Below, one piece after another: positions 1-64,000 of a DNA stretch of 64,000 nucleotides. The position numbers and the translations under genes were made by a program. Under the pieces are notes generated by a model. It worked only from the letters and a program-made list of their open reading frames with translations, was not told where the DNA came from and did not search any database. This stretch comes from Meyerozyma guilliermondii (Eukaryota): NCBI GenBank assembly GCA_051546255.1, contig CP128815.1, positions 1,674,001-1,738,000 on the forward strand, in the 5' to 3' direction. Position 1 is the first letter of the stretch; each line of letters starts with the position of its first letter.

Positions 1-491
1 GACTCCTCATCTTGAGCCAACTGCTCCGCCTCCGTCACCTCCATCGAAATCGCATACTCGGCACCCTCCAACAAATTACGCAACTTCTGGTTATCCGTCA
101 CCAATTGTATGGGCTTCAAGCCATGACTATTCACTATGCGAGGATCAGCTCCAGCATCCAACAAGTTGTCGACCACAAAAGTTCCATGTTCCGGCTCGTC
201 GGCACAGTACTTGACCGCCAAATGCAACGGGGTATCACCCTCTCGGTTCAAAGGATCCACTTCAACACCTTCAATGTCAAGTATGATATCTATCAGTTCC
301 CAGTGGCCCATTCGACATGCTAAATGCAACGGCGAATTGTTCGTAATGGTTTCTTTTGTGGTATTGATCAAGTGTGCCAACTTTTGCGAGTCGTTGTTGA
401 GTTCGGCTTTGATCTGGAGTAAAAGTTCGGTGTTGTTTCGACGTGCACATTCGAGGATCTGCTCGGAATACGAAGCCCCTTCTTCTTCCAT
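1..491 (-). CDS. Ankyrin-repeat protein, YGL242C-like (3' end runs off the window)
   Basis: Manual minus-strand translation from ATG 491: MEEEGASYSEQILECARRNNTELL...NSPLHLAC...GDTPLHLAVKY..EPEHGTF...GADPR. Not in the ORF track because it is truncated. Confidence 0.85.
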   Translation of the reverse strand, partial: MEEEGASYSEQILECARRNNTELLLQIKAELNNDSQKLAHLINTTKETITNNSPLHLACRMGHWELIDIILDIEGVEVDPLNREGDTPLHLAVKYCADEPEHGTFVVDNLLDAGADPRIVNSHGLKPIQLVTDNQKLRNLLEGAEYAISMEVTEAEQLAQDEE

Positions 492-897
492 AGCAATGTA
501 TGATTTGTGATGTGGATTCTAAATAGTAAGCACCAACGAAAAGCACCAAAAAAACTGAAAGTCCAAGGGAAATTGATGTACAAAGACTAGTACACTTGTT
601 CAGATCACAGAATCAGTTGAGACTTTAAAGAGGTCACATCCGTGCACCCACAAATGATCCTGCAGAATGGCACTATTTCTATGTTGCATTTCCTCGACCA
701 AAACGCCTTCTTTTTGCTTCAGAGAAACATGGCATACCGCCACACTACTAATCTTTCCACTCGATCACTTTCAGCTTATTTGGCCAACATTTTCCCCAAA
801 ATCACCATCCCTAATTCTCCTGAGGTAAGACACATCAGTGCACCAACTCTCAACTGCGCACTTTGCATCGATATCTCGATCTTGATAGCAAACGATC

Positions 898-1596
898 ATG
901 GTCAAGCCCATTATTGCCCCATCGATTCTTGCGTCTGATTTCGCCCATTTGGGGTGCAATTGTCATCGTATGTACGATAATGGAGCCGACTGGCTTCACA
1001 TTGATGTAATGGATGGCCATTTTGTGCCCAACATTTCCATGGGTCCTCCAATTATCACCAGTTTAAGAAACGAGATTCCACGTAGCGATACAAAAGCAAG
1101 CTTTTTTGATTGTCACATGATGGTTTCGGAGCCGGAAAAGTGGGTTCCGGAAGTAGCAAAGGCTGGGGGTGACCAGTACACATTCCACTACGAATCGACA
1201 AACGATCCGGTAGCTTTGGTCAAGTTGATCAAGTCTCATGGCATGAAGGCAGCTTGTGCTGTGAAGCCCGGAACGCCTGTAGATGTGTTGTATCCATTGG
1301 CAGAGCAGTTGGACATGGCATTGGTGATGACTGTGGAACCTGGATTTGGAGGACAGAAATTTATGCCAGAGATGATGCCCAAAGTGGAAGCATTGAGGAA
1401 GAAGTTTCCTCAATTGAACATCCAGGTTGATGGTGGGTTGGGTAAGGACACTATTGGAGCAGCTGCTGATGCCGGAGCCAACGTTATTGTAGCTGGAACT
1501 GCGGTATTCAAGGCGAGCGATCCACTGGAAATGATTCAAATATTGAGAGATGCAGTGACAAAGAATTTGGAGGCCAGGGGACTCCTTGAGAAATAG
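898..1596 (+). CDS. RPE1: Ribulose-5-phosphate 3-epimerase
   Basis: [38 protein letters not shown] motifs. Confidence 0.97.
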
Positions 1597-1694
1597 CATG
1601 GGTTACTGTAGTGCATTAAGATTACGAATTTAATGGGACTGTAGAGTCTTTAGACATGTCTTTTTGGTCTTCTTCATTTCTCTTCTTCATTGAA

Positions 1695-2153
1695 CTAAAA
1701 TGCTTGTACTCCCAAAGTAGTACCTTCGCCCACGGCAGGTGCAAGCCCAGCACTGCTATCAGCCTTCTTGGCACGAATCAACTCCCACAATGAGTCCTTC
1801 ACTCTTTGTATTTGTGTTTCTGTTGCAACCCCGTTATCCATGTCCATATCGGGCGCGGTTCCATTTCTCTGCTGAACATATTTTTGGTTTCTAGCAATCT
1901 TTTTGGCTCTTTTCTTCGAGAGCGTACGGTTGGTAACTACAGCGGTGTCAGGAGAGCTTCCAGTGTACAAAGCAATGGCTTTCGAATCTGTTGGACGAGG
2001 AGCGGTTTTTGTTTCTGTGTTGTATCTTGAGGTGGATGAGCGAGTAGCAACCACAGATTTGGATCTGGCGGCCCTTCTTTTGCCTAGAGACATAGCATGG
2101 CTCTTACTTTGGATCTTTTTGGACGGTTTGTTTATGGAGTTTCTAGATGGCAT
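1695..2153 (-). CDS. ALB1: 60S ribosome biogenesis factor Alb1
   Basis: MPSRNSINKP N-terminus, NRTLSKKRAKKI.RN, GEGTTLG C-terminus; adjacent to RPE1 as in S. cerevisiae. Confidence 0.88.
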   Translation of the reverse strand: MPSRNSINKPSKKIQSKSHAMSLGKRRAARSKSVVATRSSTSRYNTETKTAPRPTDSKAIALYTGSSPDTAVVTNRTLSKKRAKKIARNQKYVQQRNGTAPDMDMDNGVATETQIQRVKDSLWELIRAKKADSSAGLAPAVGEGTTLGVQAF

Positions 2154-2166
2154 TGTGGATCAGAAT

Positions 2167-2208
2167 AAAAATTTCGCAGTGCGATGCGAGATGAGGAGAT
2201 GAGATGAG
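2167..2208. promoter_or_regulatory. RRPE-like (AAAAATTTC) and PAC-like (GATGAG x3) ribosome-biogenesis promoter elements
   Basis: Motifs lie directly upstream of the ALB1 ATG. Confidence 0.55.
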
Positions 2209-2342
2209 ATAAGGAAATGAGTGAGGGAATGAAATGAAGAGGAAAGAAAAAAAAAGTATAACAGATGAAGGGAAGAGTATTTAATGGCTTTCTTCACACC
2301 CTGTCCTTGGACTGTCGACTTGAAAAAAATTGCAAAAAGAAA

Positions 2343-2425
2343 TCTCCCGGGGGTGAGTCGAACACCCGATCTCAAGATTACTAGAAGTTACAGTCTCGCG
2401 CCTTAGCCAGCTTGGCCACCGAGAG
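2343..2425 (-). tRNA. tRNA-Tyr(GTA) with 9-nt intron (2379-2387)
   Basis: Reverse complement CTCTCGGTGGCCAAGCTGGCTAAGGCGCGAGACTGTAA[CTTCTAGTA]ATCTTGAGATCGGGTGTTCGACTCACCCCCGGGAGA folds as a cloverleaf; downstream T-runs as Pol III terminator. Confidence 0.96.
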
Positions 2426-2686
2426 GATTTCTGAGTGAGCTTTCGGGTTTGGGAACTATAAGGTGCAAGCAACATAAAAAAGAGCTCACAAAAGACCGAT
2501 ACTCACCTACTATCAAATCTTTAAATGAACACTTCCAATTGAACCAAGAACTACTTCCCTTCATTTTCTCGTTATCCTCTTATTGCCGCACAAGCGTACG
2601 GCATAGATAAGACTGGTGTCTGGATGTCGCAAACCACACCGTCGCGCCACACAACTACTCCTATCCTTTTCAACTATTCAATTGTC

Positions 2687-5092
2687 ATGGAAAAACAATA
2701 TTCTGAACCCTATGTGGTCCAGAGACCCAGGAAGAAGTTGTGGGCTCATGCCGTAGGAGCCGGATGCTTGTTGATGATGTATTTTTATGGAAACTGGTCT
2801 TTTGATTATTTCAACTTTGGACTCACGACTGCAAATGATTCTTTTGATTACAAAAGAACATTTTTGAATGCGTTGACCACCAATCTCGCAGGCAATTGGT
2901 CAGAGAAATACACGTCGGAGCCTCATTTGGCCGGAACCAACTATGGATTTGTTGATTGGACCAAGGATAAATTTGAAGAATATGGACTCAAAGCCACAGT
3001 GGACACCTACGATATTTACGTCAGTTACCCTCACGAGCACTCATTGAAGCTTTTGAGAGCTAAGGATGACAAATTGTTGTACGAAGCTCCATTAAAGGAA
3101 GACGAAATCAAAAAGGACAAGACTTCTGTGGGCGGTAAGGATGCTGGAGTTGTCCCCACATTTTTGGGTTATGCTGCCAACGGCAATGTCACTGCTGAGT
3201 ACGTTTACGTAAACTACGGAACCAAGCAAGATTTTGAAACTTTGGAGAAATTGGGTGTTAGCGTCGCTGGTAAAATTGCCGTTGCTAGATATGGCTCGAT
3301 TTTCCGTGGACTCAAGGTCAAGTTTGCTCAGGATGCTGGTGCTGTAGGAGTGTTGTTATACACCGATCCAGGAGATGATGCTGGAATCACTCCTGCAAAC
3401 GGTTACAAGCAATATCCAGAGGGCCCTGCTAGGCATGAGAGTTCGGTTCAACGTGGAAGTGTCCAGTTTTTAGGTGCCCCAGGTGCCACTCCAGGTGACC
3501 CTACCACTCCAGGATATGCTTCAGTACCTGGAGCTGAACGTAAAGACCCCCACAACTCTATTGGCAAGATTCCAGTTCTTCCCATTTCTTACCGTGAAGT
3601 TACTCCAATTTTGAAGCTGTTGAACGGCCACGGGGAAAAGGCTCCTAAGGAGTGGAAGGGAGAACTTGAGGGATTCGACTACTACACTGGTCCAAACAAG
3701 AATGTAACCTTGAACTTGTACAATGATCAAGTTTTCAAGGTGCAACCTTTGCACAATGTGTACGGAGAAATCGAAGGAGAGAAAAAAGACGAGGTAATTA
3801 TTATTGGTAACCACCGTGATGCCTGGATTAAGGGCGGAGCAGGAGATCCTAACTCTGGTAGTGCCGTTCTTATTGAACTTGCCAGAGCTTTTGGTCAATT
3901 GAAGGCTGCTGGATTCAAGTTCAAGCGTACGATTGTGTTGCAAAGTTACGATGGAGAGGAATACGGACTTCTTGGCTCTACCGAGTATGGAGAGAACTAC
4001 GCCCACGATTTGACACGTAAGGTGGTCTCTTACATCAACTTGGATTCTGCTGTGACGGGCAAGAATTTGCACTTGGGAGCCTCGCCTGTTCTCAATCAGG
4101 TATTACGTAGTGTTGCAAAGGAACTTGATTACCCTGAAAAGAAGGTTGGCTCATTATACGACCACTTTGTCGATGTTAGTGGAGACAAGATCCACACTCT
4201 TGGTTCAGGATCTGACTACACTGTATTCTTGGAGCACCTTGGAATCCCATCTGTTGACTTGGGATTCGGCGCTGGCAAGGGAGACGCGGTGTACCAGTAT
4301 CACTCGAACTACGATTCTTACTACTGGATGACACACTTTGGTGATCCTGGATTCGTGTACCACAACTTGGCTGCGAAGTACGTGGGATTGTTGGCTTTGC
4401 AATTGTCCGAACATGAAATTATTGATTTCGGAACCAATGATTATGCCAACGCTTTAGTTGACTATTTCAGTGTCACTGAGAAATTGATTCCAAAGAAATG
4501 GTTGAAGGAAGAAGTTTCAAAGGGTGAAGGGTGGAATGAGTTTTTGCGGTGGGACATGGCTGACCTTGGTGCCAGCAAGGAACTTGCCACTGCTTACTCG
4601 CCACGAAACCTTTATCCATTCCCCGAATTATTTGGAGCAAAGCAATGTAAGCACAACAGACTCCATCAAATGATTGACTTGGCTCACCACAAGGAATTGA
4701 AATTGGAAGACATCGTCAAGCTTACCAAGACTGATCTCGAGAGATTGCAGAATGCAACCCAAATTCTCGATTCCGAAAGTCATGAAATCCAAGTCAAATT
4801 CGACAATCGTGATGCACTCAATTTCTGGCAACGGATCAAGCTTCATTTCCAGATCAAGCATCACAATGCGTTGTTGCAATACTTCGAAAGAAACTTCTTA
4901 CACCACAAGGGGTTACACGAGAGGTCGTGGTTTAAGCATATTGTATTTGCTAGTGGACGTTACACTGGGTATGCGGGTCAAGATTTGCCGGGATTACGTG
5001 AAGCACTTGAAGACGAGGACTTTGACCGTTTTGTACACTGGTTAGGAATCTTTTCCAAGGCACTCAGAAGAGTGTCTGCACACGTAGGTTGA
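2687..5092 (+). CDS. VPS70: M28-family glutamate carboxypeptidase / transferrin-receptor-like type II membrane protein (Vps70-like)
   Basis: N-terminal TM, PA domain (YVNYG, ARYG..FRG.KV), GNHRDAW, DPNSGSA, DGEEYGLLGS, SGSDY, YHSNYD, TfR-dimerisation tail; start 2687 preferred over upstream ATG 2624. Confidence 0.82.
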   Translation: MEKQYSEPYVVQRPRKKLWAHAVGAGCLLMMYFYGNWSFDYFNFGLTTANDSFDYKRTFLNALTTNLAGNWSEKYTSEPHLAGTNYGFVDWTKDKFEEYGLKATVDTYDIYVSYPHEHSLKLLRAKDDKLLYEAPLKEDEIKKDKTSVGGKDAGVVPTFLGYAANGNVTAEYVYVNYGTKQDFETLEKLGVSVAGKIAVARYGSIFRGLKVKFAQDAGAVGVLLYTDPGDDAGITPANGYKQYPEGPARHESSVQRGSVQFLGAPGATPGDPTTPGYASVPGAERKDPHNSIGKIPVLPISYREVTPILKLLNGHGEKAPKEWKGELEGFDYYTGPNKNVTLNLYNDQVFKVQPLHNVYGEIEGEKKDEVIIIGNHRDAWIKGGAGDPNSGSAVLIELARAFGQLKAAGFKFKRTIVLQSYDGEEYGLLGSTEYGENYAHDLTRKVVSYINLDSAVTGKNLHLGASPVLNQVLRSVAKELDYPEKKVGSLYDHFVDVSGDKIHTLGSGSDYTVFLEHLGIPSVDLGFGAGKGDAVYQYHSNYDSYYWMTHFGDPGFVYHNLAAKYVGLLALQLSEHEIIDFGTNDYANALVDYFSVTEKLIPKKWLKEEVSKGEGWNEFLRWDMADLGASKELATAYSPRNLYPFPELFGAKQCKHNRLHQMIDLAHHKELKLEDIVKLTKTDLERLQNATQILDSESHEIQVKFDNRDALNFWQRIKLHFQIKHHNALLQYFERNFLHHKGLHERSWFKHIVFASGRYTGYAGQDLPGLREALEDEDFDRFVHWLGIFSKALRRVSAHVG

Positions 5093-5525
5093 TGGAAGGA
5101 ATATATGCTGATTGATTTTGAAGATGGTAGGTCAAGTAGAATCGCTTATATGGATCGCTAAAACGTTTGCTCGGACGTGCATCGTACCGCTCAACGTCGC
5201 AGAGTATGCACGTTGGGATGCGGCTCATGCAAGATATTAGCCCAATTTGGCAAAGTAATTGAACAATTAAAAAGGACAATGGAAACAATGATTTCGGTAT
5301 ACAATCGCAGGCCACCCCGGTTTGGAAGCCGTTGGGGCATGTGGCACTGTGGCGAACCATCCAAAGTTTAGCAAAGTCACTTCAAGACCAAAGAAAAAAC
5401 TCCGGTCTTCGAAACAGTGCGGCGCGAGCGGCTGTGAAAATGTGGTAGTTTTGGTGCTTCACATCTATAAAAACCATCCCTAAGCCAACACACTCGGCGA
5501 TTAAAAGTATCAACTGCATGCGTGG

Positions 5526-5703
5526 GTATGTACTATGGTTGGCGAAAGCTGGCTAAACCAAAAGGGTAAAAACTCCTATAGAACAATGCAGGGTCAACAA
5601 GTGCGAAAATAATTAGCAGCGGCTCCCAACCGGTGCATAATGGAAACTATTGATCGATGGCGGTGTCTGGAGAATGCATATCATGTAAACGTACTAACAA
5701 TAG
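5526..5703 (+). other. Putative spliceosomal intron outside any long ORF (5'UTR intron or ncRNA host)
   Basis: GTATGT 5526, TACTAAC 5692-5698, TAG 5701-5703; TATAAAA at 5466. Confidence 0.7.
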
Positions 5704-5833
5704 CGACCGACGCTCGTGATAAGAAAACCAGGGTGAACATTTTCCTAATTTTATTGACTTCGGGATCATAAGGCGATTATTTTTTAACGATTAAACTACT
5801 ACAAAAACTTCGAGTATCCAAATTCCAACTACT

Positions 5834-8359
5834 ATGTATACTCCTGAACCGGCGCGTCTGCGGTCGTCGCTTCTTCGTCGTTTGAGTAGCTCAGTTTCCG
5901 GCTTGACCAAAAAACACCAAACGATAAAACCTGGTACTTCCTCAGGAAAACTGCCCATGTTCATCACGGCGATTTCTCCCGCTAATCTGAACGGGAGCCA
6001 GACGGAAAAGGAAGAGATCAAAGATTCGACGACTCCTAGATTCACGGGACATCTTCGTACTCCTCCATCTTCTGTGAAGAAAAGAGACTCGAGATCTCCA
6101 ACCCAGTTGAAGTCTTATAGTCAAGACCAAATTTGTGCAATTTGTGAAGAGCCATTGGCATCGAGTTTGCGAGGTGAAAAGGAAATCTTGCTTGCGTGCA
6201 ACCATCCTTGCCATAAAATATGTATGCTGGTGATATTATCTCTGGGAAATCGACTTTCCAGTAGTCTTCCTGATTTTTTGGATCCTTCGGTCGCATGTTG
6301 CAAAGAGTGTGGAGCACCTGCTCGTTGTGCTGATGCCAATGAAACGTCGCAGATGCTCGAGGAGATTGCTGTGAAGGGTATGATGTCGCCAGTGGAAGGA
6401 AAAATCCCATTTACCCCAGATGGTCAGATGATACCTGATCCAGTGGTTCATCCACCGGTTTCTGTCAGACCCACCTCTGAAATTCACATGAAAAAGTCCA
6501 GTGCGGTTTCGCCAGTAGTGGACTTTGAAGATGTCACTACACCGCAAATAACAAGTTTCGCCGACACAGATACGGTTGTTTTAGGTGAAATTCACAAAAA
6601 GGACATCGAGATCAATTTTAAGATAAAAGCTCCCAAAACCCACTCGGTTGCAAATGTTGCACAGGACCACCTACAAAAGAAGGAAGTGATGGCAGAAATC
6701 ATTTCCAAGTTGACAAACTTGAAAAACTTTGACCAGGTTGCTACAAACTTGAGCACACTTATTTTGTTTGATTTTTTGAACATTAGTGTCACCGGTAGCG
6801 AGTGGGACACTCTTTGTTGCTTTCTCTTTGACGATCGGTTATTACTTGTGGATTTCTCCAAAAACGAAATAGTGGGCCAACTACTGATCCACGATGATGT
6901 GGCTAGCATTAACAAGCGTGAAAATGGTATTACTCTCAATCTCACCCAGCAAGGGTTCCCCGAGTTGCAAATGTGCCATTCGCACCCATTGATATGCTTA
7001 AAGTGGTACACTTATTTTTGCCGGGTTCTTGCCCTGGTATCCACATCTATCGTTCCCAGCGTTCCCTTTAACCAGCTCACCACCAATGGCTGGTACGTCC
7101 TCGAAGACTCGTTTTCTTTGATTCCTGAAAATGCCATTAAAGTTAGAACCGCTACCGAGCATGATTGCCAATTGACAGAGAATTTGCTTTTGGAAGCGCT
7201 TCCTCGGCCAGAAAACTTGCCCATAAACCTCGTATTGACGATTCCTTTGGTCAACACCTCAGCCATGGATAACCAAACCTATAGAACAACCCTCATGAAA
7301 CTTGTGTTCAATGTCAAATCTCGTCTTCGTGCTTTTGACAAATTGGCACTCATTTTCATCGGCATCGATGCCAGCGGCCGGGCTTGTCGTAAGGGATCTT
7401 TTATAGGCTGTGCCGAGCCAAAGTGGGACGGCTGGAATGCGGTGATTGAAGGCATTGAAGTCAGCAATAATGAGGATATCAATGGTGCTGCTGTTTTTGA
7501 CAATGAGTTCCAGGAACTTCAAATTGCATTTGAAAAGTGCCGTGATTTGTTCCCATTCATTCCTAGTTCTCCTTCCAATATTAATCGTCTTTTGGTTATT
7601 CATACCAATCGCTATGGTCATATTGGCTGTGATGATGATTGCCTTGAAAGTCTTTCAAGATCTTTGGCTTCAATTCTTGATTCCTCCACACTCTCCATAG
7701 ATTTTGTTAGTGTGGGTGATACCATTAGCCCAGACTTGCAAATGGTGCATGATCTAGTAAGGTCTCCATTCCAAGGACATATGCTTGATTCCGTGCAGCT
7801 TCGGTCGGGTTCAGTTCTTCAACATTATTCTACATTTGAAAATTTGGTCACTGAGTTACCACACTTTGCTCAACAGCGTTATCTGTCGGTTTGCATTCCT
7901 ACACTCACACTTGAGTTTCAAAAAATTTTCGCAACCAATAAGCTGGTTAGTTTTAAAAGTATCGACATCAATGGTACAAAATGCGACATTCACGATGGAA
8001 TTGCCCATATGAATATCATGCTAGATAACCTCTCCAGCGATTTCGACTATTCAATTTCACTTCATGTGGAACTTGATTTGCATACTTTAGATCCCAATGT
8101 GTGTGAGAGCATTACCGATAACCTGAAATTGGCCGGCTTATTCACCTATAAATCGACCTGGAGAGGTGAGAGAAGCAAGACTACAAACTACGAAATGAAA
8201 ATTGTTCTGCTGAATGAGTTTTCGTTCTTTGAAGATGCAAAATCCATGTTCTCAGAAAACAGCCTTGAGATGCTAGCAGAAACTAAAAACCCATACTATT
8301 TCGATGGTCCATTGCTTTCGGCCGTGCCTCTCACTCTGGATCTTGGGTTTTTCAAATAG
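5834..8359 (+). CDS. FAR1: RING + PH-like + vWA-like protein of the Far1/Ste5 family, most likely Far1
   Basis: CAIC...C.H.CH..C...C..C RING; FLFDDRLLLVD PH-like segment; NLVLTIP...DKLALIF vWA-like segment; S/TP sites; 841 aa. Confidence 0.6.
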   Translation: MYTPEPARLRSSLLRRLSSSVSGLTKKHQTIKPGTSSGKLPMFITAISPANLNGSQTEKEEIKDSTTPRFTGHLRTPPSSVKKRDSRSPTQLKSYSQDQICAICEEPLASSLRGEKEILLACNHPCHKICMLVILSLGNRLSSSLPDFLDPSVACCKECGAPARCADANETSQMLEEIAVKGMMSPVEGKIPFTPDGQMIPDPVVHPPVSVRPTSEIHMKKSSAVSPVVDFEDVTTPQITSFADTDTVVLGEIHKKDIEINFKIKAPKTHSVANVAQDHLQKKEVMAEIISKLTNLKNFDQVATNLSTLILFDFLNISVTGSEWDTLCCFLFDDRLLLVDFSKNEIVGQLLIHDDVASINKRENGITLNLTQQGFPELQMCHSHPLICLKWYTYFCRVLALVSTSIVPSVPFNQLTTNGWYVLEDSFSLIPENAIKVRTATEHDCQLTENLLLEALPRPENLPINLVLTIPLVNTSAMDNQTYRTTLMKLVFNVKSRLRAFDKLALIFIGIDASGRACRKGSFIGCAEPKWDGWNAVIEGIEVSNNEDINGAAVFDNEFQELQIAFEKCRDLFPFIPSSPSNINRLLVIHTNRYGHIGCDDDCLESLSRSLASILDSSTLSIDFVSVGDTISPDLQMVHDLVRSPFQGHMLDSVQLRSGSVLQHYSTFENLVTELPHFAQQRYLSVCIPTLTLEFQKIFATNKLVSFKSIDINGTKCDIHDGIAHMNIMLDNLSSDFDYSISLHVELDLHTLDPNVCESITDNLKLAGLFTYKSTWRGERSKTTNYEMKIVLLNEFSFFEDAKSMFSENSLEMLAETKNPYYFDGPLLSAVPLTLDLGFFK

Positions 8360-8575
8360 ACATTAAGTTTAGCAGGCTAAAGCTTAGTTACGTATACCGC
8401 TGAAATATAGGTTTTTCATCTGTTTGTCTTTTTCCTAATTGGGAATAGTAATTGATCTGTCAAAACATAGATGGCTGGTGCATGAAAACTAGGGAAGTTC
8501 TCGTGACTGAATTTCAGGATCCGGTCTTGGAACTGGGTATAAATCCATCGAGCTGCACTCGAAGTTTCCAACATA

Positions 8576-9250
8576 ATGTCTGTTCTCCCTCATCGCTTCG
8601 GAGCCGCACACATTGCAGCATTTGCATCCACTGTTAGCATCGCCATTGCATTAGATACGGGATCATTGGACCAAGACGCGGGTTCAGGTGGTTCGAATAA
8701 CGACTCTAATGATGAAAAGGGGGACAAAAATACTGCAAACGAAGAAAAAACTCCGGCTGCAAACACAGCCAATACAGATACCCAGGCTGCTACCAAGAAC
8801 ACAGCTGTAACGGACACCAAGAAAAACACTGCCACGGCCACTCAAAACACATGGTGGACTCCGACTACAGCCACTGAGACTGCCACAACCAAAGCAACTG
8901 CCACAGAAAAGACCACGGGAACTGGAACCACTGGAACTGGAACCACAAAAGACACTGCTACTACTGGAACTGCCACAGAAAAAACCATTGGAACTGGAAC
9001 TGAAACCGGAGTCACCTATAACCAATGGGGCTTTACAGGTTCCCAGAGATCATGGGAACCAACCACCGCTTCAACACAGTCGGGGTCTTCAAGCTCGGGT
9101 TCAGATTCTTCGAGCAAGTCTCATTCAGCCAAAGAAAAGTCGAGTGCTCGTCGGTTGGTTTCACCTCTTGAAGACAAGGAACTCAGTGTCAAAACCAAAT
9201 TGCTTGTAACTGGCTTCATTGGTATCACTGCCATATTGCATATTTTATAG
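8576..9250 (+). CDS. Ser/Thr-rich secreted, probably GPI-anchored cell-surface protein
   Basis: Hydrophobic N-terminus, Thr/Gly repeats (TATEKT.GTGT x2), hydrophobic C-terminus LLVTGFIGITAILHIL; TATAAA at 8538. Confidence 0.65.
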   Translation: MSVLPHRFGAAHIAAFASTVSIAIALDTGSLDQDAGSGGSNNDSNDEKGDKNTANEEKTPAANTANTDTQAATKNTAVTDTKKNTATATQNTWWTPTTATETATTKATATEKTTGTGTTGTGTTKDTATTGTATEKTIGTGTETGVTYNQWGFTGSQRSWEPTTASTQSGSSSSGSDSSSKSHSAKEKSSARRLVSPLEDKELSVKTKLLVTGFIGITAILHIL

Positions 9251-9261
9251 GAATACACCTT

Positions 9262-11724
9262 TTAAAACGTACTGTTCAATTGACCCATTAATGTGCGCTC
9301 GTATTTGGCTGAAATTTCATGGAGACGTAGTAACACTCCGGCACCAAGACTCTTGACTTTTTCGTCGATGATTTTTTCCCATACAGCTGATGCCCACATC
9401 TCAATGGCTTGAAGTTCATTGGAAAAAGTCTCAATGAGATACTGGCTTTCAGACGTATCCAACACCAATAAAATACCAGTAAAAATGCTCTCTATCAACG
9501 GAATCTGGTCCAATTGCACTTCAGCAATTACTGTCACAATCACCAAAAGTAGTTCTCGAGTCATATCTCTAAAATCAGTAGCAACAGGGTATGCTGAGTG
9601 TAAGATCAAAGTTAATGTTCTCACATAGTGGGAGGTTAAAATAGGCGAATAGTGGCCGATGTCAATGCCGTCCACTTGGTGCCAAAGATTAATCAATGGA
9701 AAAAAGAACTTGGGTCCGATGAATTTGTGGAAATCAGTTTCTCTAGTCTTGATTATATGGGTTGAATTTGTCTTTTGAACTTTGCTGGACATTCTGAGAA
9801 TCGTACCACCAACGATTTGGTCCTTCGCCTTTTCTGAACGTTCTCTCATGAGATCATTTTCTAGTGCTAAATGTGCCGAATTTAACCTTGAAACACTCAC
9901 GTCGTCTGACCCAATTAGCTGTTTGTGCAATTTTGGTGGAAGTTTTTCTGAAACAAAATCTTTAGCAGTGTATGAGCTTTTTACGAATTCGTCCTCGATT
10001 CCAGCCAACTCTCGTGCCGCAAAAGATAGCGTTGAAAGAATGGTTACTCTTTGCTGTAACGAGTAGTCCCCACCAGCCAAAAGCTCCACAAGAATAGCAC
10101 CCAGAGAAATGTCACTGCTGGCCACCGCTATCATACAATTGAGACGAGCTTGCTCAAAATTAGCATCTTCGTAGATATTAGTCATGGCAAGGAGACTAGT
10201 CAATAGTTTCTCAGTATAGATTCGAAGCTCGCTTCCGTGTCGCAGCTTTTGTCTGATAAGCGTTGGACCATGTTCAAAAGCCAGTTTTCTCTTCTCAAAT
10301 GCTGCACTGTCATTGGTATCCACACTGATATAAGCTAGAAGATCTTTAATGTATAAGGGTTTTTGGATAGCCTTTTTGCGTACTGTGGGATCATCGTCGT
10401 CGGAACTATAGTCAGAGTCGTTATTATTCACAATTTGATCCACCTTCAAAGATGCAACATTTGTCTCTAACTTTTGAATTTCTTGGTCTGGAACTTCCAC
10501 TGCTTGTGAAAACACATCCCAAGCTTCGTCCAAAGAGCTAAACTTTGGTTCAAGTGCAGAAAGTTGTTCGTCAACTACCAAATTTTTGAATATGGGCTCC
10601 TGGCCCGCTCCATTACAAAGCTCGTTTGTTAGTACCAAAGCAAGATTTTTCACAGCATCAGAGAAGGCACCGAGTCTAGTGGAAACCGCATTGATGAAAA
10701 GAGGATCCTTAAGTAGTTTTGCACATTCTTGGGGCTGATTCTTGAGCAGGAGTATGAGAAAGCTTGTGCGCATTTGCTGTAGAACAATCGATTCCAATTT
10801 TATCGCTGGCTCACTTCCCCATTTCTGAAGCTGAGATTGGGTCACAGCTCTTGTATTTTGTTCAGATTCAAGCGATAATCTGTAAGTTGCAAGCCTGTAC
10901 AAATTTGTGTTCATAGTTTCGACAATGTTCTCCACAAGCACCACATCGAGATCATTATGAGGAAAAGTACCAAGTATATATGCCAAAGCTTCTAGTTTGG
11001 TATCTGTGCCTAAAATACTGGGGAGAAACTCGCACCAGAATCGTTCAAGAAGACGTTTTCTTTGAAATGATTTCAGTTCCTTGAGTATGCTGATGAAAAG
11101 ATGCAAATTTTCCGAGCGGAAAAGCAAGTTGAACATATGTCCACTGAACTTGGGGTGAAATGAAAATGCAGAATGAATAAACGGGATGGCCTGGCTAACA
11201 CTTGTTTGCAAAGTATCGTGGATTTGGGGTGCCAAAAATGCACAGTATGAATCAATCGAAGAAAATATCGTACTTTCAACGTAATGCAGATCGAGTTCGG
11301 CCGTGGCCAAGTAGATTTTTCCTTTGAAAAAGTACCGTTCTATTTCGGCTATTTCTGACCGAGACGAAGCAGAACTCATGAGAATCGTAACAACTTTGTC
11401 TCGACAGATTCGCACTAGTATATCAATGAACGACTGCAACAAAGTGTACTCTTTAGATTTGTTTGCCATGTTTATTCGAGCAAGAAGGTTGCCCAAGCCT
11501 ATAATTGACGTGCAACAAGCAGCTATGGAGCCTTTAAGCTGTGGAATTTGCCAATACACTTCCGGAACCGTAGTTGATAAGAGCACCAGAACCAATGCTA
11601 ATGTTTCATTTCTTGTGGATGGGGGGTCCTTGACCAACTTTTTAAGAATATGATGCAATTCCTGCTCGTCTGGTTTGCTTCTGAGTGTCTCAATGAGTGT
11701 ATCAAACGACTCTTGCGTCCCCAT
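9262..11724 (-). CDS. TEL2: TTT complex subunit / telomere length regulator Tel2
   Basis: Acidic SDYSSDDDDP linker, KPLYIKDLL, LIRQK..G.EL, DYSLQQR..ILS.L..AAREL, FFFPL. Confidence 0.88.
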   Translation of the reverse strand: MGTQESFDTLIETLRSKPDEQELHHILKKLVKDPPSTRNETLALVLVLLSTTVPEVYWQIPQLKGSIAACCTSIIGLGNLLARINMANKSKEYTLLQSFIDILVRICRDKVVTILMSSASSRSEIAEIERYFFKGKIYLATAELDLHYVESTIFSSIDSYCAFLAPQIHDTLQTSVSQAIPFIHSAFSFHPKFSGHMFNLLFRSENLHLFISILKELKSFQRKRLLERFWCEFLPSILGTDTKLEALAYILGTFPHNDLDVVLVENIVETMNTNLYRLATYRLSLESEQNTRAVTQSQLQKWGSEPAIKLESIVLQQMRTSFLILLLKNQPQECAKLLKDPLFINAVSTRLGAFSDAVKNLALVLTNELCNGAGQEPIFKNLVVDEQLSALEPKFSSLDEAWDVFSQAVEVPDQEIQKLETNVASLKVDQIVNNNDSDYSSDDDDPTVRKKAIQKPLYIKDLLAYISVDTNDSAAFEKRKLAFEHGPTLIRQKLRHGSELRIYTEKLLTSLLAMTNIYEDANFEQARLNCMIAVASSDISLGAILVELLAGGDYSLQQRVTILSTLSFAARELAGIEDEFVKSSYTAKDFVSEKLPPKLHKQLIGSDDVSVSRLNSAHLALENDLMRERSEKAKDQIVGGTILRMSSKVQKTNSTHIIKTRETDFHKFIGPKFFFPLINLWHQVDGIDIGHYSPILTSHYVRTLTLILHSAYPVATDFRDMTRELLLVIVTVIAEVQLDQIPLIESIFTGILLVLDTSESQYLIETFSNELQAIEMWASAVWEKIIDEKVKSLGAGVLLRLHEISAKYERTLMGQLNSTF

Positions 11725-11873
11725 CTAAAGTATGAAGAATGATGAACTTGTCTGAATCGGGGCTGTCTGCAGGCACGATGAGGCTGGTGGACGGGCGCGA
11801 CTTCGTGTTTCGATTAAAGAGTCACTTATCTAGAAACACGAGTAGTTGATCTGGAGGGTTTGTAATGAAATAG

Positions 11874-12890
11874 ATGTATTGCATAACCAAGAATAGCATA
11901 TCGTTGAAAGCTAGCCCAAAGAACCGTCTCTTTCCATTTTCAAAAACTACTTTGAAACCTTCATTTCACCGATTTGAATCGACTTTGAAACGCCCAAAAA
12001 GTCCACTTGAACCACTCCAGCCACTCCAGACTGTTCCACACCCCCCAAAATACCATTCTCCAATGTCAAATCCCCAAAAACTTCTCGCCGACTACTTCGA
12101 CACCACCAACTTCCAATTTGCCGGAGACGTCAAAAACCAGGTGGCGTCTCTCAAACGGTGGATGGAGCTTGTATATCTACGCGACAGGCCGCTCGTGGCG
12201 GTAGACATCGAAGCGTTTGAAAGAAATAGCAACTTGGTCACCGAGGTGGGCTTTGCCATTTATGACCCGAAGGAACAGGGTGCAACTTTGTTGCCCAGTA
12301 TCCGAACTGTGCACTTGATAATCAAGGAACACGCCAATAAAAAGAACGGGCGGTTTGTGCCCGACAACTCCCATCGGTGTCTCTTGGGCAAATCTCATAT
12401 TGTGGACTTACGACAGTGCTCGGCATTCATCTCGGAAGTTTTCCGCCATTACTTTGAAGAAGATCAAGGTGTGCTTGTGGGACATGGAATTAAAGGCGAT
12501 ATCAAGTGGCTCAAGACTTTGGTGGGAAATGTCCCCGAGACATGTCCTATAGTGGATACTACTTTGATCCACAAACTTTCCAGAAAGGGTAATGGCAGTC
12601 TTGAAGGTATACTACGCCAAGTTGAAATTCCCTGTGGCCGCCTCCACAATGCTGCTAATGATGCTTTCTACACTCTACAGGCTGTGATGGCTTGGTGTGA
12701 CCCGTACTACCGCCGAAAATACAACCTTGATGTCTACGATTCCACGATAACGCTGGTGTCTAAGAATATTAGGCGACGCATGCAATTCGACGATGCTGCA
12801 GTTTTGGTGCACGAAGAAGACGGGATCCACCTCTACGAGAGATTATGGGGCTGTGTGCCAGAAGAAGGTGAGTCTGATGTAGAAATGTAG
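11874..12890 (+). CDS. DEDDh exonuclease-fold protein, Gfd2/YDR514C-like
   Basis: VAVDIEAFE, TEVGFAIYDP, NGRFVPD, LVGHGIKGDI, LHNAANDAFYTL. Confidence 0.8.
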   Translation: MYCITKNSISLKASPKNRLFPFSKTTLKPSFHRFESTLKRPKSPLEPLQPLQTVPHPPKYHSPMSNPQKLLADYFDTTNFQFAGDVKNQVASLKRWMELVYLRDRPLVAVDIEAFERNSNLVTEVGFAIYDPKEQGATLLPSIRTVHLIIKEHANKKNGRFVPDNSHRCLLGKSHIVDLRQCSAFISEVFRHYFEEDQGVLVGHGIKGDIKWLKTLVGNVPETCPIVDTTLIHKLSRKGNGSLEGILRQVEIPCGRLHNAANDAFYTLQAVMAWCDPYYRRKYNLDVYDSTITLVSKNIRRRMQFDDAAVLVHEEDGIHLYERLWGCVPEEGESDVEM

Positions 12891-13123
12891 CTACAGTCTC
12901 ACAAGTCTTGAAAATTTCGCATAGTCGCGAATAATTCATTCTTGATACTCAGACTCGTCTCACCAATTCCAATTAAAAAACTACCAATTACAAACTGCCA
13001 ATTATCCAATTGAGTCATGCCGCCGTATGTACATCCCGGTACCTTTCCCATCACCACTAACCCAGAAAAATACGCAAGACCAAGGCACCAAAGCCGTTCA
13101 CTTATACTCGTACAGCCAACACG

Positions 13124-14206
13124 ATGAAATTTGGAGCCCATGTTGGTTCTTCTGGAGGTGTTTCAAAGTCGGTTTTGAATGCCATGGATATCGGGGCAAA
13201 CAGTTTTGCACTTTTTTTGAGGTCTCCTCGGCAATGGGCGGCTCCACCATTAAGCTCGGAAGAAGCCGAAAAGTTTAAAGCACTCTGTAGCCAACATGGC
13301 TACGACCCTGCTCGCGATGTACTTCCCCATGGGTCGTATATGATAAATATGGCCAATCCAGACGACGAAAAGGCGGAAAAGTCGTTTGGGTTGTTTCTCG
13401 ACGATCTTCAACGATGTGAAAAATTGGGCATAGGTCTCTACAATTTCCATCCTGGCTCGGTTATCGACGGAGAAAAGAGCGATGGCCTCGAAAAGTTGGC
13501 CAGCTACATCAACAGAGCCATAAAAGAAACATCAACGGTCAAAATAGTGATCGAGAACATGGCTGGCCATGGCAATCTCATCGGCTCAGATTTACAAGAT
13601 ATCAAGACAGTGATAGATTTTGTAACCGACAAGTCCAGAGTGGGTGTGTGTGTCGATACGTGTCACAGTTTCGCTGCTGGATATGATATATCCACCGAGC
13701 TGGGATATAAGGAATTCTGGGACAAGTTTGATAGTATAATTGGTCGTCAGTACCTCAGTGCTATCCATCTCAATGATTCTAAGGCTCCTCTCGCAGCAAA
13801 TCGGGATCTTCACCAAAAGCTTGGTCTTGGCTACTTGGGATTGGATGTGTTTCGCTTCATAGCAAACGATCCAAAACTTGAAGGTCTTCCAATTGTTCTC
13901 GAAACTCCGGTGAAAGACGACGATACCGTTTATGGCGAAGAAATAAAGCTCTTGGAATGGCTACAGGGTCGCAAGGACGATGAGGAATACGCAGCAAAGA
14001 GAGAGGCACTTGCCAAACTCGGTGCATCGGAGCGGAAAGAACAAATGGAAAAGTTTGAAAAAAAGTCTCAGAAATCCAAGAAGACAGTAAAGACAAAAAG
14101 ACAGGTAAAAATCGACGAGTCTCCAAATGGAACCCAAAAAAAGAGGAAAGTCACCACCGTCACCACAGCAATCAAGGACGAGTCCGAGACAACCACTAAC
14201 CAATGA
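13124..14206 (+). CDS. APN1: AP endonuclease (endonuclease IV family)
   Basis: GAHV, PHGSY.IN, NFHPGS, ENMAG, DTCH, HLNDSK, DLH, LETP; basic C-terminal tail. Confidence 0.96.
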   Translation: MKFGAHVGSSGGVSKSVLNAMDIGANSFALFLRSPRQWAAPPLSSEEAEKFKALCSQHGYDPARDVLPHGSYMINMANPDDEKAEKSFGLFLDDLQRCEKLGIGLYNFHPGSVIDGEKSDGLEKLASYINRAIKETSTVKIVIENMAGHGNLIGSDLQDIKTVIDFVTDKSRVGVCVDTCHSFAAGYDISTELGYKEFWDKFDSIIGRQYLSAIHLNDSKAPLAANRDLHQKLGLGYLGLDVFRFIANDPKLEGLPIVLETPVKDDDTVYGEEIKLLEWLQGRKDDEEYAAKREALAKLGASERKEQMEKFEKKSQKSKKTVKTKRQVKIDESPNGTQKKRKVTTVTTAIKDESETTTNQ

Positions 14207-14316
14207 AACGTTTTGCAAAAGTACCCTTCTCTTGTAGTCTCTGCCTCTTCGATATTCTGTTCCTGCATACACCCACGTCAACAAAATCATTCGAAATCTC
14301 ATCTGTCTGCGACTTT

Positions 14317-17300
14317 ATGTTTGGCCTGACCACGTCTGGATTTGGCGGTTTCGGCGCAGCTTCGAACACCTCAACGTCCCCGTTCGCATCCTCGGCCACG
14401 AACAATGCACCAGCATCGAATACGTCGCCTTTTGGCCAGTCTAACCAAGCCAACCAGGGCGGTCTGATTTTTGGCCAATCTGGAGGTTTCGGTTCCAACG
14501 CCATTGGCGGCTCGGCGTTCGGCTCCAGCAACACTAACGCTCCCGCCACCGGCTCCTCTGTGTTCGGGACCAATAACAATGCATCTGGAAGTGTTTTCGG
14601 TCTGACCACAGCACCAACTACTTCGCCTTTCGGAAACACAACCCAGAACACAACTTCTGCTTTTGGTAACACCGGCTCTGGCTTCGGTGCCGCGCCAGCC
14701 TCGTCATCTGGTGGGTTGTTTGGAAGCTCTGCGACTGCAAATAAGCCAGGTTTTGGACTGGCTTTTGGTACTCCGAGCAACACAAACACCTCACCTTTCG
14801 GAGCCTCAACCGGCTTTGGAAGTGGAACAGACGGGAAGACCAATACCGGCTCGGGCAACCCTCCGTTTGCTCCTTACACCGATAAGGACAGCAACGGAAC
14901 CAATAGGTACCATAATATCTCCATGATGCCTTCGTACCGCAATTTCTCTCCGGACGAAATCCGATTGAAAGATTACGAGCTCAACCGTCGATTCGGCAAT
15001 ACGCCTGTTGTACTGGGATTTGGTGGATCTACCAGCGGTTTTGGTGCTACCAACACCGGATCCGCATTTGGAGCTACTGGAGGAAGCACTTTTGGTGCCA
15101 GCTCAAATTCTCCATTTGGAAGTACCGCAAACAAATCTGCATTTGGCCAACCTTCCAACCTGACCTTTGGCAGCAACACGTCCACCTTTGGACAAAACAA
15201 CGGTAGCGCATTTGGCCTGAATACAGGCGGCGGTTTTGGCTCCTCCACCAACACTGGAAGTGCCTTTGGAAGCACTAATACTGGTTCCGGTTTTGGAGCT
15301 ACCAACTCTGCTTTTGGAGCAACACAGAACCAAAACCAACCTTTTGGAGCCACAACTAGCGCCTTTGGTGCTCCTTCCAACACCACATCGACTGGGGGCT
15401 TGTTTGGCTCGTCCACCAACAATAATACCAACGCTTCTCCCTTTGGTGGTTCTTCGGCGTTTGGTCAAAATAACACCAATAATGCGTCACCATTTGGCCA
15501 AAGCAACAACACAAGTGCTCCATTCGGACAATCTTCCACTTCAAATGTGTTTGGTTCAAATACCGGTGGGACAGGTTTTGGATCAAATTCTGGTAGCACT
15601 TTCGGCTCGTCTGGCTCTGCTTTCGGCGGTGCCAATAACAATACTGGTGGTGGTCTTTTTGGTCAGAATAACCAGAATACCAATACTGCCGCTTCTGGTG
15701 GATTGTTCGGCCAATCCAACACTAATACGGCCTCTAATCCTTTCGGTTCCAAGCCAGGCGGCCTATTCGGTCAAAATAATCAAACAAACCAGAACACCGG
15801 CTCTACTTTTGGCTCTGGTACTTCCGGGTTTGGTCAAAATAGTACTACTGGAGGAGGATTATTTGGCAGCAAACCTGCTCAAACAGGCGGACTTTTTGGA
15901 AATAACAATCAGAACAATACCGCCAATAATTCCAGTCCATTCGGAGCAACGAATGCATTTGGTGCCAACCAGAACCAAAACCAAAACCAAAATCAAAATC
16001 AAACCACCACCGGTGGACTTTTTGGTAGCAAACCTGCCACTGGAGGTCTCTTTGGGGGCCAAAGCACCACGAACAATACCGGTTTTGGTAACAACCAATC
16101 CACAAATACTAGTGGTGGACTTTTTGGAAATAAGCCTGCGACAACAGGAGGGGGTCTATTTGGAGGTGGAAACAATACCACCAGTGGAGGAGGATTGTTT
16201 GGTGGAAGCTCCAACACTGGTTCTACTGGTGTAGGTGGGAGCACTTCCGGAGGTTTGTTCGGTGGCTCTGGTAACACCAATACTACTGGAGGACTCTTTG
16301 GAAGCAAACCAGCTCAGTCCGGATCAACGTTTGGGGGAAGTAACACTGGAAGTGGAAACACTTCTTTTGGCACAGGAGGCGGACTCTTTGGGCAAAACCA
16401 ACAACAGTCTCAGCAGCCTCAGCAACAGCAGCAACAATCCCAGCAATCTCTCCTTAGTGCTCAGAATCCTTATGGTCAAAACCCACTCTTTCTGAGCATT
16501 TCCGTCCCAGCACCTGGTGCTAATGGACCCAGTGGTCCTCTAGCCGTTCCTGTGAAATCAGCGGCACCTAAAAAGCCTGTCAACTTGGGCAATGCTCATC
16601 GCTTGGCACCTTTGTTCCGGATGTCTGTTCTTCCACGAAAGGCAGAAGTTGAAGCAGAACAAACAAGAGCAACTGAAAAAACACAGAATGGTCTTTTTGG
16701 TGTGGACACTGACGTAGCTATTTCGTCATCTTCGATTTTCCGTCCTCAAACATCTGTACGCAAATTGATCGTGGACAAGGCGCAAGAAGCCGGCAAGAAA
16801 CTGCCTGCGTTAATACAAGTTGCTGTGGGTGAACGAGAACCACCCAAGCAGGTTTCCATGGTGCTTGACTCGGGTAGAAAAGATGAAGAAGAAATCAATG
16901 GCACTTCGTCACCAAAACTCATTGAAAGTGAAGTTGTTAATGGAAGTCAACCTGATACAGTAAAGGATGAGATTGACGAAAACGGATACTGGACGTCACC
17001 TTCGATTCTGGAGCTCAAGAGAAAGCCATTGGCAAGTCTTCGGTCAATAGAACACTTTAAGGTGGGCAGAAAGAATTACGGTCATATCGAGTTCTTGCAA
17101 CCGGTGGATTTGTCACTGATAGTGAACCTCGAAGACATAGCTGGAAATTTGATCATTTTCGATTCGAAGTCGTGTGTGGTTTATCCAGACGACGACAAGC
17201 CCAAAGAGGGTGAAGGGTTCAATTTGCCCGCCATAATCACCCTCAATGGATGCTATCCTGTCAATAAAGCGGATAAGCTTCCTATTTTGGACCCCAAGAG

Positions 17301-17409
17301 CGAAGTCGTTAAAAAGCATATTGACAAGTTGAAGCTGTTGCCCGAGATGGAGTTTCAACTGTACGAGCCTCAATCTGGAGACTGGACGTTCAAGGTTACT
17401 TCTATGTAG
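14317..17409 (+). CDS. GLFG nucleoporin Nup100/Nup116 type
   Basis: FG/GLFG repeats, GLEBS-like segment (ISMMPSY...EIRLKDY), C-terminal nucleoporin2 domain ending WTFKVTSM with no HFS autocleavage motif; start corrected to ATG 14317. Confidence 0.9.
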   Translation: MFGLTTSGFGGFGAASNTSTSPFASSATNNAPASNTSPFGQSNQANQGGLIFGQSGGFGSNAIGGSAFGSSNTNAPATGSSVFGTNNNASGSVFGLTTAPTTSPFGNTTQNTTSAFGNTGSGFGAAPASSSGGLFGSSATANKPGFGLAFGTPSNTNTSPFGASTGFGSGTDGKTNTGSGNPPFAPYTDKDSNGTNRYHNISMMPSYRNFSPDEIRLKDYELNRRFGNTPVVLGFGGSTSGFGATNTGSAFGATGGSTFGASSNSPFGSTANKSAFGQPSNLTFGSNTSTFGQNNGSAFGLNTGGGFGSSTNTGSAFGSTNTGSGFGATNSAFGATQNQNQPFGATTSAFGAPSNTTSTGGLFGSSTNNNTNASPFGGSSAFGQNNTNNASPFGQSNNTSAPFGQSSTSNVFGSNTGGTGFGSNSGSTFGSSGSAFGGANNNTGGGLFGQNNQNTNTAASGGLFGQSNTNTASNPFGSKPGGLFGQNNQTNQNTGSTFGSGTSGFGQNSTTGGGLFGSKPAQTGGLFGNNNQNNTANNSSPFGATNAFGANQNQNQNQNQNQTTTGGLFGSKPATGGLFGGQSTTNNTGFGNNQSTNTSGGLFGNKPATTGGGLFGGGNNTTSGGGLFGGSSNTGSTGVGGSTSGGLFGGSGNTNTTGGLFGSKPAQSGSTFGGSNTGSGNTSFGTGGGLFGQNQQQSQQPQQQQQQSQQSLLSAQNPYGQNPLFLSISVPAPGANGPSGPLAVPVKSAAPKKPVNLGNAHRLAPLFRMSVLPRKAEVEAEQTRATEKTQNGLFGVDTDVAISSSSIFRPQTSVRKLIVDKAQEAGKKLPALIQVAVGEREPPKQVSMVLDSGRKDEEEINGTSSPKLIESEVVNGSQPDTVKDEIDENGYWTSPSILELKRKPLASLRSIEHFKVGRKNYGHIEFLQPVDLSLIVNLEDIAGNLIIFDSKSCVVYPDDDKPKEGEGFNLPAIITLNGCYPVNKADKLPILDPKSEVVKKHIDKLKLLPEMEFQLYEPQSGDWTFKVTSM
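15967..16002 (+). repeat. (AAYCAR)x6 coding microsatellite encoding NQ repeats
   Basis: aaccagaaccaaaaccaaaaccaaaatcaaaatcaa. Confidence 0.8.
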
Positions 17410-17495
17410 AATTACGAATATGGCTACTAGGGCTGTATATATAAATGAGGTTTATTTCTATCACTGAAAAATCGCACCGCGACCGCGTATTCTTC

Positions 17496-18661
17496 ATGGG
17501 TGTTAAAGGTAAGTAGCCACAAGTGTGATATGAAACCATGCTAACCCAGGATTGAACCAGCTCATCAAGGAGCACGCTCCCGAAGCTTTCAGGGAGTTTC
17601 AGCTCAAGAATTTGTTTGGCCGAAAAGTTGCAATCGATGCTTCTATGTGTCTCTATCAATATCTCATTGCAGTCAGGCAAAGTGATGGACAGCAATTGAC
17701 ATCAGAAGATGGAGAAACAACGTCACATTTGCTGGGAATGTTCTACAGAACGATCAGGCTTGTGGAAAATGGAATAAAACCAATGTATGTTTTCGATGGA
17801 AAGCCTCCGGTGTTGAAAGGTGGAGAATTGGAAAAACGAATGATCCGGAAAAAAGAAGCTTTGAAGCAGCAGGAAGACATAAAGGACACTGCCACGGTAG
17901 AGGAGATGGTGCGGTACGAGAAGCGGTCGGTGAGAGTCACAAAAGAGCAAAATAACGAAGCCAAGAAACTCTTGGAATTGATGGGAATACCCTATGTGGA
18001 TGCGCCGTGTGAAGCTGAGGCCCAATGTGCCGAGTTGGCTGTTGCTGGCAAGGTATTTGCTGCTGCCTCGGAAGATATGGATACGTTGTGCTATAGTCCG
18101 CCATATCTTCTTCGTCATTTGACATTTGCTGAGGCTCGCAAAATGCCCATCGATCAAATCGACTATAAAAAGGCAATGGAGGGCCTTGAAATGGACAAAC
18201 AGACATTCATTGACCTATGTATTCTTCTTGGATGTGATTACTGTGAAACCATTAAGGGAGTGGGGCCTGTTACTGCGTTTAAACTCATCAAGGAACATGG
18301 CTCTTTGGACAATATTGTCAAGTGGATAGAAGAAAACCCCGACAGCACCAAATTTAAAGTTCCAGAAAACTGGCCCTACGCAGAAGCTCGCGAGCTTTTT
18401 TTGAACCCAGACGTGAGTCCTGGAAAGGAAATCAACTTAAAATGGCAGGAGCCCAAAGTAGACGAATTGGTGGAATTTATGGTTAAACAAAAAGGGTTTA
18501 GCGAGGACCGTGTACGGAGTGGAGCCGAAAAACTCAAGAAAGGATTGAAAGGAGGGGTCCAAGGACGCTTGGATGGGTTTTTTTCTGTCGTTAAGACCGA
18601 AAAACGAAAGCCTGAGCAAGATAAAAAGACAAAGGGAAGCAAGAAAGCAAAGAAAAAGTAG
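17496..18661 (+). CDS. RAD27: Flap endonuclease 1; exons 17496-17508 and 17550-18661
   Basis: Splicing restores [40 protein letters not shown] box QGRLDGFF. Confidence 0.97.
17509..17549 (+). other. 41-nt intron in RAD27
   Basis: GTAAGT...TGCTAAC-CCAG; removal restores the conserved N-terminus in frame. Confidence 0.92.
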
Positions 18662-18733
18662 TTTCTTGAAAAGAATAGGTAGAGGGGCCAATTAAGAAAC
18701 TAATTTACGTAATGCTCGATACCTGTGTATATT

Positions 18734-19734
18734 CTAATCTCTCAGAGGCTTCTTCTTCTCTGCCTCAGCTGCCTTCTCTTCCTCGATTTCGTCGACATAT
18801 TTCTTGATTTCATCAACCGTCATCAGATGAATTTGATCGTTGGCCTTCAACACGGCCACCTCGATGTTCTTGGCGCCAGTCTGAACCACTTCTAACAATG
18901 ACTTGATAGTCAACTTGATGGTTTGTTCATCGTTCATATCTTCCTCGTAATTTTTCTCCAAAAACTCCCTCACTGTTTTCGACGACCGGCCTATGGCATG
19001 AGCCTTCCACGAGTTATACACTCCCGAAGGTTCTGTTTGGTACAAACGAGGAACGGTGTCGTTTGCGTCGAATCCTGCAATGAGGGTGGCAATTCCAAAC
19101 GGACGAACTCCACCAGATTGGGTATATTTTTGTTGCACTCCAGCGACGTACTTGGTCAAGTATTCGATGGTGACGGCATCTTCCAACGTGAGTCTGTGCG
19201 ACTGAGCCTCCACTCTCGCCTTGTCTACAAGGATACGGGCATCGGCGTTCAAACCGGCGAACGCCAACAATGCGTGATTATCCACTTTGCAAATCTTGGA
19301 CGGTGTGATTCTGGGGTCTTGAAGCTTGAGCGTGGTCCTTTTTTCACAGCCCAAAATAACACAATCTTTTCCCTTGACGCCTACCGCGCAAGTTCCTCGC
19401 TTGACGGCTTCTGAAGCGTATTCAACCTCTGCAGTTAGTAATTGAACAAGAAAGACAAATAAGTGGAACTTCAATTGTACGCCAACAAAATGTGGAAGAT
19501 AACTCAAAAGTAGTCTGCTTTCATATATGTGGCATATAGTTCCTTTGAAAGGATCCAAGCGCCAATTTTTGGCCATTTTTAATACTTACGAAACACATGT
19601 CCATCAGGTCTGAGTTAGTAACCATGATTCAAAATACAAGAAAAAGTTCATTTGTTGGCATTTCTATCTTTCAGATTCAGCACAAGTCCCAATACTTACG
19701 AGAAAATCGATAATGCACTGTCGTAGCCACTCAT
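18734..19734 (-). CDS. PRE6: 20S proteasome alpha-4 subunit; exons 19734-19700, 19609-19590, 19428-18734
   Basis: Spliced N-terminus [41 protein letters not shown]. Confidence 0.95.
19429..19589 (-). other. PRE6 intron 2 (161 nt)
   Basis: GTAAGT...TACTAAC-TGCAG on minus strand. Confidence 0.92.
19610..19699 (-). other. PRE6 intron 1 (90 nt)
   Basis: GTAAGT...TACTAAC-TCAG on minus strand. Confidence 0.92.
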
Positions 19735-19872
19735 ATTGAACCGGGTATAATGGTGGCAAGCGGTAGCTGGTGGTGATAATCGAGTGTGAAGCCGCGACGA
19801 TTTGGGTGCCCGGCTACATGCAGTCTCGGACCATCGCAGATTGGAAACTGAGTAGTGGATGCGAAAGCATCA

Positions 19873-20382
19873 ATGATAAAGCTGGATGTTGGAGAGAAAG
19901 ATATAGTTAGCTCAAAAGATATAATTCGCTCAGAAGTGAGTCTGGAGACTGTTGTTGGTGCTAAAACACAAAATAAACTGAAGAAAAATGGAAAGAATAA
20001 CAGCAATAAAAAGAAGCGAAATCCTTCGAATACTCGACCGGCCACTGACAATCAAGCTCGAATTTCCTTTTTGTTCCAGGCAGCCAATACTCTCCTCCTA
20101 ACAAAATATGACGAATTGTCTCGAAATATGGCCCGAAATGCAGACTTGGTGTCCAAGAAATCTGTCACTAAACTCACACCTTCGTTGAAAAGAAGTATTT
20201 GTAGAGACTGTAATACCTGCTTAATACCCGGATTGAGTCAAAAGACATATATAACCAATGATTCGGTTGCCAAATCGCCTCACAATGATGTGTTGGTTCA
20301 TGAATGTTGCAATTGTGGGACAAAAAAGCGGTTTCCTATCGGTCGAGATTTGGGGTATACAGAATTTGCAGCTAGGGCATAA
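19873..20382 (+). CDS. RPR2: RNase P subunit Rpr2/Rpp21
   Basis: ARISFLFQAA, KRSICRDC..LIPG, C.NCG.KKRFPIG zinc motif; first ATG 19873. Confidence 0.85.
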   Translation: MIKLDVGEKDIVSSKDIIRSEVSLETVVGAKTQNKLKKNGKNNSNKKKRNPSNTRPATDNQARISFLFQAANTLLLTKYDELSRNMARNADLVSKKSVTKLTPSLKRSICRDCNTCLIPGLSQKTYITNDSVAKSPHNDVLVHECCNCGTKKRFPIGRDLGYTEFAARA

Positions 20383-20507
20383 GAGAAAGGATGATAAGAA
20401 ACAAAAGTAATAGAGACGACATAGACGATGTGTGATACAGTGTGACATATACCATGAGTGAATACAAGACATTAACCTTTAGATACATACAACCTACTAT
20501 ATAGTCT

Positions 20508-21902
20508 TCATGATCTTTCCTTGGGTCCCAACATCTTCTCTGGTCTCACCCACTCCTCAAACTCTTCAGAAGTAAGCATGTTAAGCTCTAGGCACAGTTC
20601 CTTCAACGTAAGGCCCTTTTTGTGAGCATTCTTGGCGACCTTGGAAGCGTTGTCGTAGCCGATTTGGGGGTTCAAAGCCGTTACAAGCATCAACGATTCG
20701 TTCAAAACCTTGGCAATCTTTTCCTCATTAGCAACTATTCCATCCACACAGTTGATCTTGAAAGAGCGACAACCATCGCCAAGAAGTCTGATGGACGAAA
20801 GAACATTGCTAGCCATAACTGGCTTGAACACGTTCAACTCAAATTGTCCGGAAGCTCCTGCAAACGTCACCGTGGTGTGGTTACCCATAACCTGAGCACA
20901 CACCATGGTCATAGCCTCACATTGAGTGGGGTTGACTTTTCCTGGCATAATTGACGAACCAGGTTCATTTTCTGGAAGCGACAATTCTCCATATCCACAA
21001 CGAGGACCAGACCCAAGGTACCTGATGTCATTGGCAATCTTGAAAAGAGATGTAGCCAAAGTGTTGAGTGCACCAGAAGCCTCTACCAAAGCATCGTGAG
21101 CAGCCAATGCTTCAAACTTGTTGGGAGCGGTTTGGAAATTGAACCCTGTAATTTTTGCAATTTCGCTAGCAACCATAGTATCGAATCCCTTGGTGGTGTT
21201 GAGTCCAGTACCAACGGCGGTTCCTCCTTGAGCGAGATACAACAAACGAGGAAAACATTGCTCTACTCGATCGAGTCCATAGGTCAATTGCTGAACGTAG
21301 CCGGAGAATTCTTGGCCCAAAGTCAACGGGGTGGCATCTTGCAAGTGGGTTCTACCGATTTTGATGATTTTGGCGAACTCATCTGCCTTTTTCTGGAAAC
21401 TATCACGAAGATTGCGCAAGTTGGGCAACAATCTCTTGTGGATTTCAGAAACTATAGCGATGTGCATAACCGTGGGGAAGGTATCATTGGACGACTGGGA
21501 CATATTACAGTGATCATTGGGATGAACGGGAGACTTGGAACCCATTTTCCCGCCCAAAATTTCAATGGCTCGGTTCGAAATCACCTCATTGGCATTCATG
21601 TTCGACTGAGTTCCCGAACCAGTTTGGAAAACCACCAATGGAAAATGGTCGTTCAAGCGTCCTTCGGCTACTTCCTGAGCAGCCTGTCTGATCGCACCAG
21701 CCAACTTGGGATCCAACAACCCCAATTGCTCATTGACAGAAGCCGCAGCACCCTTCAAAACTCCGAAACTCCGGATTATAGGATCGGGCATTTTGGTGTC
21801 ACCAATGTCGAAATTCTGGAGCGACCGCTGGCTTTGTGCTCCCCAGTACTTGTCACTTTGCACGGCGATTTCGCCAAAGGCATCGGTTTCGATTCTGCTC
21901 AT
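20508..21902 (-). CDS. FUM1: Class II fumarate hydratase (first in-frame ATG; possible upstream non-AUG extension)
   Basis: [35 protein letters not shown] signature. Confidence 0.96.
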
Positions 21903-22163
21903 CAAGTTGGTTCGGAGAAATCGACGGAAAATTGGGGTAGAAAAGCTTTGGGTGCGCCCGGGCCCGGGCACGAAGGACCCGGATGTAGAAGGTGTAATAG
22001 ATGAGTACTGGGTAGATTGGGCATTGGTTCCGGCACTTTGCAACTGGATATTTGTGCAACACTGGGCATTTAGTCAACTGGAAATTAGTCAATTGGCTTT
22101 TTGCATTGGAACACTTTCTTGAAGTTGTATATGAGCTTTAGTTTTGGGGTTAATTTTTCACTT

Positions 22164-22601
22164 TCACAAGTACCTCGACTCCTCCTTTTGTCTCATCCGC
22201 CGGGCAGGCTGGACCCGGGCTCCGAGCCAGTTGTACCGGAACCCAATTTCGTGGGCCAAAATCTCACCAAAACCCAACATCATACCGTTGATGAAGGGCA
22301 AAATTATATTGATCGAAGCACGGCGAAAAATCGTCCAAAATCCCCCATTAGTATACGAGTCCAGAGCAGCGCGATCAGAGTCTATAAGCATCTCTGTGTG
22401 CACGATATCTTCATCGTTAACCACATCATCGGTCGACATTTGGCCTCGAAGAATGGCCAAATCGTTGAGCTGAGTGAGCTCATCCACTTCGGTTCCGTCT
22501 GAAAAAAATGCTTTTTCCGAGTCCTGAACATCACTGGAGCCCGGGACAGCGCTCAGGAAAGCTGGGTCGAAGTTGGGGAGTGTACTTTCTGCGTATTCCA
22601 T
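22164..22601 (-). CDS. MIM1: Mitochondrial import protein Mim1/Tom13
   Basis: INIILPFINGMMLGFGEILAHE signature; start corrected to ATG 22601. Confidence 0.9.
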   Translation of the reverse strand: MEYAESTLPNFDPAFLSAVPGSSDVQDSEKAFFSDGTEVDELTQLNDLAILRGQMSTDDVVNDEDIVHTEMLIDSDRAALDSYTNGGFWTIFRRASINIILPFINGMMLGFGEILAHEIGFRYNWLGARVQPARRMRQKEESRYL

Positions 22602-22613
22602 AGGGTGAACTGA

Positions 22614-22710
22614 TCGACTGCGAATGAATAAATCGCCAATTGAAATCAAAAATGGGCTGCGAAATGAAATCGACTGCGAAATAGTCGACTGCGAATAAAT
22701 CGACTGCGAA
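22614..22710. repeat. TCGACTGCGAA x4 (three at 15-bp period)
   Basis: Exact copies at 22614, 22670, 22685, 22700; degenerate copies near 22655 and 22742. Confidence 0.85.
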
Positions 22711-22834
22711 AAAAATTGAAAGAAATCGAATTGATTATCGACCGACTGCAATACAAGAGCACAGAATATTCCATGGCATTGGCATATTTCCATTTTGCAT
22801 ACGAACTTTTCCTGTTTAACATTATTTACTTATC

Positions 22835-24280
22835 TCATTTTTTGAGGCCCACAGAAAGTCCCTTCTTCAATCTCTGCTCGGTCAATGCAGCAATAACTGC
22901 CGCTCCCACTCCAGAACCATCCACAGCGGCCGTGATGGTGATTGGGTCCTCCACAGAGTCGTCCCATTCGAAAATGTCACGCAAAGCACGAGCAGTTCTC
23001 TCTTTGAATCCAGGATACATGTTGTAGACAGAACCGTCAGCAGCACAGTGGCCGGTCTTGTAGCCTCTTTTTTTGCAAATGGCTGCAATTCCACACACAG
23101 ACAACCTGGCGGAACGCTCACCAACCTTTTGGGCGATACGTGAAATAACAGCTCTTTCATTGAAGGTGGTGTCCAAGTTCAACACTTCCTTGAACAATGC
23201 CTCCACCTCAGTGAGACTCTCATAAGGATCTTCTTCAATTCTCGCAGGGAACGAAGTGTCCATGATAAACTCTTCTTTCAATTTGGAGAGATCCTGGCCT
23301 TGGAAAATCAACTTTTTCTCCTCCGCCAAGTCAAGCAAAATGAGTCGCAAAACCTCACCCAAGTAGTAGCCTGATATCATTTTTTCAAACGATTGTTGAC
23401 CCGGTCTGGGCGATTGCTTGTCGATGAGAACGTCGTATTTGGTTCTTGGCAACACCACAAGCTCGTTGTCGAAAGCACCGTACTCACAGTTAATGGCCAT
23501 AGGGCCGTCCTGAGCTACATCCGATTCCACCTTTCCTTCCAACTTGGGAATATCCTTGACTACATCGTAGTAGGCTCCGTTACAACCAGTTCCGAAAATC
23601 AACCCCATAATGGTTTCAGGATCAGTGTACATGGAAGCAACCAAAGTACCGGTGGTATCGTTGATCAAAGCAACGACATCGATTGGAACTCCAATATTCT
23701 TGATGGCATCTTGAAGCATTGGAACCACATCGTGGCCCTCTACTCCGTCGATATCAAACCCTTTGGTCCATCTTTGTAAAACACCAGTGTTAATAGAATA
23801 TTGCGTGGCAGGGTAAGAGAACGTGAATCCCAATGGTAATGGTTCGGTACAGCCGTCATTGAATTCTTGTTCGACAAACTCTTTAAGACACTTGGCAATG
23901 AAACCAAACAACTCGTCGGCGGTGGAGGTTCTCATGTCCAGAGGCAAAGCATATTTGGACTGAATGGTTTGGAAAGAACGGTTTCCGTCCAATTTCACCA
24001 ACACAACTCTCAAGTTGGTTCCTCCCAAATCGATGGCCAAGTAGTCACCCTTCTCCTTACCAGTAGGAAAGTCCATGACCCAACCAGGAATCATGGGAAT
24101 GTTACCACCTTTCTTGGACAAACCCTTGTCCAATTCCGTTATAAAGTGGGCGGTAACTTTTTTCAAAACTTCGGGCAGCAATGTTAACATATCTTCGATG
24201 GCATGCAACTCTGTGGATAATTCCTGGGGAACATCCTTGAGAAGATTTGATCTTTCATGAGCATCGTGGCTAATAGTCAT
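22835..24280 (-). CDS. HXK2: Hexokinase (Hxk1/Hxk2 type)
   Basis: GGNIPMIPGWV, DLGGTNLRV, LGFTFSYP, WTKGF, INDTTGTL, NCEYG, DGSGVGAA; ATG 24280 in CAAAATG context. Confidence 0.9.
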   Translation of the reverse strand: MTISHDAHERSNLLKDVPQELSTELHAIEDMLTLLPEVLKKVTAHFITELDKGLSKKGGNIPMIPGWVMDFPTGKEKGDYLAIDLGGTNLRVVLVKLDGNRSFQTIQSKYALPLDMRTSTADELFGFIAKCLKEFVEQEFNDGCTEPLPLGFTFSYPATQYSINTGVLQRWTKGFDIDGVEGHDVVPMLQDAIKNIGVPIDVVALINDTTGTLVASMYTDPETIMGLIFGTGCNGAYYDVVKDIPKLEGKVESDVAQDGPMAINCEYGAFDNELVVLPRTKYDVLIDKQSPRPGQQSFEKMISGYYLGEVLRLILLDLAEEKKLIFQGQDLSKLKEEFIMDTSFPARIEEDPYESLTEVEALFKEVLNLDTTFNERAVISRIAQKVGERSARLSVCGIAAICKKRGYKTGHCAADGSVYNMYPGFKERTARALRDIFEWDDSVEDPITITAAVDGSGVGAAVIAALTEQRLKKGLSVGLKK

Positions 24281-24748
24281 TTTGTGGAAATGGGGCACAA
24301 GTGGCTATTTATGTATTTTCCGCAAAAACGCCGATTTTCGAGAGCGGAGTTTTATCTCGGGGTTTTTTCCAGATCTCGGAAAAAAACCGTACGATGCAGG
24401 ATCACGCGAGCGGATTGTTCCAGTAAGTCATGGACTTCAGGCCGACAACGGAGTGCCGTGGTTCAAGCAGGAATGAGACTTGGAGTTGCAACGCTTGGTT
24501 TCCAACTTTTGCGATGATACTGGAAACCAAAAGTCTCAAAGTGTTAGTGATTCTCGTTCAGTAAAGGTTTTTGGCGTTTCTCAAACCTCCGTTTACCCCT
24601 CCGTAATGCCCCGCATCCGTTGCTGTCTCCAGTTGGGGATTGCGTTATATTGTTGGAGACACCGGGCACTATTTAGTCGAGGTCGGCAGATTTCATGCAT
24701 GCTGACATCATTCTGCAGGAAGAGTTTTTCCGGAATTCTTTTCTTTCG

Positions 24749-25336
24749 TTATTGCTCTGAAGTAACGCCATTAAAGTCCTCCATGGCCTCCCCCACTCTT
24801 TGTAGCTGTACCTTGATGTCGTGGACATAATTGTTCATTTCGTCAAAGTTTTCTTTCTTGTATAATACGTGCTGACGGTCCTGACCCTCGTTGTCAAAAA
24901 ACGAGAAAAGACTTGAGTCAAGCTTGTCGGTGGTGTTAGGCTCAACCCTGAAGCGCTCCTGTTGTAGATTCAGATCAAAGTCCTGTGAAGCCATAATGTC
25001 GATCAATCTGTCCTGCAGTGTCTTCATGGCTTCCAATTCACTGTTGAATTTTTCGTTGAAAAACGAACCTCTTTCTCTTACGTCGCTCGCCATCTTCCGG
25101 ACATCGTCCAACACGTCAATTTGGGTCCATAATTTGTCCAGATACGAAACACTGGGTTTGGCGCTGGGAATATGATCAAGCGTGCGCAAGCTCTGGTTGT
25201 CGAAAGTAGACGGCGGATTGTAGGCGGAGTCTGCGTTGGTGTTGGTTCGACTTATACGGGCCAAACTCGACCTGGAGCCCAGCCGGGAGTACTTGTGGGA
25301 AGGTGTTGTGGACTGGGGAACAGATAACTTTCGCAT
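24749..25336 (-). CDS. Uncharacterised 195-aa protein with helical/coiled-coil core
   Basis: ATG-initiated ORF with protein-like composition (SYLDKLWTQIDVLDDV); family not recognised with confidence. Confidence 0.7.
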   Translation of the reverse strand: MRKLSVPQSTTPSHKYSRLGSRSSLARISRTNTNADSAYNPPSTFDNQSLRTLDHIPSAKPSVSYLDKLWTQIDVLDDVRKMASDVRERGSFFNEKFNSELEAMKTLQDRLIDIMASQDFDLNLQQERFRVEPNTTDKLDSSLFSFFDNEGQDRQHVLYKKENFDEMNNYVHDIKVQLQRVGEAMEDFNGVTSEQ

Positions 25337-25611
25337 GATTGAAAGAATAATGAAGGTTTTGGATGTTTCGGAAAGTTTTGGATGACTTGAAGGTATGAAG
25401 CTGATGCTCTGGGTGCGGTGATGATTTGTAGCTGGTTTTCTCGGTTCCTTTGTTTACAAAAATTCGTGGTTTGATGGGTGTTCCTCTGGCCGCCAGATTG
25501 TTTATCAAGATATTTTCGCGATTCTCACAATTTTGAAATTTTGGCTTTCGCAGCTTCGCAGATTCATTCAATTCAGTTTCAGTTCTTCAAACCCAGCTTT
25601 AATATTCCTTC

Positions 25612-26499
25612 ATGGCGTGGAAGAGACTCCTCTACCTCGCGCAGCCGTACCCAGACAACTACACAGATCCATGTTTTTTATCGCAAATTAAACGAAATAC
25701 GACTGTTGCCAAGTACTCGTATTGGCACCTAGTAGACCATTTTTCGTTGATTGTGCTTCATTTGGCTACTGTTGTGCTAGTGGAGCTCACGTTCTTGGGC
25801 ATATATGATCGTGGATGGGATCCAGTGGTGCCAATGGTCATTGCAGCGGCTGGTGTAGTTGTTGGAATGGTAGCATGGGATACAGTAACTGGTAAAAAAA
25901 CGCCCCCCCTGACCAAAAACTCGCCAAAAATTAAGACTGACAAGTGGAACACGGTGCGGTCAGTTCTCGTGGTCATTCTTATTGTTCTCGTGCTTTCTCC
26001 AGTTTTAAAGTCGCTTACAAGATCAACGTCCTCAGACTCAATATGGGCACTTTCGCTCATTCTTTGTTTGTTCAATATGCTCTGCCATGATTACGCCATG
26101 GACCCTCATTTGGCAGCGTACCGACCCATTTTGTCCACAAACTTGTCGCTTCTGAACGCATTGGTTCTTGCTTCTAGATTGTCGTCGTCTCTACATGTTT
26201 TTTGTTTCGTTGTTTTTGCCGCTGTGGTCAACATTTTGGTTCCACTCTTTGACGTGGGGATCCGCAGAAGCAACCCAAACTCTCGTCTTCATCACATTGT
26301 GCTTTTCCTGTTTTATTTGGCGGTTTGTGTTGCAACCAATAATTTATTCGGACCAGGTTTGGTGTTAGTGTGGTTGATGACAATGGCTGGAATTGCATTG
26401 ATGCTTCCCGCGTACTTCTTGTGGGTCCAGCAGTACAAAAACGAGCTCCAGGGACCTTGGGATCCCGCCAAACCGATCATTCGTAGACAAGATAGTTGA
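25612..26499 (+). CDS. GPI2: GPI-GlcNAc transferase subunit (PIG-C)
   Basis: WKRLLYL.QPYPDNYTD..FL, LSPVLKSLT.STSSDSIWA, LASRL, YKNELQGPWD. Confidence 0.95.
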   Translation: MAWKRLLYLAQPYPDNYTDPCFLSQIKRNTTVAKYSYWHLVDHFSLIVLHLATVVLVELTFLGIYDRGWDPVVPMVIAAAGVVVGMVAWDTVTGKKTPPLTKNSPKIKTDKWNTVRSVLVVILIVLVLSPVLKSLTRSTSSDSIWALSLILCLFNMLCHDYAMDPHLAAYRPILSTNLSLLNALVLASRLSSSLHVFCFVVFAAVVNILVPLFDVGIRRSNPNSRLHHIVLFLFYLAVCVATNNLFGPGLVLVWLMTMAGIALMLPAYFLWVQQYKNELQGPWDPAKPIIRRQDS

Positions 26500-26599
26500 C
26501 GGCTGCAAATTGATGGAGTAATGGGTGGTGTTTGGATGTCGGGACACCCATGCACCACGCGCTCATTTCAACTCAAACATTTCTGGTCGATACTCGAAC

Positions 26600-28699
26600 A
26601 TGGCCGAGGGTACGGAGAACGGAAGGCTGACGCAACCCAGTCAAAGCCCTGCACCGGGATTGAATCAAGGCGGTGCCAACGCAGCCCAGCTGCAGCTGCA
26701 GGCGTACTCGCAGCCAAGGGTGCCGCCACGGCCAAGCACGCAACTTTCGCAGGCCGACCTTAATAGGATTGTGCTTGAATATTTGAACAAAAAGGGGTAT
26801 CACAAAACAGAATCGATGCTTCGTCTTGAAAGCTCCAATACGCCAACGCCGCCGGGCGAGCAGATGTCACCTGCGACCACCGCAATGGCGACTTCCGGGG
26901 GTAGTAGTACTGGTGGCGGGTCATTGATGGGAGCCAATTCCGGGACTGGTGCGGCAAATGCTGCAGGTGTCACAGGTTTGGATCCTGAAGTGTATTCTCG
27001 TGCATACAACATGCTTCTGCGGTGGGTTGATACTTCTTTGGACTTGTACAAGCCGGAACTTGCTCGTTTTTTGTATCCGTTGTTTGTGCATTGTTTTCTC
27101 GAGTTGGTAGCACGAGGACATCCGGCGCATGCCAAAGCATTTCTTGACAAATTTGGTGGAGATCATCAGCTTTTACATGGACTGGAAGTTTCCAAACTCG
27201 CAGGAATTTCATTACCGGAACATTTACGAGAGAACGAACTTGCAACCGCATACCGTACCCGCAGGTATCGGCTTGTGGTTTCCAAAACCAGTAAGAATTT
27301 GGTGCTTTACTTTCTACATGAAAATGATGCAGTTGGTGGGGGGCTTCTTGTGCGTATTATTAACCAATATTTAAGCATAGTGGTTGCTAGCACACGTCCC
27401 GACAAAACTAACAAACCGGGAGAAGCCGATCCAGACGAGGGTATTGCCGGGTATGTTACCAAGTCGGAAATTGACCGGTTTAATCAGCAAACGGTAAAAT
27501 TGGGACCAATGCCGATGGATGCAGAGGTGGAAAAAGAAGTGGAAGCAGAGCTTAAGGAGGAGCAAGGTGAGAACGACACATCGCTAGTGGATGAATTCAA
27601 AAAGTTGACCGGAATTACAGAAGATTCACCGGCCAAGGAAATCCCGCTTCCGTTAGCAGATGCAGCCGAGATTCGACGCCAGATCCTCTCGGTGAAAGAC
27701 TCGCGCGCCCGACTCCGGCTCGATACACCGCAAGCTGCTGCACCGTCGGTATGCATGTACACATTCCATAACACGCACAATGCAATGACGTGCGTTGATT
27801 TCAACGACGATAGCACCATTGCTGCGGCCGGGTTTGAAGATTCCACCGTCAAGCTTTGGAGTCTCGATGGCACGCCGCTCAAATCTCAATCGAAGCGTGA
27901 TCCGCATAATAACGACATTTCGCGGCGTCTTGTTGGCCATTCAGGGCCGGTGTACAACGTTGCATTTTCGCCCGATAATCACTACGTTGCGTCTGCATCC
28001 GAGGACAAGTCGGTTCGGTTATGGTCGCTCGATTCGTATACCGGGCTTGTGGCTTATAAGGGGCATACTGCGCCGGTATGGGACGTTGCATTTTCACCTT
28101 GGGGCCATTACTTTGCAACCGCATCGCACGATCAAACTGCGCGATTGTGGGGAACCGACCATATTTACGCACTTCGAATTTTCGCCGGCCACATCAACGA
28201 CGTGGAATGCGTGCAATTTCACCCTAATAGTAACTACGTTTTTACCGGGCTGGCGGACAAAACGTGCCGCATGTGGGACGTGCAGAGTGGCAATTGCGTG
28301 CGTATATTCATGGGCCATACTGGTCCCGTCAACTGCATGGCAGTATCTCCGGATGGACGATGGTTGGCTTCTGCCGGGGAAGATTCGGTAGTGAATTTAT
28401 GGGATTGCAATTCCGGTCGCCGCATTAAGGCCATGCGTGGTCACGGGCGCAATTCGATTTACTCGCTTGCATGGTCGCGCGAGGGAAATGTGGTGGTAAG
28501 CAGCGGCGCCGACAATACCGTAAGGGTGTGGGACGCCAAACGTGGCACATCCGACCATGCGCCGGAACCGGAACATTTAGATAAGGGAACCGGTGACCAC
28601 ATGACAGCGTATTTTACAAGGAAGACGCCGGTGTACCGCGTGCGGATGACACGCCGCAACCTCTGCATAGCAGGTGGCGCTTTCACGGACGCTAGCTAA
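26600..28699 (+). CDS. TAF5: TFIID/SAGA subunit Taf5
   Basis: LisH (LNRIVLEYLNKKGY), NTD2 (SLDLYKPEL...YP.FVH), PSVCMYTF, WD40 repeats; start ATG 26600. Confidence 0.95.
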   Translation: MAEGTENGRLTQPSQSPAPGLNQGGANAAQLQLQAYSQPRVPPRPSTQLSQADLNRIVLEYLNKKGYHKTESMLRLESSNTPTPPGEQMSPATTAMATSGGSSTGGGSLMGANSGTGAANAAGVTGLDPEVYSRAYNMLLRWVDTSLDLYKPELARFLYPLFVHCFLELVARGHPAHAKAFLDKFGGDHQLLHGLEVSKLAGISLPEHLRENELATAYRTRRYRLVVSKTSKNLVLYFLHENDAVGGGLLVRIINQYLSIVVASTRPDKTNKPGEADPDEGIAGYVTKSEIDRFNQQTVKLGPMPMDAEVEKEVEAELKEEQGENDTSLVDEFKKLTGITEDSPAKEIPLPLADAAEIRRQILSVKDSRARLRLDTPQAAAPSVCMYTFHNTHNAMTCVDFNDDSTIAAAGFEDSTVKLWSLDGTPLKSQSKRDPHNNDISRRLVGHSGPVYNVAFSPDNHYVASASEDKSVRLWSLDSYTGLVAYKGHTAPVWDVAFSPWGHYFATASHDQTARLWGTDHIYALRIFAGHINDVECVQFHPNSNYVFTGLADKTCRMWDVQSGNCVRIFMGHTGPVNCMAVSPDGRWLASAGEDSVVNLWDCNSGRRIKAMRGHGRNSIYSLAWSREGNVVVSSGADNTVRVWDAKRGTSDHAPEPEHLDKGTGDHMTAYFTRKTPVYRVRMTRRNLCIAGGAFTDAS

Positions 28700-29393
28700 C
28701 GCAACAATCCGACCTACGGCGGGAACCTACAGGGCAACCTACAGCCGTGCAAACCATCTGAGTTGATCTCTTGGCAACGTGCCTGGTGCAGCATGCAGGT
28801 CCCGAGCCCATATAATGCACAATTTCTGCACGATTGCTATACAAGATTGCTGTTTGACGCCCGCAATTTCATCATTTACGGTGGCATTTCGCCACTGCTA
28901 TTTATGGCTCCGGGCGCGTCCACATGGGCGTCGTGGCTGATGGGTTAAAAATAACCGCTAGGTGGGCTGGTGCATCGGTGCGAGATAGCATTGCAGCCAC
29001 ACTCTGAAACACACAATTCATGCCACCTTGTTCAATTAATGTTCATTTAAAATTGTTCATTGATTTATTCAATTAATCGTCCTTAAATTGCCTAACTTGT
29101 CAGTTCCTTCGTTCATCTGAATAATATCTACCGGTTCAGATCTCCTATTATTAGCTCCATCCACACACCAGTTCCGATGGCTTAGGCTTAACCCATCCCA
29201 CATGGGCAATATGAGGAGACGTCTCAATGAATATAAGCCGCAACAAGGCTGAAAATGAAACAGACGGTTGCTGCTTTTGGGCGTGTTTAAAGTGGCTTGC
29301 ACGACAATTTCGTGTTGAGGGTGGAACCGCCTAAATTTTGTCAGGGTATAAAATCCCCCGTGCTCCTCCAACAATTTTCATATTTCAATTGCT

Positions 29394-29714
29394 ATGAAAT
29401 CTTCTACTATCCTTGTTGTTCTCGCTGCTGCTGCTGGTGCTTTTGCTGCCAAGTCCGACTCTTCGTCTAAGGCTGCATCTTCTCACGCTGCTTCTTCTCA
29501 CGCCGCTTCCGGTTCTGAAGCCGCTTCCGGCTCCATTACTTCTGCTGCTGCTTCCAAGGCTTCTTCTGCTGCTGCCGGTGCCAAATCCGACTCCAAGTCC
29601 GGTTCCGCTTCCAAGTCGGCCACCAAATCCGGTTCTTCTTCAAAGGCTGCTGCTGGTGCCGCTACCGCTGGTATGGGTGTATTGGGTGCCGCTGCCGCTA
29701 TTATGTTGCTTTAG
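29394..29714 (+). CDS. Small Ser/Ala-rich GPI-type cell-wall protein
   Basis: Signal peptide MKSSTILVVLAAAAGAFA, S/A low-complexity body, hydrophobic tail; strong GCT/TCT/TCC codon bias; TATAAAA at 29347. Confidence 0.82.
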   Translation: MKSSTILVVLAAAAGAFAAKSDSSSKAASSHAASSHAASGSEAASGSITSAAASKASSAAAGAKSDSKSGSASKSATKSGSSSKAAAGAATAGMGVLGAAAAIMLL

Positions 29715-29735
29715 ATAGTAATACAGTGAGTCGAG

Positions 29736-29791
29736 TCACGTGTAGCCCACGATATTGTCTCACGTGACAAATACAGAAACTGTCTCACGTG
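29736..29791. promoter_or_regulatory. Three TCACGTG E-boxes (Cbf1/Tye7/bHLH type)
   Basis: TCACGTG at 29736, 29760, 29785. Confidence 0.55.
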
Positions 29792-30138
29792 CCATACGTC
29801 ACACGAAACGATGCACGCGACGTTGGCCGTCGTTCCTCACAAGACGTGCGTCATGCACGTACCCCACTCGGCACGGCAGTGAAATCCTTCAATTTCCCTG
29901 AACCTGAAAACTACGCCATCTACAACTCATTCGAGCACATAACATCACCATCAGCTCACCAGCTTCATCACCAGCTTGCCACCAGCCACCTTTGTTTTCA
30001 CAATATCTTTGTTCATTGTCCATATATGCCGGCGACATTTTTCTTGCTGCACGCTGCGGCAAATCCGACATCCCCTCCCCCACAGTCTTGTCTATATAAA
30101 AAGTTGAAATTCCAGTTTCCCCAGATTACATCTCCATC

Positions 30139-30603
30139 ATGAAATTATCTACTGTTGCCTCCGTTTCTTCAATTTTTGTTGCTAGCGCCCATGCTGCCAA
30201 CTCAGAACAAGTTGCTTTCCTTACTGCGTTGGTAGAGGACTTTAAAGACCATAAAGGCGACTACCTTAAATTTTACCAAACCGCCAGTGACGTACCTGGA
30301 GTTTTAACTAGTTTGGTCAAACAAGTCGGAACTTACAAGGACGATTCCTACACTACATTATTGGACGATTCGGCAATTAATGTTGGAAGTTTGTCGAGTT
30401 TTGCCACAAACTTGCCATGGTATACCAGAATTGCATCTGAAGTCGGCATTTCCGACGCCGATAGCGGGTCAAAATCTTCAAAAGCAGAATCTTCTTCGGC
30501 TTCAAAAACTTCTTCCGAGTCGTCGTCGACTTCCGGCGGCGCAGGCAAGATGGCGCTTCCTGTGGGTGCTATTGTTGGAGCTGCAGCTGTAGCTTTGATG
30601 TAA
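30139..30603 (+). CDS. Srp1/Tip1 (seripauperin/Tir-like) GPI cell-wall mannoprotein
   Basis: Signal peptide, L..L..D...H..DY, TY.DDSYTTL, LPWY.RI, Ser-rich stalk, GPI tail; TATATAAA at 30093. Confidence 0.82.
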   Translation: MKLSTVASVSSIFVASAHAANSEQVAFLTALVEDFKDHKGDYLKFYQTASDVPGVLTSLVKQVGTYKDDSYTTLLDDSAINVGSLSSFATNLPWYTRIASEVGISDADSGSKSSKAESSSASKTSSESSSTSGGAGKMALPVGAIVGAAAVALM

Positions 30604-30745
30604 TTTATTAATATATCGTAACCGTGCGAAAGACCTACGAAAGCCCGTTGCGGACATTTTCATCGCGATGCGTATTATTGCTTTTCCTAATGTAGTAAAA
30701 AGCCTCGCGACACATGCAGGACATGTCCCAGTGTTGCAAATCCTT

Positions 30746-32221
30746 CTAGTTGTGTTTTGCAGTTACCATAAGTACAAGCCATTGTAGTCGCCAGAGAAGA
30801 TTGTCCCAGCTGTCGTGAGGAATGGGGTTAAATGCTGCTTGCGGATTGAGATGTTTAAGTTGAATTCCGGTGGCATGGATGAGTTGCTGCAAATTTTGAT
30901 TTAGGAGGTGCAACCCTCTTTCGAAGTTTTCGTTTTGCTGGTTCTTGGTTCGTCGTATATCGTAATGTAGTGTGTAGCTGTGGCCAAAAGTATCGAAAAT
31001 GAACGACTCACAGCCTTGGGGTTCCATTTTGAACCCAAGTTGAACTCCGAGAACTTCAGCTAAAGCCTGTACCATTTGCAGAATGTAGCCTAAACCAGCA
31101 TTTATTTCCACCAATTTGGCTTGAGATTCTGGGGAAGGGTCGTAGCAGGTATCAAGAAGCTCGTGGATGGTTGGTGGAAACTCAATTCCAACCACGGAAA
31201 ATCTTACTGAACCCTCGGCATTCTCAATGGGCACAAATTGCAGCACCAGAGATGCATGTTCAAATACCTTTTTTCGTATTTCAGGGTAGAGTTGTTCTTG
31301 CAATGCCTCTTGCAAAGGATAGCATTCCTGGTCCAACATCTCGATTTGGTGGGTGGTTGTTGCAACTATTTCTGGAAACCGGTCGTCGACAAGACGTTTA
31401 ATATCGTCGATGGCTACTTTATAGTGCATTATTTCATGAAGAATGGAATCGTTATTGGACCGCTGGCGCCGTATATACTCGTCGAGCTGTCGTATTTGTC
31501 TTTTGAGCTTTTCGGTTTTGTAGGGCATAGTATTGATGTTTTCTGGGTCGATTAGCCAATGAATAGAATCATCGATATTGTGTGAAAAAAGTTGTTTAGA
31601 TGATTCCAATTCGGCCACCGACCGCTCGAGTTTCGTTAGCGACCGCACAGCTTCAAACGCGTACGATTTCTTCTGTGCTGGAGTGGAATTGGGGGTTTTT
31701 TTCTCGGATTGAGTTTTCTTGTCAATATAGTACAATTTTCCATCAAAATCCAATTCCACAAAATTCTTGGTTTCGGCCTCGGTCTCAATCTCGTGGATAG
31801 AGGTTGTGCTTGCTCGTAGGTGCACCAACAAGTGCCAAGGGCCATTTTGGTGACGAGCCCACACCTTAATTTGAAACTGAGAGCAATCCCGGGGTAAACG
31901 AGGAAGTGACAATTGTCGGAATTGCGGACTCAGATTTCCATAGATTACTTCGCTAACGTGGACGAGGGTCCATTGGGGTCCGGTCCGGACATACAAGGCG
32001 AAAAATGAGTCGACAAGCGTTTTTGCGTTCAATTGGCGAAGTTGTTCATAGTTGGGTATTTCCTGCGGGATGATGAGAATCGATGATTTTCTGGTTCTGG
32101 TCAGTTGTGAACGTTTCTGGGCCTCAGTGTGGCCCTCACAAGCTTCAGGGGGTCCCACATCCCCATCCAAAACGAGATCTCGTACGCTCAACCCACGGAG
32201 ACTGGAGAGCCTCAAGTTCAT
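30746..32221 (-). CDS. VPS38: UVRAG/Vps38-like PI3-kinase complex subunit
   Basis: LRLSSLRGLSVRDL N-terminus, C2-like HVSEVI..NLSPQF, coiled coil, INAGLGY, FERGL.LLN.NL.QL; start ATG 32221. Confidence 0.7.
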   Translation of the reverse strand: MNLRLSSLRGLSVRDLVLDGDVGPPEACEGHTEAQKRSQLTRTRKSSILIIPQEIPNYEQLRQLNAKTLVDSFFALYVRTGPQWTLVHVSEVIYGNLSPQFRQLSLPRLPRDCSQFQIKVWARHQNGPWHLLVHLRASTTSIHEIETEAETKNFVELDFDGKLYYIDKKTQSEKKTPNSTPAQKKSYAFEAVRSLTKLERSVAELESSKQLFSHNIDDSIHWLIDPENINTMPYKTEKLKRQIRQLDEYIRRQRSNNDSILHEIMHYKVAIDDIKRLVDDRFPEIVATTTHQIEMLDQECYPLQEALQEQLYPEIRKKVFEHASLVLQFVPIENAEGSVRFSVVGIEFPPTIHELLDTCYDPSPESQAKLVEINAGLGYILQMVQALAEVLGVQLGFKMEPQGCESFIFDTFGHSYTLHYDIRRTKNQQNENFERGLHLLNQNLQQLIHATGIQLKHLNPQAAFNPIPHDSWDNLLWRLQWLVLMVTAKHN

Positions 32222-32301
32222 GCGCAGAAGAATGCGGGTCGCAGCGTCAAATGCACGAAATGCGAACGCACAAACTACGAAACGCACGAAACCTCGTCTT
32301 C

Positions 32302-32991
32302 ATGGCCAACTATATCGTCGCTTTGGCCCATTTTTGCGAGCTTCACGGCCCCGTGTCCATCATATGCACCCAGCAGACACACGAGAACGTGCACCAGACG
32401 TCCTACCTTCTTCCTGGGAACTCCAAAGTACAAACCTGTGCTTCGTGCAAATTGGTGCTTCCTCAAGATGCAATAAACTTGATTACAAACGACACCAATG
32501 ATGCCAATGGTGCCCATACCGTGTGTATATCGTCGAAGTATCCCTCCTCACAAAGAAGGTACACCGCTCTTACAAAAGTGGTGATGAAAGCGTTGACAGT
32601 AGAAACCAGTGCCGACCCTAAACGGCCAATTTTGTACGGAGACAGTGTGGATGGCTACTGCATGAGCCGAGTATTCAAAGTACGAGACCCCAGTGCCCGC
32701 GGAGGCGAGAGAAAGTACAGTTTTATAGTACTTTGTGACAGCGAGAGCCATCTTTCACTGAACTGGGAAATCATAGCCATGTATATCGGCGAGATGATTT
32801 CACATATACAAGAAAAGGTGGAAGCCCGAAGGTCTAGCGGAGCCACAGAAGAAATTGATAACGAAAAATATTTACGAAGATCAATGGCACGGCCAAAACT
32901 GCTTGTGGAACTCACAGGAGACGACCAGATTTTTGTGAGGTTACATATGTGGGCGCGAGAGGTGCTCCGCGATGTTCAAATGAAAGATTGA
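32302..32991 (+). CDS. LST7: Folliculin homologue Lst7
   Basis: LAHFCELHGP..IICTQ, C.SC, F...D..ARGGERKYS, L.ELTGD..IF..LH; start ATG 32302. Confidence 0.9.
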   Translation: MANYIVALAHFCELHGPVSIICTQQTHENVHQTSYLLPGNSKVQTCASCKLVLPQDAINLITNDTNDANGAHTVCISSKYPSSQRRYTALTKVVMKALTVETSADPKRPILYGDSVDGYCMSRVFKVRDPSARGGERKYSFIVLCDSESHLSLNWEIIAMYIGEMISHIQEKVEARRSSGATEEIDNEKYLRRSMARPKLLVELTGDDQIFVRLHMWAREVLRDVQMKD

Positions 32992-33007
32992 GAAGCGAGA
33001 TAGACCG

Positions 33008-33127
33008 GTAATGATTAAAGTAATGATTATAATACAGTAATGATAAGAGTAATGATTCACGATATACCGTTAAATGTCAATCCTCGTGCATCGCGTGCAT
33101 CGCGCATTGCACCGCACCGCATCGCAC
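33008..33127. repeat. GTAATGAT x4 followed by GCAYCGC-type repeats
   Basis: GTAATGAT at 33008, 33020, 33037, 33049; gcatcgc/gcaccgc run at about 33088-33127. Confidence 0.7.
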
Positions 33128-33150
33128 CATGTAATTCTACCCATCGATCT

Positions 33151-34605
33151 ATGGTTTTGCTTTTATCCCTAATAACCATTATATCCGGCTACATATGGTG
33201 GACATATCCTGTTTCTACGAGTGGATTTGATCCACGTCTTGTTCCCGCCTTGTGGTTTCGGTGTATCATGGTTTCCACTTCATCCGGCACTTTCAATTCA
33301 TCTCTTCCCTTTAAATGGTCATCTTTGATTGGGTTACGCAAAGTCAATTGCAGCTGCAAGGCATTTGCAGACCATTATCATATTGAAACGGAACACCTTC
33401 CATGCGAAAATGTTCCCTATATGAGATTTTACGATCACCCTAGTCTTTCACTTTCATCGCTGGACCATGAATTGGTGGGTGCAACATATATGACCAACGC
33501 ACCATTACCGGCCAAAATTGTTTTTGTAGCACAACATGGGTTAATAGAGCTTGCTACGCATACTCAGAAGTTACAGATAAATTGTTCGGATGATCATATT
33601 GATATAAGAAGAGAATGGAACCAAGTTGCGAATATTTTGCAGCCGACCAAAGTTGTATCCCAATCTGCCAATTCACAACAAAACTTATGGGAGTCTCCTC
33701 CCGAGGCATCGTGCTCCAATATAAAGTACTTTCATGAAGTTGGAAGCCACCAGGATTGGCGTTTTTTTCGGTCTTGTGACCATAAACCTATCATCCATCG
33801 TATGGCCAGAGCTTGGTTTCGATTTGCAAGAGAAGCTGGTATAGACACTTGGTTAGCACATGGTCTGGCCCTAGGATGGTACTGGAATCGTCTGAACCTT
33901 CCGTGGGACAATGATATTGATGTTCAGGTGAGTTTTAGTGGTCTTGAAAGACTTTTGCAATTTAACCAGTCCATCGTATTTGATGTCCATGATACAAATT
34001 CCGTCAACCTTGGCGTAGGAGGATACCTTCTTGACGTCAACAGCAACATATACTGTCGAGAAAATGACTTGAACAACGTTATCGATGCCAGATTCATCGA
34101 CATATTCTCGGGTTATTTCGTCGATATAACAGCTTTATCATATGTCCCAAAAAACATGGAAGTTGAAAGCGAAGAACTTTCGCAAGTCATAGAACCAAGT
34201 TACACCATCTACCAAGCCAATCCGACTTACAATCACAAAAAAATGTATGCTTCAATGGCAGAAACCAGAAACAATTTGATCGCGAATCATCTGCTTCTTT
34301 ATGCAAAAGATCACCACTTTTATACAACCACAGATATCTTGCCATTGCAAAAAACCATGTTTGAAGGAGTGGTCATGTATGTCCCCAACAACATAGAAAG
34401 TATGTTAAAACGAGAATATCCAAAAGGATTTCTTTATCGAAGATTCGAAGGGCATTCTTTTGAGCTGGGAGTGTGGAAAACTCCAGGCCAAGATGTAACT
34501 CAATTTCAACAATTACTCAATACCAAACAATTGAAAGACATACCGCCAGTCTGGAAAGATCCTTGGGTCCGGTGGACTAATTCCTCCTTAATAAAAGTGT
34601 CTTAA
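33151..34605 (+). CDS. LicD-family mannosylphosphorylation protein (Mnn4/Mnn14-like)
   Basis: N-terminal TM anchor; WLAHG(S)ALGWYWN..LPWDNDIDVQ, N.IDARFID..SG.FVDIT. Confidence 0.82.
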   Translation: MVLLLSLITIISGYIWWTYPVSTSGFDPRLVPALWFRCIMVSTSSGTFNSSLPFKWSSLIGLRKVNCSCKAFADHYHIETEHLPCENVPYMRFYDHPSLSLSSLDHELVGATYMTNAPLPAKIVFVAQHGLIELATHTQKLQINCSDDHIDIRREWNQVANILQPTKVVSQSANSQQNLWESPPEASCSNIKYFHEVGSHQDWRFFRSCDHKPIIHRMARAWFRFAREAGIDTWLAHGLALGWYWNRLNLPWDNDIDVQVSFSGLERLLQFNQSIVFDVHDTNSVNLGVGGYLLDVNSNIYCRENDLNNVIDARFIDIFSGYFVDITALSYVPKNMEVESEELSQVIEPSYTIYQANPTYNHKKMYASMAETRNNLIANHLLLYAKDHHFYTTTDILPLQKTMFEGVVMYVPNNIESMLKREYPKGFLYRRFEGHSFELGVWKTPGQDVTQFQQLLNTKQLKDIPPVWKDPWVRWTNSSLIKVS

Positions 34606-34606
34606 A

Positions 34607-35074
34607 TTACACGATTTGCATCCGGGAAAGAGGCCATATTATAGCCACCACTTTTCCCACCACCAATCCCTGGCTTATAGGGCCAAATGTGTTGGAGTCA
34701 ACCGAGTGTGCCGTGTTATCTCCTTCAACCCAGAGGTGATTTCGTGGAATCAATGCCTGGTTTTTCGGATATGGTGGACTGTGGGGAAACACTGTATCTC
34801 CTTGTAATCCGGTAATTCTCTTCGTAACCAACTTTTCTGGATTGTTCGGCGACCGAAACATGATTATGTCGCCGCGCCGGAGCGAATTGGGTCGTTTAAG
34901 ATTGTATTTTTGAACTATGGCGATATCTTGAGAAGTGGTGGTGGTACCAGGATTGAACGTAGGAGACATTGAAGTTCCTGAAATATGACATGGCTGATAC
35001 ACATGGTTATGGAAGGTGTAGAGAACGGGAAACCACGTAAGGGTAACGAATGCAGTCCTTGTGTAGTGTGCCAT
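34607..35074 (-). CDS. IMP2: Mitochondrial inner membrane protease subunit 2
   Basis: GTSMSPT (Ser), KRI (Lys), WVEGDN..HS.DSNTFGPI. Confidence 0.88.
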   Translation of the reverse strand: MAHYTRTAFVTLTWFPVLYTFHNHVYQPCHISGTSMSPTFNPGTTTTSQDIAIVQKYNLKRPNSLRRGDIIMFRSPNNPEKLVTKRITGLQGDTVFPHSPPYPKNQALIPRNHLWVEGDNTAHSVDSNTFGPISQGLVVGKVVAIIWPLSRMQIV

Positions 35075-35223
35075 AACCCAATAAGTTTCGGATCGTAAAG
35101 ATTTCGGTTTGAAAGTTGCTTATGTAAGCGTGATGCTTGATATACCTTGGAGCTACATGAACTTGCATGTAGGCCTGTGCGTGTGCATAAAAGTCGCTTC
35201 ATATCTCATCAAGGTTGCTGAAC

Positions 35224-35520
35224 ATGTCGGGCTTGTTGGATCAGATATTGATGGAAGATATTGCTAGAAACTGTCCCCAGCAGTTTTTGGCGTTCCACAA
35301 GTGTATGGGTGATCCCCAAGGGTCCAATTGTGGAACAGAACAGGTCCAATTGGCTGTATGCATCAAGGGCCAAGTTCCTGCTTTTCAAAAAATTCAAGGC
35401 GAATGTGGAGGAAGACTTCAAGCTTATGAAGCATGTTTAAAGAATGCTAGAGGTGACACCAAACGGTGCGAAGGAGACTTGAAAATATTGAGGAAATGTG
35501 CATTGGGATCTGTAAGTTAA
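35224..35520 (+). CDS. MIX14: Twin CX9C intermembrane-space protein Mix14
   Basis: LDQILMEDIA.NCPQQFLAFHKC; four CX9C-type motifs; start ATG 35224. Confidence 0.85.
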   Translation: MSGLLDQILMEDIARNCPQQFLAFHKCMGDPQGSNCGTEQVQLAVCIKGQVPAFQKIQGECGGRLQAYEACLKNARGDTKRCEGDLKILRKCALGSVS

Positions 35521-35783
35521 CAAAAGGGAAATTGAGATCAGTTTGGTAGATATCGAATGAAAGTCAATTGCAAGATTACAAGAACTAGGACTGAAATTAA
35601 GCGAAAATAAAAACGAAACAAAAATATAGTTGCGTTGACTAATGTGAAGAATGGATCTAAATATGTTGCAGGGTCTGCTGCAATGTAGCTTTGGGTAATA
35701 TTTCAGCAATTTTAATGTAAGAGCAAGAAGAGTATTCTACGATTCCAAGCAAGTATGAAGTATAAATTTTTAAGTAATTTCTG

Positions 35784-36434
35784 TCAACTCTTATATTTCT
35801 GAGGCACATTATCCAAACGAATTTGCGATAAAAAGTTTCGAGTAGTTTCTCTTAACTCTGGATTGGCATTGTGAGTCTCCTCCATTTCATGTTCATGGTG
35901 GAGCAATTCGTGCTCAATATCCTCTTTATGTTTAATTTTGATATCTGGATCATCGTTCATATGGAATTCTTTCCAATGATGTTCTTCGTATTCCAGCTCG
36001 AAATCAAGGTGGTGACCTTGTCCATACCCAAAATCTGGAAGCTCTCCGCCGTTTTCAGTGAATTTCTTCCACTCGTCCAATGTAATTTTTCCATCATTAT
36101 TACTATCCACTAATCGCAATATTTCTGATACAACATGGTCTTTAGCTTCTTTAGTTATGCCCTCCTGATCATGACTATGACGACCCATTCCCGATCCGTC
36201 GCCCACTACTGACTCCCGGAGAAGCCCGTACAAGTTTAAAATGTCGCTGGGTGTCCATTCTTGTTGGTTTTTGAGTGCATGAATGGTGAAAAATGATTCG
36301 GAGTCGTACGAGTCCATTTTGTGTTCTTCAAGCATATGCCAATTCTGCCACAGAAGTCCTGGTGGAGGCGTGTTGGAATCGTGGCTTCCATGTGCCACAA
36401 CCAAGGCGGCAAGTGCCAAAATACCGAGTTTCAT
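35784..36434 (-). CDS. SSP120: Secretory EF-hand protein Ssp120
   Basis: Signal peptide, WHMLEEH, EF-hand DSNNDGKITLDE, LPDFG.G.GHH.D.E.EYE.HHW; start ATG 36434. Confidence 0.88.
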   Translation of the reverse strand: MKLGILALAALVVAHGSHDSNTPPPGLLWQNWHMLEEHKMDSYDSESFFTIHALKNQQEWTPSDILNLYGLLRESVVGDGSGMGRHSHDQEGITKEAKDHVVSEILRLVDSNNDGKITLDEWKKFTENGGELPDFGYGQGHHLDFELEYEEHHWKEFHMNDDPDIKIKHKEDIEHELLHHEHEMEETHNANPELRETTRNFLSQIRLDNVPQKYKS

Positions 36435-36555
36435 TTTTGGTGGAATGTATTTGGTTTGGCGGGTGTGTGGGTGCGGATCGATCAATGAATGAGTGTGCAT
36501 AATGCACCATGCACAACGTGCAGCCACTTACATCGAGGTTGACGTTAACCCCACA

Positions 36556-37101
36556 ATGAACCCCAACCCGAATATGCCTGTGAAGCCCACAGAAGCACGA
36601 GTGGGTCGTGAGAACCAGAGATACAACCTGGAAACGGGCGCTCGAATGGTTGCGGGCTGTATTTGTATGGACGAAGCCAAGGAACGGATCATTATGATTC
36701 TGAGTATTAAGCACCCAGATAGGTGGATTCTACCAAAAGGAGGAATTGAGTTGGATGAAGGTGATGAGTTTGTTACTACCGCGGTCAGAGAAACTTGGGA
36801 GGAAGCTGGATGCGAAGGCAAGATTTTGAGGAAACTTCCGGTGGTATACGACAGCCGGGGTAAGAATGCTCCAACCATCAAGGGTTCATTTGATCCCTCA
36901 AAGGTGATTCCAAAGACAGAATTCCATTTCTACGACATGGTAATCGACCAATTGAGCCAAGATTGGCCTGAGCTGCACAAGAGACAACGACGCTGGTGCA
37001 CCTACAGCGAGGCTAAGCACGAATTGGTCAAAGCCAACCGGCCGGAATTGGTGCTGGCTCTCGAGCTGTCGGCCGTTCGACACGACGAAGAAGTATATTA
37101 A
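36556..37101 (+). CDS. DDP1: Nudix diphosphoinositol polyphosphate phosphohydrolase
   Basis: AR.GRENQRY...GAR.VAGC, Nudix box PKGG.E...A.RETWEEAG. Confidence 0.92.
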   Translation: MNPNPNMPVKPTEARVGRENQRYNLETGARMVAGCICMDEAKERIIMILSIKHPDRWILPKGGIELDEGDEFVTTAVRETWEEAGCEGKILRKLPVVYDSRGKNAPTIKGSFDPSKVIPKTEFHFYDMVIDQLSQDWPELHKRQRRWCTYSEAKHELVKANRPELVLALELSAVRHDEEVY

Positions 37102-38034
37102 TTATTTAAATAACCCTCCCATCATATTAGCAAACATGTTTTGACCTCCGGTATTTCCTAGTTTCAACTGGAAATATGTCTTTCCCAAATACTCCACTGG
37201 AGCCACAAGTTGGGCTTTTTCAAGGTTTGGTTTATAGTGATCGAGTAACTTGAGAAACTTGTTTCCTGCTTCCTCTTTGGAGAGGGTTAATACCAAGAGC
37301 TGGACGAAATTGCAAAGTGGATAATTTTCATTGTAGCTGATTCCTCCCTCTTGCTTGAACTCATTGGCGCCAATAAGTTTGATGAATTGGTGAACAAATT
37401 CTTGTGCAAATGTCACGTTCTTAAGGTATCCATAGTTCAAAGCACCACGAGCCATGAATATTCCTGGATCCCCGCCATTTATAGCCCACACATCGTACAA
37501 AAATTGACAATATGCATCCCGAGATTCACTGGTACCCAACACGCAGTGTAATTCTGCAATAGCAAATAATTTTGATTTTTCGTCATTCGTGGCAGTGGAC
37601 TTTCTTATGGCGCCTAAAAACTTGAGACCGAATAAATGATGAAGATCGGCGTCTCCAAATTTATTTTCCGTATTTTCCTGACTCCAATTGGTGGATTTTT
37701 TCGCCAAATCAGCCAATGCGGGGTCTGTTTGAGGTAATTGGTTCACCAATTCAATCAACTTCATCTTGTATTCTTTGTGGGCGGCGTCGCATATTATGCC
37801 TGCTTCCGAGTATACAGCCAACAAATATATTATCAAGTCGGTAGCCGATGCATATTCGGATTTTGCAGCCAAAATAGATGCAGCTTGATAGAGAAGATCG
37901 ATTGCATCAGAATACTGTTTTGCCTTCACATACCGATTCGTGATTATACGCACCGTCTGGTGGGCTTCATAATATGAGCCGGCATCGATCTTTGCGCGGA
38001 AACGGGTAATGGTTCGTTGGAGCTTGTCAGACAT
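37102..38034 (-). CDS. GET4: GET pathway factor Get4
   Basis: G.YYEAHQ..R....RY, GD..LH, YF....GGQNMFANMMGGLF. Confidence 0.92.
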   Translation of the reverse strand: MSDKLQRTITRFRAKIDAGSYYEAHQTVRIITNRYVKAKQYSDAIDLLYQAASILAAKSEYASATDLIIYLLAVYSEAGIICDAAHKEYKMKLIELVNQLPQTDPALADLAKKSTNWSQENTENKFGDADLHHLFGLKFLGAIRKSTATNDEKSKLFAIAELHCVLGTSESRDAYCQFLYDVWAINGGDPGIFMARGALNYGYLKNVTFAQEFVHQFIKLIGANEFKQEGGISYNENYPLCNFVQLLVLTLSKEEAGNKFLKLLDHYKPNLEKAQLVAPVEYLGKTYFQLKLGNTGGQNMFANMMGGLFK

Positions 38035-38206
38035 GATGCAAATCTATCAAATAAAGCGTCAAATAAATGCAATGCAATGCACTCTCTTAGTTTCTGCTTT
38101 GCATGAGTTTCGAATGTCAATCGTGCATACAACCGCATATACATCCAAACACCACCGCCGAGGCCTTTCAACCCGGGAATCATCCGCAACATTCAACCTA
38201 GGTGAT

Positions 38207-38558
38207 ATGAGAGCTTTTGCCAGATTGTTGAAGCATACCCCACTCATCAAGTTTGTGGGTGGTCCTCACAAGGCCGAAAGTAAGTTGATAAGGTGCAAAT
38301 CCTCCTAAAGGGAAAGCTACTAACCAAGATATTTCGCATGCCGTCAAAGCCCATCCCTGTGCACCCGACGGAAAAGTTCCCGGATCCAGTGGGCTGGGTG
38401 CCGGAACCTCTAGCGGGTCTCAATTTAAATCCGGAATCGAACCTCGTGAAGGAGAGGTATTTTCTCGTGCCGAATTATCACCTCGTTTCCGCTACAAGCC
38501 TATTAAAGATTCAGAAATTGAACAGCTGCTTAGCGGTGGTGCGGAGTTGGTGTTCTGA
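38207..38558 (+). CDS. KGD4: Alpha-ketoglutarate dehydrogenase subunit 4 (Kgd4/Ymr31/MRPS36); exons 38207-38279 and 38329-38558
   Basis: Spliced product MRAFARLLKHTPLIKFVGGPH...HPCAP...RAELSPRFRYKPI...EIE...SGGA; next to PRE4 and near RET2 as in S. cerevisiae; absent from the ORF track. Confidence 0.88.
38280..38328 (+). other. 49-nt intron in KGD4 with AAG acceptor
   Basis: GTAAGT...TACTAAC-CAAG; removal joins two family motifs in frame. Confidence 0.87.
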
Positions 38559-38707
38559 TCCATAGCAATACATAAACGATAGAAAAGTGTAGTAAATGGA
38601 AGAAGTGGGTGGTATAGTGGGTGTGTGGATGGAAGAGTACGAATGCTTGGTGTTTGGGTGCGCGTCTTACCTATTCTCAACTTCAGTCTCGCACGCTCAA
38701 CGCCACC

Positions 38708-39529
38708 ATGAACCACGATCCTTATGTATGGGGACGTCCCGATGACGCCGTTTACGGGGCCTATAACCATGCAATTGCCAATGCCAGCAGCCATGGCAAC
38801 GTACAGGAAGAAACCAGCTTTCCCAAGATGAATAGTCAGCAACCAATCATTACTGGAACTTCGGTGAATTCGATCAAATTTAAAGACGGAGTAATTGTTG
38901 CTGCCGACAACATGGGATCATATGGATCCTTGCTTAGGTTCAACAATATCGAAAGAATCTTCAAAGTTGGTAAAGAAACCGTCGTGGGAGTCTCAGGAGA
39001 CATCTCAGATTTCCAACAGATTCAAAGATTGTTGGACGAATTGGAGATTACCGAAGAAATATATGACAACGATGGAGGACACAACTTACGGGCACCCAAT
39101 GTCCATGAATACTTGACAAGAGTGTTGTACAATAGGAGATCGAAAATGGATCCTTTATGGAATGCCGTTGTAGTGGCTGGTTTCAATGATGACAAAACTC
39201 CTTTTTTGAGGTATGTGGATTTGTTAGGCGTCACCTACGGGCTGTCGGCTATATGTACCGGATTTGGAGCCCACTTGGCTATTCCGCTTTTGCGTCAATT
39301 GGTTCCTGATGACAAGGATTACCAAAATGTGACAGAAGAACAAGCAAGAGAAGCCATTATCAATTGCATGAAGGTTTTATTCTACAGAGATGCGCGTTCC
39401 AGCGACAAGTTTACGTTGGTGACTTTAAAGCAGGGCCAGCCCCCTAAATTTGAAAAGGACTTGCGTTGCGAGAACCAAAACTGGAGGTTTGCCAAGGATC
39501 TCGTGGGATACGGCAGCACGCAGTTGTAG
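38708..39529 (+). CDS. PRE4: 20S proteasome beta-7 subunit
   Basis: MNHDP..WGRP, QQPIITGTSV, YNRRSKMDPLWN, LFYRDARS. Confidence 0.96.
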   Translation: MNHDPYVWGRPDDAVYGAYNHAIANASSHGNVQEETSFPKMNSQQPIITGTSVNSIKFKDGVIVAADNMGSYGSLLRFNNIERIFKVGKETVVGVSGDISDFQQIQRLLDELEITEEIYDNDGGHNLRAPNVHEYLTRVLYNRRSKMDPLWNAVVVAGFNDDKTPFLRYVDLLGVTYGLSAICTGFGAHLAIPLLRQLVPDDKDYQNVTEEQAREAIINCMKVLFYRDARSSDKFTLVTLKQGQPPKFEKDLRCENQNWRFAKDLVGYGSTQL

Positions 39530-39607
39530 TTCTTGAAATCCCAGAATCGGATCTCGGAATCGTGAATCTCAGATCGTTGAATAAGTCACCGCCTATAACT
39601 GCACAAT

Positions 39608-39813
39608 TGCTACAACACCATGTTAGCATATGCTAACAATTTGCTACAATCTGCTATAAACTGCTACAATGCTAAATACAAAGCTTATCATTTGCTACAG
39701 ACTGAACCGCGATATGTTCGTCTGCTTCTTTATCGCTATCGCTTTTCATTGCTTTTCCATTGCTCTTTCATTGCTTCTCTCATCACTTTCATCACTTTCA
39801 TCACTTTTCATCG
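39608..39813. repeat. Low-complexity tandem arrays TGCTACA x4 and CATCACTTT x3
   Basis: TGCTACA at 39608, 39642, 39662, 39693; catcacttt x3 from 39781. Confidence 0.7.
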
Positions 39814-40488
39814 CCTCTTTCATTTGCTCTTGACTAACGAGCATTCAGTTCTCCATGCCAATCCTCGGTCTTATCCTGTTCCTCGTTTGAATACGTTTTT
39901 TCGTGCTTTCCTGTTGGCTAAAGGAAGGGCTTAGATCCCCCGCATACCTTAAAGCTTATCATGCATCTTCACTTCCACACGAGACAAGTTCAGCAAGTAT
40001 ACACGGTGCCAGAATCCCCTCGGCCGCCTGCGGTCCATCCCGATCTCCTTGGCATATTTTAGTGGCGCCACACGATTATTGATTCATTGTTCTCAATGCC
40101 GTCTCCATGCGGCTGTATTATGCACAAACGGTGTTTGCTGCAAGTTCGGTGCGTCTATTTTAACGCCAGTTATGGCACCACGATTTCCCCTCCTTCGACA
40201 AGTGTCGAGATTATCACTCATGCATCCTTGACATCACACCACACAACCCCAATTTACCATTAAAGCCACTTTGAGCCGTCGTAAATGTGGCGCTGCGTCA
40301 TCGATATGCACCTTTGTTTCTAGAAGACGCACTCTACCCGTCAACGCCATTTTTCGTGCTTCTTGTGCAGGGCACGTCTGTTTCTGGGGTCAGGGAGGGG
40401 AAGCCCCTAAACCAACCTCGTATACACCTACCTTGACAGTTGTGGACGTTTGCTTTCCCTTGGCTTGGTGAGAACGCATGGAACTACT

Positions 40489-41634
40489 ATGTCGTTTGAT
40501 ATCACTTTTCTAGGATCATCAGGCGGATGTTTGGACGGCACTACATGCGCCGTATTGGTCAAGCCTCATCTGATAACCTACAAAGAAATAATTACCCAAC
40601 AACGGTTCGACGATATAATTTGTGTCGACGCTGGCAGTGGACTTAACATGTTGGGACACATAATACATCATGAAATTGCCCATAATTCTCCATACCAGAG
40701 TGGTCTAGACCTCTACAATGACCTGCTTCCGGTGCAAAAATACATCAAACCCGAAATTATTACCCCGTTCAGCACCCTCAATGCGTCGGAATCCCCTCTC
40801 AAGCACGCATTTGGAATTTTCCATCGGGTCTCGGCATACTTAATCTCGCATCCGCATCTCGATCACATTGCTTCCTTAGCCATCAATTCGCCGGCGTTTT
40901 CTAATAATAGCTCACGCCAAGTATACGGGGCGCTGCACACCCTCTCGGCGCTCCAGGACCATGTTTTTAATGGTGTCATATGGCCAAACATGCCCAAGTT
41001 CAATGTGGTCAAACTTCACAGCCAGAAGTATTGGAAACCGTTTTCCATAGCCAACGGTAATTTCACCGTCAACATGTTCGACATCAGCCATGGAAAACTC
41101 ATAAAACTGAACAATGTGAGCAATCTGGACAAGCTCGTGCCGTTAAAGGAGTCCGATATCGACGGAAACCTCGATATAAAACACTACATTTCCTCGGCGT
41201 TCTTGATCACAATTCCGTCTACCAACGCAAGTCTCTTGGTGTTCGGCGACTTTGAGTCCGATTCCATATCGCTCTTGAACAAGAACCTCACTATCTGGCG
41301 CCATATAGCTCCGCTCATTGTTTCCCATCAACTAAAAGGAATAATTTTAGAGTGTTCATCGTCAGGAGATTGTGATCCCGACGAACTTTACGGTCATTTG
41401 ATGCCTTGTCACTTGATAGCAGAGCTCGAAAAGTTACGAGCTGAGTGTCTCAGTATTGATCCGTCGCTGGAATCACCATTGAGCGGTTTCCATATCGTGG
41501 TGACCCATGTCAAAGACGTGGGATATGTCGACCCTCGACGCCGAATTCTCAACGAACTCGAACAACTCTCCCAACAAGCCCAGTTGGGCATTCAATTCTC
41601 GGTGGCTATTTCCGGTGTATCCATTGTATTATAG
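40489..41634 (+). CDS. PDE1: Class II low-affinity cAMP phosphodiesterase
   Basis: LGSSGG, VDAG.G, SHPHLDH, H.FNG.IWPN, FGD.E.D, LYGHL.P, THVK. Confidence 0.92.
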   Translation: MSFDITFLGSSGGCLDGTTCAVLVKPHLITYKEIITQQRFDDIICVDAGSGLNMLGHIIHHEIAHNSPYQSGLDLYNDLLPVQKYIKPEIITPFSTLNASESPLKHAFGIFHRVSAYLISHPHLDHIASLAINSPAFSNNSSRQVYGALHTLSALQDHVFNGVIWPNMPKFNVVKLHSQKYWKPFSIANGNFTVNMFDISHGKLIKLNNVSNLDKLVPLKESDIDGNLDIKHYISSAFLITIPSTNASLLVFGDFESDSISLLNKNLTIWRHIAPLIVSHQLKGIILECSSSGDCDPDELYGHLMPCHLIAELEKLRAECLSIDPSLESPLSGFHIVVTHVKDVGYVDPRRRILNELEQLSQQAQLGIQFSVAISGVSIVL

Positions 41635-41653
41635 ATCTAGAATGTACATACTT

Positions 41654-43264
41654 TTACGCTACCTCGTATACATCCAGCGCCAATTTGATGTGCAAGTCGA
41701 ACGGAAGTGACTCTTCGTCAGGTCCACGTCCAACAACGTCCACCACCGACACTTTTCCAAACGAGGTGTCGGCCTCTGTAGCTTGGTCGTTTTCGAGAGA
41801 GAACTGGATTTCCATGGGGAACAACGATTCTTCATCAGGTGCGGGAACCAGGAACTCAAATGATCCTTGGGGAGATTCGATAGGAATAGTCACAGTAAAG
41901 AAAACTCCATCACCAGTCACCTCGTACGGAACGTCTTCCACCGTAGGTTCCTCGCCCACGGGCACTAGTATAGAAACTTCGACATTTTCCAAGTGTTGAT
42001 GAGTCTGGACAAATTGGTCAGTAAGTTCGTATTCCAACGTCACGTCGGCACGGCCGTCGTTGCTCAGAACCCACGCGCTGACTACAAACGGCACCAAGCT
42101 GCGGTCGTCTTGCTTTCCTGCTCCGCGCCATCTCAATACCCCGATAGACCGGTCGTCGGCCGGGAACGATTTATTCTGGTCTTTCAACGAAATCACGCTT
42201 TTCTGGGTGAAAAGTTGACGGTCAATGTTGGGGTGAGGATTGTACTGGATGCCGGGTCCTGTAGTAACAATAATCGATGCATTGGCAAGGTCAGAGTCGT
42301 TAATTCGCAATTGCAAATCACCTTTGACCTCGGACAGAGTGATGGCGCCGTCACGAGTCAACGACGCCGAGATTTTCTCGTTCACAGTGATGAGCACGCC
42401 ATTGTTAGTCGCCTTGGGTGCCGGAGCAGGCGACGCCGACGCTACAGACCGCGAGTAGCCGGGGGCAGCTGCTACCGAACCGGACAGTGGAGGCACATTG
42501 GATCCTAGGTGGCCCGAGTTGAACCGCGGTTCGTTGTGCGCAAGTAATGGCTGGTGGGTCTCTGCCACCTTGGTGGGCTTTTTACCCAACTGGAGCCCGC
42601 CACGCGTAGGTCTACTGGAGATCGAAGGACCGGAAACCGGGGTGTTGTCAATCATCGGCAGCGGCTGGTATGCCGGTTGCAGCACCGATGTCTGGCTATA
42701 ATCGTACTGGCTTGCCATATGGGGCGTTTGCTCCAAGTTTTTGCGTGCCAATTCTCGGCGTTGAATTTCCTTAGCTCTACGTTTGCGTTCTTCGGTGGCC
42801 TCCAATTCCTTGTTCCGCTCGATGATCTCCTGGATCTTTTCCTCGTGCGAGTCCATCTCCATGAACGTTTGAACCTGCGACAACGTCAAGTTTTCCTTGT
42901 ATCCCAATGAGATAATCTCGTCAAAAGCTCCCAATATATCAAAGGCACTGGCAAAAATCTCCAGTTCATCCACTTGTCTCAACATGTTACTGATGGTGGA
43001 AATGAACAAGTGAAGCGTATCGATGTCCTGTAAGATATTGGAGTCCTTATTGGTGAGTAAAACCACATAAAGATCTTCCAATGGCTGATAAACATAACGA
43101 ATGGACTCGTCTTCAACGGCAGTATTGTGGGAAGTCAGTTCGGAAATCAAACTAGGAAAGTTGCCTAGAAGTCCTGTGATACGGTCCTTCGATATATCAC
43201 GAAACAGACGCGAAAGAAGAGGTTTTCCGCCTCGGGTGCAGATCGAAGCCGCCAACACTACCAT
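41654..43264 (-). CDS. RET2: Coatomer delta subunit
   Basis: MVVLAASICTRGGK, RYVYQPLE, SNILQDI.TL, MDSHEEKIQEII; start ATG 43264. Confidence 0.96.
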   Translation of the reverse strand: MVVLAASICTRGGKPLLSRLFRDISKDRITGLLGNFPSLISELTSHNTAVEDESIRYVYQPLEDLYVVLLTNKDSNILQDIDTLHLFISTISNMLRQVDELEIFASAFDILGAFDEIISLGYKENLTLSQVQTFMEMDSHEEKIQEIIERNKELEATEERKRRAKEIQRRELARKNLEQTPHMASQYDYSQTSVLQPAYQPLPMIDNTPVSGPSISSRPTRGGLQLGKKPTKVAETHQPLLAHNEPRFNSGHLGSNVPPLSGSVAAAPGYSRSVASASPAPAPKATNNGVLITVNEKISASLTRDGAITLSEVKGDLQLRINDSDLANASIIVTTGPGIQYNPHPNIDRQLFTQKSVISLKDQNKSFPADDRSIGVLRWRGAGKQDDRSLVPFVVSAWVLSNDGRADVTLEYELTDQFVQTHQHLENVEVSILVPVGEEPTVEDVPYEVTGDGVFFTVTIPIESPQGSFEFLVPAPDEESLFPMEIQFSLENDQATEADTSFGKVSVVDVVGRGPDEESLPFDLHIKLALDVYEVA

Positions 43265-43518
43265 TGCAGATTGAGGATCGAAGAAATTCGTGTTCACTCT
43301 GGGTCGTGCGCGGGCCATAAAACGTCGCGCAAATACTTTCATGAAGTGATAGTAGCAGATCAAACAGATGTAGACCAGACGCCAGAACCAAAAAAATGAG
43401 TATGGCATGTCCTGGTTCACACTGGAACTTGTGTGTTTCGTACTCTTCTTATTTTTCGTACTTTTTGTTTTTTATACTTCGTTTTCGTATTTTTATTTTT
43501 TCTTTCGTCTATTAATGC

Positions 43519-45030
43519 TCACTTATTGATATGAATGTCCATTTCGATATCCACCTCGCCCAGCCCCGCCTGGCCCTGTTGCCGGAGCTTTCTTTCCTTG
43601 AATAATTTGCCGAGCTCACGCTCAATTTCCGCAATCAAGCCTTCATAGCCACACGATCTGGACCGTACTCGAGCTTCACGTAATAATCGCTCTGCCTTCT
43701 CGTACTGTGAAAGATGCAAATGAACCACTCCCAATCCGTACGTAGCCAACGCTACTGTCTCATTGATGGTGGAATTGTTCTCGATGATTTCCTGGGGTAA
43801 TTTTTTGGCAAATTCAAGCACAGACTGGTACGTTTCAACCGAAAGTCCAATACATTTGTCTTTGTTGGCTATAGCCTCTTGGTACTCTGCCTTGTCTTCA
43901 ACACTGCCTTTTTCCATCATTTTTTGTACCATATCCTTGGCGTCTTGCAGTTCTTGTACCGTTTTTGGCGTCAAAGTCTTAATGGTATCGTAGTCAAGAC
44001 CAGCAGATTCGGCGAGTTTACGACGAAATCCAATTTCTTGTGCCTCAAACTCTTCTGCCTGCAAATAGAGCAACGACGCCAAGTTGCACTGGGACAAAAG
44101 TAGCTTATGTGGATCGACATCGGCCAAAAGCATCCATTCTGTCATGGAGATTTTCACTCGAGAAGCCATGCCCAAATCGCCAGTTGCTACACATATGGCC
44201 GTCAAGAGGTCCATGGCATTGAAAAACTCGTCGGAAAAAGGGTACCAAGCTGCTGGATTTTTGTTGATCAGAGTGACAACTCCGTCGGTGCTGACGGTGA
44301 TGGAATCGTGTTTGATGGTAGCGTTGTAGTTTTGCGGGGTTTTGTCGTCGTCGCTTATAGCCGTCATCTTGTAGATGGTGCCTGAAGGGCCCAATTTCTT
44401 GTGGACTTCGTCCTGGGCAATCAACAAGTGAGTCATGAGTATAGCCTTGCTGAGCAGAGGATTGAGGTTATTGAGTTCCACCAACTTTATAGCGATCCGA
44501 AGGTCTTTCTGGATCAAGTGAGCCCGGTGCTCTGGCGTAGCAATGCGCCGTCCATCTTCCGAATCTGGTGCCGCCGTCAACACCTTCATGTACAACGTAG
44601 CAATCTCATTATAGATGAATTCCGCATTTTCTTTCTGGTCCAACCGCTCAAACATCTCCGCCACCTTGAGCTGGATCCCAGTATACTCGTCACTCAACGA
44701 ATCCATTCCAATTTCATCACAATGTTCGAGTGCCATGATGTAATATTTGAGTGCCAATTGGTAGTCATTTTCGCCGCGGTCAGATTCGGCCCAAAGACCC
44801 TTGCGCAAGATCTTTGCCACCGACAGAGGAAACGTGTGCTTTGGCCACCACGCATAGTAAATATAACCAGTGGTGATCAAGGTTCCCACTCCAAAGTAGA
44901 GAAGCCTTCTAGGCAATTTTCTTGGTGTATAATTGTAGTTGTAGGTATATTGTTGTTTGAAGGTTGTGCCTATGTGAAAGTGGCGTGCACGTTTGAAAAA
45001 GGGAAGACGAATTGGACGAATGGAAACCAT
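43519..45030 (-). CDS. MGR3: Mitochondrial i-AAA protease adaptor Mgr3 (TPR-like)
   Basis: Arg-rich presequence, single TM, LRKGLWAES...ALKYY, SDEYTGIQLKVAEM. Confidence 0.78.
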   Translation of the reverse strand: MVSIRPIRLPFFKRARHFHIGTTFKQQYTYNYNYTPRKLPRRLLYFGVGTLITTGYIYYAWWPKHTFPLSVAKILRKGLWAESDRGENDYQLALKYYIMALEHCDEIGMDSLSDEYTGIQLKVAEMFERLDQKENAEFIYNEIATLYMKVLTAAPDSEDGRRIATPEHRAHLIQKDLRIAIKLVELNNLNPLLSKAILMTHLLIAQDEVHKKLGPSGTIYKMTAISDDDKTPQNYNATIKHDSITVSTDGVVTLINKNPAAWYPFSDEFFNAMDLLTAICVATGDLGMASRVKISMTEWMLLADVDPHKLLLSQCNLASLLYLQAEEFEAQEIGFRRKLAESAGLDYDTIKTLTPKTVQELQDAKDMVQKMMEKGSVEDKAEYQEAIANKDKCIGLSVETYQSVLEFAKKLPQEIIENNSTINETVALATYGLGVVHLHLSQYEKAERLLREARVRSRSCGYEGLIAEIERELGKLFKERKLRQQGQAGLGEVDIEMDIHINK

Positions 45031-45172
45031 GAAGAAAAGTGACAGAAATACTAGAAGTTGTAGAACGAAAGCGAGAGTTGCAGGATTAAGACGGTGTGTG
45101 CAGTACTACAGACTGCGACCCATGCAGTACCGAAAGACCTTCTCCTGCAGCGAATCGTACTTCGTACGATTC

Positions 45173-45460
45173 ATGATGAGCAACATTGCAGACATTTTCA
45201 ACCCTCCCGCATCGCGCCCGGTCGTCACAGACAATTGCGCGCCGTGCACGGCTGTGCAGGCTCTCATGTGTTTTGGTGGGGGATGGTATATGCTGCTGGG
45301 GTTTCCATTACAAGATAAAAACGGAATTATCGATGTACGTAAGCATCCAGTTTGGTGGCAAAAAAGTGTACGAGGCGTGGGGGTTTTGTTAGTAGGATTA
45401 GGAGCATATAGAGTGGGGGAGTTGGCACAAATGGCGTGGCATAGGTATAAGACTAAGTAA
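45173..45460 (+). CDS. Small mitochondrial membrane protein, YDL157C/Dmo2 (DMAC1)-like
   Basis: MSNI..IFNPP, C.PC motif, P.WW...R..G..L..LG.YR; start 45173 or 45176. Confidence 0.78.
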   Translation: MMSNIADIFNPPASRPVVTDNCAPCTAVQALMCFGGGWYMLLGFPLQDKNGIIDVRKHPVWWQKSVRGVGVLLVGLGAYRVGELAQMAWHRYKTK

Positions 45461-45501
45461 ACAAAAAAAAAGATACTGCAAAAGAGGATGGAAAAAAATA
45501 A

Positions 45502-45584
45502 TGACTCCGACGCGATTCGAACGCGTGCATCTTTACGATAACAGAACTTGAGTCTGCCGCCTTAAACCACTCGGCCACAGAGCC
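45502..45584 (-). tRNA. tRNA-Leu(CAA), intronless
   Basis: Reverse complement GGCTCTGTGGCCGAGTGGTTTAAGGCGGCAGACTCAAGTTCTGTTATCGTAAAGATGCACGCGTTCGAATCGCGTCGGAGTCA; long variable arm; downstream T-run. Confidence 0.96.
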
Positions 45585-45690
45585 ATTGCTGAAAGAAACT
45601 ACTCCTGGTGACTTTATCATGCGCAGCCCCTACCTTCCTTCTCATTTTCAGTTCGCGCCGTTGTCTTGTTCATTTTCCGTTGGCCATAAT

Positions 45691-48144
45691 ATGGAAAATG
45701 GTGGGGCCAACCACCCCTTTCAACTATCGCTGTTGGACCACAAATTGTCCCATCTAGCAGAGCAATTCCATACGGCCGTATCGGTCGACCAGCTCGACGA
45801 AATCGTCGCCGAAATAGATTCCTCCACAAATCTCATCGACCAAGAATTACACCATTTCACCACCCTCAAACTGAAAAGACTCCAGCAAGATACAAGTAAC
45901 ATCGAACTTGGTCGTACAAAGTTGTCGTCGGCGATTGCCTCTTCTGGTGAACTTTCGCTGCTACTTTCGGCCGCCGACGATTTGGGCAATACTTTGACCT
46001 TCAAGATCCGGTCGTTGGATAAAGAAATAGGCAACGTCAACAAGACATTGGCGCTCGTCGAGGACTTGCAGCTGCTCAAGAACAACATAAACCAGGCATA
46101 CTATGCCATAGAAACAAAAAATTGGGAACTCGCAGCCCATTGCATTCACACCATAAACACCAGTATCGATGAAAAAGTTATTACCGGCCAATTTTCATCG
46201 GTCGTTATCCCTTCCACCGACATTCCCGAGCTTCCACAAAAGACCATTTCCAAATGGACCGAGGAATTGACCCAGGTTTTCCAGATCAACTTTGACGAAG
46301 CAGCAAGACAACGGAATGTAGCAGATGTAACTCGCTATTTCCAGCTTTTCCCTCTCATTGGACAAGATAAGGTGGGTCTCGATTGCTACTCGAGGTTCAT
46401 ATGCCACATCATCACCGATACCCTGCGTAATCTATTGAAATCTTCGACGAAAGATTCGTCGCGACCAGGTTTATACGCTACGATTTGTATGAACTTGCTC
46501 GAGAACATCTCGGTGATGCTCATGCAACATGGTCCTTTGATCCTCAAGCATTACAATGCCACTTTCACCGAGCCGCTCAGCTACGTTGTGGCCAAAATAC
46601 AAGGTGAAATCGACTCGCAAGTGGGTCTTATTGCCGACACTTTCTACGACGTTCGAAGATTTCCTAAAGTTATACAAGATATTTCCTTGTACACGTTCCC
46701 CCATTTACGACACAGGCAAGAACCACACCATGAACCCCAATTTCAAGACCTGGCAGACATTGTCAACTTGATCGAAATCGGCGACTTGATGAATGAACTA
46801 GCCACCATTCTTCACCAATGGTCCTTATACTGTCGATTTGTGGCTGTCAAGTACTTCTCTACCTCTACGGAATCTCCTTTGGTTCCTGAAATCATCCAAA
46901 AATCAAACTTCACCGCCAAAGTCACCAGCAAATTATTGCCTGCTTTCGAATCACTATGTCTGTTTTATTTCCGCCGGTCGCTCGAAAAAGCTCTCACAAT
47001 AGAAGAGCTCCCTTCTCTCGATCCTTTGTTGCGAGCAACCCATGTTTCAGTCTCGCCCGAGCAAGTTCCTTGTTCTTCTGTCATTGAAGACATCACCATT
47101 GTGTTGAATAATACCCTCCAAAACGTTCTTGATTCGGCGCATCCATCTGCCGTCAAGAAGTTCATTGGAGTTTGCTTCGAGGTTATTCAGCGAGACTTGG
47201 TAAATGGCTTTTTCATCAAGAGCATAAACGAAAATCAGCCCCGGTACAACTCCAGTCTTGTGTTGGTGACGGCGTCCGATACAAGTAATGTCACCAGTCC
47301 TGGTGCTTCTCGCAGTGGAACCCCGGCACCCGAAGGTTTGGGGTTCTTCAAAGGTGCTTCTAGTGCTCTTGGAAATGTAGTGGGAACCGGCGCTGTTGTA
47401 ACCACTGCATCTGCTAACCCAGAAAGACTCAAAAACTTTGTACTATATTTGAATACCGTTGCTGTTGGTCAAGAGTATTTCAACAAAATCATCACCAAGT
47501 TAGCAGATTCCAGTTTCTTGTCCAAGGCTTTCCCCTTTGGTTCGGACAACGAAAAGGTGGCTAGCATATTGAAGACTGACTTTCTTGACCCGTTCAATAC
47601 CATTTCGCATAAGATTATTCAAGACAGTTTGGTCAATCTTTATAACCAGTCTTTCAAGTCGAAGCTATTGGTGATGGTCAACGAATGCTTTCCAGAAGTC
47701 AACGAGACAAACTACGTTGTCTATTCTGCCAACATTTTGAACGATACTTCCAGTCTCGTCAGATTTGCGTCTTCGTGGCAGGCCACTATAAGGCCATATA
47801 AGCAGACATTTCACAAGAATCTCGTGTACCAAAAGCTCGTCAAGCTTTTAGTGGTGAACTTGGCCAATCTTCTCGAGCTCAAATTTCTCGCTGTATTGAG
47901 AAAGTTCAAGATCAACGAGTTGGGGTCGCTCAAACTTGAAAAGGACTTGTCTTCAATCATCAATGAGGTGTGTGAGGACAGTTACGAACTTCGAGAAAAA
48001 TTTGTCAGAGTCACTCAGCTTGTTTTGCTCGTTGGAATGGATGACGAAGAGTATGAATTGAGCATAAAAGAGGGAGAGGATGATGGAATCAACTGGGTGT
48101 TGACACCTTTGGAACGTAAGCAAGGGCGAGGATATAGAATATAG
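45691..48144 (+). CDS. COG4: Conserved oligomeric Golgi complex subunit 4
   Basis: YFQLFPLIG...GL..YS.F, SSVIED, INELG.LKLEKD, YELREKF.RVTQ, WVLTP.ER; start ATG 45691. Confidence 0.9.
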   Translation: MENGGANHPFQLSLLDHKLSHLAEQFHTAVSVDQLDEIVAEIDSSTNLIDQELHHFTTLKLKRLQQDTSNIELGRTKLSSAIASSGELSLLLSAADDLGNTLTFKIRSLDKEIGNVNKTLALVEDLQLLKNNINQAYYAIETKNWELAAHCIHTINTSIDEKVITGQFSSVVIPSTDIPELPQKTISKWTEELTQVFQINFDEAARQRNVADVTRYFQLFPLIGQDKVGLDCYSRFICHIITDTLRNLLKSSTKDSSRPGLYATICMNLLENISVMLMQHGPLILKHYNATFTEPLSYVVAKIQGEIDSQVGLIADTFYDVRRFPKVIQDISLYTFPHLRHRQEPHHEPQFQDLADIVNLIEIGDLMNELATILHQWSLYCRFVAVKYFSTSTESPLVPEIIQKSNFTAKVTSKLLPAFESLCLFYFRRSLEKALTIEELPSLDPLLRATHVSVSPEQVPCSSVIEDITIVLNNTLQNVLDSAHPSAVKKFIGVCFEVIQRDLVNGFFIKSINENQPRYNSSLVLVTASDTSNVTSPGASRSGTPAPEGLGFFKGASSALGNVVGTGAVVTTASANPERLKNFVLYLNTVAVGQEYFNKIITKLADSSFLSKAFPFGSDNEKVASILKTDFLDPFNTISHKIIQDSLVNLYNQSFKSKLLVMVNECFPEVNETNYVVYSANILNDTSSLVRFASSWQATIRPYKQTFHKNLVYQKLVKLLVVNLANLLELKFLAVLRKFKINELGSLKLEKDLSSIINEVCEDSYELREKFVRVTQLVLLVGMDDEEYELSIKEGEDDGINWVLTPLERKQGRGYRI

Positions 48145-48148
48145 GAAC

Positions 48149-48197
48149 CTCTACAGGCAATTCAGCTCTACAGCTCTACAACTCTACAGCTCTGTAA
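48149..48197. repeat. CTCTACAG 8-mer tandem array
   Basis: Copies at 48149, 48166, 48174 (CTCTACAA), 48182. Confidence 0.75.
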
Positions 48198-48258
48198 GAC
48201 AGTAGTATTAGCTATTATTGTATTATACACAAGATATAAGTCTTTGACTTCTAACTTC

Positions 48259-48858
48259 TTACTTCTTCGCAACCTCGTTCCCCTTACTTCCCTCCTTTTC
48301 GTCTTCATCTGGCTTGATTCGCAACCTGTCTATCATTCCCTCGAAGCGAGGATGACTATAATCACATTCAGCACCTTTGGGACAGAATCCTGTCACCCAC
48401 AAAGGACACATTATTTTTCGTACATGTCGATTAGGACATTTGGGGCCCTCGGGACAGAATCCCTTTTCGTAGTTGGGGCATGCGGGTATTTTCAGTTGTG
48501 GATCGACGTGCAAATATAAACATTCAGGAGTTTGGGTACAAAATCCATTCTTTGAGTAGAACAAGCATTCGGGCATTTTCCGCAAATTGTATTCGTGGAG
48601 AAATTCACAGTGGTCATTCTTCTTACAGAGTCCACGAAGCCAATGCTTGCACACAATCTTGTTGGAATACATTGTAGGAACGTGTTTATTAGGACAATTA
48701 TTGCCATTGGGACAAGAACCGGGAGTGGAAGGTAAAAAAAACTGGCATACTGGACGGTCTGGATTAACGGAAAAATTATGTTCTCTGCGAAGAAAAGACT
48801 CTATTTTTAGTGGCTTGTTGCGAGTGTCGGGATGTATCACCGGATTCAACAGTAACAT
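48259..48858 (-). CDS. YTH1: CPSF30 homologue with five CCCH zinc fingers
   Basis: VCKHWLRGLCKK.D.CEFLHEYNLRKMPEC. Confidence 0.96.
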   Translation of the reverse strand: MLLLNPVIHPDTRNKPLKIESFLRREHNFSVNPDRPVCQFFLPSTPGSCPNGNNCPNKHVPTMYSNKIVCKHWLRGLCKKNDHCEFLHEYNLRKMPECLFYSKNGFCTQTPECLYLHVDPQLKIPACPNYEKGFCPEGPKCPNRHVRKIMCPLWVTGFCPKGAECDYSHPRFEGMIDRLRIKPDEDEKEGSKGNEVAKK

Positions 48859-49248
48859 GATTAGAAATTAGGAAATTGAATCACGACAGAATTGATATTT
48901 CTGGGTTTTGTGCAGGTCGATTATATGCCGTACTGTGAGTTCGGCTACGAGAGCCAGTAAATCCTGGCAAGTTTATGCCAATGGTAGTCCAAATGGGTTA
49001 TGAGGTCGTTCTGTTTTTAGTTTGTTCACTTTTGTTCAATTTGGTTTAATTTTGTGGTTTTTGTTCAATTTTGTCCGAAAAATTGGAGTGAGTCCTAGCT
49101 CAGATTTCCTGAGTTCTTCGAATCGGAAAACTTTGGTTTCTGTGGCTTCTTGTGGCTCCCTATGGCTTGTGCATCCTCTGGATGACTTCTGCCAACTCTA
49201 GTTGATTCTACTTCAGTTCAATTCAGATTCTTGTTCTTGCTTATCTTG

Positions 49249-50460
49249 TTACTCTTTCTTGTCAGCTCTCGACTCTGTTCCCGCCTTCTTCTTCTTTTCA
49301 TCCGCAAATGCCATCATGCTGGTTCTTCGGCGCACACCTTCGTGGATCCAGAACTCGCTGCGGTACAATTCCCATCCTTCGCGAATATCGGTGTTGAACA
49401 TTCTGGCATTGAGAACAAGTTTGACATCAGTGATGCCTATTCGAGGCTGACATTGCAGCTGGCACGACACCAAAAACACCTCCAACTTGGAATCTCGGTT
49501 TTGAATCATCGCTGGGTTAAGCCTGTGGAACGAAATTAGTAACAAGTTCACCACGAAAAGTGACATTTCTCGTACAAGATCAATTATTGAATCAGAAAGT
49601 GGGATCTTAATCTTCACTAGCCGTATGTTGAACTGCCGGAGTCCCTTGTTGGTCGAAGACAAGAATCGACGAGGAAGTACGATGGTTTTTTGGTACTCTC
49701 CGGAGAGATGGTACAACATTAATGTTACTAGTAATGCAAGAAGACTGAACTGAAGAATCACCCGCTTGGTTCCCGTCGGTGTCTTTTCCACAAAGTAGAG
49801 CTGGTGAGCTATGGAGGCACTTAGGGAGCAGAGAATGGCCAAAAATGTAAGGTATTTCCGTCGCATTGCTCGTTGCTGAATCACCTGTTGTCTGAGATTC
49901 TCTTCAAGAAGTAAAAGATTGCGGAAGATTTTACCGGTGGCTGGCGTCAGAGTATACCCACTACTAACATACTCGGTCTTGGATCGGGCTGATTTGTCGC
50001 TGATTTCTGACCGAGTGGATTTCCGTCGATGTCTCTTTTTCGGTTTGGGTGTTTCTCCGTCTTTGTTTCGGGGTGTTCTTGGTGTTTCCGGTGACCTTGT
50101 ATCTGAAAATCCGTCCTTACTTGAGCTACGCCGTGCCCTGGGCGAACTTGATCGTGATGGAATCTCGAACGTTATCGGCGTTCCTGGCGAACTGGGCTCA
50201 GAATTGTAACTTTTGATGTGTTTCAAGTCTAACAGGTGCAGGGAGCCCACATCTGAGTCGGAAAAAAGCACTTCTTCAGATTCCCGTCCTCGAGATTGAA
50301 CCGGAGTAATGTCCATGGGAGATGGAGTGGAACGAAAATTGGGTTTTAATTTTTCTTCCGAAAGTTCTGAAAGAGCTTCTGGTTCTTGTGGAGCCACCTG
50401 TGTCATTTCTGAGGTTTCAGAAACATCGTGAAGGCTCTTCTCAGACTTGGGAGTCTCCAT
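49249..50460 (-). CDS. SPO7: Nem1-Spo7 phosphatase regulatory subunit
   Basis: KIFRNLLLLEE.LR, YHLSGEY..TI..PRRF...TNKGLRQFN, REGWE.YR.EFW; start ATG 50460. Confidence 0.92.
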   Translation of the reverse strand: METPKSEKSLHDVSETSEMTQVAPQEPEALSELSEEKLKPNFRSTPSPMDITPVQSRGRESEEVLFSDSDVGSLHLLDLKHIKSYNSEPSSPGTPITFEIPSRSSSPRARRSSSKDGFSDTRSPETPRTPRNKDGETPKPKKRHRRKSTRSEISDKSARSKTEYVSSGYTLTPATGKIFRNLLLLEENLRQQVIQQRAMRRKYLTFLAILCSLSASIAHQLYFVEKTPTGTKRVILQFSLLALLVTLMLYHLSGEYQKTIVLPRRFLSSTNKGLRQFNIRLVKIKIPLSDSIIDLVREMSLFVVNLLLISFHRLNPAMIQNRDSKLEVFLVSCQLQCQPRIGITDVKLVLNARMFNTDIREGWELYRSEFWIHEGVRRRTSMMAFADEKKKKAGTESRADKKE

Positions 50461-50728
50461 TACAGTTTTAACCAAAACCAGAATTTGGTGAACTAAACGC
50501 GCGTGGTGTCTGGGTGCAGCTGGCCAACAAAATGGCTGTTAAAGTGGTCCTTAAAAGTTAGCAATGGTGTAGAGAAGGGTTAATAGAGGCTTGGACAAAT
50601 CAATAGAGACAAGAACAACACTTGTTTTGTTGTTTTCTAACCCAATTATTGCAATTAATGTATGTGCTTCAATGTTTCGCTTACCTAAGCGGTACCCCAG
50701 ATTTTTCCTTCAATACAGATTCGGTGTC

Positions 50729-52126
50729 ATGTCTCTCAAACAACAAAAGGAGAATTTCGTCACAGGCTTGACCGGAGGATCTGTCCCGGAGATCTACTGG
50801 GTCACCCTGGTGGCATTGAGTGGGTATCTTGCCTACAACATGATCAGAAGCACCAGCAGAAATATACCGTTTGTTGTAGATTTTTCACTTCAAGTGGTTG
50901 CCATTCTTTTGGCTGTAACGTTGTATTGCAACATCATTGGTACACTCCATGGATTAGTATTGGGTCCTGCAGTGTTGGTGATGTTTTCAGGGGCACCCAA
51001 GAAAACTCAAAAGAGTAAAAGTGTCAATTCGAGTAACGAGCTCTTACCACAAAAGCCATTTTTGACAGCCTATCGAGCACAAATGCTCATTTTGACGAAT
51101 ATTGCTATATTAGCAGTTGACTTTAAAGTGTTTCCCAGGAGATTTGCAAAGGTGGAGACATGGGGGACGTCTATGATGGACATTGGTGTGGGATCGTTTG
51201 TGTTCAGTATGGGGCTTGCAAGTTCACGGTTACTTATCAAGCAAATTTTACAACAAAACTACAAACGAGGCAGTTACGTAGGGTTGGTTTTCCGCAGTAG
51301 TGTGAAAGCTATGCCTGTTTTGGGACTAGGACTTGTGAGGTTGATCAGTGTCAAATCATTGGAGTACCAAGAACATGTTACTGAATATGGAATCCACTGG
51401 AACTTTTTCATTACCCTTGGGTTTTTGCCCATATGTTTGGCGTTCCTCAATCCGGTCATAGAGATCATTCCTCGAGTTTTTCTTGCGTTTTTTGTGACCA
51501 TATGCCATGAGGTTGCATTGCAAAAAGGCTTGCAACAATTTGTTTTGCGAAGCGATAACAGAATGGACAATCTTGTCACCATGAACAAGGAGGGAATATG
51601 TTCCTTACCCGGTTACTTTAGTATTTTCTTGTTCGGACAGTGTTTTGGGTACTTTGTATTGCCTGGTCGGAAGACTCGTAATAACCTCTTTGGCGCCTCT
51701 CAAGGAAGCACACAAACAAAGTGGACGGTCACTACAAACCAAGGGTTGATTATTGCTACTTTGGTGTCTCATGGGTGTTTTTGGTACTGTCAAAACTCTT
51801 TTTTGGTAAGTCAAGTGTCTCGAAGACTTGGTAATATTTCCTATGTTATGTGGGTGGTTTCGTACAATTCGTCAATGCTTCTTGCTTACCATTGGATTAA
51901 CCAAGCATTTCCAAATGCCTCTATGTCTCCAATTCTACAAGCTATAAACAAAAACGGGTTGGCGATTTTTTTGCTTGCAAATGTTACCACTGGTGTTGTA
52001 AATATGACGATTAATACGTTGGAATGTGGGTCAATTTGTGCGGTTGCAATACTTGCGGTGTATGGACTTTCGTGGGTTGTGGTGGCGATAATCCTTGAGA
52101 GAAGGAAAATCTATATTAAGTTGTAA
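50729..52126 (+). CDS. GWT1: GPI inositol acyltransferase (PIG-W)
   Basis: KENFVTGLTGGS, AILAVDF.VFPRRFAKVETWGTSMMD.GVGSF, EH.TEYG.HWNFF, VSRRL.N; start ATG 50729. Confidence 0.95.
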   Translation: MSLKQQKENFVTGLTGGSVPEIYWVTLVALSGYLAYNMIRSTSRNIPFVVDFSLQVVAILLAVTLYCNIIGTLHGLVLGPAVLVMFSGAPKKTQKSKSVNSSNELLPQKPFLTAYRAQMLILTNIAILAVDFKVFPRRFAKVETWGTSMMDIGVGSFVFSMGLASSRLLIKQILQQNYKRGSYVGLVFRSSVKAMPVLGLGLVRLISVKSLEYQEHVTEYGIHWNFFITLGFLPICLAFLNPVIEIIPRVFLAFFVTICHEVALQKGLQQFVLRSDNRMDNLVTMNKEGICSLPGYFSIFLFGQCFGYFVLPGRKTRNNLFGASQGSTQTKWTVTTNQGLIIATLVSHGCFWYCQNSFLVSQVSRRLGNISYVMWVVSYNSSMLLAYHWINQAFPNASMSPILQAINKNGLAIFLLANVTTGVVNMTINTLECGSICAVAILAVYGLSWVVVAIILERRKIYIKL

Positions 52127-52408
52127 AAAGAAGAAGGAAGTAGTGAATTATAGAATACAAAACTGTGAATGGAAAGTGAAAAATGGAAAAGTTGCAAAAA
52201 GTGAAAATTTCCAAAAGTGAAAAAAAATAAACAGTATGATACGAAACACTATATACCAAATGAAAAGTAATTATAGTTTCAATTGAGTATATATCTCAAC
52301 CTCTACGTCCATACACTTCCTTACTCTTTCTCTTTCTCTTTCGTCTCTCGCACCGGCTCCAAATTCCTGCACACCATATACTCGGCTCGCGGATCTCAAC
52401 TCGTTACC

Positions 52409-53671
52409 ATGTCAGTAGCACAATCCAGTTCATGGACCTCGTTCCTCAAGTCGATCGCCCTGTTCAACGGCGATTTGCTGTCTCTCACAGCTCCACCGTT
52501 TATATTATCTCCCACTTCCTTGTGTGAATATTCTCAATATTGGGCCGAACATCCAGAACTTTTGGTTTCCCCGGCTTCGTTGAATATTAGCGATGAAGCC
52601 TCCAACAGCGAAAAAAGTGCCATGGCTGAGAAACGACTTATTGCAGTGTTAAAGTGGTTCATTTCCACGTTGCGGTCGCAATACTGTTCCAGAAGCGAAA
52701 GTATGGGCACTGAAAAGAAACCGCTCAATCCGTTTTTGGGTGAGGTGTTTGTCGGCAAATGGACCGGAGCAGCTACCGGTGATGAAAACGCTGGAGAAAC
52801 GGTTTTGGTGTCGGAGCAAGTGTCGCACCATCCTCCGGTAACGGCATATGCTGTTTTGAACGATAAGAATGGCGTTAAGCTCCAAGGTTACAATGGTATC
52901 AAATCGTGGATTTCTGCCACTTCGATCAATGTTCAACAATTTGGTCACGCCATCTTGGAGGTTGGTCCTGAATCGTTCTTGATCACACTCCCACCGCTTC
53001 ATATCGAAGGACTCATCACAGCTTCACCTTTTGTGGAACTCGAAGGCACTTCGTACATTCAAAGTTCGTCTGGTTATATTGCCAAACTCGACTTTTCCGG
53101 CCGTGGCTACTTTTCCGGCAAGAAGAATACATTCAAGGCGCGAGTGTTCCCGGATCTTTTGTCGTCTCAGAACAAAGAATCGGCCATTTGCACCATTGCG
53201 GGCCAGTGGCTGGGTAAGTCATATATCACCAAAGGAGGCTCCACTCCAAAGAAAACAGACATTTTGTTCTACGACGCCCACAGTCCGGCCACCCACCTCA
53301 AGGTGAAACCAATTGAAGAACAACACCAACTTGAATCTCGTAAAGCGTGGGCTAAGGTTGCCGATGCCATCGCCAAGAGTGACTACGATTTAATCCACAA
53401 GGAGAAATCTCTCATTGAAAACTCCCAGCGTGAGATGCGCAAGAAGGAAGAGGAGTCAGGAATCCCATGGAAAGCCCGTTGGTTCGATGAGGTGGATTAC
53501 GAACAAGGACCCGACCATGATGCTTTTCTCAACTTGTGCAATTTGGCACTGCTTTCAATTAAGAATGCTCCCTCAGGTACAGCCAAGAAGGCCAAGCATG
53601 ACACGGGAAGCGCCAAGCACTGGAGGTTCAATAGAGAAAAGTGGGACGGTGAGAGTGAAATTAAAGTATAG
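52409..53671 (+). CDS. KES1: Oxysterol-binding protein Kes1/Osh4
   Basis: SWTSFLKSI...APPFILSP, EKKPLNPFLGE, EQVSHHPP; start ATG 52409. Confidence 0.93.
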   Translation: MSVAQSSSWTSFLKSIALFNGDLLSLTAPPFILSPTSLCEYSQYWAEHPELLVSPASLNISDEASNSEKSAMAEKRLIAVLKWFISTLRSQYCSRSESMGTEKKPLNPFLGEVFVGKWTGAATGDENAGETVLVSEQVSHHPPVTAYAVLNDKNGVKLQGYNGIKSWISATSINVQQFGHAILEVGPESFLITLPPLHIEGLITASPFVELEGTSYIQSSSGYIAKLDFSGRGYFSGKKNTFKARVFPDLLSSQNKESAICTIAGQWLGKSYITKGGSTPKKTDILFYDAHSPATHLKVKPIEEQHQLESRKAWAKVADAIAKSDYDLIHKEKSLIENSQREMRKKEEESGIPWKARWFDEVDYEQGPDHDAFLNLCNLALLSIKNAPSGTAKKAKHDTGSAKHWRFNREKWDGESEIKV

Positions 53672-53745
53672 AATATGTAAACCAATAATGGCTGCAATTA
53701 ATGCACGATAACACTAACTGCATAAACCTAGTTGCACGAGTGTCG

Positions 53746-53884
53746 CACGTGCTCCAAAGTAGGGCGCCACAGGCACACGTGAGCATGACTGCGCTTCTCG
53801 GGCACCACACGCAACCCCGGTCGGCCCAGCCATCCACCCGCACACAACGTTTGTTACACAAAAGCGCCGGTGGGTTCGCACCCA
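53746..53884. promoter_or_regulatory. RPL33 promoter: two CACGTG boxes and Rap1-like sites
   Basis: CACGTG at 53746 and 53776, ACCCGCACAC at 53836, GCACCCA at 53878. Confidence 0.5.
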
Positions 53885-53931
53885 GATTCAAGGTGATAAA
53901 AATTTTAAGCGGTAAAGGTTAAAGAATAGAA

Positions 53932-54502
53932 ATGGCCGAGTCTCACAGATGTATGTATACTAAAAACGAACCAGAGTGATGGGCACGGTGAAGAGAAGAA
54001 GAATACCATGAAGAAGACCTTAGATGTTCCTCGTTTCAAGTTGAAAAATCCATCGGTGAAAAATCAGTTGAAAAATTGAAATATTGGTGAAACAACAAGA
54101 AAGCCAACGAAACAAGTATAAGAATCTTCTATGGCTGTGAAAGTATCTTCTATGGTATTCATCTTCACCCACTTTTTCATTTTCATTACTAACTCAGTGT
54201 ATGTCAAGGGAAAGCACATCTCCTACCAGCGTTCAAAGAACGTAACCAACCCCAAGGTGTCGTTGATCCAGATTGACGGTGTGGCCAACCCTCAAGATGC
54301 CAAGTTCTACTTGGGTAAGCGTATTGCCTACGTTTACCGTGCGCAAAAGGAAGTCAGAGGTTCCAAGATTAGAGTTATCTGGGGTAAGGTTGCCAGAACC
54401 CATGGATCCAACGGATTGGTTAGAGCCAACTTCAGAAAGAACTTGCCACCAAAGACCTTTGGTGCTTCTGTTAGAATCATGTTGTACCCATCGAACATCT
54501 AA
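53932..54502 (+). CDS. RPL33: 60S ribosomal protein L33 (eL33); exons 53932-53950 and 54198-54502
   Basis: Spliced [20 protein letters not shown]...RIMLYPSNI. Confidence 0.97.
53951..54197 (+). other. 247-nt intron in RPL33
   Basis: GTATGT...TACTAAC-TCAG. Confidence 0.96.
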
Positions 54503-54818
54503 ACCCATGCCATATAACAATACAAATTAATGTAACGAAAAGTGTAGAAAAAGAAGGGAAGAAAGGAACAAGAAAGAGAGGTTGGAGGAATAAAAGGAAT
54601 AGAATTTTGAGTTATTTGTGCTTCTTCTGTTTCACTATTCTCTCTCACTTTTCAATTTTCCTGACCAATTATATTACTGACCTATATTTTCCAAACAATT
54701 CACTTATTTCCTCTACTTACTCCCTTCCCTCCTCATTAACTTCATTTTCCAATCTATTTCGTTCTGTTCTCTTCTCTCTTCCTTTTCCCCCACATCGAGC
54801 GCGCTCAATCGTTTCTTT

Positions 54819-56237
54819 ATGGGTAAAAACAAGAAGAAAAGTGCCAAGTCTCTGGGCCCTGTAGAAACTTCTGGCGCCGATACGAATGGCTCGACGACCC
54901 CACAGGCTTCGGAAAACAATCCTATACCACCAAACACGGTTGAAAATGACAAAAATATCAACACAAACCAAAATGTTGATGACAGCGAAACAACAAATAA
55001 TCAAAAGCTACAAAACACCAACGGCCTGATACCGTCCCACAAGGCACCAGAACAACCTTCGGGTGGCACTGAAATTGAATCACAACAGAAAGAAGAAATA
55101 AAAGCGTTACAGAAACGAATCGCCGAACTCGAGCTCCAAGCTAATGTGTCGGATGATGATTCAAACATCAGAAAACAACTCGAGGAAGTCACCAAAGATC
55201 GAGATGAAACGAAGGCATCGTACGATTCCCTTCTTTCGAAGTTGTCGTCGATGAAGACTGTTTTCAGCAAGATGAAAGAAGCTCAGAACGAGCTTGAGGA
55301 GACCAAAGATGCATTGCAATTGGAAGTCGAGCGAGCAGACGAGGCGGAAAAGGCAAAAACAAGCCTTGAAGCTACCGTGAAGTCGCTTCAACAAAAGACA
55401 AGTGACCTCAATGGCGAGTGTGATCGACTTACAAACTCGTTGACGATGCTTCGTCGTGAGTACCAAACCAAAGACGACAGTTTCCTGGACGAACGGTATG
55501 AGCTCGAGAACCAGAACTCCAGACTCAGCAAGACCATCAGCGAGCTCAAGGCGGAGATCACAGAACTCAAAACTGCTAGGAGCGAGCAGGCGCTGGAGAT
55601 GAAAGATTTGCATGCTAATAATGAAAACTTGAGAGAAAAGCTAGAAGAAAAGGAGAAGGAAGTAGCACAGAGAGCGGAGAAGATTTCCGAGCTCGAGACC
55701 CATATCACGCAAATTAAGCATGACAGCGATTCAACCGTCAAACAACTCGAGAACCGGGCAGCTGAGCTCTTGGCCGAGGTTGAACAGAAGAACAATCATA
55801 TAACTAAACTCACGGAAACCGTCAACCGCCAAACCAAAACCATCGACAACTTTGGAGCCGAGCGCGAGAAGCTCAAGCTGTTGGAAAACGACGTAAATGC
55901 CAAACAGCTTCTTATTGGCAAACTCAGACACGAAGCCATCATTCTCAACGAGCACCTCACCAAAGCGTTACAAATGCTCAAGCAACACCTGAGCAGCGAG
56001 AACAACGCCATAGACAAGGAGCTTGTGCTGAATGTTCTCATAGGTTTCCTCCAGTTTCCTCGAGGTGATACCAAAAAATACGAAGCTTTACAGTTGATTA
56101 GTGCATTATTGGATTGGGACGAAAACCAAAAAGTGGCCGCCGGGCTCAGCCATGGTCAATCGCAACGAGTAGAAGGCAGACAGAGCTTTGTTTCGCTATG
56201 GACCGACTTTCTTGAAAAAGAATCGCGCGGCAAGTAA
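54819..56237 (+). CDS. RUD3: Golgin Rud3 (coiled coil + GRAB domain)
   Basis: MGKNKKK, long coiled coil, LIGKLRHEAIILNEHLTKAL, PRGDTKKYEAL.LI. Confidence 0.92.
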   Translation: MGKNKKKSAKSLGPVETSGADTNGSTTPQASENNPIPPNTVENDKNINTNQNVDDSETTNNQKLQNTNGLIPSHKAPEQPSGGTEIESQQKEEIKALQKRIAELELQANVSDDDSNIRKQLEEVTKDRDETKASYDSLLSKLSSMKTVFSKMKEAQNELEETKDALQLEVERADEAEKAKTSLEATVKSLQQKTSDLNGECDRLTNSLTMLRREYQTKDDSFLDERYELENQNSRLSKTISELKAEITELKTARSEQALEMKDLHANNENLREKLEEKEKEVAQRAEKISELETHITQIKHDSDSTVKQLENRAAELLAEVEQKNNHITKLTETVNRQTKTIDNFGAEREKLKLLENDVNAKQLLIGKLRHEAIILNEHLTKALQMLKQHLSSENNAIDKELVLNVLIGFLQFPRGDTKKYEALQLISALLDWDENQKVAAGLSHGQSQRVEGRQSFVSLWTDFLEKESRGK

Positions 56238-56351
56238 GATTTTACCATTAATATACCCTCCCAATTCATCTTCATCATTTAAGCTGTCTGTAGGCCCATA
56301 CACCAGCACTCCTCCGCGTCTTTCACAGCAAATCGCGACCTGGTGATCCCA

Positions 56352-58929
56352 ATGCCCGATATCCAAGATTTTTTTGGTGCCAAGAAGCCGGCCAAGGCCA
56401 CGGCAAACGTATGTATTTGGTGTTCGTCTTCCAATCACATAGCTAACTCAGCAGAAAAAACGAAAGCAGCAAGACGAAATTATATCGGTTCTTTCCGATG
56501 ATGATGTTGTAGATCTCACATCTCCAGAACCCAAGAAATCCGAGCCAAAGCGTAGGCGTACCACGGAATCGCCCAAGAAGCCGGCTAAGAGTGCGGAAAC
56601 ATCCAAAAAAACCGTCAATGGCTCGCCAACGAAGAGTAAAGTTGCAAAACAGAAAGTTGAAGAATCAACAAAAAATTCCAATTCAGCCGATCAGAACGCA
56701 GATGATGTCCTTGCGACGCTTCCAGATGCCGAATTGCCAGATGTCACGGAGTCTAAGCCATTCTCGTTTGCTCAGAAGAAAGATGGACCCCAATCATCTG
56801 GAATGTCAGTTGACATTGACGCCAAGGCAAATTGCCTTTCTGGCCTCACAATTGTATTTACTGGTGTTCTTCCCAACTTGGACCGTGACCAGGCGGAAGG
56901 TTTGGCCAAGCAGTACGGAGCCAAGGTGACCAAGGCGATTTCAGGCAAGACCAGTTTGGTTGTTCTAGGCGACGAAGCCGGACCCTCAAAAGTGCAAAAA
57001 ATCAAAGCCAACAAAATCAAGGCTATCACAGAAGAATCATTTCTCGAGCTCTTACGTCGAATGCCGGCGGAAGGAGGCAACAGTGAGCTGGCGTTACGTG
57101 CAAAAGAAAAGAGAGACGAAGAGGAACGCAAGCTAAAAGAAGCGGTCGAGAGAGAAGAACGTGAAGAAAGAGAGCAGGCAGCAAAAAAGGCTAAAACCAG
57201 TTCTGTAAAGAATGAAAGTTCACAGAATACTCCGTCACAACCCACCACTTCATCGGCAGACCTTTGGACCGTGAAATATGCCCCCAAAGATACTAGCCAG
57301 CTATGTGGAAACAAGGGCCAAATCAACAAGCTCCAGTCGTGGTTGGCGTCGTGGTTCGATAACGCCAAGTCCGGCTTCAAGAACCCTGGATCCGACGGAT
57401 CGGGAGTGTTTCGAGCATGCTTGATCAGCGGCCCTCCAGGAATCGGCAAAACGTCAGCGGCACATTTAGTTGCCCATAATCTCGGGTACGATGTGTTGGA
57501 GAAAAACGCCAGTGATGTTCGTTCGAAGTCTTTACTCAACAGCAACCTCAAGAGTGTTTTGTCCAATACTTCCGTGGTGGGTTTCTTCAAACATCAGCAT
57601 GACCAAGCCAGTGTCAATGATAGAAGATTCTGTATCATTATGGACGAGGTTGACGGGATGTCCTCCGGTGACCATGGAGGAGCTGGAGCACTTTCTGCTT
57701 TCTGTCGTATCACCTCAATGCCACTTATACTTATTTGCAACGACAAGCTGTTGCCGAAAATGAGAACATTTGACCGAGTCACTTTGGATCTCCCGTTCCG
57801 TCGTCCCACGGAAAATGAGGTGAGGTCGAGACTCATGACAATTGCACTTCGTGAGAAGATCAAATTGGATCCTACTGTAATTGGTCAGTTGGTACAAGCC
57901 ACCGGCAACGATATTCGCCAAATGATTACGATGCTTGCAACGGTTTCGCGCACACAAAAGACCATCGGTCACAATGAAAGTAAGGATATGGCCAAGGCAT
58001 GGCAAAAGCAAGCGATTCTCAAACCTTTTGAAATCACGGCAAGATTGTTAAGTGGTCAAATCCATAACCCCAATGCCAACCACAGCTTGAACGACAAGAT
58101 CGACTTATACTTTAACGATATCGATTTCACTCCGCTAATGATCCAAGAAAACTATTTGTCCACTCGTCCCACTAATGTCACCTCGACCAAGAACCACCTT
58201 GAAAGAGTAGCCAGTGCCGCCGACGACATTTCCGAGTCGGATATTATCAACTCGTTGATTCGGTCAGGTCAACAGCAATGGAGCTTGCTTCCATTCCATG
58301 CAGTAATGTCGTCGGTTAAGCCAGCGCTGTCAGTTGCTGGTCAGGTAACGCTGAGAATCAACTTTGCCGGGTGGCTTGGTCAGAACTCAAAAGCCATGAA
58401 GTACCAGCGGCTTTTACAGGAAATTCAGTATCATACTCGCTTAAGAACTTCGACCGATAAGATGCAATTACGACTCGATTACTTGGCAGCACTCCAGCAC
58501 AAACTCACAACTCCTCTTTTGAAACTTGGCGAGGAGGGCATTGGCGAGGTAATTGATGTGTTGGATCACTATTATCTCACCAAGGAAGACTGGGACTCGA
58601 TAGTGGACTTTGGAGTTGGACCTATGAAAGCCGAGGTTGTTCTCAAAGACATTTCCACCAAAGTTAAAACTGCTTTCACGAGGAAATATAACCTGTCTAC
58701 GCATCCAATAGCCATCTACAAGACAGGAAACTCGGTGGCTACCGGAGGTAGGAAACAGACAGTGGACTATGAAGATGTCATTGAAGACGATACTGCGAAA
58801 GATGAAGTAGAAGAGGAAGTGGAAAATGACCAGATTGATGCTAAAAAGGATAAATTGATCAAAGAGGTGAAACCGAAGAAAAAACGGACCAAAGCAACGG
58901 GTCCTGCGGCAAAGAGAAAGAAGACATGA
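56352..58929 (+). CDS. RFC1: Replication factor C large subunit; exons 56352-56408 and 56452-58929
   Basis: MPDIQDFFG PIP-like N-terminus recovered by splicing; BRCT (LTIVFTGVL), WTVKYAP, GPPGIGKT, DEVDGMS. Confidence 0.95.
56409..56451 (+). other. 43-nt intron in RFC1 (tandem CAGCAG acceptor)
   Basis: GTATGT...AGCTAAC-TCAG-CAG. Confidence 0.88.
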
Positions 58930-59051
58930 ATGAGAGATACAAGAGGATTTAAGATGAAGGCAGCGACTGCATATACCGGTTCTGCACACACAACGCGGAC
59001 CCATTTCGAATCCGCGCTATTCTTCACTCCATCATAACACCTGCAACCACC

Positions 59052-60260
59052 ATGACCGATCCCCTATTCAAAGTTCCCCCTACCAAGCGGGCAGGGCCCG
59101 TTCTTGCTCCGCTCTCCACGCGCACAAACAATGCTCCTCGTCGAAAACCGCCTCCAATTGATTTTCTGCTTGTTAATGGCCTGCACTCATTTGACACCGA
59201 CGGAGAAAGCGGCCAAAAAAAGGAGACGACGCCCCAAATGGCTCAGATTCACAACGAGACGTATGCAGGGGACTCCACTCCAGCGTCTTCGAAAGCGGAA
59301 ACCAATCAAAGTCCGCTTTTAACTGGAGAATGCTCACATCTCGATGACATTACACCGGAACAATGGAACCAACTTGCCAATAACAACCGCATAGTAGAGC
59401 TCACGTGTTTGGGAGAGGGCAACGGTGGGTCTGTCTCCAAGTGTAGGCTTGCACAAGGGTCGCCTGTGTTTGCTTTGAAACTCATCAAGGTGGATACCAA
59501 TCCGTTGATTCAGAAACAAATTCTTCGTGAATTGCAGTACAATCGGTTGTGTAAGTCGCGCAATATTGTTCGCTATTACGGAACATTCTTGATCGAAAGC
59601 CAGCAGATGATCGGTATAGCCATGGAGTATATGGGAGGCCGATCCTTAGATGCCATTTATAAGCGAGTAATAGAACTCGACCCATCAAACCGAATCAACG
59701 AAAAAGTGTTAGGGAAAATTGGCGAAAGCGTTCTCAATGGCCTCAACTACCTCCACCAACAAAAGATTATCCATCGAGATATTAAACCTCTGAATATTTT
59801 GCTCGATAGCCAGGGCAATGTCAAGTTATGCGACTTTGGCGTTTCCGGAGAAGTTGTGGACTCGCTAGCAACAACCTTCGTGGGGACCCAGTACTATATG
59901 GCTCCGGAAAGAATTCAGGGAAAGCCTTACACCGTCACTTGCGACGTATGGTCGTTAGGGTTGACTATGCTTGAAGTGGCTAGCTGCAAATTTCCCTTCA
60001 CCGTTGATAATCCGCAATTGGGCCCAATTGAGCTCCTCCAGCTCATTCTAGAGTACGAGCCAAAACTTAAGGATGTGCCTGAAGATGGAATTTATTGGTC
60101 TGAAGCGTTCAAAAGCTTTATAAGTTACTGTCTCAAAAAAGAACCTACAGAACGACCTAGTCCGCGGCAAATGTTGAACCACCCGTGGTGTGTGGGTCAG
60201 AGCAACATCTCTGTACGCATGGATGGCTTCATACGCCGTCTATGGGATATAATTGATTAA
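59052..60260 (+). CDS. MKK2: MAP kinase kinase of the cell-wall-integrity pathway (Mkk1/Mkk2)
   Basis: LGEGNGGSV, ALK, HRDIKP(S)N, DFGVSGE.V.SLATTFVGTQYYMAPERI; N-terminal docking RRKPPPIDF. Confidence 0.92.
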   Translation: MTDPLFKVPPTKRAGPVLAPLSTRTNNAPRRKPPPIDFLLVNGLHSFDTDGESGQKKETTPQMAQIHNETYAGDSTPASSKAETNQSPLLTGECSHLDDITPEQWNQLANNNRIVELTCLGEGNGGSVSKCRLAQGSPVFALKLIKVDTNPLIQKQILRELQYNRLCKSRNIVRYYGTFLIESQQMIGIAMEYMGGRSLDAIYKRVIELDPSNRINEKVLGKIGESVLNGLNYLHQQKIIHRDIKPLNILLDSQGNVKLCDFGVSGEVVDSLATTFVGTQYYMAPERIQGKPYTVTCDVWSLGLTMLEVASCKFPFTVDNPQLGPIELLQLILEYEPKLKDVPEDGIYWSEAFKSFISYCLKKEPTERPSPRQMLNHPWCVGQSNISVRMDGFIRRLWDIID

Positions 60261-60361
60261 GCTGAAGAACTGGGGCAGTTTTCCTGCACAAACCCAATTT
60301 TCCTGCACTCAGCAAATGTCGAATCCGCGTTCATCCAATTAAAATCTCAACTTGTTGTATT

Positions 60362-60694
60362 ATGCCTGTTCCATTTGAGGGATTGTTACCCTATGCCATC
60401 ATGGCTGCCTTCTTTGGGGTTGCTGGCCACGGTGTAGGATTTGTCAGATACTGGGACAATGGATGGAAAAAGGATAGATTTGACTTGGACGCCTGGGATG
60501 AAAAAATGATGCAAAGAGACTTTTTACTTACGGGTGTGAAACGAGGACAAAGTAGTGAACCGGTGGCTCCTGAACACTTCAAGACAGCCGACATCAAACT
60601 CCAACAATACTGGACCCCATATAGAGATCACTACTTTAGTCTCAGAGAGAGATTGTACAGGGGCTATACAACCGGCAACTGGGACTTTTCATGA
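60362..60694 (+). CDS. Complex I accessory subunit MWFE/NDUFA1
   Basis: MPVPFE.LLPYAI...FG..G, D.WD..MM.RD..LTG..RGQ. Confidence 0.88.
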   Translation: MPVPFEGLLPYAIMAAFFGVAGHGVGFVRYWDNGWKKDRFDLDAWDEKMMQRDFLLTGVKRGQSSEPVAPEHFKTADIKLQQYWTPYRDHYFSLRERLYRGYTTGNWDFS

Positions 60695-60740
60695 GCATAT
60701 GAAATCGTTTATACGATGTAATAAAGCGTATACGAGGAGA

Positions 60741-60791
60741 TGTAGAGCAAAGAAAGGAGAATGTAGAGCAAGAAAAGGAATTGTAGAGCAA
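60741..60791. repeat. TGTAGAGCAA x3 at 20-21-bp period
   Basis: Copies at 60741, 60762, 60782. Confidence 0.8.
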
Positions 60792-60889
60792 AGAACACAG
60801 AGACTTGAAACAAGTCTGCGCAGCTTTCGACAATCCAGCTAGGTTCTCATCTTTCTTGTCAGTTATCTTGATTTAATTCGATATGCTAG

Positions 60890-62050
60890 CTACTTAAAAT
60901 CCTTGTATGTCCATTTCTCCGTAACCTTGGGCTTATACTTTCTCTTTTTGGAGACGGGAAGTCGGGCCTCTATCTTTCCATGTTCTTGCAACTTGATCAT
61001 TGAATCATAAAAAAGGTTTCCCTCTGGTTTCAAATTCTTCAAATTACTTGGTAACTCGTCCGAAAGTTTCACTTCAAGAGGTCTTGCTATGGCGTCGTAC
61101 TTGTAAAGTTTCTTCGGCTGTTTTACCTTCTTCACATTTGTAGATTTAGCTTCGATTTCTTGTTTATATTGATCCACTTTTGCAAGCTCATTCAATTGTT
61201 GCTTTAATTCCTGTAATTGCTGTTGTAATTCCATTCGTTTTTGGTGACGTTTTTCCTTATTACGTTGGGTTTTAGTTTTGATATTCACTTTCGTTGGTTG
61301 GTTAATTGAGAGCTTATAATCCACTTCAACTTGTTCTTCTTCATCACTGGCTTCATCTTCTTCTTCGTCGGCGGCATCGAGCTCGCTCACCATGTTTTTA
61401 AGATGATCTTGAAATTGTTGGAGCTCTTGTCTTTTTGCTTCACGTTCACTTTCCAGAGTAAATTCACTGGTAATTAATGATTTCCATGAATCAAGCGAAG
61501 GGTTATACGATTTTCCACCCACCACCTCATCATCTTTTGCAGATTCAAGTCGAAGAGATGTTTCTAAAAGCGTCTTTGGTATAACTTTGGCACGAGTGTG
61601 ACTGTGAGAGGAAAACTTTTGCAATATTTCAGGCGTTGTATCTTCTTCCACGGTATCCCAGAGGTCATTAGTGACGTTTTTCTTGATAAGTCCATCTTTT
61701 TCAATCCTGGCTTTAAGCTTTGATTCTCCCATCACCTTACCAGAGAGCTTCATTAACTTGTATACTTTGCTTTTATCCACACCCTGGATCTTGTTATGAT
61801 TACGGACCGATTCCAAAGGCTTGATTTTAGACTTATTGGTAAGAATATCATGAGTTTTGAGTTTTTTAGGTTGATTTTGATTCACCGAACCTTCATTATC
61901 AATGACAAAATCGTCCTCATCACCTACAAGACGTAATTTTTCGCGATTTTCTTCTAATCCCACCTGAACGTCATCAATGTCCACGTTTTTTCTCCATGCC
62001 CGTTTGCCCTTTCTAGACCGCTGGGAGGTTTTGGGGCGATTTTTCTCCAT
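60890..62050 (-). CDS. NOP53: 60S biogenesis factor Nop53
   Basis: QRSRKGKRAWRKNVDI, F.ID..G, GKSYNPS...W, LEVKLSDEL, KPEGNL, EKWTYKDFK; start ATG 62050. Confidence 0.95.
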   Translation of the reverse strand: MEKNRPKTSQRSRKGKRAWRKNVDIDDVQVGLEENREKLRLVGDEDDFVIDNEGSVNQNQPKKLKTHDILTNKSKIKPLESVRNHNKIQGVDKSKVYKLMKLSGKVMGESKLKARIEKDGLIKKNVTNDLWDTVEEDTTPEILQKFSSHSHTRAKVIPKTLLETSLRLESAKDDEVVGGKSYNPSLDSWKSLITSEFTLESEREAKRQELQQFQDHLKNMVSELDAADEEEDEASDEEEQVEVDYKLSINQPTKVNIKTKTQRNKEKRHQKRMELQQQLQELKQQLNELAKVDQYKQEIEAKSTNVKKVKQPKKLYKYDAIARPLEVKLSDELPSNLKNLKPEGNLFYDSMIKLQEHGKIEARLPVSKKRKYKPKVTEKWTYKDFK

Positions 62051-62057
62051 AAGTAGA

Positions 62058-62087
62058 GCGATGAGATTTGAGCAGAAATGTGATGAG
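62058..62087. promoter_or_regulatory. PAC elements upstream of NOP53
   Basis: GCGATGAG at 62058 and GTGATGAG at 62080. Confidence 0.65.
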
Positions 62088-62531
62088 GCGTGCGCGCACA
62101 AAAGTGCGGAGAGACGACATCAAAGAATGTCGCAAGGCCAAGTTTTTCAAAGGATCGTAAATCGCACCAAAAATCGCAGATTTGATTACAACCCGCATTT
62201 GGAACGAAAACATGCTCATGCGGCGAAATCTAATAATAGGTCTTCGCGATCGTATGCGGCATTTCCATTTTCCCCTGCAGTCGAAATGCAACGGTTAGGC
62301 GCACATTACAAATCCGATAATTACACAACGTAAATGCATCCTTAATGCAACAATTGCAATAAAAATGCAACGTAAACAATTTGTGACCCATTTATCTTCC
62401 ATACCGCGAATTAACCTTTGCGAGCAAAAAGTATCTGCAGTACCACTTTCCCCCACCATGCGCCACCTTTCTCGGATATAACACGGACCCGACGGAACCG
62501 AAGTCGGGCCGCCGCGGAGCTAACACGGCTC

Positions 62532-62900
62532 CTAGTGAGTGCCACTCGATGCTCGATCAATGACATGGTTAAGGAGCTCTTGGTAACTACCTGGGTCTAG
62601 CCGTCCATTGATATTCGTATATACGGGCACCTCGAATTTCTTAGCTAAAACCCGACCCATATTCCGGCACATTTCCTCGGTATCGGCATCGGATTCATGA
62701 ATTACCGTCGCAAAAGTTTCACCACTTTTCCGATCGCCAATGGTGTAAACGTAGGATCCAAAACGCGGCGCTGCCACGTCAGTAATAAACACGGCAATAG
62801 GGGGATAATGTTGCAGGGTGCGCGCCGCACACCCAGTGATCGCTACGTCGTAATCACCCGAAAATAATGCGAGCTTAGAAATCGCCGTAGTTGTATTCAT
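62532..62900 (-). CDS. POC4: Proteasome assembly chaperone Poc4/PAC4-like
   Basis: GSYVY.I, ...GRVLAKKF.VPVY..I.G pattern; near NOP53/KES1/RPL33 as in S. cerevisiae; start ATG 62900. Confidence 0.72.
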   Translation of the reverse strand: MNTTTAISKLALFSGDYDVAITGCAARTLQHYPPIAVFITDVAAPRFGSYVYTIGDRKSGETFATVIHESDADTEEMCRNMGRVLAKKFEVPVYTNINGRLDPGSYQELLNHVIDRASSGTH

Positions 62901-63482
62901 GACCGTTTTTTCAAGTGCGAAGGAATTTAGATTCTGTTTAGGCGACTTAATGCGCGCCACCTGCATGCGATCCGACGTTTAGCCCCTCATTGGGCCATTC
63001 TAGACTAAACTACTGCTGCACAAACAAGGAATTTTCGCCGTGCATTGCATCCTAACCCGCTTCCGCCGCCATCTCCGCAGCCACTCCGCCGCCACTCGTC
63101 CGTCTATCTGATTTGATAAACTACCAATTAGGGGCCAGGGCTCCCCTCCCCACCGCCCGGCCGAATTAAGATACACCCGCTGACATAAGCGGGCTTCTTG
63201 CAGCGGCTGCGATGCACAACCCACGGCTCCGGCGCATGCGTTAGGCTGCATTTATGACTAATTTAAATACGGATTGATTCCCATGTAAACTTTTCGATTC
63301 ATGGATTGAAAACCATCCCGCACGGCTGATTGATATTTGGTTTTGATCCTTGGACCTTGTCATTGATACTGCTTATCTATTGAATCTATACATACCAAAT
63401 CAATTGGTTTTTGTTGAAGTTAACTGATCATTGGCAATACTTCCATTTTATCTGATCAATCGAAATCCTCCTTTTGCTCTTT

Positions 63483-64000
63483 ATGAATCGTACCGCTACC
63501 AATTTGCCACCATCGTCTGCTTACAATGTCGCACAATCTTCTGGTGGTGTTCCTGCCGATGAGCCGCGCGCTCCAAATCGCGACCTACTTGACCATCTCA
63601 ATGCATGCATTTTTGATGCTCCGTTACTAAAATCGGTTTCGCCGATTTCTGATGTCGGTGATGCATTCCCGCTTCGCGTGAGTGTAACGGACTGCAATTA
63701 TGACACTTTGAAACCGACGGTTGGCCTGGTGTTACAACATGTCGATATTTCCGATTTTGATTCTGGCATTGAATTACGCTGTAATAACAAGTTCAATGCC
63801 GATAAACTCGTGGTGAAATTGATTGAGAACAATCTAAAGTTCACTTTGGACTATTCAGACTTCATTTCTCATCCAGGAAACCTCTTTGTGAAGAATCTTT
63901 CTAGCTCATTGATCAACCATGATTCACTCTTTGAATTCTTCCAGGTTCGTTCATGTTACAAATCATTGTCTAATGTCAACATCTTCAACAATTCCGATGA
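63483..64000 (+). CDS. Probable RRM-domain RNA-binding protein (runs off the window)
   Basis: Manual translation open from ATG 63483 to the edge: MNRTATNLPP...SHPGNLFVKNLSSSLINHDSLFEFF (RNP2-like); not in the ORF track. Confidence 0.65.
   Translation, partial: MNRTATNLPPSSAYNVAQSSGGVPADEPRAPNRDLLDHLNACIFDAPLLKSVSPISDVGDAFPLRVSVTDCNYDTLKPTVGLVLQHVDISDFDSGIELRCNNKFNADKLVVKLIENNLKFTLDYSDFISHPGNLFVKNLSSSLINHDSLFEFFQVRSCYKSLSNVNIFNNSD

Follow-up and report, generated by a model that had tools for sequence, protein, structure and literature searches.

Efficiently spliced, lineage-restricted introns that remove upstream open reading frames (uORFs) from 5′UTRs are described for Saccharomyces USV1 and MCR1 and for S. 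bayanus YTA12 in the available text of Talkish et al. 2019 (PMC6726248). In C. parapsilosis, 34 of 422 introns lie within 5′UTRs, and the conserved CTG-clade examples named in the available text of PMC3287387 are the orthologs of orf19.2929, orf19.7025, orf19.6415.1 and orf19.2310.1, together with C. albicans ACC1. Non-genic intronic snoRNAs of Candida are hosts of C/D RNAs according to the available text of Donovan et al. 2016 (PMC5033589); in the S1 Table of that paper none of the 21 H/ACA families is assigned to a non-genic intron, and the only intronic H/ACA RNAs of the Candida catalogue, snR44 and snR191, reside in coding genes. Long undecoded transcript isoforms (LUTIs), described in the available text of PMC8153250, provide a further known system for comparison.

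Here we analyze a predicted intron located between VPS70 and FAR1 in a 64,000-nt stretch of DNA, hereafter referred to as the window, of a CTG-clade yeast (genome searched, 10.66 Mb in 8 contigs). The gene order in the window is RPE1, ALB1, VPS70, a 741-nt interval, FAR1, a Ser/Thr-rich ORF and TEL2. The upstream gene (2624–5092, plus strand) codes for a VPS70-like M28 peptidase with PA, M28 and TFR-dimer domains. The first-pass annotation of the window placed the intron upstream of a Far1-like gene, and the next gene in the 3′ direction (5834–8359, plus strand, 841 aa) is indeed identified as the FAR1 ortholog by the source labels of near-identical proteins and by synteny with C. albicans-like loci; a Pfam search of its product revealed no family at E 0.001. 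Named members of both the Far1 and the Vps70 protein clusters are labelled Meyerozyma sp. The FAR1 start codon at 5834, common to Meyerozyma homologs, has a strong context with A at −3, and the start Met is shared by 14 of the 16 printed homologs, the remaining two being N-terminally shorter. The C. albicans Far1 ortholog is Orf19.7105 (available text of PMC3023161); its gene adjoins VPS70 (orf19.7106) with a gap of only ~165 nt, in which the intron has no counterpart. Paralogs of the VPS70-FAR1 interval were sought across the yeast's own genome, and none was found. As a side observation, two proteins identical or near-identical to the Vps70 and Far1 of the window (P0004 and P0128) carry the label of a basidiomycete, Naganishia cerealis, which suggests that Meyerozyma sequence is present within that assembly.

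The predicted spliceosomal intron is 178 nt long (5526–5703, plus strand). It consists of a GTATGT 5′ splice site (5526–5531), a TACTAAC branch site (5692–5698) and, 5 nt apart from the latter, a TAG 3′ splice site, AATAG ending at 5703. These positions, as well as that of an ATG at 5518 and of the sequence TATAAAAA at 5466, are all as they had been given in the first-pass annotation. Donor, branch site and YAG are at consensus and are spaced as is typical of this genome, as in U2-type introns of CTG yeasts. The tight branch-to-AG spacing had been likened to that of six other introns, which fits the results of a relaxed scan of the window: it revealed eight further intron-like signals, six of them with a near-consensus branch site and 4–5 nt to the AG.

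To put these signals in perspective, the genome was searched for TACTAAC-N1-2-YAG, which yielded 198 matches versus 104 for a reversed control. A sample of 95 sites among the 100 matches listed (91 in 80 regions plus 4 in the window) was surveyed. A GTA(T/A)GT donor was present within 400 nt in 76 of the 95, compared to a background of 20%, and branch-to-AG spacing was 4–5 nt in every one of these 76 sites among the matches listed. Thus, most of the surveyed sites are genuine introns, for which close branch-to-AG spacing is the norm. By chance, the pattern of signals is rare in a window of this kind, with 3 occurrences in a total of 60 simulated windows. In simulated intergenic DNA there were 8 hits in 12 Mb, i.e., 0.67 per Mb per strand, with ~0.02 expected for the intergenic DNA of this window; at this rate, chance alone should produce about one hit in the intergenic portion of the ~4.3 Mb surveyed, which leaves some probability to chance. 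Among the matches listed, the studied intron is the only strict-consensus non-coding site without an assignable known conserved host.

A canonical TATA box (TATAAAAA, 5466–5473, plus strand), the candidate distal promoter, is located 60 nt before the donor. Chance would place such a box 40–120 nt before a donor, an 80-nt stretch, in ~2.4% of cases; it is present before 6 of the 76 surveyed introns among the matches listed. A short exon 1 (5512–5525, plus strand) is predicted from start-site-like motifs at 5512 and 5520, with a start-site motif and a scanning distance that we assume to apply here. A putative Mcm1-like site, CCCAATTTGG, matches at 5241–5250 (no strand assigned) what we take to be the Mcm1 motif. 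The pheromone response element TGAAACA has no perfect copy in 5093–5850. Between the TATA box and the predicted start there is a CCCTAA sequence (5478–5483), presumably a Tbf1 core. Upstream of snR49, found elsewhere in the genome, Reb1-like and PAC-like motifs and CATAAAA are present within 90 nt of the snoRNA; ahead of the studied intron neither Reb1 nor PAC motifs were detected. Right after the VPS70 stop, ~430 nt before the donor, there is a TATATG-type motif that we take to be a 3′-end motif.

No protein explains the splice signals, as the first-pass annotation had stated: starting from an ATG, no frame across the junction stays open beyond a few codons. MRGDRRS* is the reading when spliced and MRGYVLWLAKAG* that when unspliced. 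Both start at the exonic upstream AUG (5518–5520, plus strand), which is in a weak context (T at −3) and opens a uORF of 7 codons when spliced and 12 when unspliced. In its spliced form the uORF shares the frame of FAR1; an N-terminal extension of Far1 was rejected because three stops intervene and homologs begin at the same Met. The intron contains seven further AUGs (5528, 5535, 5586, 5640, 5657, 5674 and 5683), five of them with A at −3. Altogether there are eight AUGs in 5512–5833 and none in 5704–5833, so that intron removal would delete seven of the eight upstream AUGs. The predicted exon 2 leader (5704–5833, plus strand, 130 nt) is therefore free of AUGs. Among the 110-nt windows of the interval, that of exon 2 also has the least structure (z +2.6). 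The part of exon 2 at 5736–5790 is 42% T and the following part, 5791–5833, is 42% A; the latter contains three start-site-like motifs (5798–5803). Motifs TCTT, GTA(A/G) and TA(C/T)(A/G)TA serve in transcription termination and 3′-end formation; none of them was found in exon 2 before the FAR1 start. The flanks of the intron form no joined coding frame and the FAR1 start codon is unaffected, as in 5′UTR introns. An AUG-free stretch of 130 nt upstream of the start codon is also present in 14 of 51 genes (27%) and hence is weakly discriminating. The TATA box at 40–120 nt and the AUG-free exon 2 each raise the odds of a real intron about threefold. We consider it quite likely that the intron is really spliced.

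Other non-coding introns of this genome were read by eye; among the matches listed there are six leader introns and four C/D snoRNA hosts. The leader intron of ACC1 was assigned by Pfam, and from their translations we take the remaining genes to be RHO1, RPS29, RPL29, FKS1 and MCM1. Five of the six leader introns end 0–3 nt before the start codon, the exception being ACC1 with 187 nt. The studied intron fits the leader class apart from its 3′ splice site, which lies 130 nt, and not 0–3 nt, from the start codon, an atypical distance. Inspection showed five sites that the script had flagged as non-coding to be coding, and a few sites with non-consensus donors were left out of the classes. In the ACC1 case (L053, minus strand), after the 5′ intron comes an exon of 187 nt without AUG, which stays open in frame, is rich in Arg and Ser and may encode a mitochondrial extension with a non-AUG start. 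The C/D hosts have introns of 87–108 nt with box C 9–13 nt after the donor. Two non-genic introns, L083 (87 nt) and L088 (99 nt), contain boxes C and D in snoRNA-host geometry with no Rfam match at E 1; they probably host divergent or Candida-specific C/D snoRNAs. In C/D hosts L061, L080 and L088, the gap between the end of box D and the branch site is only a few bases, and just 1 nt in L080 and L088.

To assess conservation, a metagenome scan was performed, which produced 11 loci from 80 candidate stretches. Seven of them (L008–L014) are VPS70 orthologs of CTG yeasts and represent four lineages: L012–L014 are 99% identical to a C. albicans cluster, L009 is 99.6% identical to a Sungouiella intermedia cluster, and L008 and L010/L011 are further lineages. 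The other loci, L015–L018, are paralogs or belong to other organisms and were left out of the comparison. No donor-branch-AG set was found in the VPS70-side interval of any of the seven loci. The comparison of the syntenic region, proposed in the first-pass annotation, revealed that the splice signals are absent in four distant CTG lineages, all of them outside Meyerozyma. Downstream of VPS70 in L008 and L009 there is 1.5–1.8 kb of other sequence, with no FAR1 at the syntenic position and no FAR1 remnants in the intervals, the gene having been either lost or relocated. In the available part of the C. parapsilosis intron table (PMC3287387), neither orf19.7105 nor the VPS70 neighbours are listed.

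One stretch of the intron, 5566–5586 (21 nt, plus strand), matches the syntenic spot of L008 (L008:5802–5822) at 19 of 21 positions. A match of this level was reached by 0 of 300 intron shuffles and 3 of 300 interval shuffles, with four regions tested. The stretch and its L008 copy are at a similar distance behind VPS70, and the remaining interval does not align. A search of the genome revealed no further copy of the motif beyond the control level. Eight matches were found in viral contigs; the four inspected share the motif alone. The stretch may form a hairpin base together with an H box, represent a TATA-like element or be a chance match.

Of the alternatives that the first-pass annotation offered, the second, in which FAR1 is preceded by a uORF and an intron of the 5′UTR, fits best. 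We consider that an unannotated, lineage-restricted 5′-leader intron of FAR1 has somewhat better than an even chance of being the correct reading. RNA polymerase II would start ~45–55 nt after the TATA box, at 5512 or 5520. Removal of 5526–5703 would then yield a ~140-nt leader, in which no more than one AUG, weak and close to the cap, would remain. Ribosomes would skip this AUG or reinitiate, or else the AUG would be excluded by the choice of start site, and Far1 would be made from 5834. The unspliced RNA with its eight upstream AUGs would be poorly translated and, in line with established knowledge, probably subject to nonsense-mediated decay (NMD). If the leader reading is correct, splicing would therefore be needed for Far1 output from the distal promoter. 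This reading best fits the signals and their spacing, the distance to the TATA box, the AUG pattern, the unstructured and terminator-free exon 2, the shared FAR1 Met and the existing precedents. Against it are the atypical distance of 130 nt, the fact that AUG-free leaders are common, the possible proximal start, the absence from four CTG lineages and from the available part of the C. parapsilosis table, and the single strict pattern or so that chance should supply in the surveyed intergenic DNA.

The putative FAR1 intron resembles those of USV1, MCR1 and YTA12 in its leader position, in leaving the N-terminus unchanged, in removing uORFs and in being missing from distant relatives; the donor, GUAUGU, likewise contains an AUG. 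In contrast to these introns, established by RNA-seq and RT-PCR, splicing at FAR1 is predicted from sequence. In addition, the clade is different, the gene codes for a mating scaffold, and exon 1 may keep one upstream AUG. With CTG-clade 5′UTR introns the FAR1 intron shares signals, non-coding flanks and an AUG-rich interior, and if spliced, it belongs to this known class.

Among the other explanations, an unlikely one is that the intron is spliced in a minor distal transcript, either a long-leader isoform or a short non-coding RNA, which tunes or interferes in a LUTI-like manner, while most Far1 is made from a TATA-less start at ~5800. The switch from T-rich 5736–5790 to A-rich 5791–5833 and the start-site-like motifs at 5798–5803 suggest that a separate, proximal start and promoter may serve FAR1, and both the exonic upstream AUG at 5518 and the atypical 130-nt exon 2 agree with such an arrangement. 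As in LUTIs (PMC8153250, available text), a distal promoter and a leader laden with upstream AUGs would overlie a possible proximal start; however, splicing at FAR1 would remove most of these AUGs. A repressive long isoform has nothing to gain from such removal. Furthermore, there is no canonical TATA box after 5473 ahead of FAR1, and exon 2 is devoid of the termination motifs listed above.

We regard it as unlikely that the consensus signals arose by chance in promoter DNA that is untranscribed or rarely spliced (a protointron). About one strict pattern is expected in the surveyed span, the site is the sole one without a known host among the matches listed, and the signals are absent in L008–L014. 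Chance would, however, have to account at once for a TATA box at the right distance (2.4%), for the sense orientation and for the lack of AUGs in exon 2 (27%), and the signals are perfect, while those of protointrons are looser (PMC6726248, available text).

The headline of the first-pass annotation, a non-coding host of an H/ACA RNA, did not hold: the intron has no Rfam match, folding signal, complete guide pocket or upstream ACA box. In its broader form, in which a non-coding host intron or an independent gene gives rise to an orphan small RNA of the H/ACA or another structured type, this explanation appears very improbable. The H/ACA-like letters pointed out in that annotation are present; the structure is not supported, since the stem 5538/5593 has an ensemble pairing probability of 0.0000 (when forced with both boxes open, −32.6 versus −41.2 kcal/mol). 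The ANANNA motif occurs eight times in the intron, and no hairpin-hinge-hairpin-tail fold with a free H box was found. ACA is present only at 5583, at 5597 and inside the branch site; there is no ACA box after the second hairpin and before the branch site, just a variant ATA at 5678. The folding z of the intron is −1.08, a level that 31 of 200 shuffles reach, and changes to −0.46, −0.83 and −0.05 when bounds are slightly shifted, compared to −1.55 to −4.0 for five H/ACA controls.

At the gathering score, the sole Rfam match in the whole window is an intron-containing tRNA (45502–45584, minus strand); at weaker scores there were two C/D hits, both within neighbouring ORFs and attributed to chance. 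The Rfam scan of the intron region suggested at first pass returned nothing for 5500–5830 at E 10. Seven H/ACA models run on the genome identified five orthologs elsewhere (snR49, snR44, snR191, snR46 and snR42, E 1e-5 to 1e-17), and none matched the intron locus. The S. pombe snR3 model had one weak match elsewhere in the genome; the snR34 model had no match anywhere, which says nothing on the intron. Since Rfam found two of the four C/D hosts of this genome and missed the other two, a blank Rfam result is no proof.

Guide targets were sought at 46 S. cerevisiae pseudouridine positions (available text of PMC8307265) mapped to the yeast's own rRNA, all 46 on U. A scan of the upper stem only revealed 13 pairs around 18S U120, a match that 3 of 150 shuffles equalled; its pocket is joint top over all U and top among known sites. 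This match is the best evidence for the H/ACA idea, from a weak scan: 29 of 150 shuffles equalled the snR49 control. The U120 guide was rejected because the pocket has no lower stem, the box straddles the 3′ splice site, and snR49, which targets U120, lies elsewhere. When both stems were required, the known target was on top for all five genuine H/ACA RNAs of the genome (a tie for snR191). The best score of the intron in this guide-pocket scan, which the H/ACA proposal fails, was 8 versus 10–12.5 for the five controls; no complete pocket with upper and lower stem 13–16 nt from a box was found for the 46 known rRNA sites. Guides for 25S 2865, 2975 and 2880 were rejected as weak, snR46 and snR42 being located elsewhere. 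Single-sequence target predictions are considered unconvincing in the available text of Canzler et al. 2018 (PMC5824354).

In favor of a small RNA, the intron length is suitable, and the 19/21 match is to L008, which lacks FAR1 at that place. The snR44 (RPS22) and snR191 (NOG2) introns are of the same length class; unlike the studied intron, in this genome these RNAs have two hairpins, an ACA ~30–35 nt before the branch site, negative z and a target that can be recovered. The snoRNAs found in non-genic introns of Candida, reportedly a subject of Mitrovich et al. 2010, are similar in being carried by orphan, intergenic consensus introns with a very short first exon. However, in four Candida species no H/ACA RNA is located in a non-genic intron, and the C/D hosts of this genome (87–108 nt) differ from the studied intron, in which neither box C (RTGATGA, at most one mismatch) nor box D (CTGA) was found. 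Pairing of the donor with the pre-branch region, seen when the intron is folded alone, was rejected (probability ~0.01 once flanks are included), as was a long hairpin at 5573–5672 (z −0.66). Telomerase RNA was rejected as well: upstream of the donor there is no template that matches more than one telomere repeat, and the longest telomere-repeat match is 6 nt. As the defining features of H/ACA, C/D and telomerase RNA were tested and not found, we class the intron as none of these.

Hardly credible are a telomerase RNA 3′-end intron, with spliceosomal cleavage known in fungi (PMC4299874, available text) and the 6-nt match against it, a micro-protein gene, with small split genes having escaped the initial classifier and spliced frames giving only a few codons from an ATG, and a VPS70 3′UTR intron, of a kind that occurs in Candida (PMC3287387, available text) and at odds here with the TATATG-type motif right after the VPS70 stop.

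Returning to the leader intron of FAR1, no published description of it in Meyerozyma was found in the literature searched, which held few subscription papers. In C. albicans, FAR1 is repressed by a1-alpha2. Loss of MTL alpha2 is reported for the group of Meyerozyma in the available text of PMC3649674. We think it improbable that a leader intron gained in the Meyerozyma lineage gates Far1, retention keeping it off and splicing or a promoter switch turning it on in mating; were this true, the gating would act after transcription in place of the a1-alpha2 repression of FAR1. The locus adds no new snoRNA. If the intron is real, the FAR1 gene model in Meyerozyma would be corrected, and studies of intron gain would have a further case, in a mating regulator, of a leader intron that has perfect signals and is confined to one lineage; the finding would matter more if splicing proves pheromone- or cell-type-dependent.
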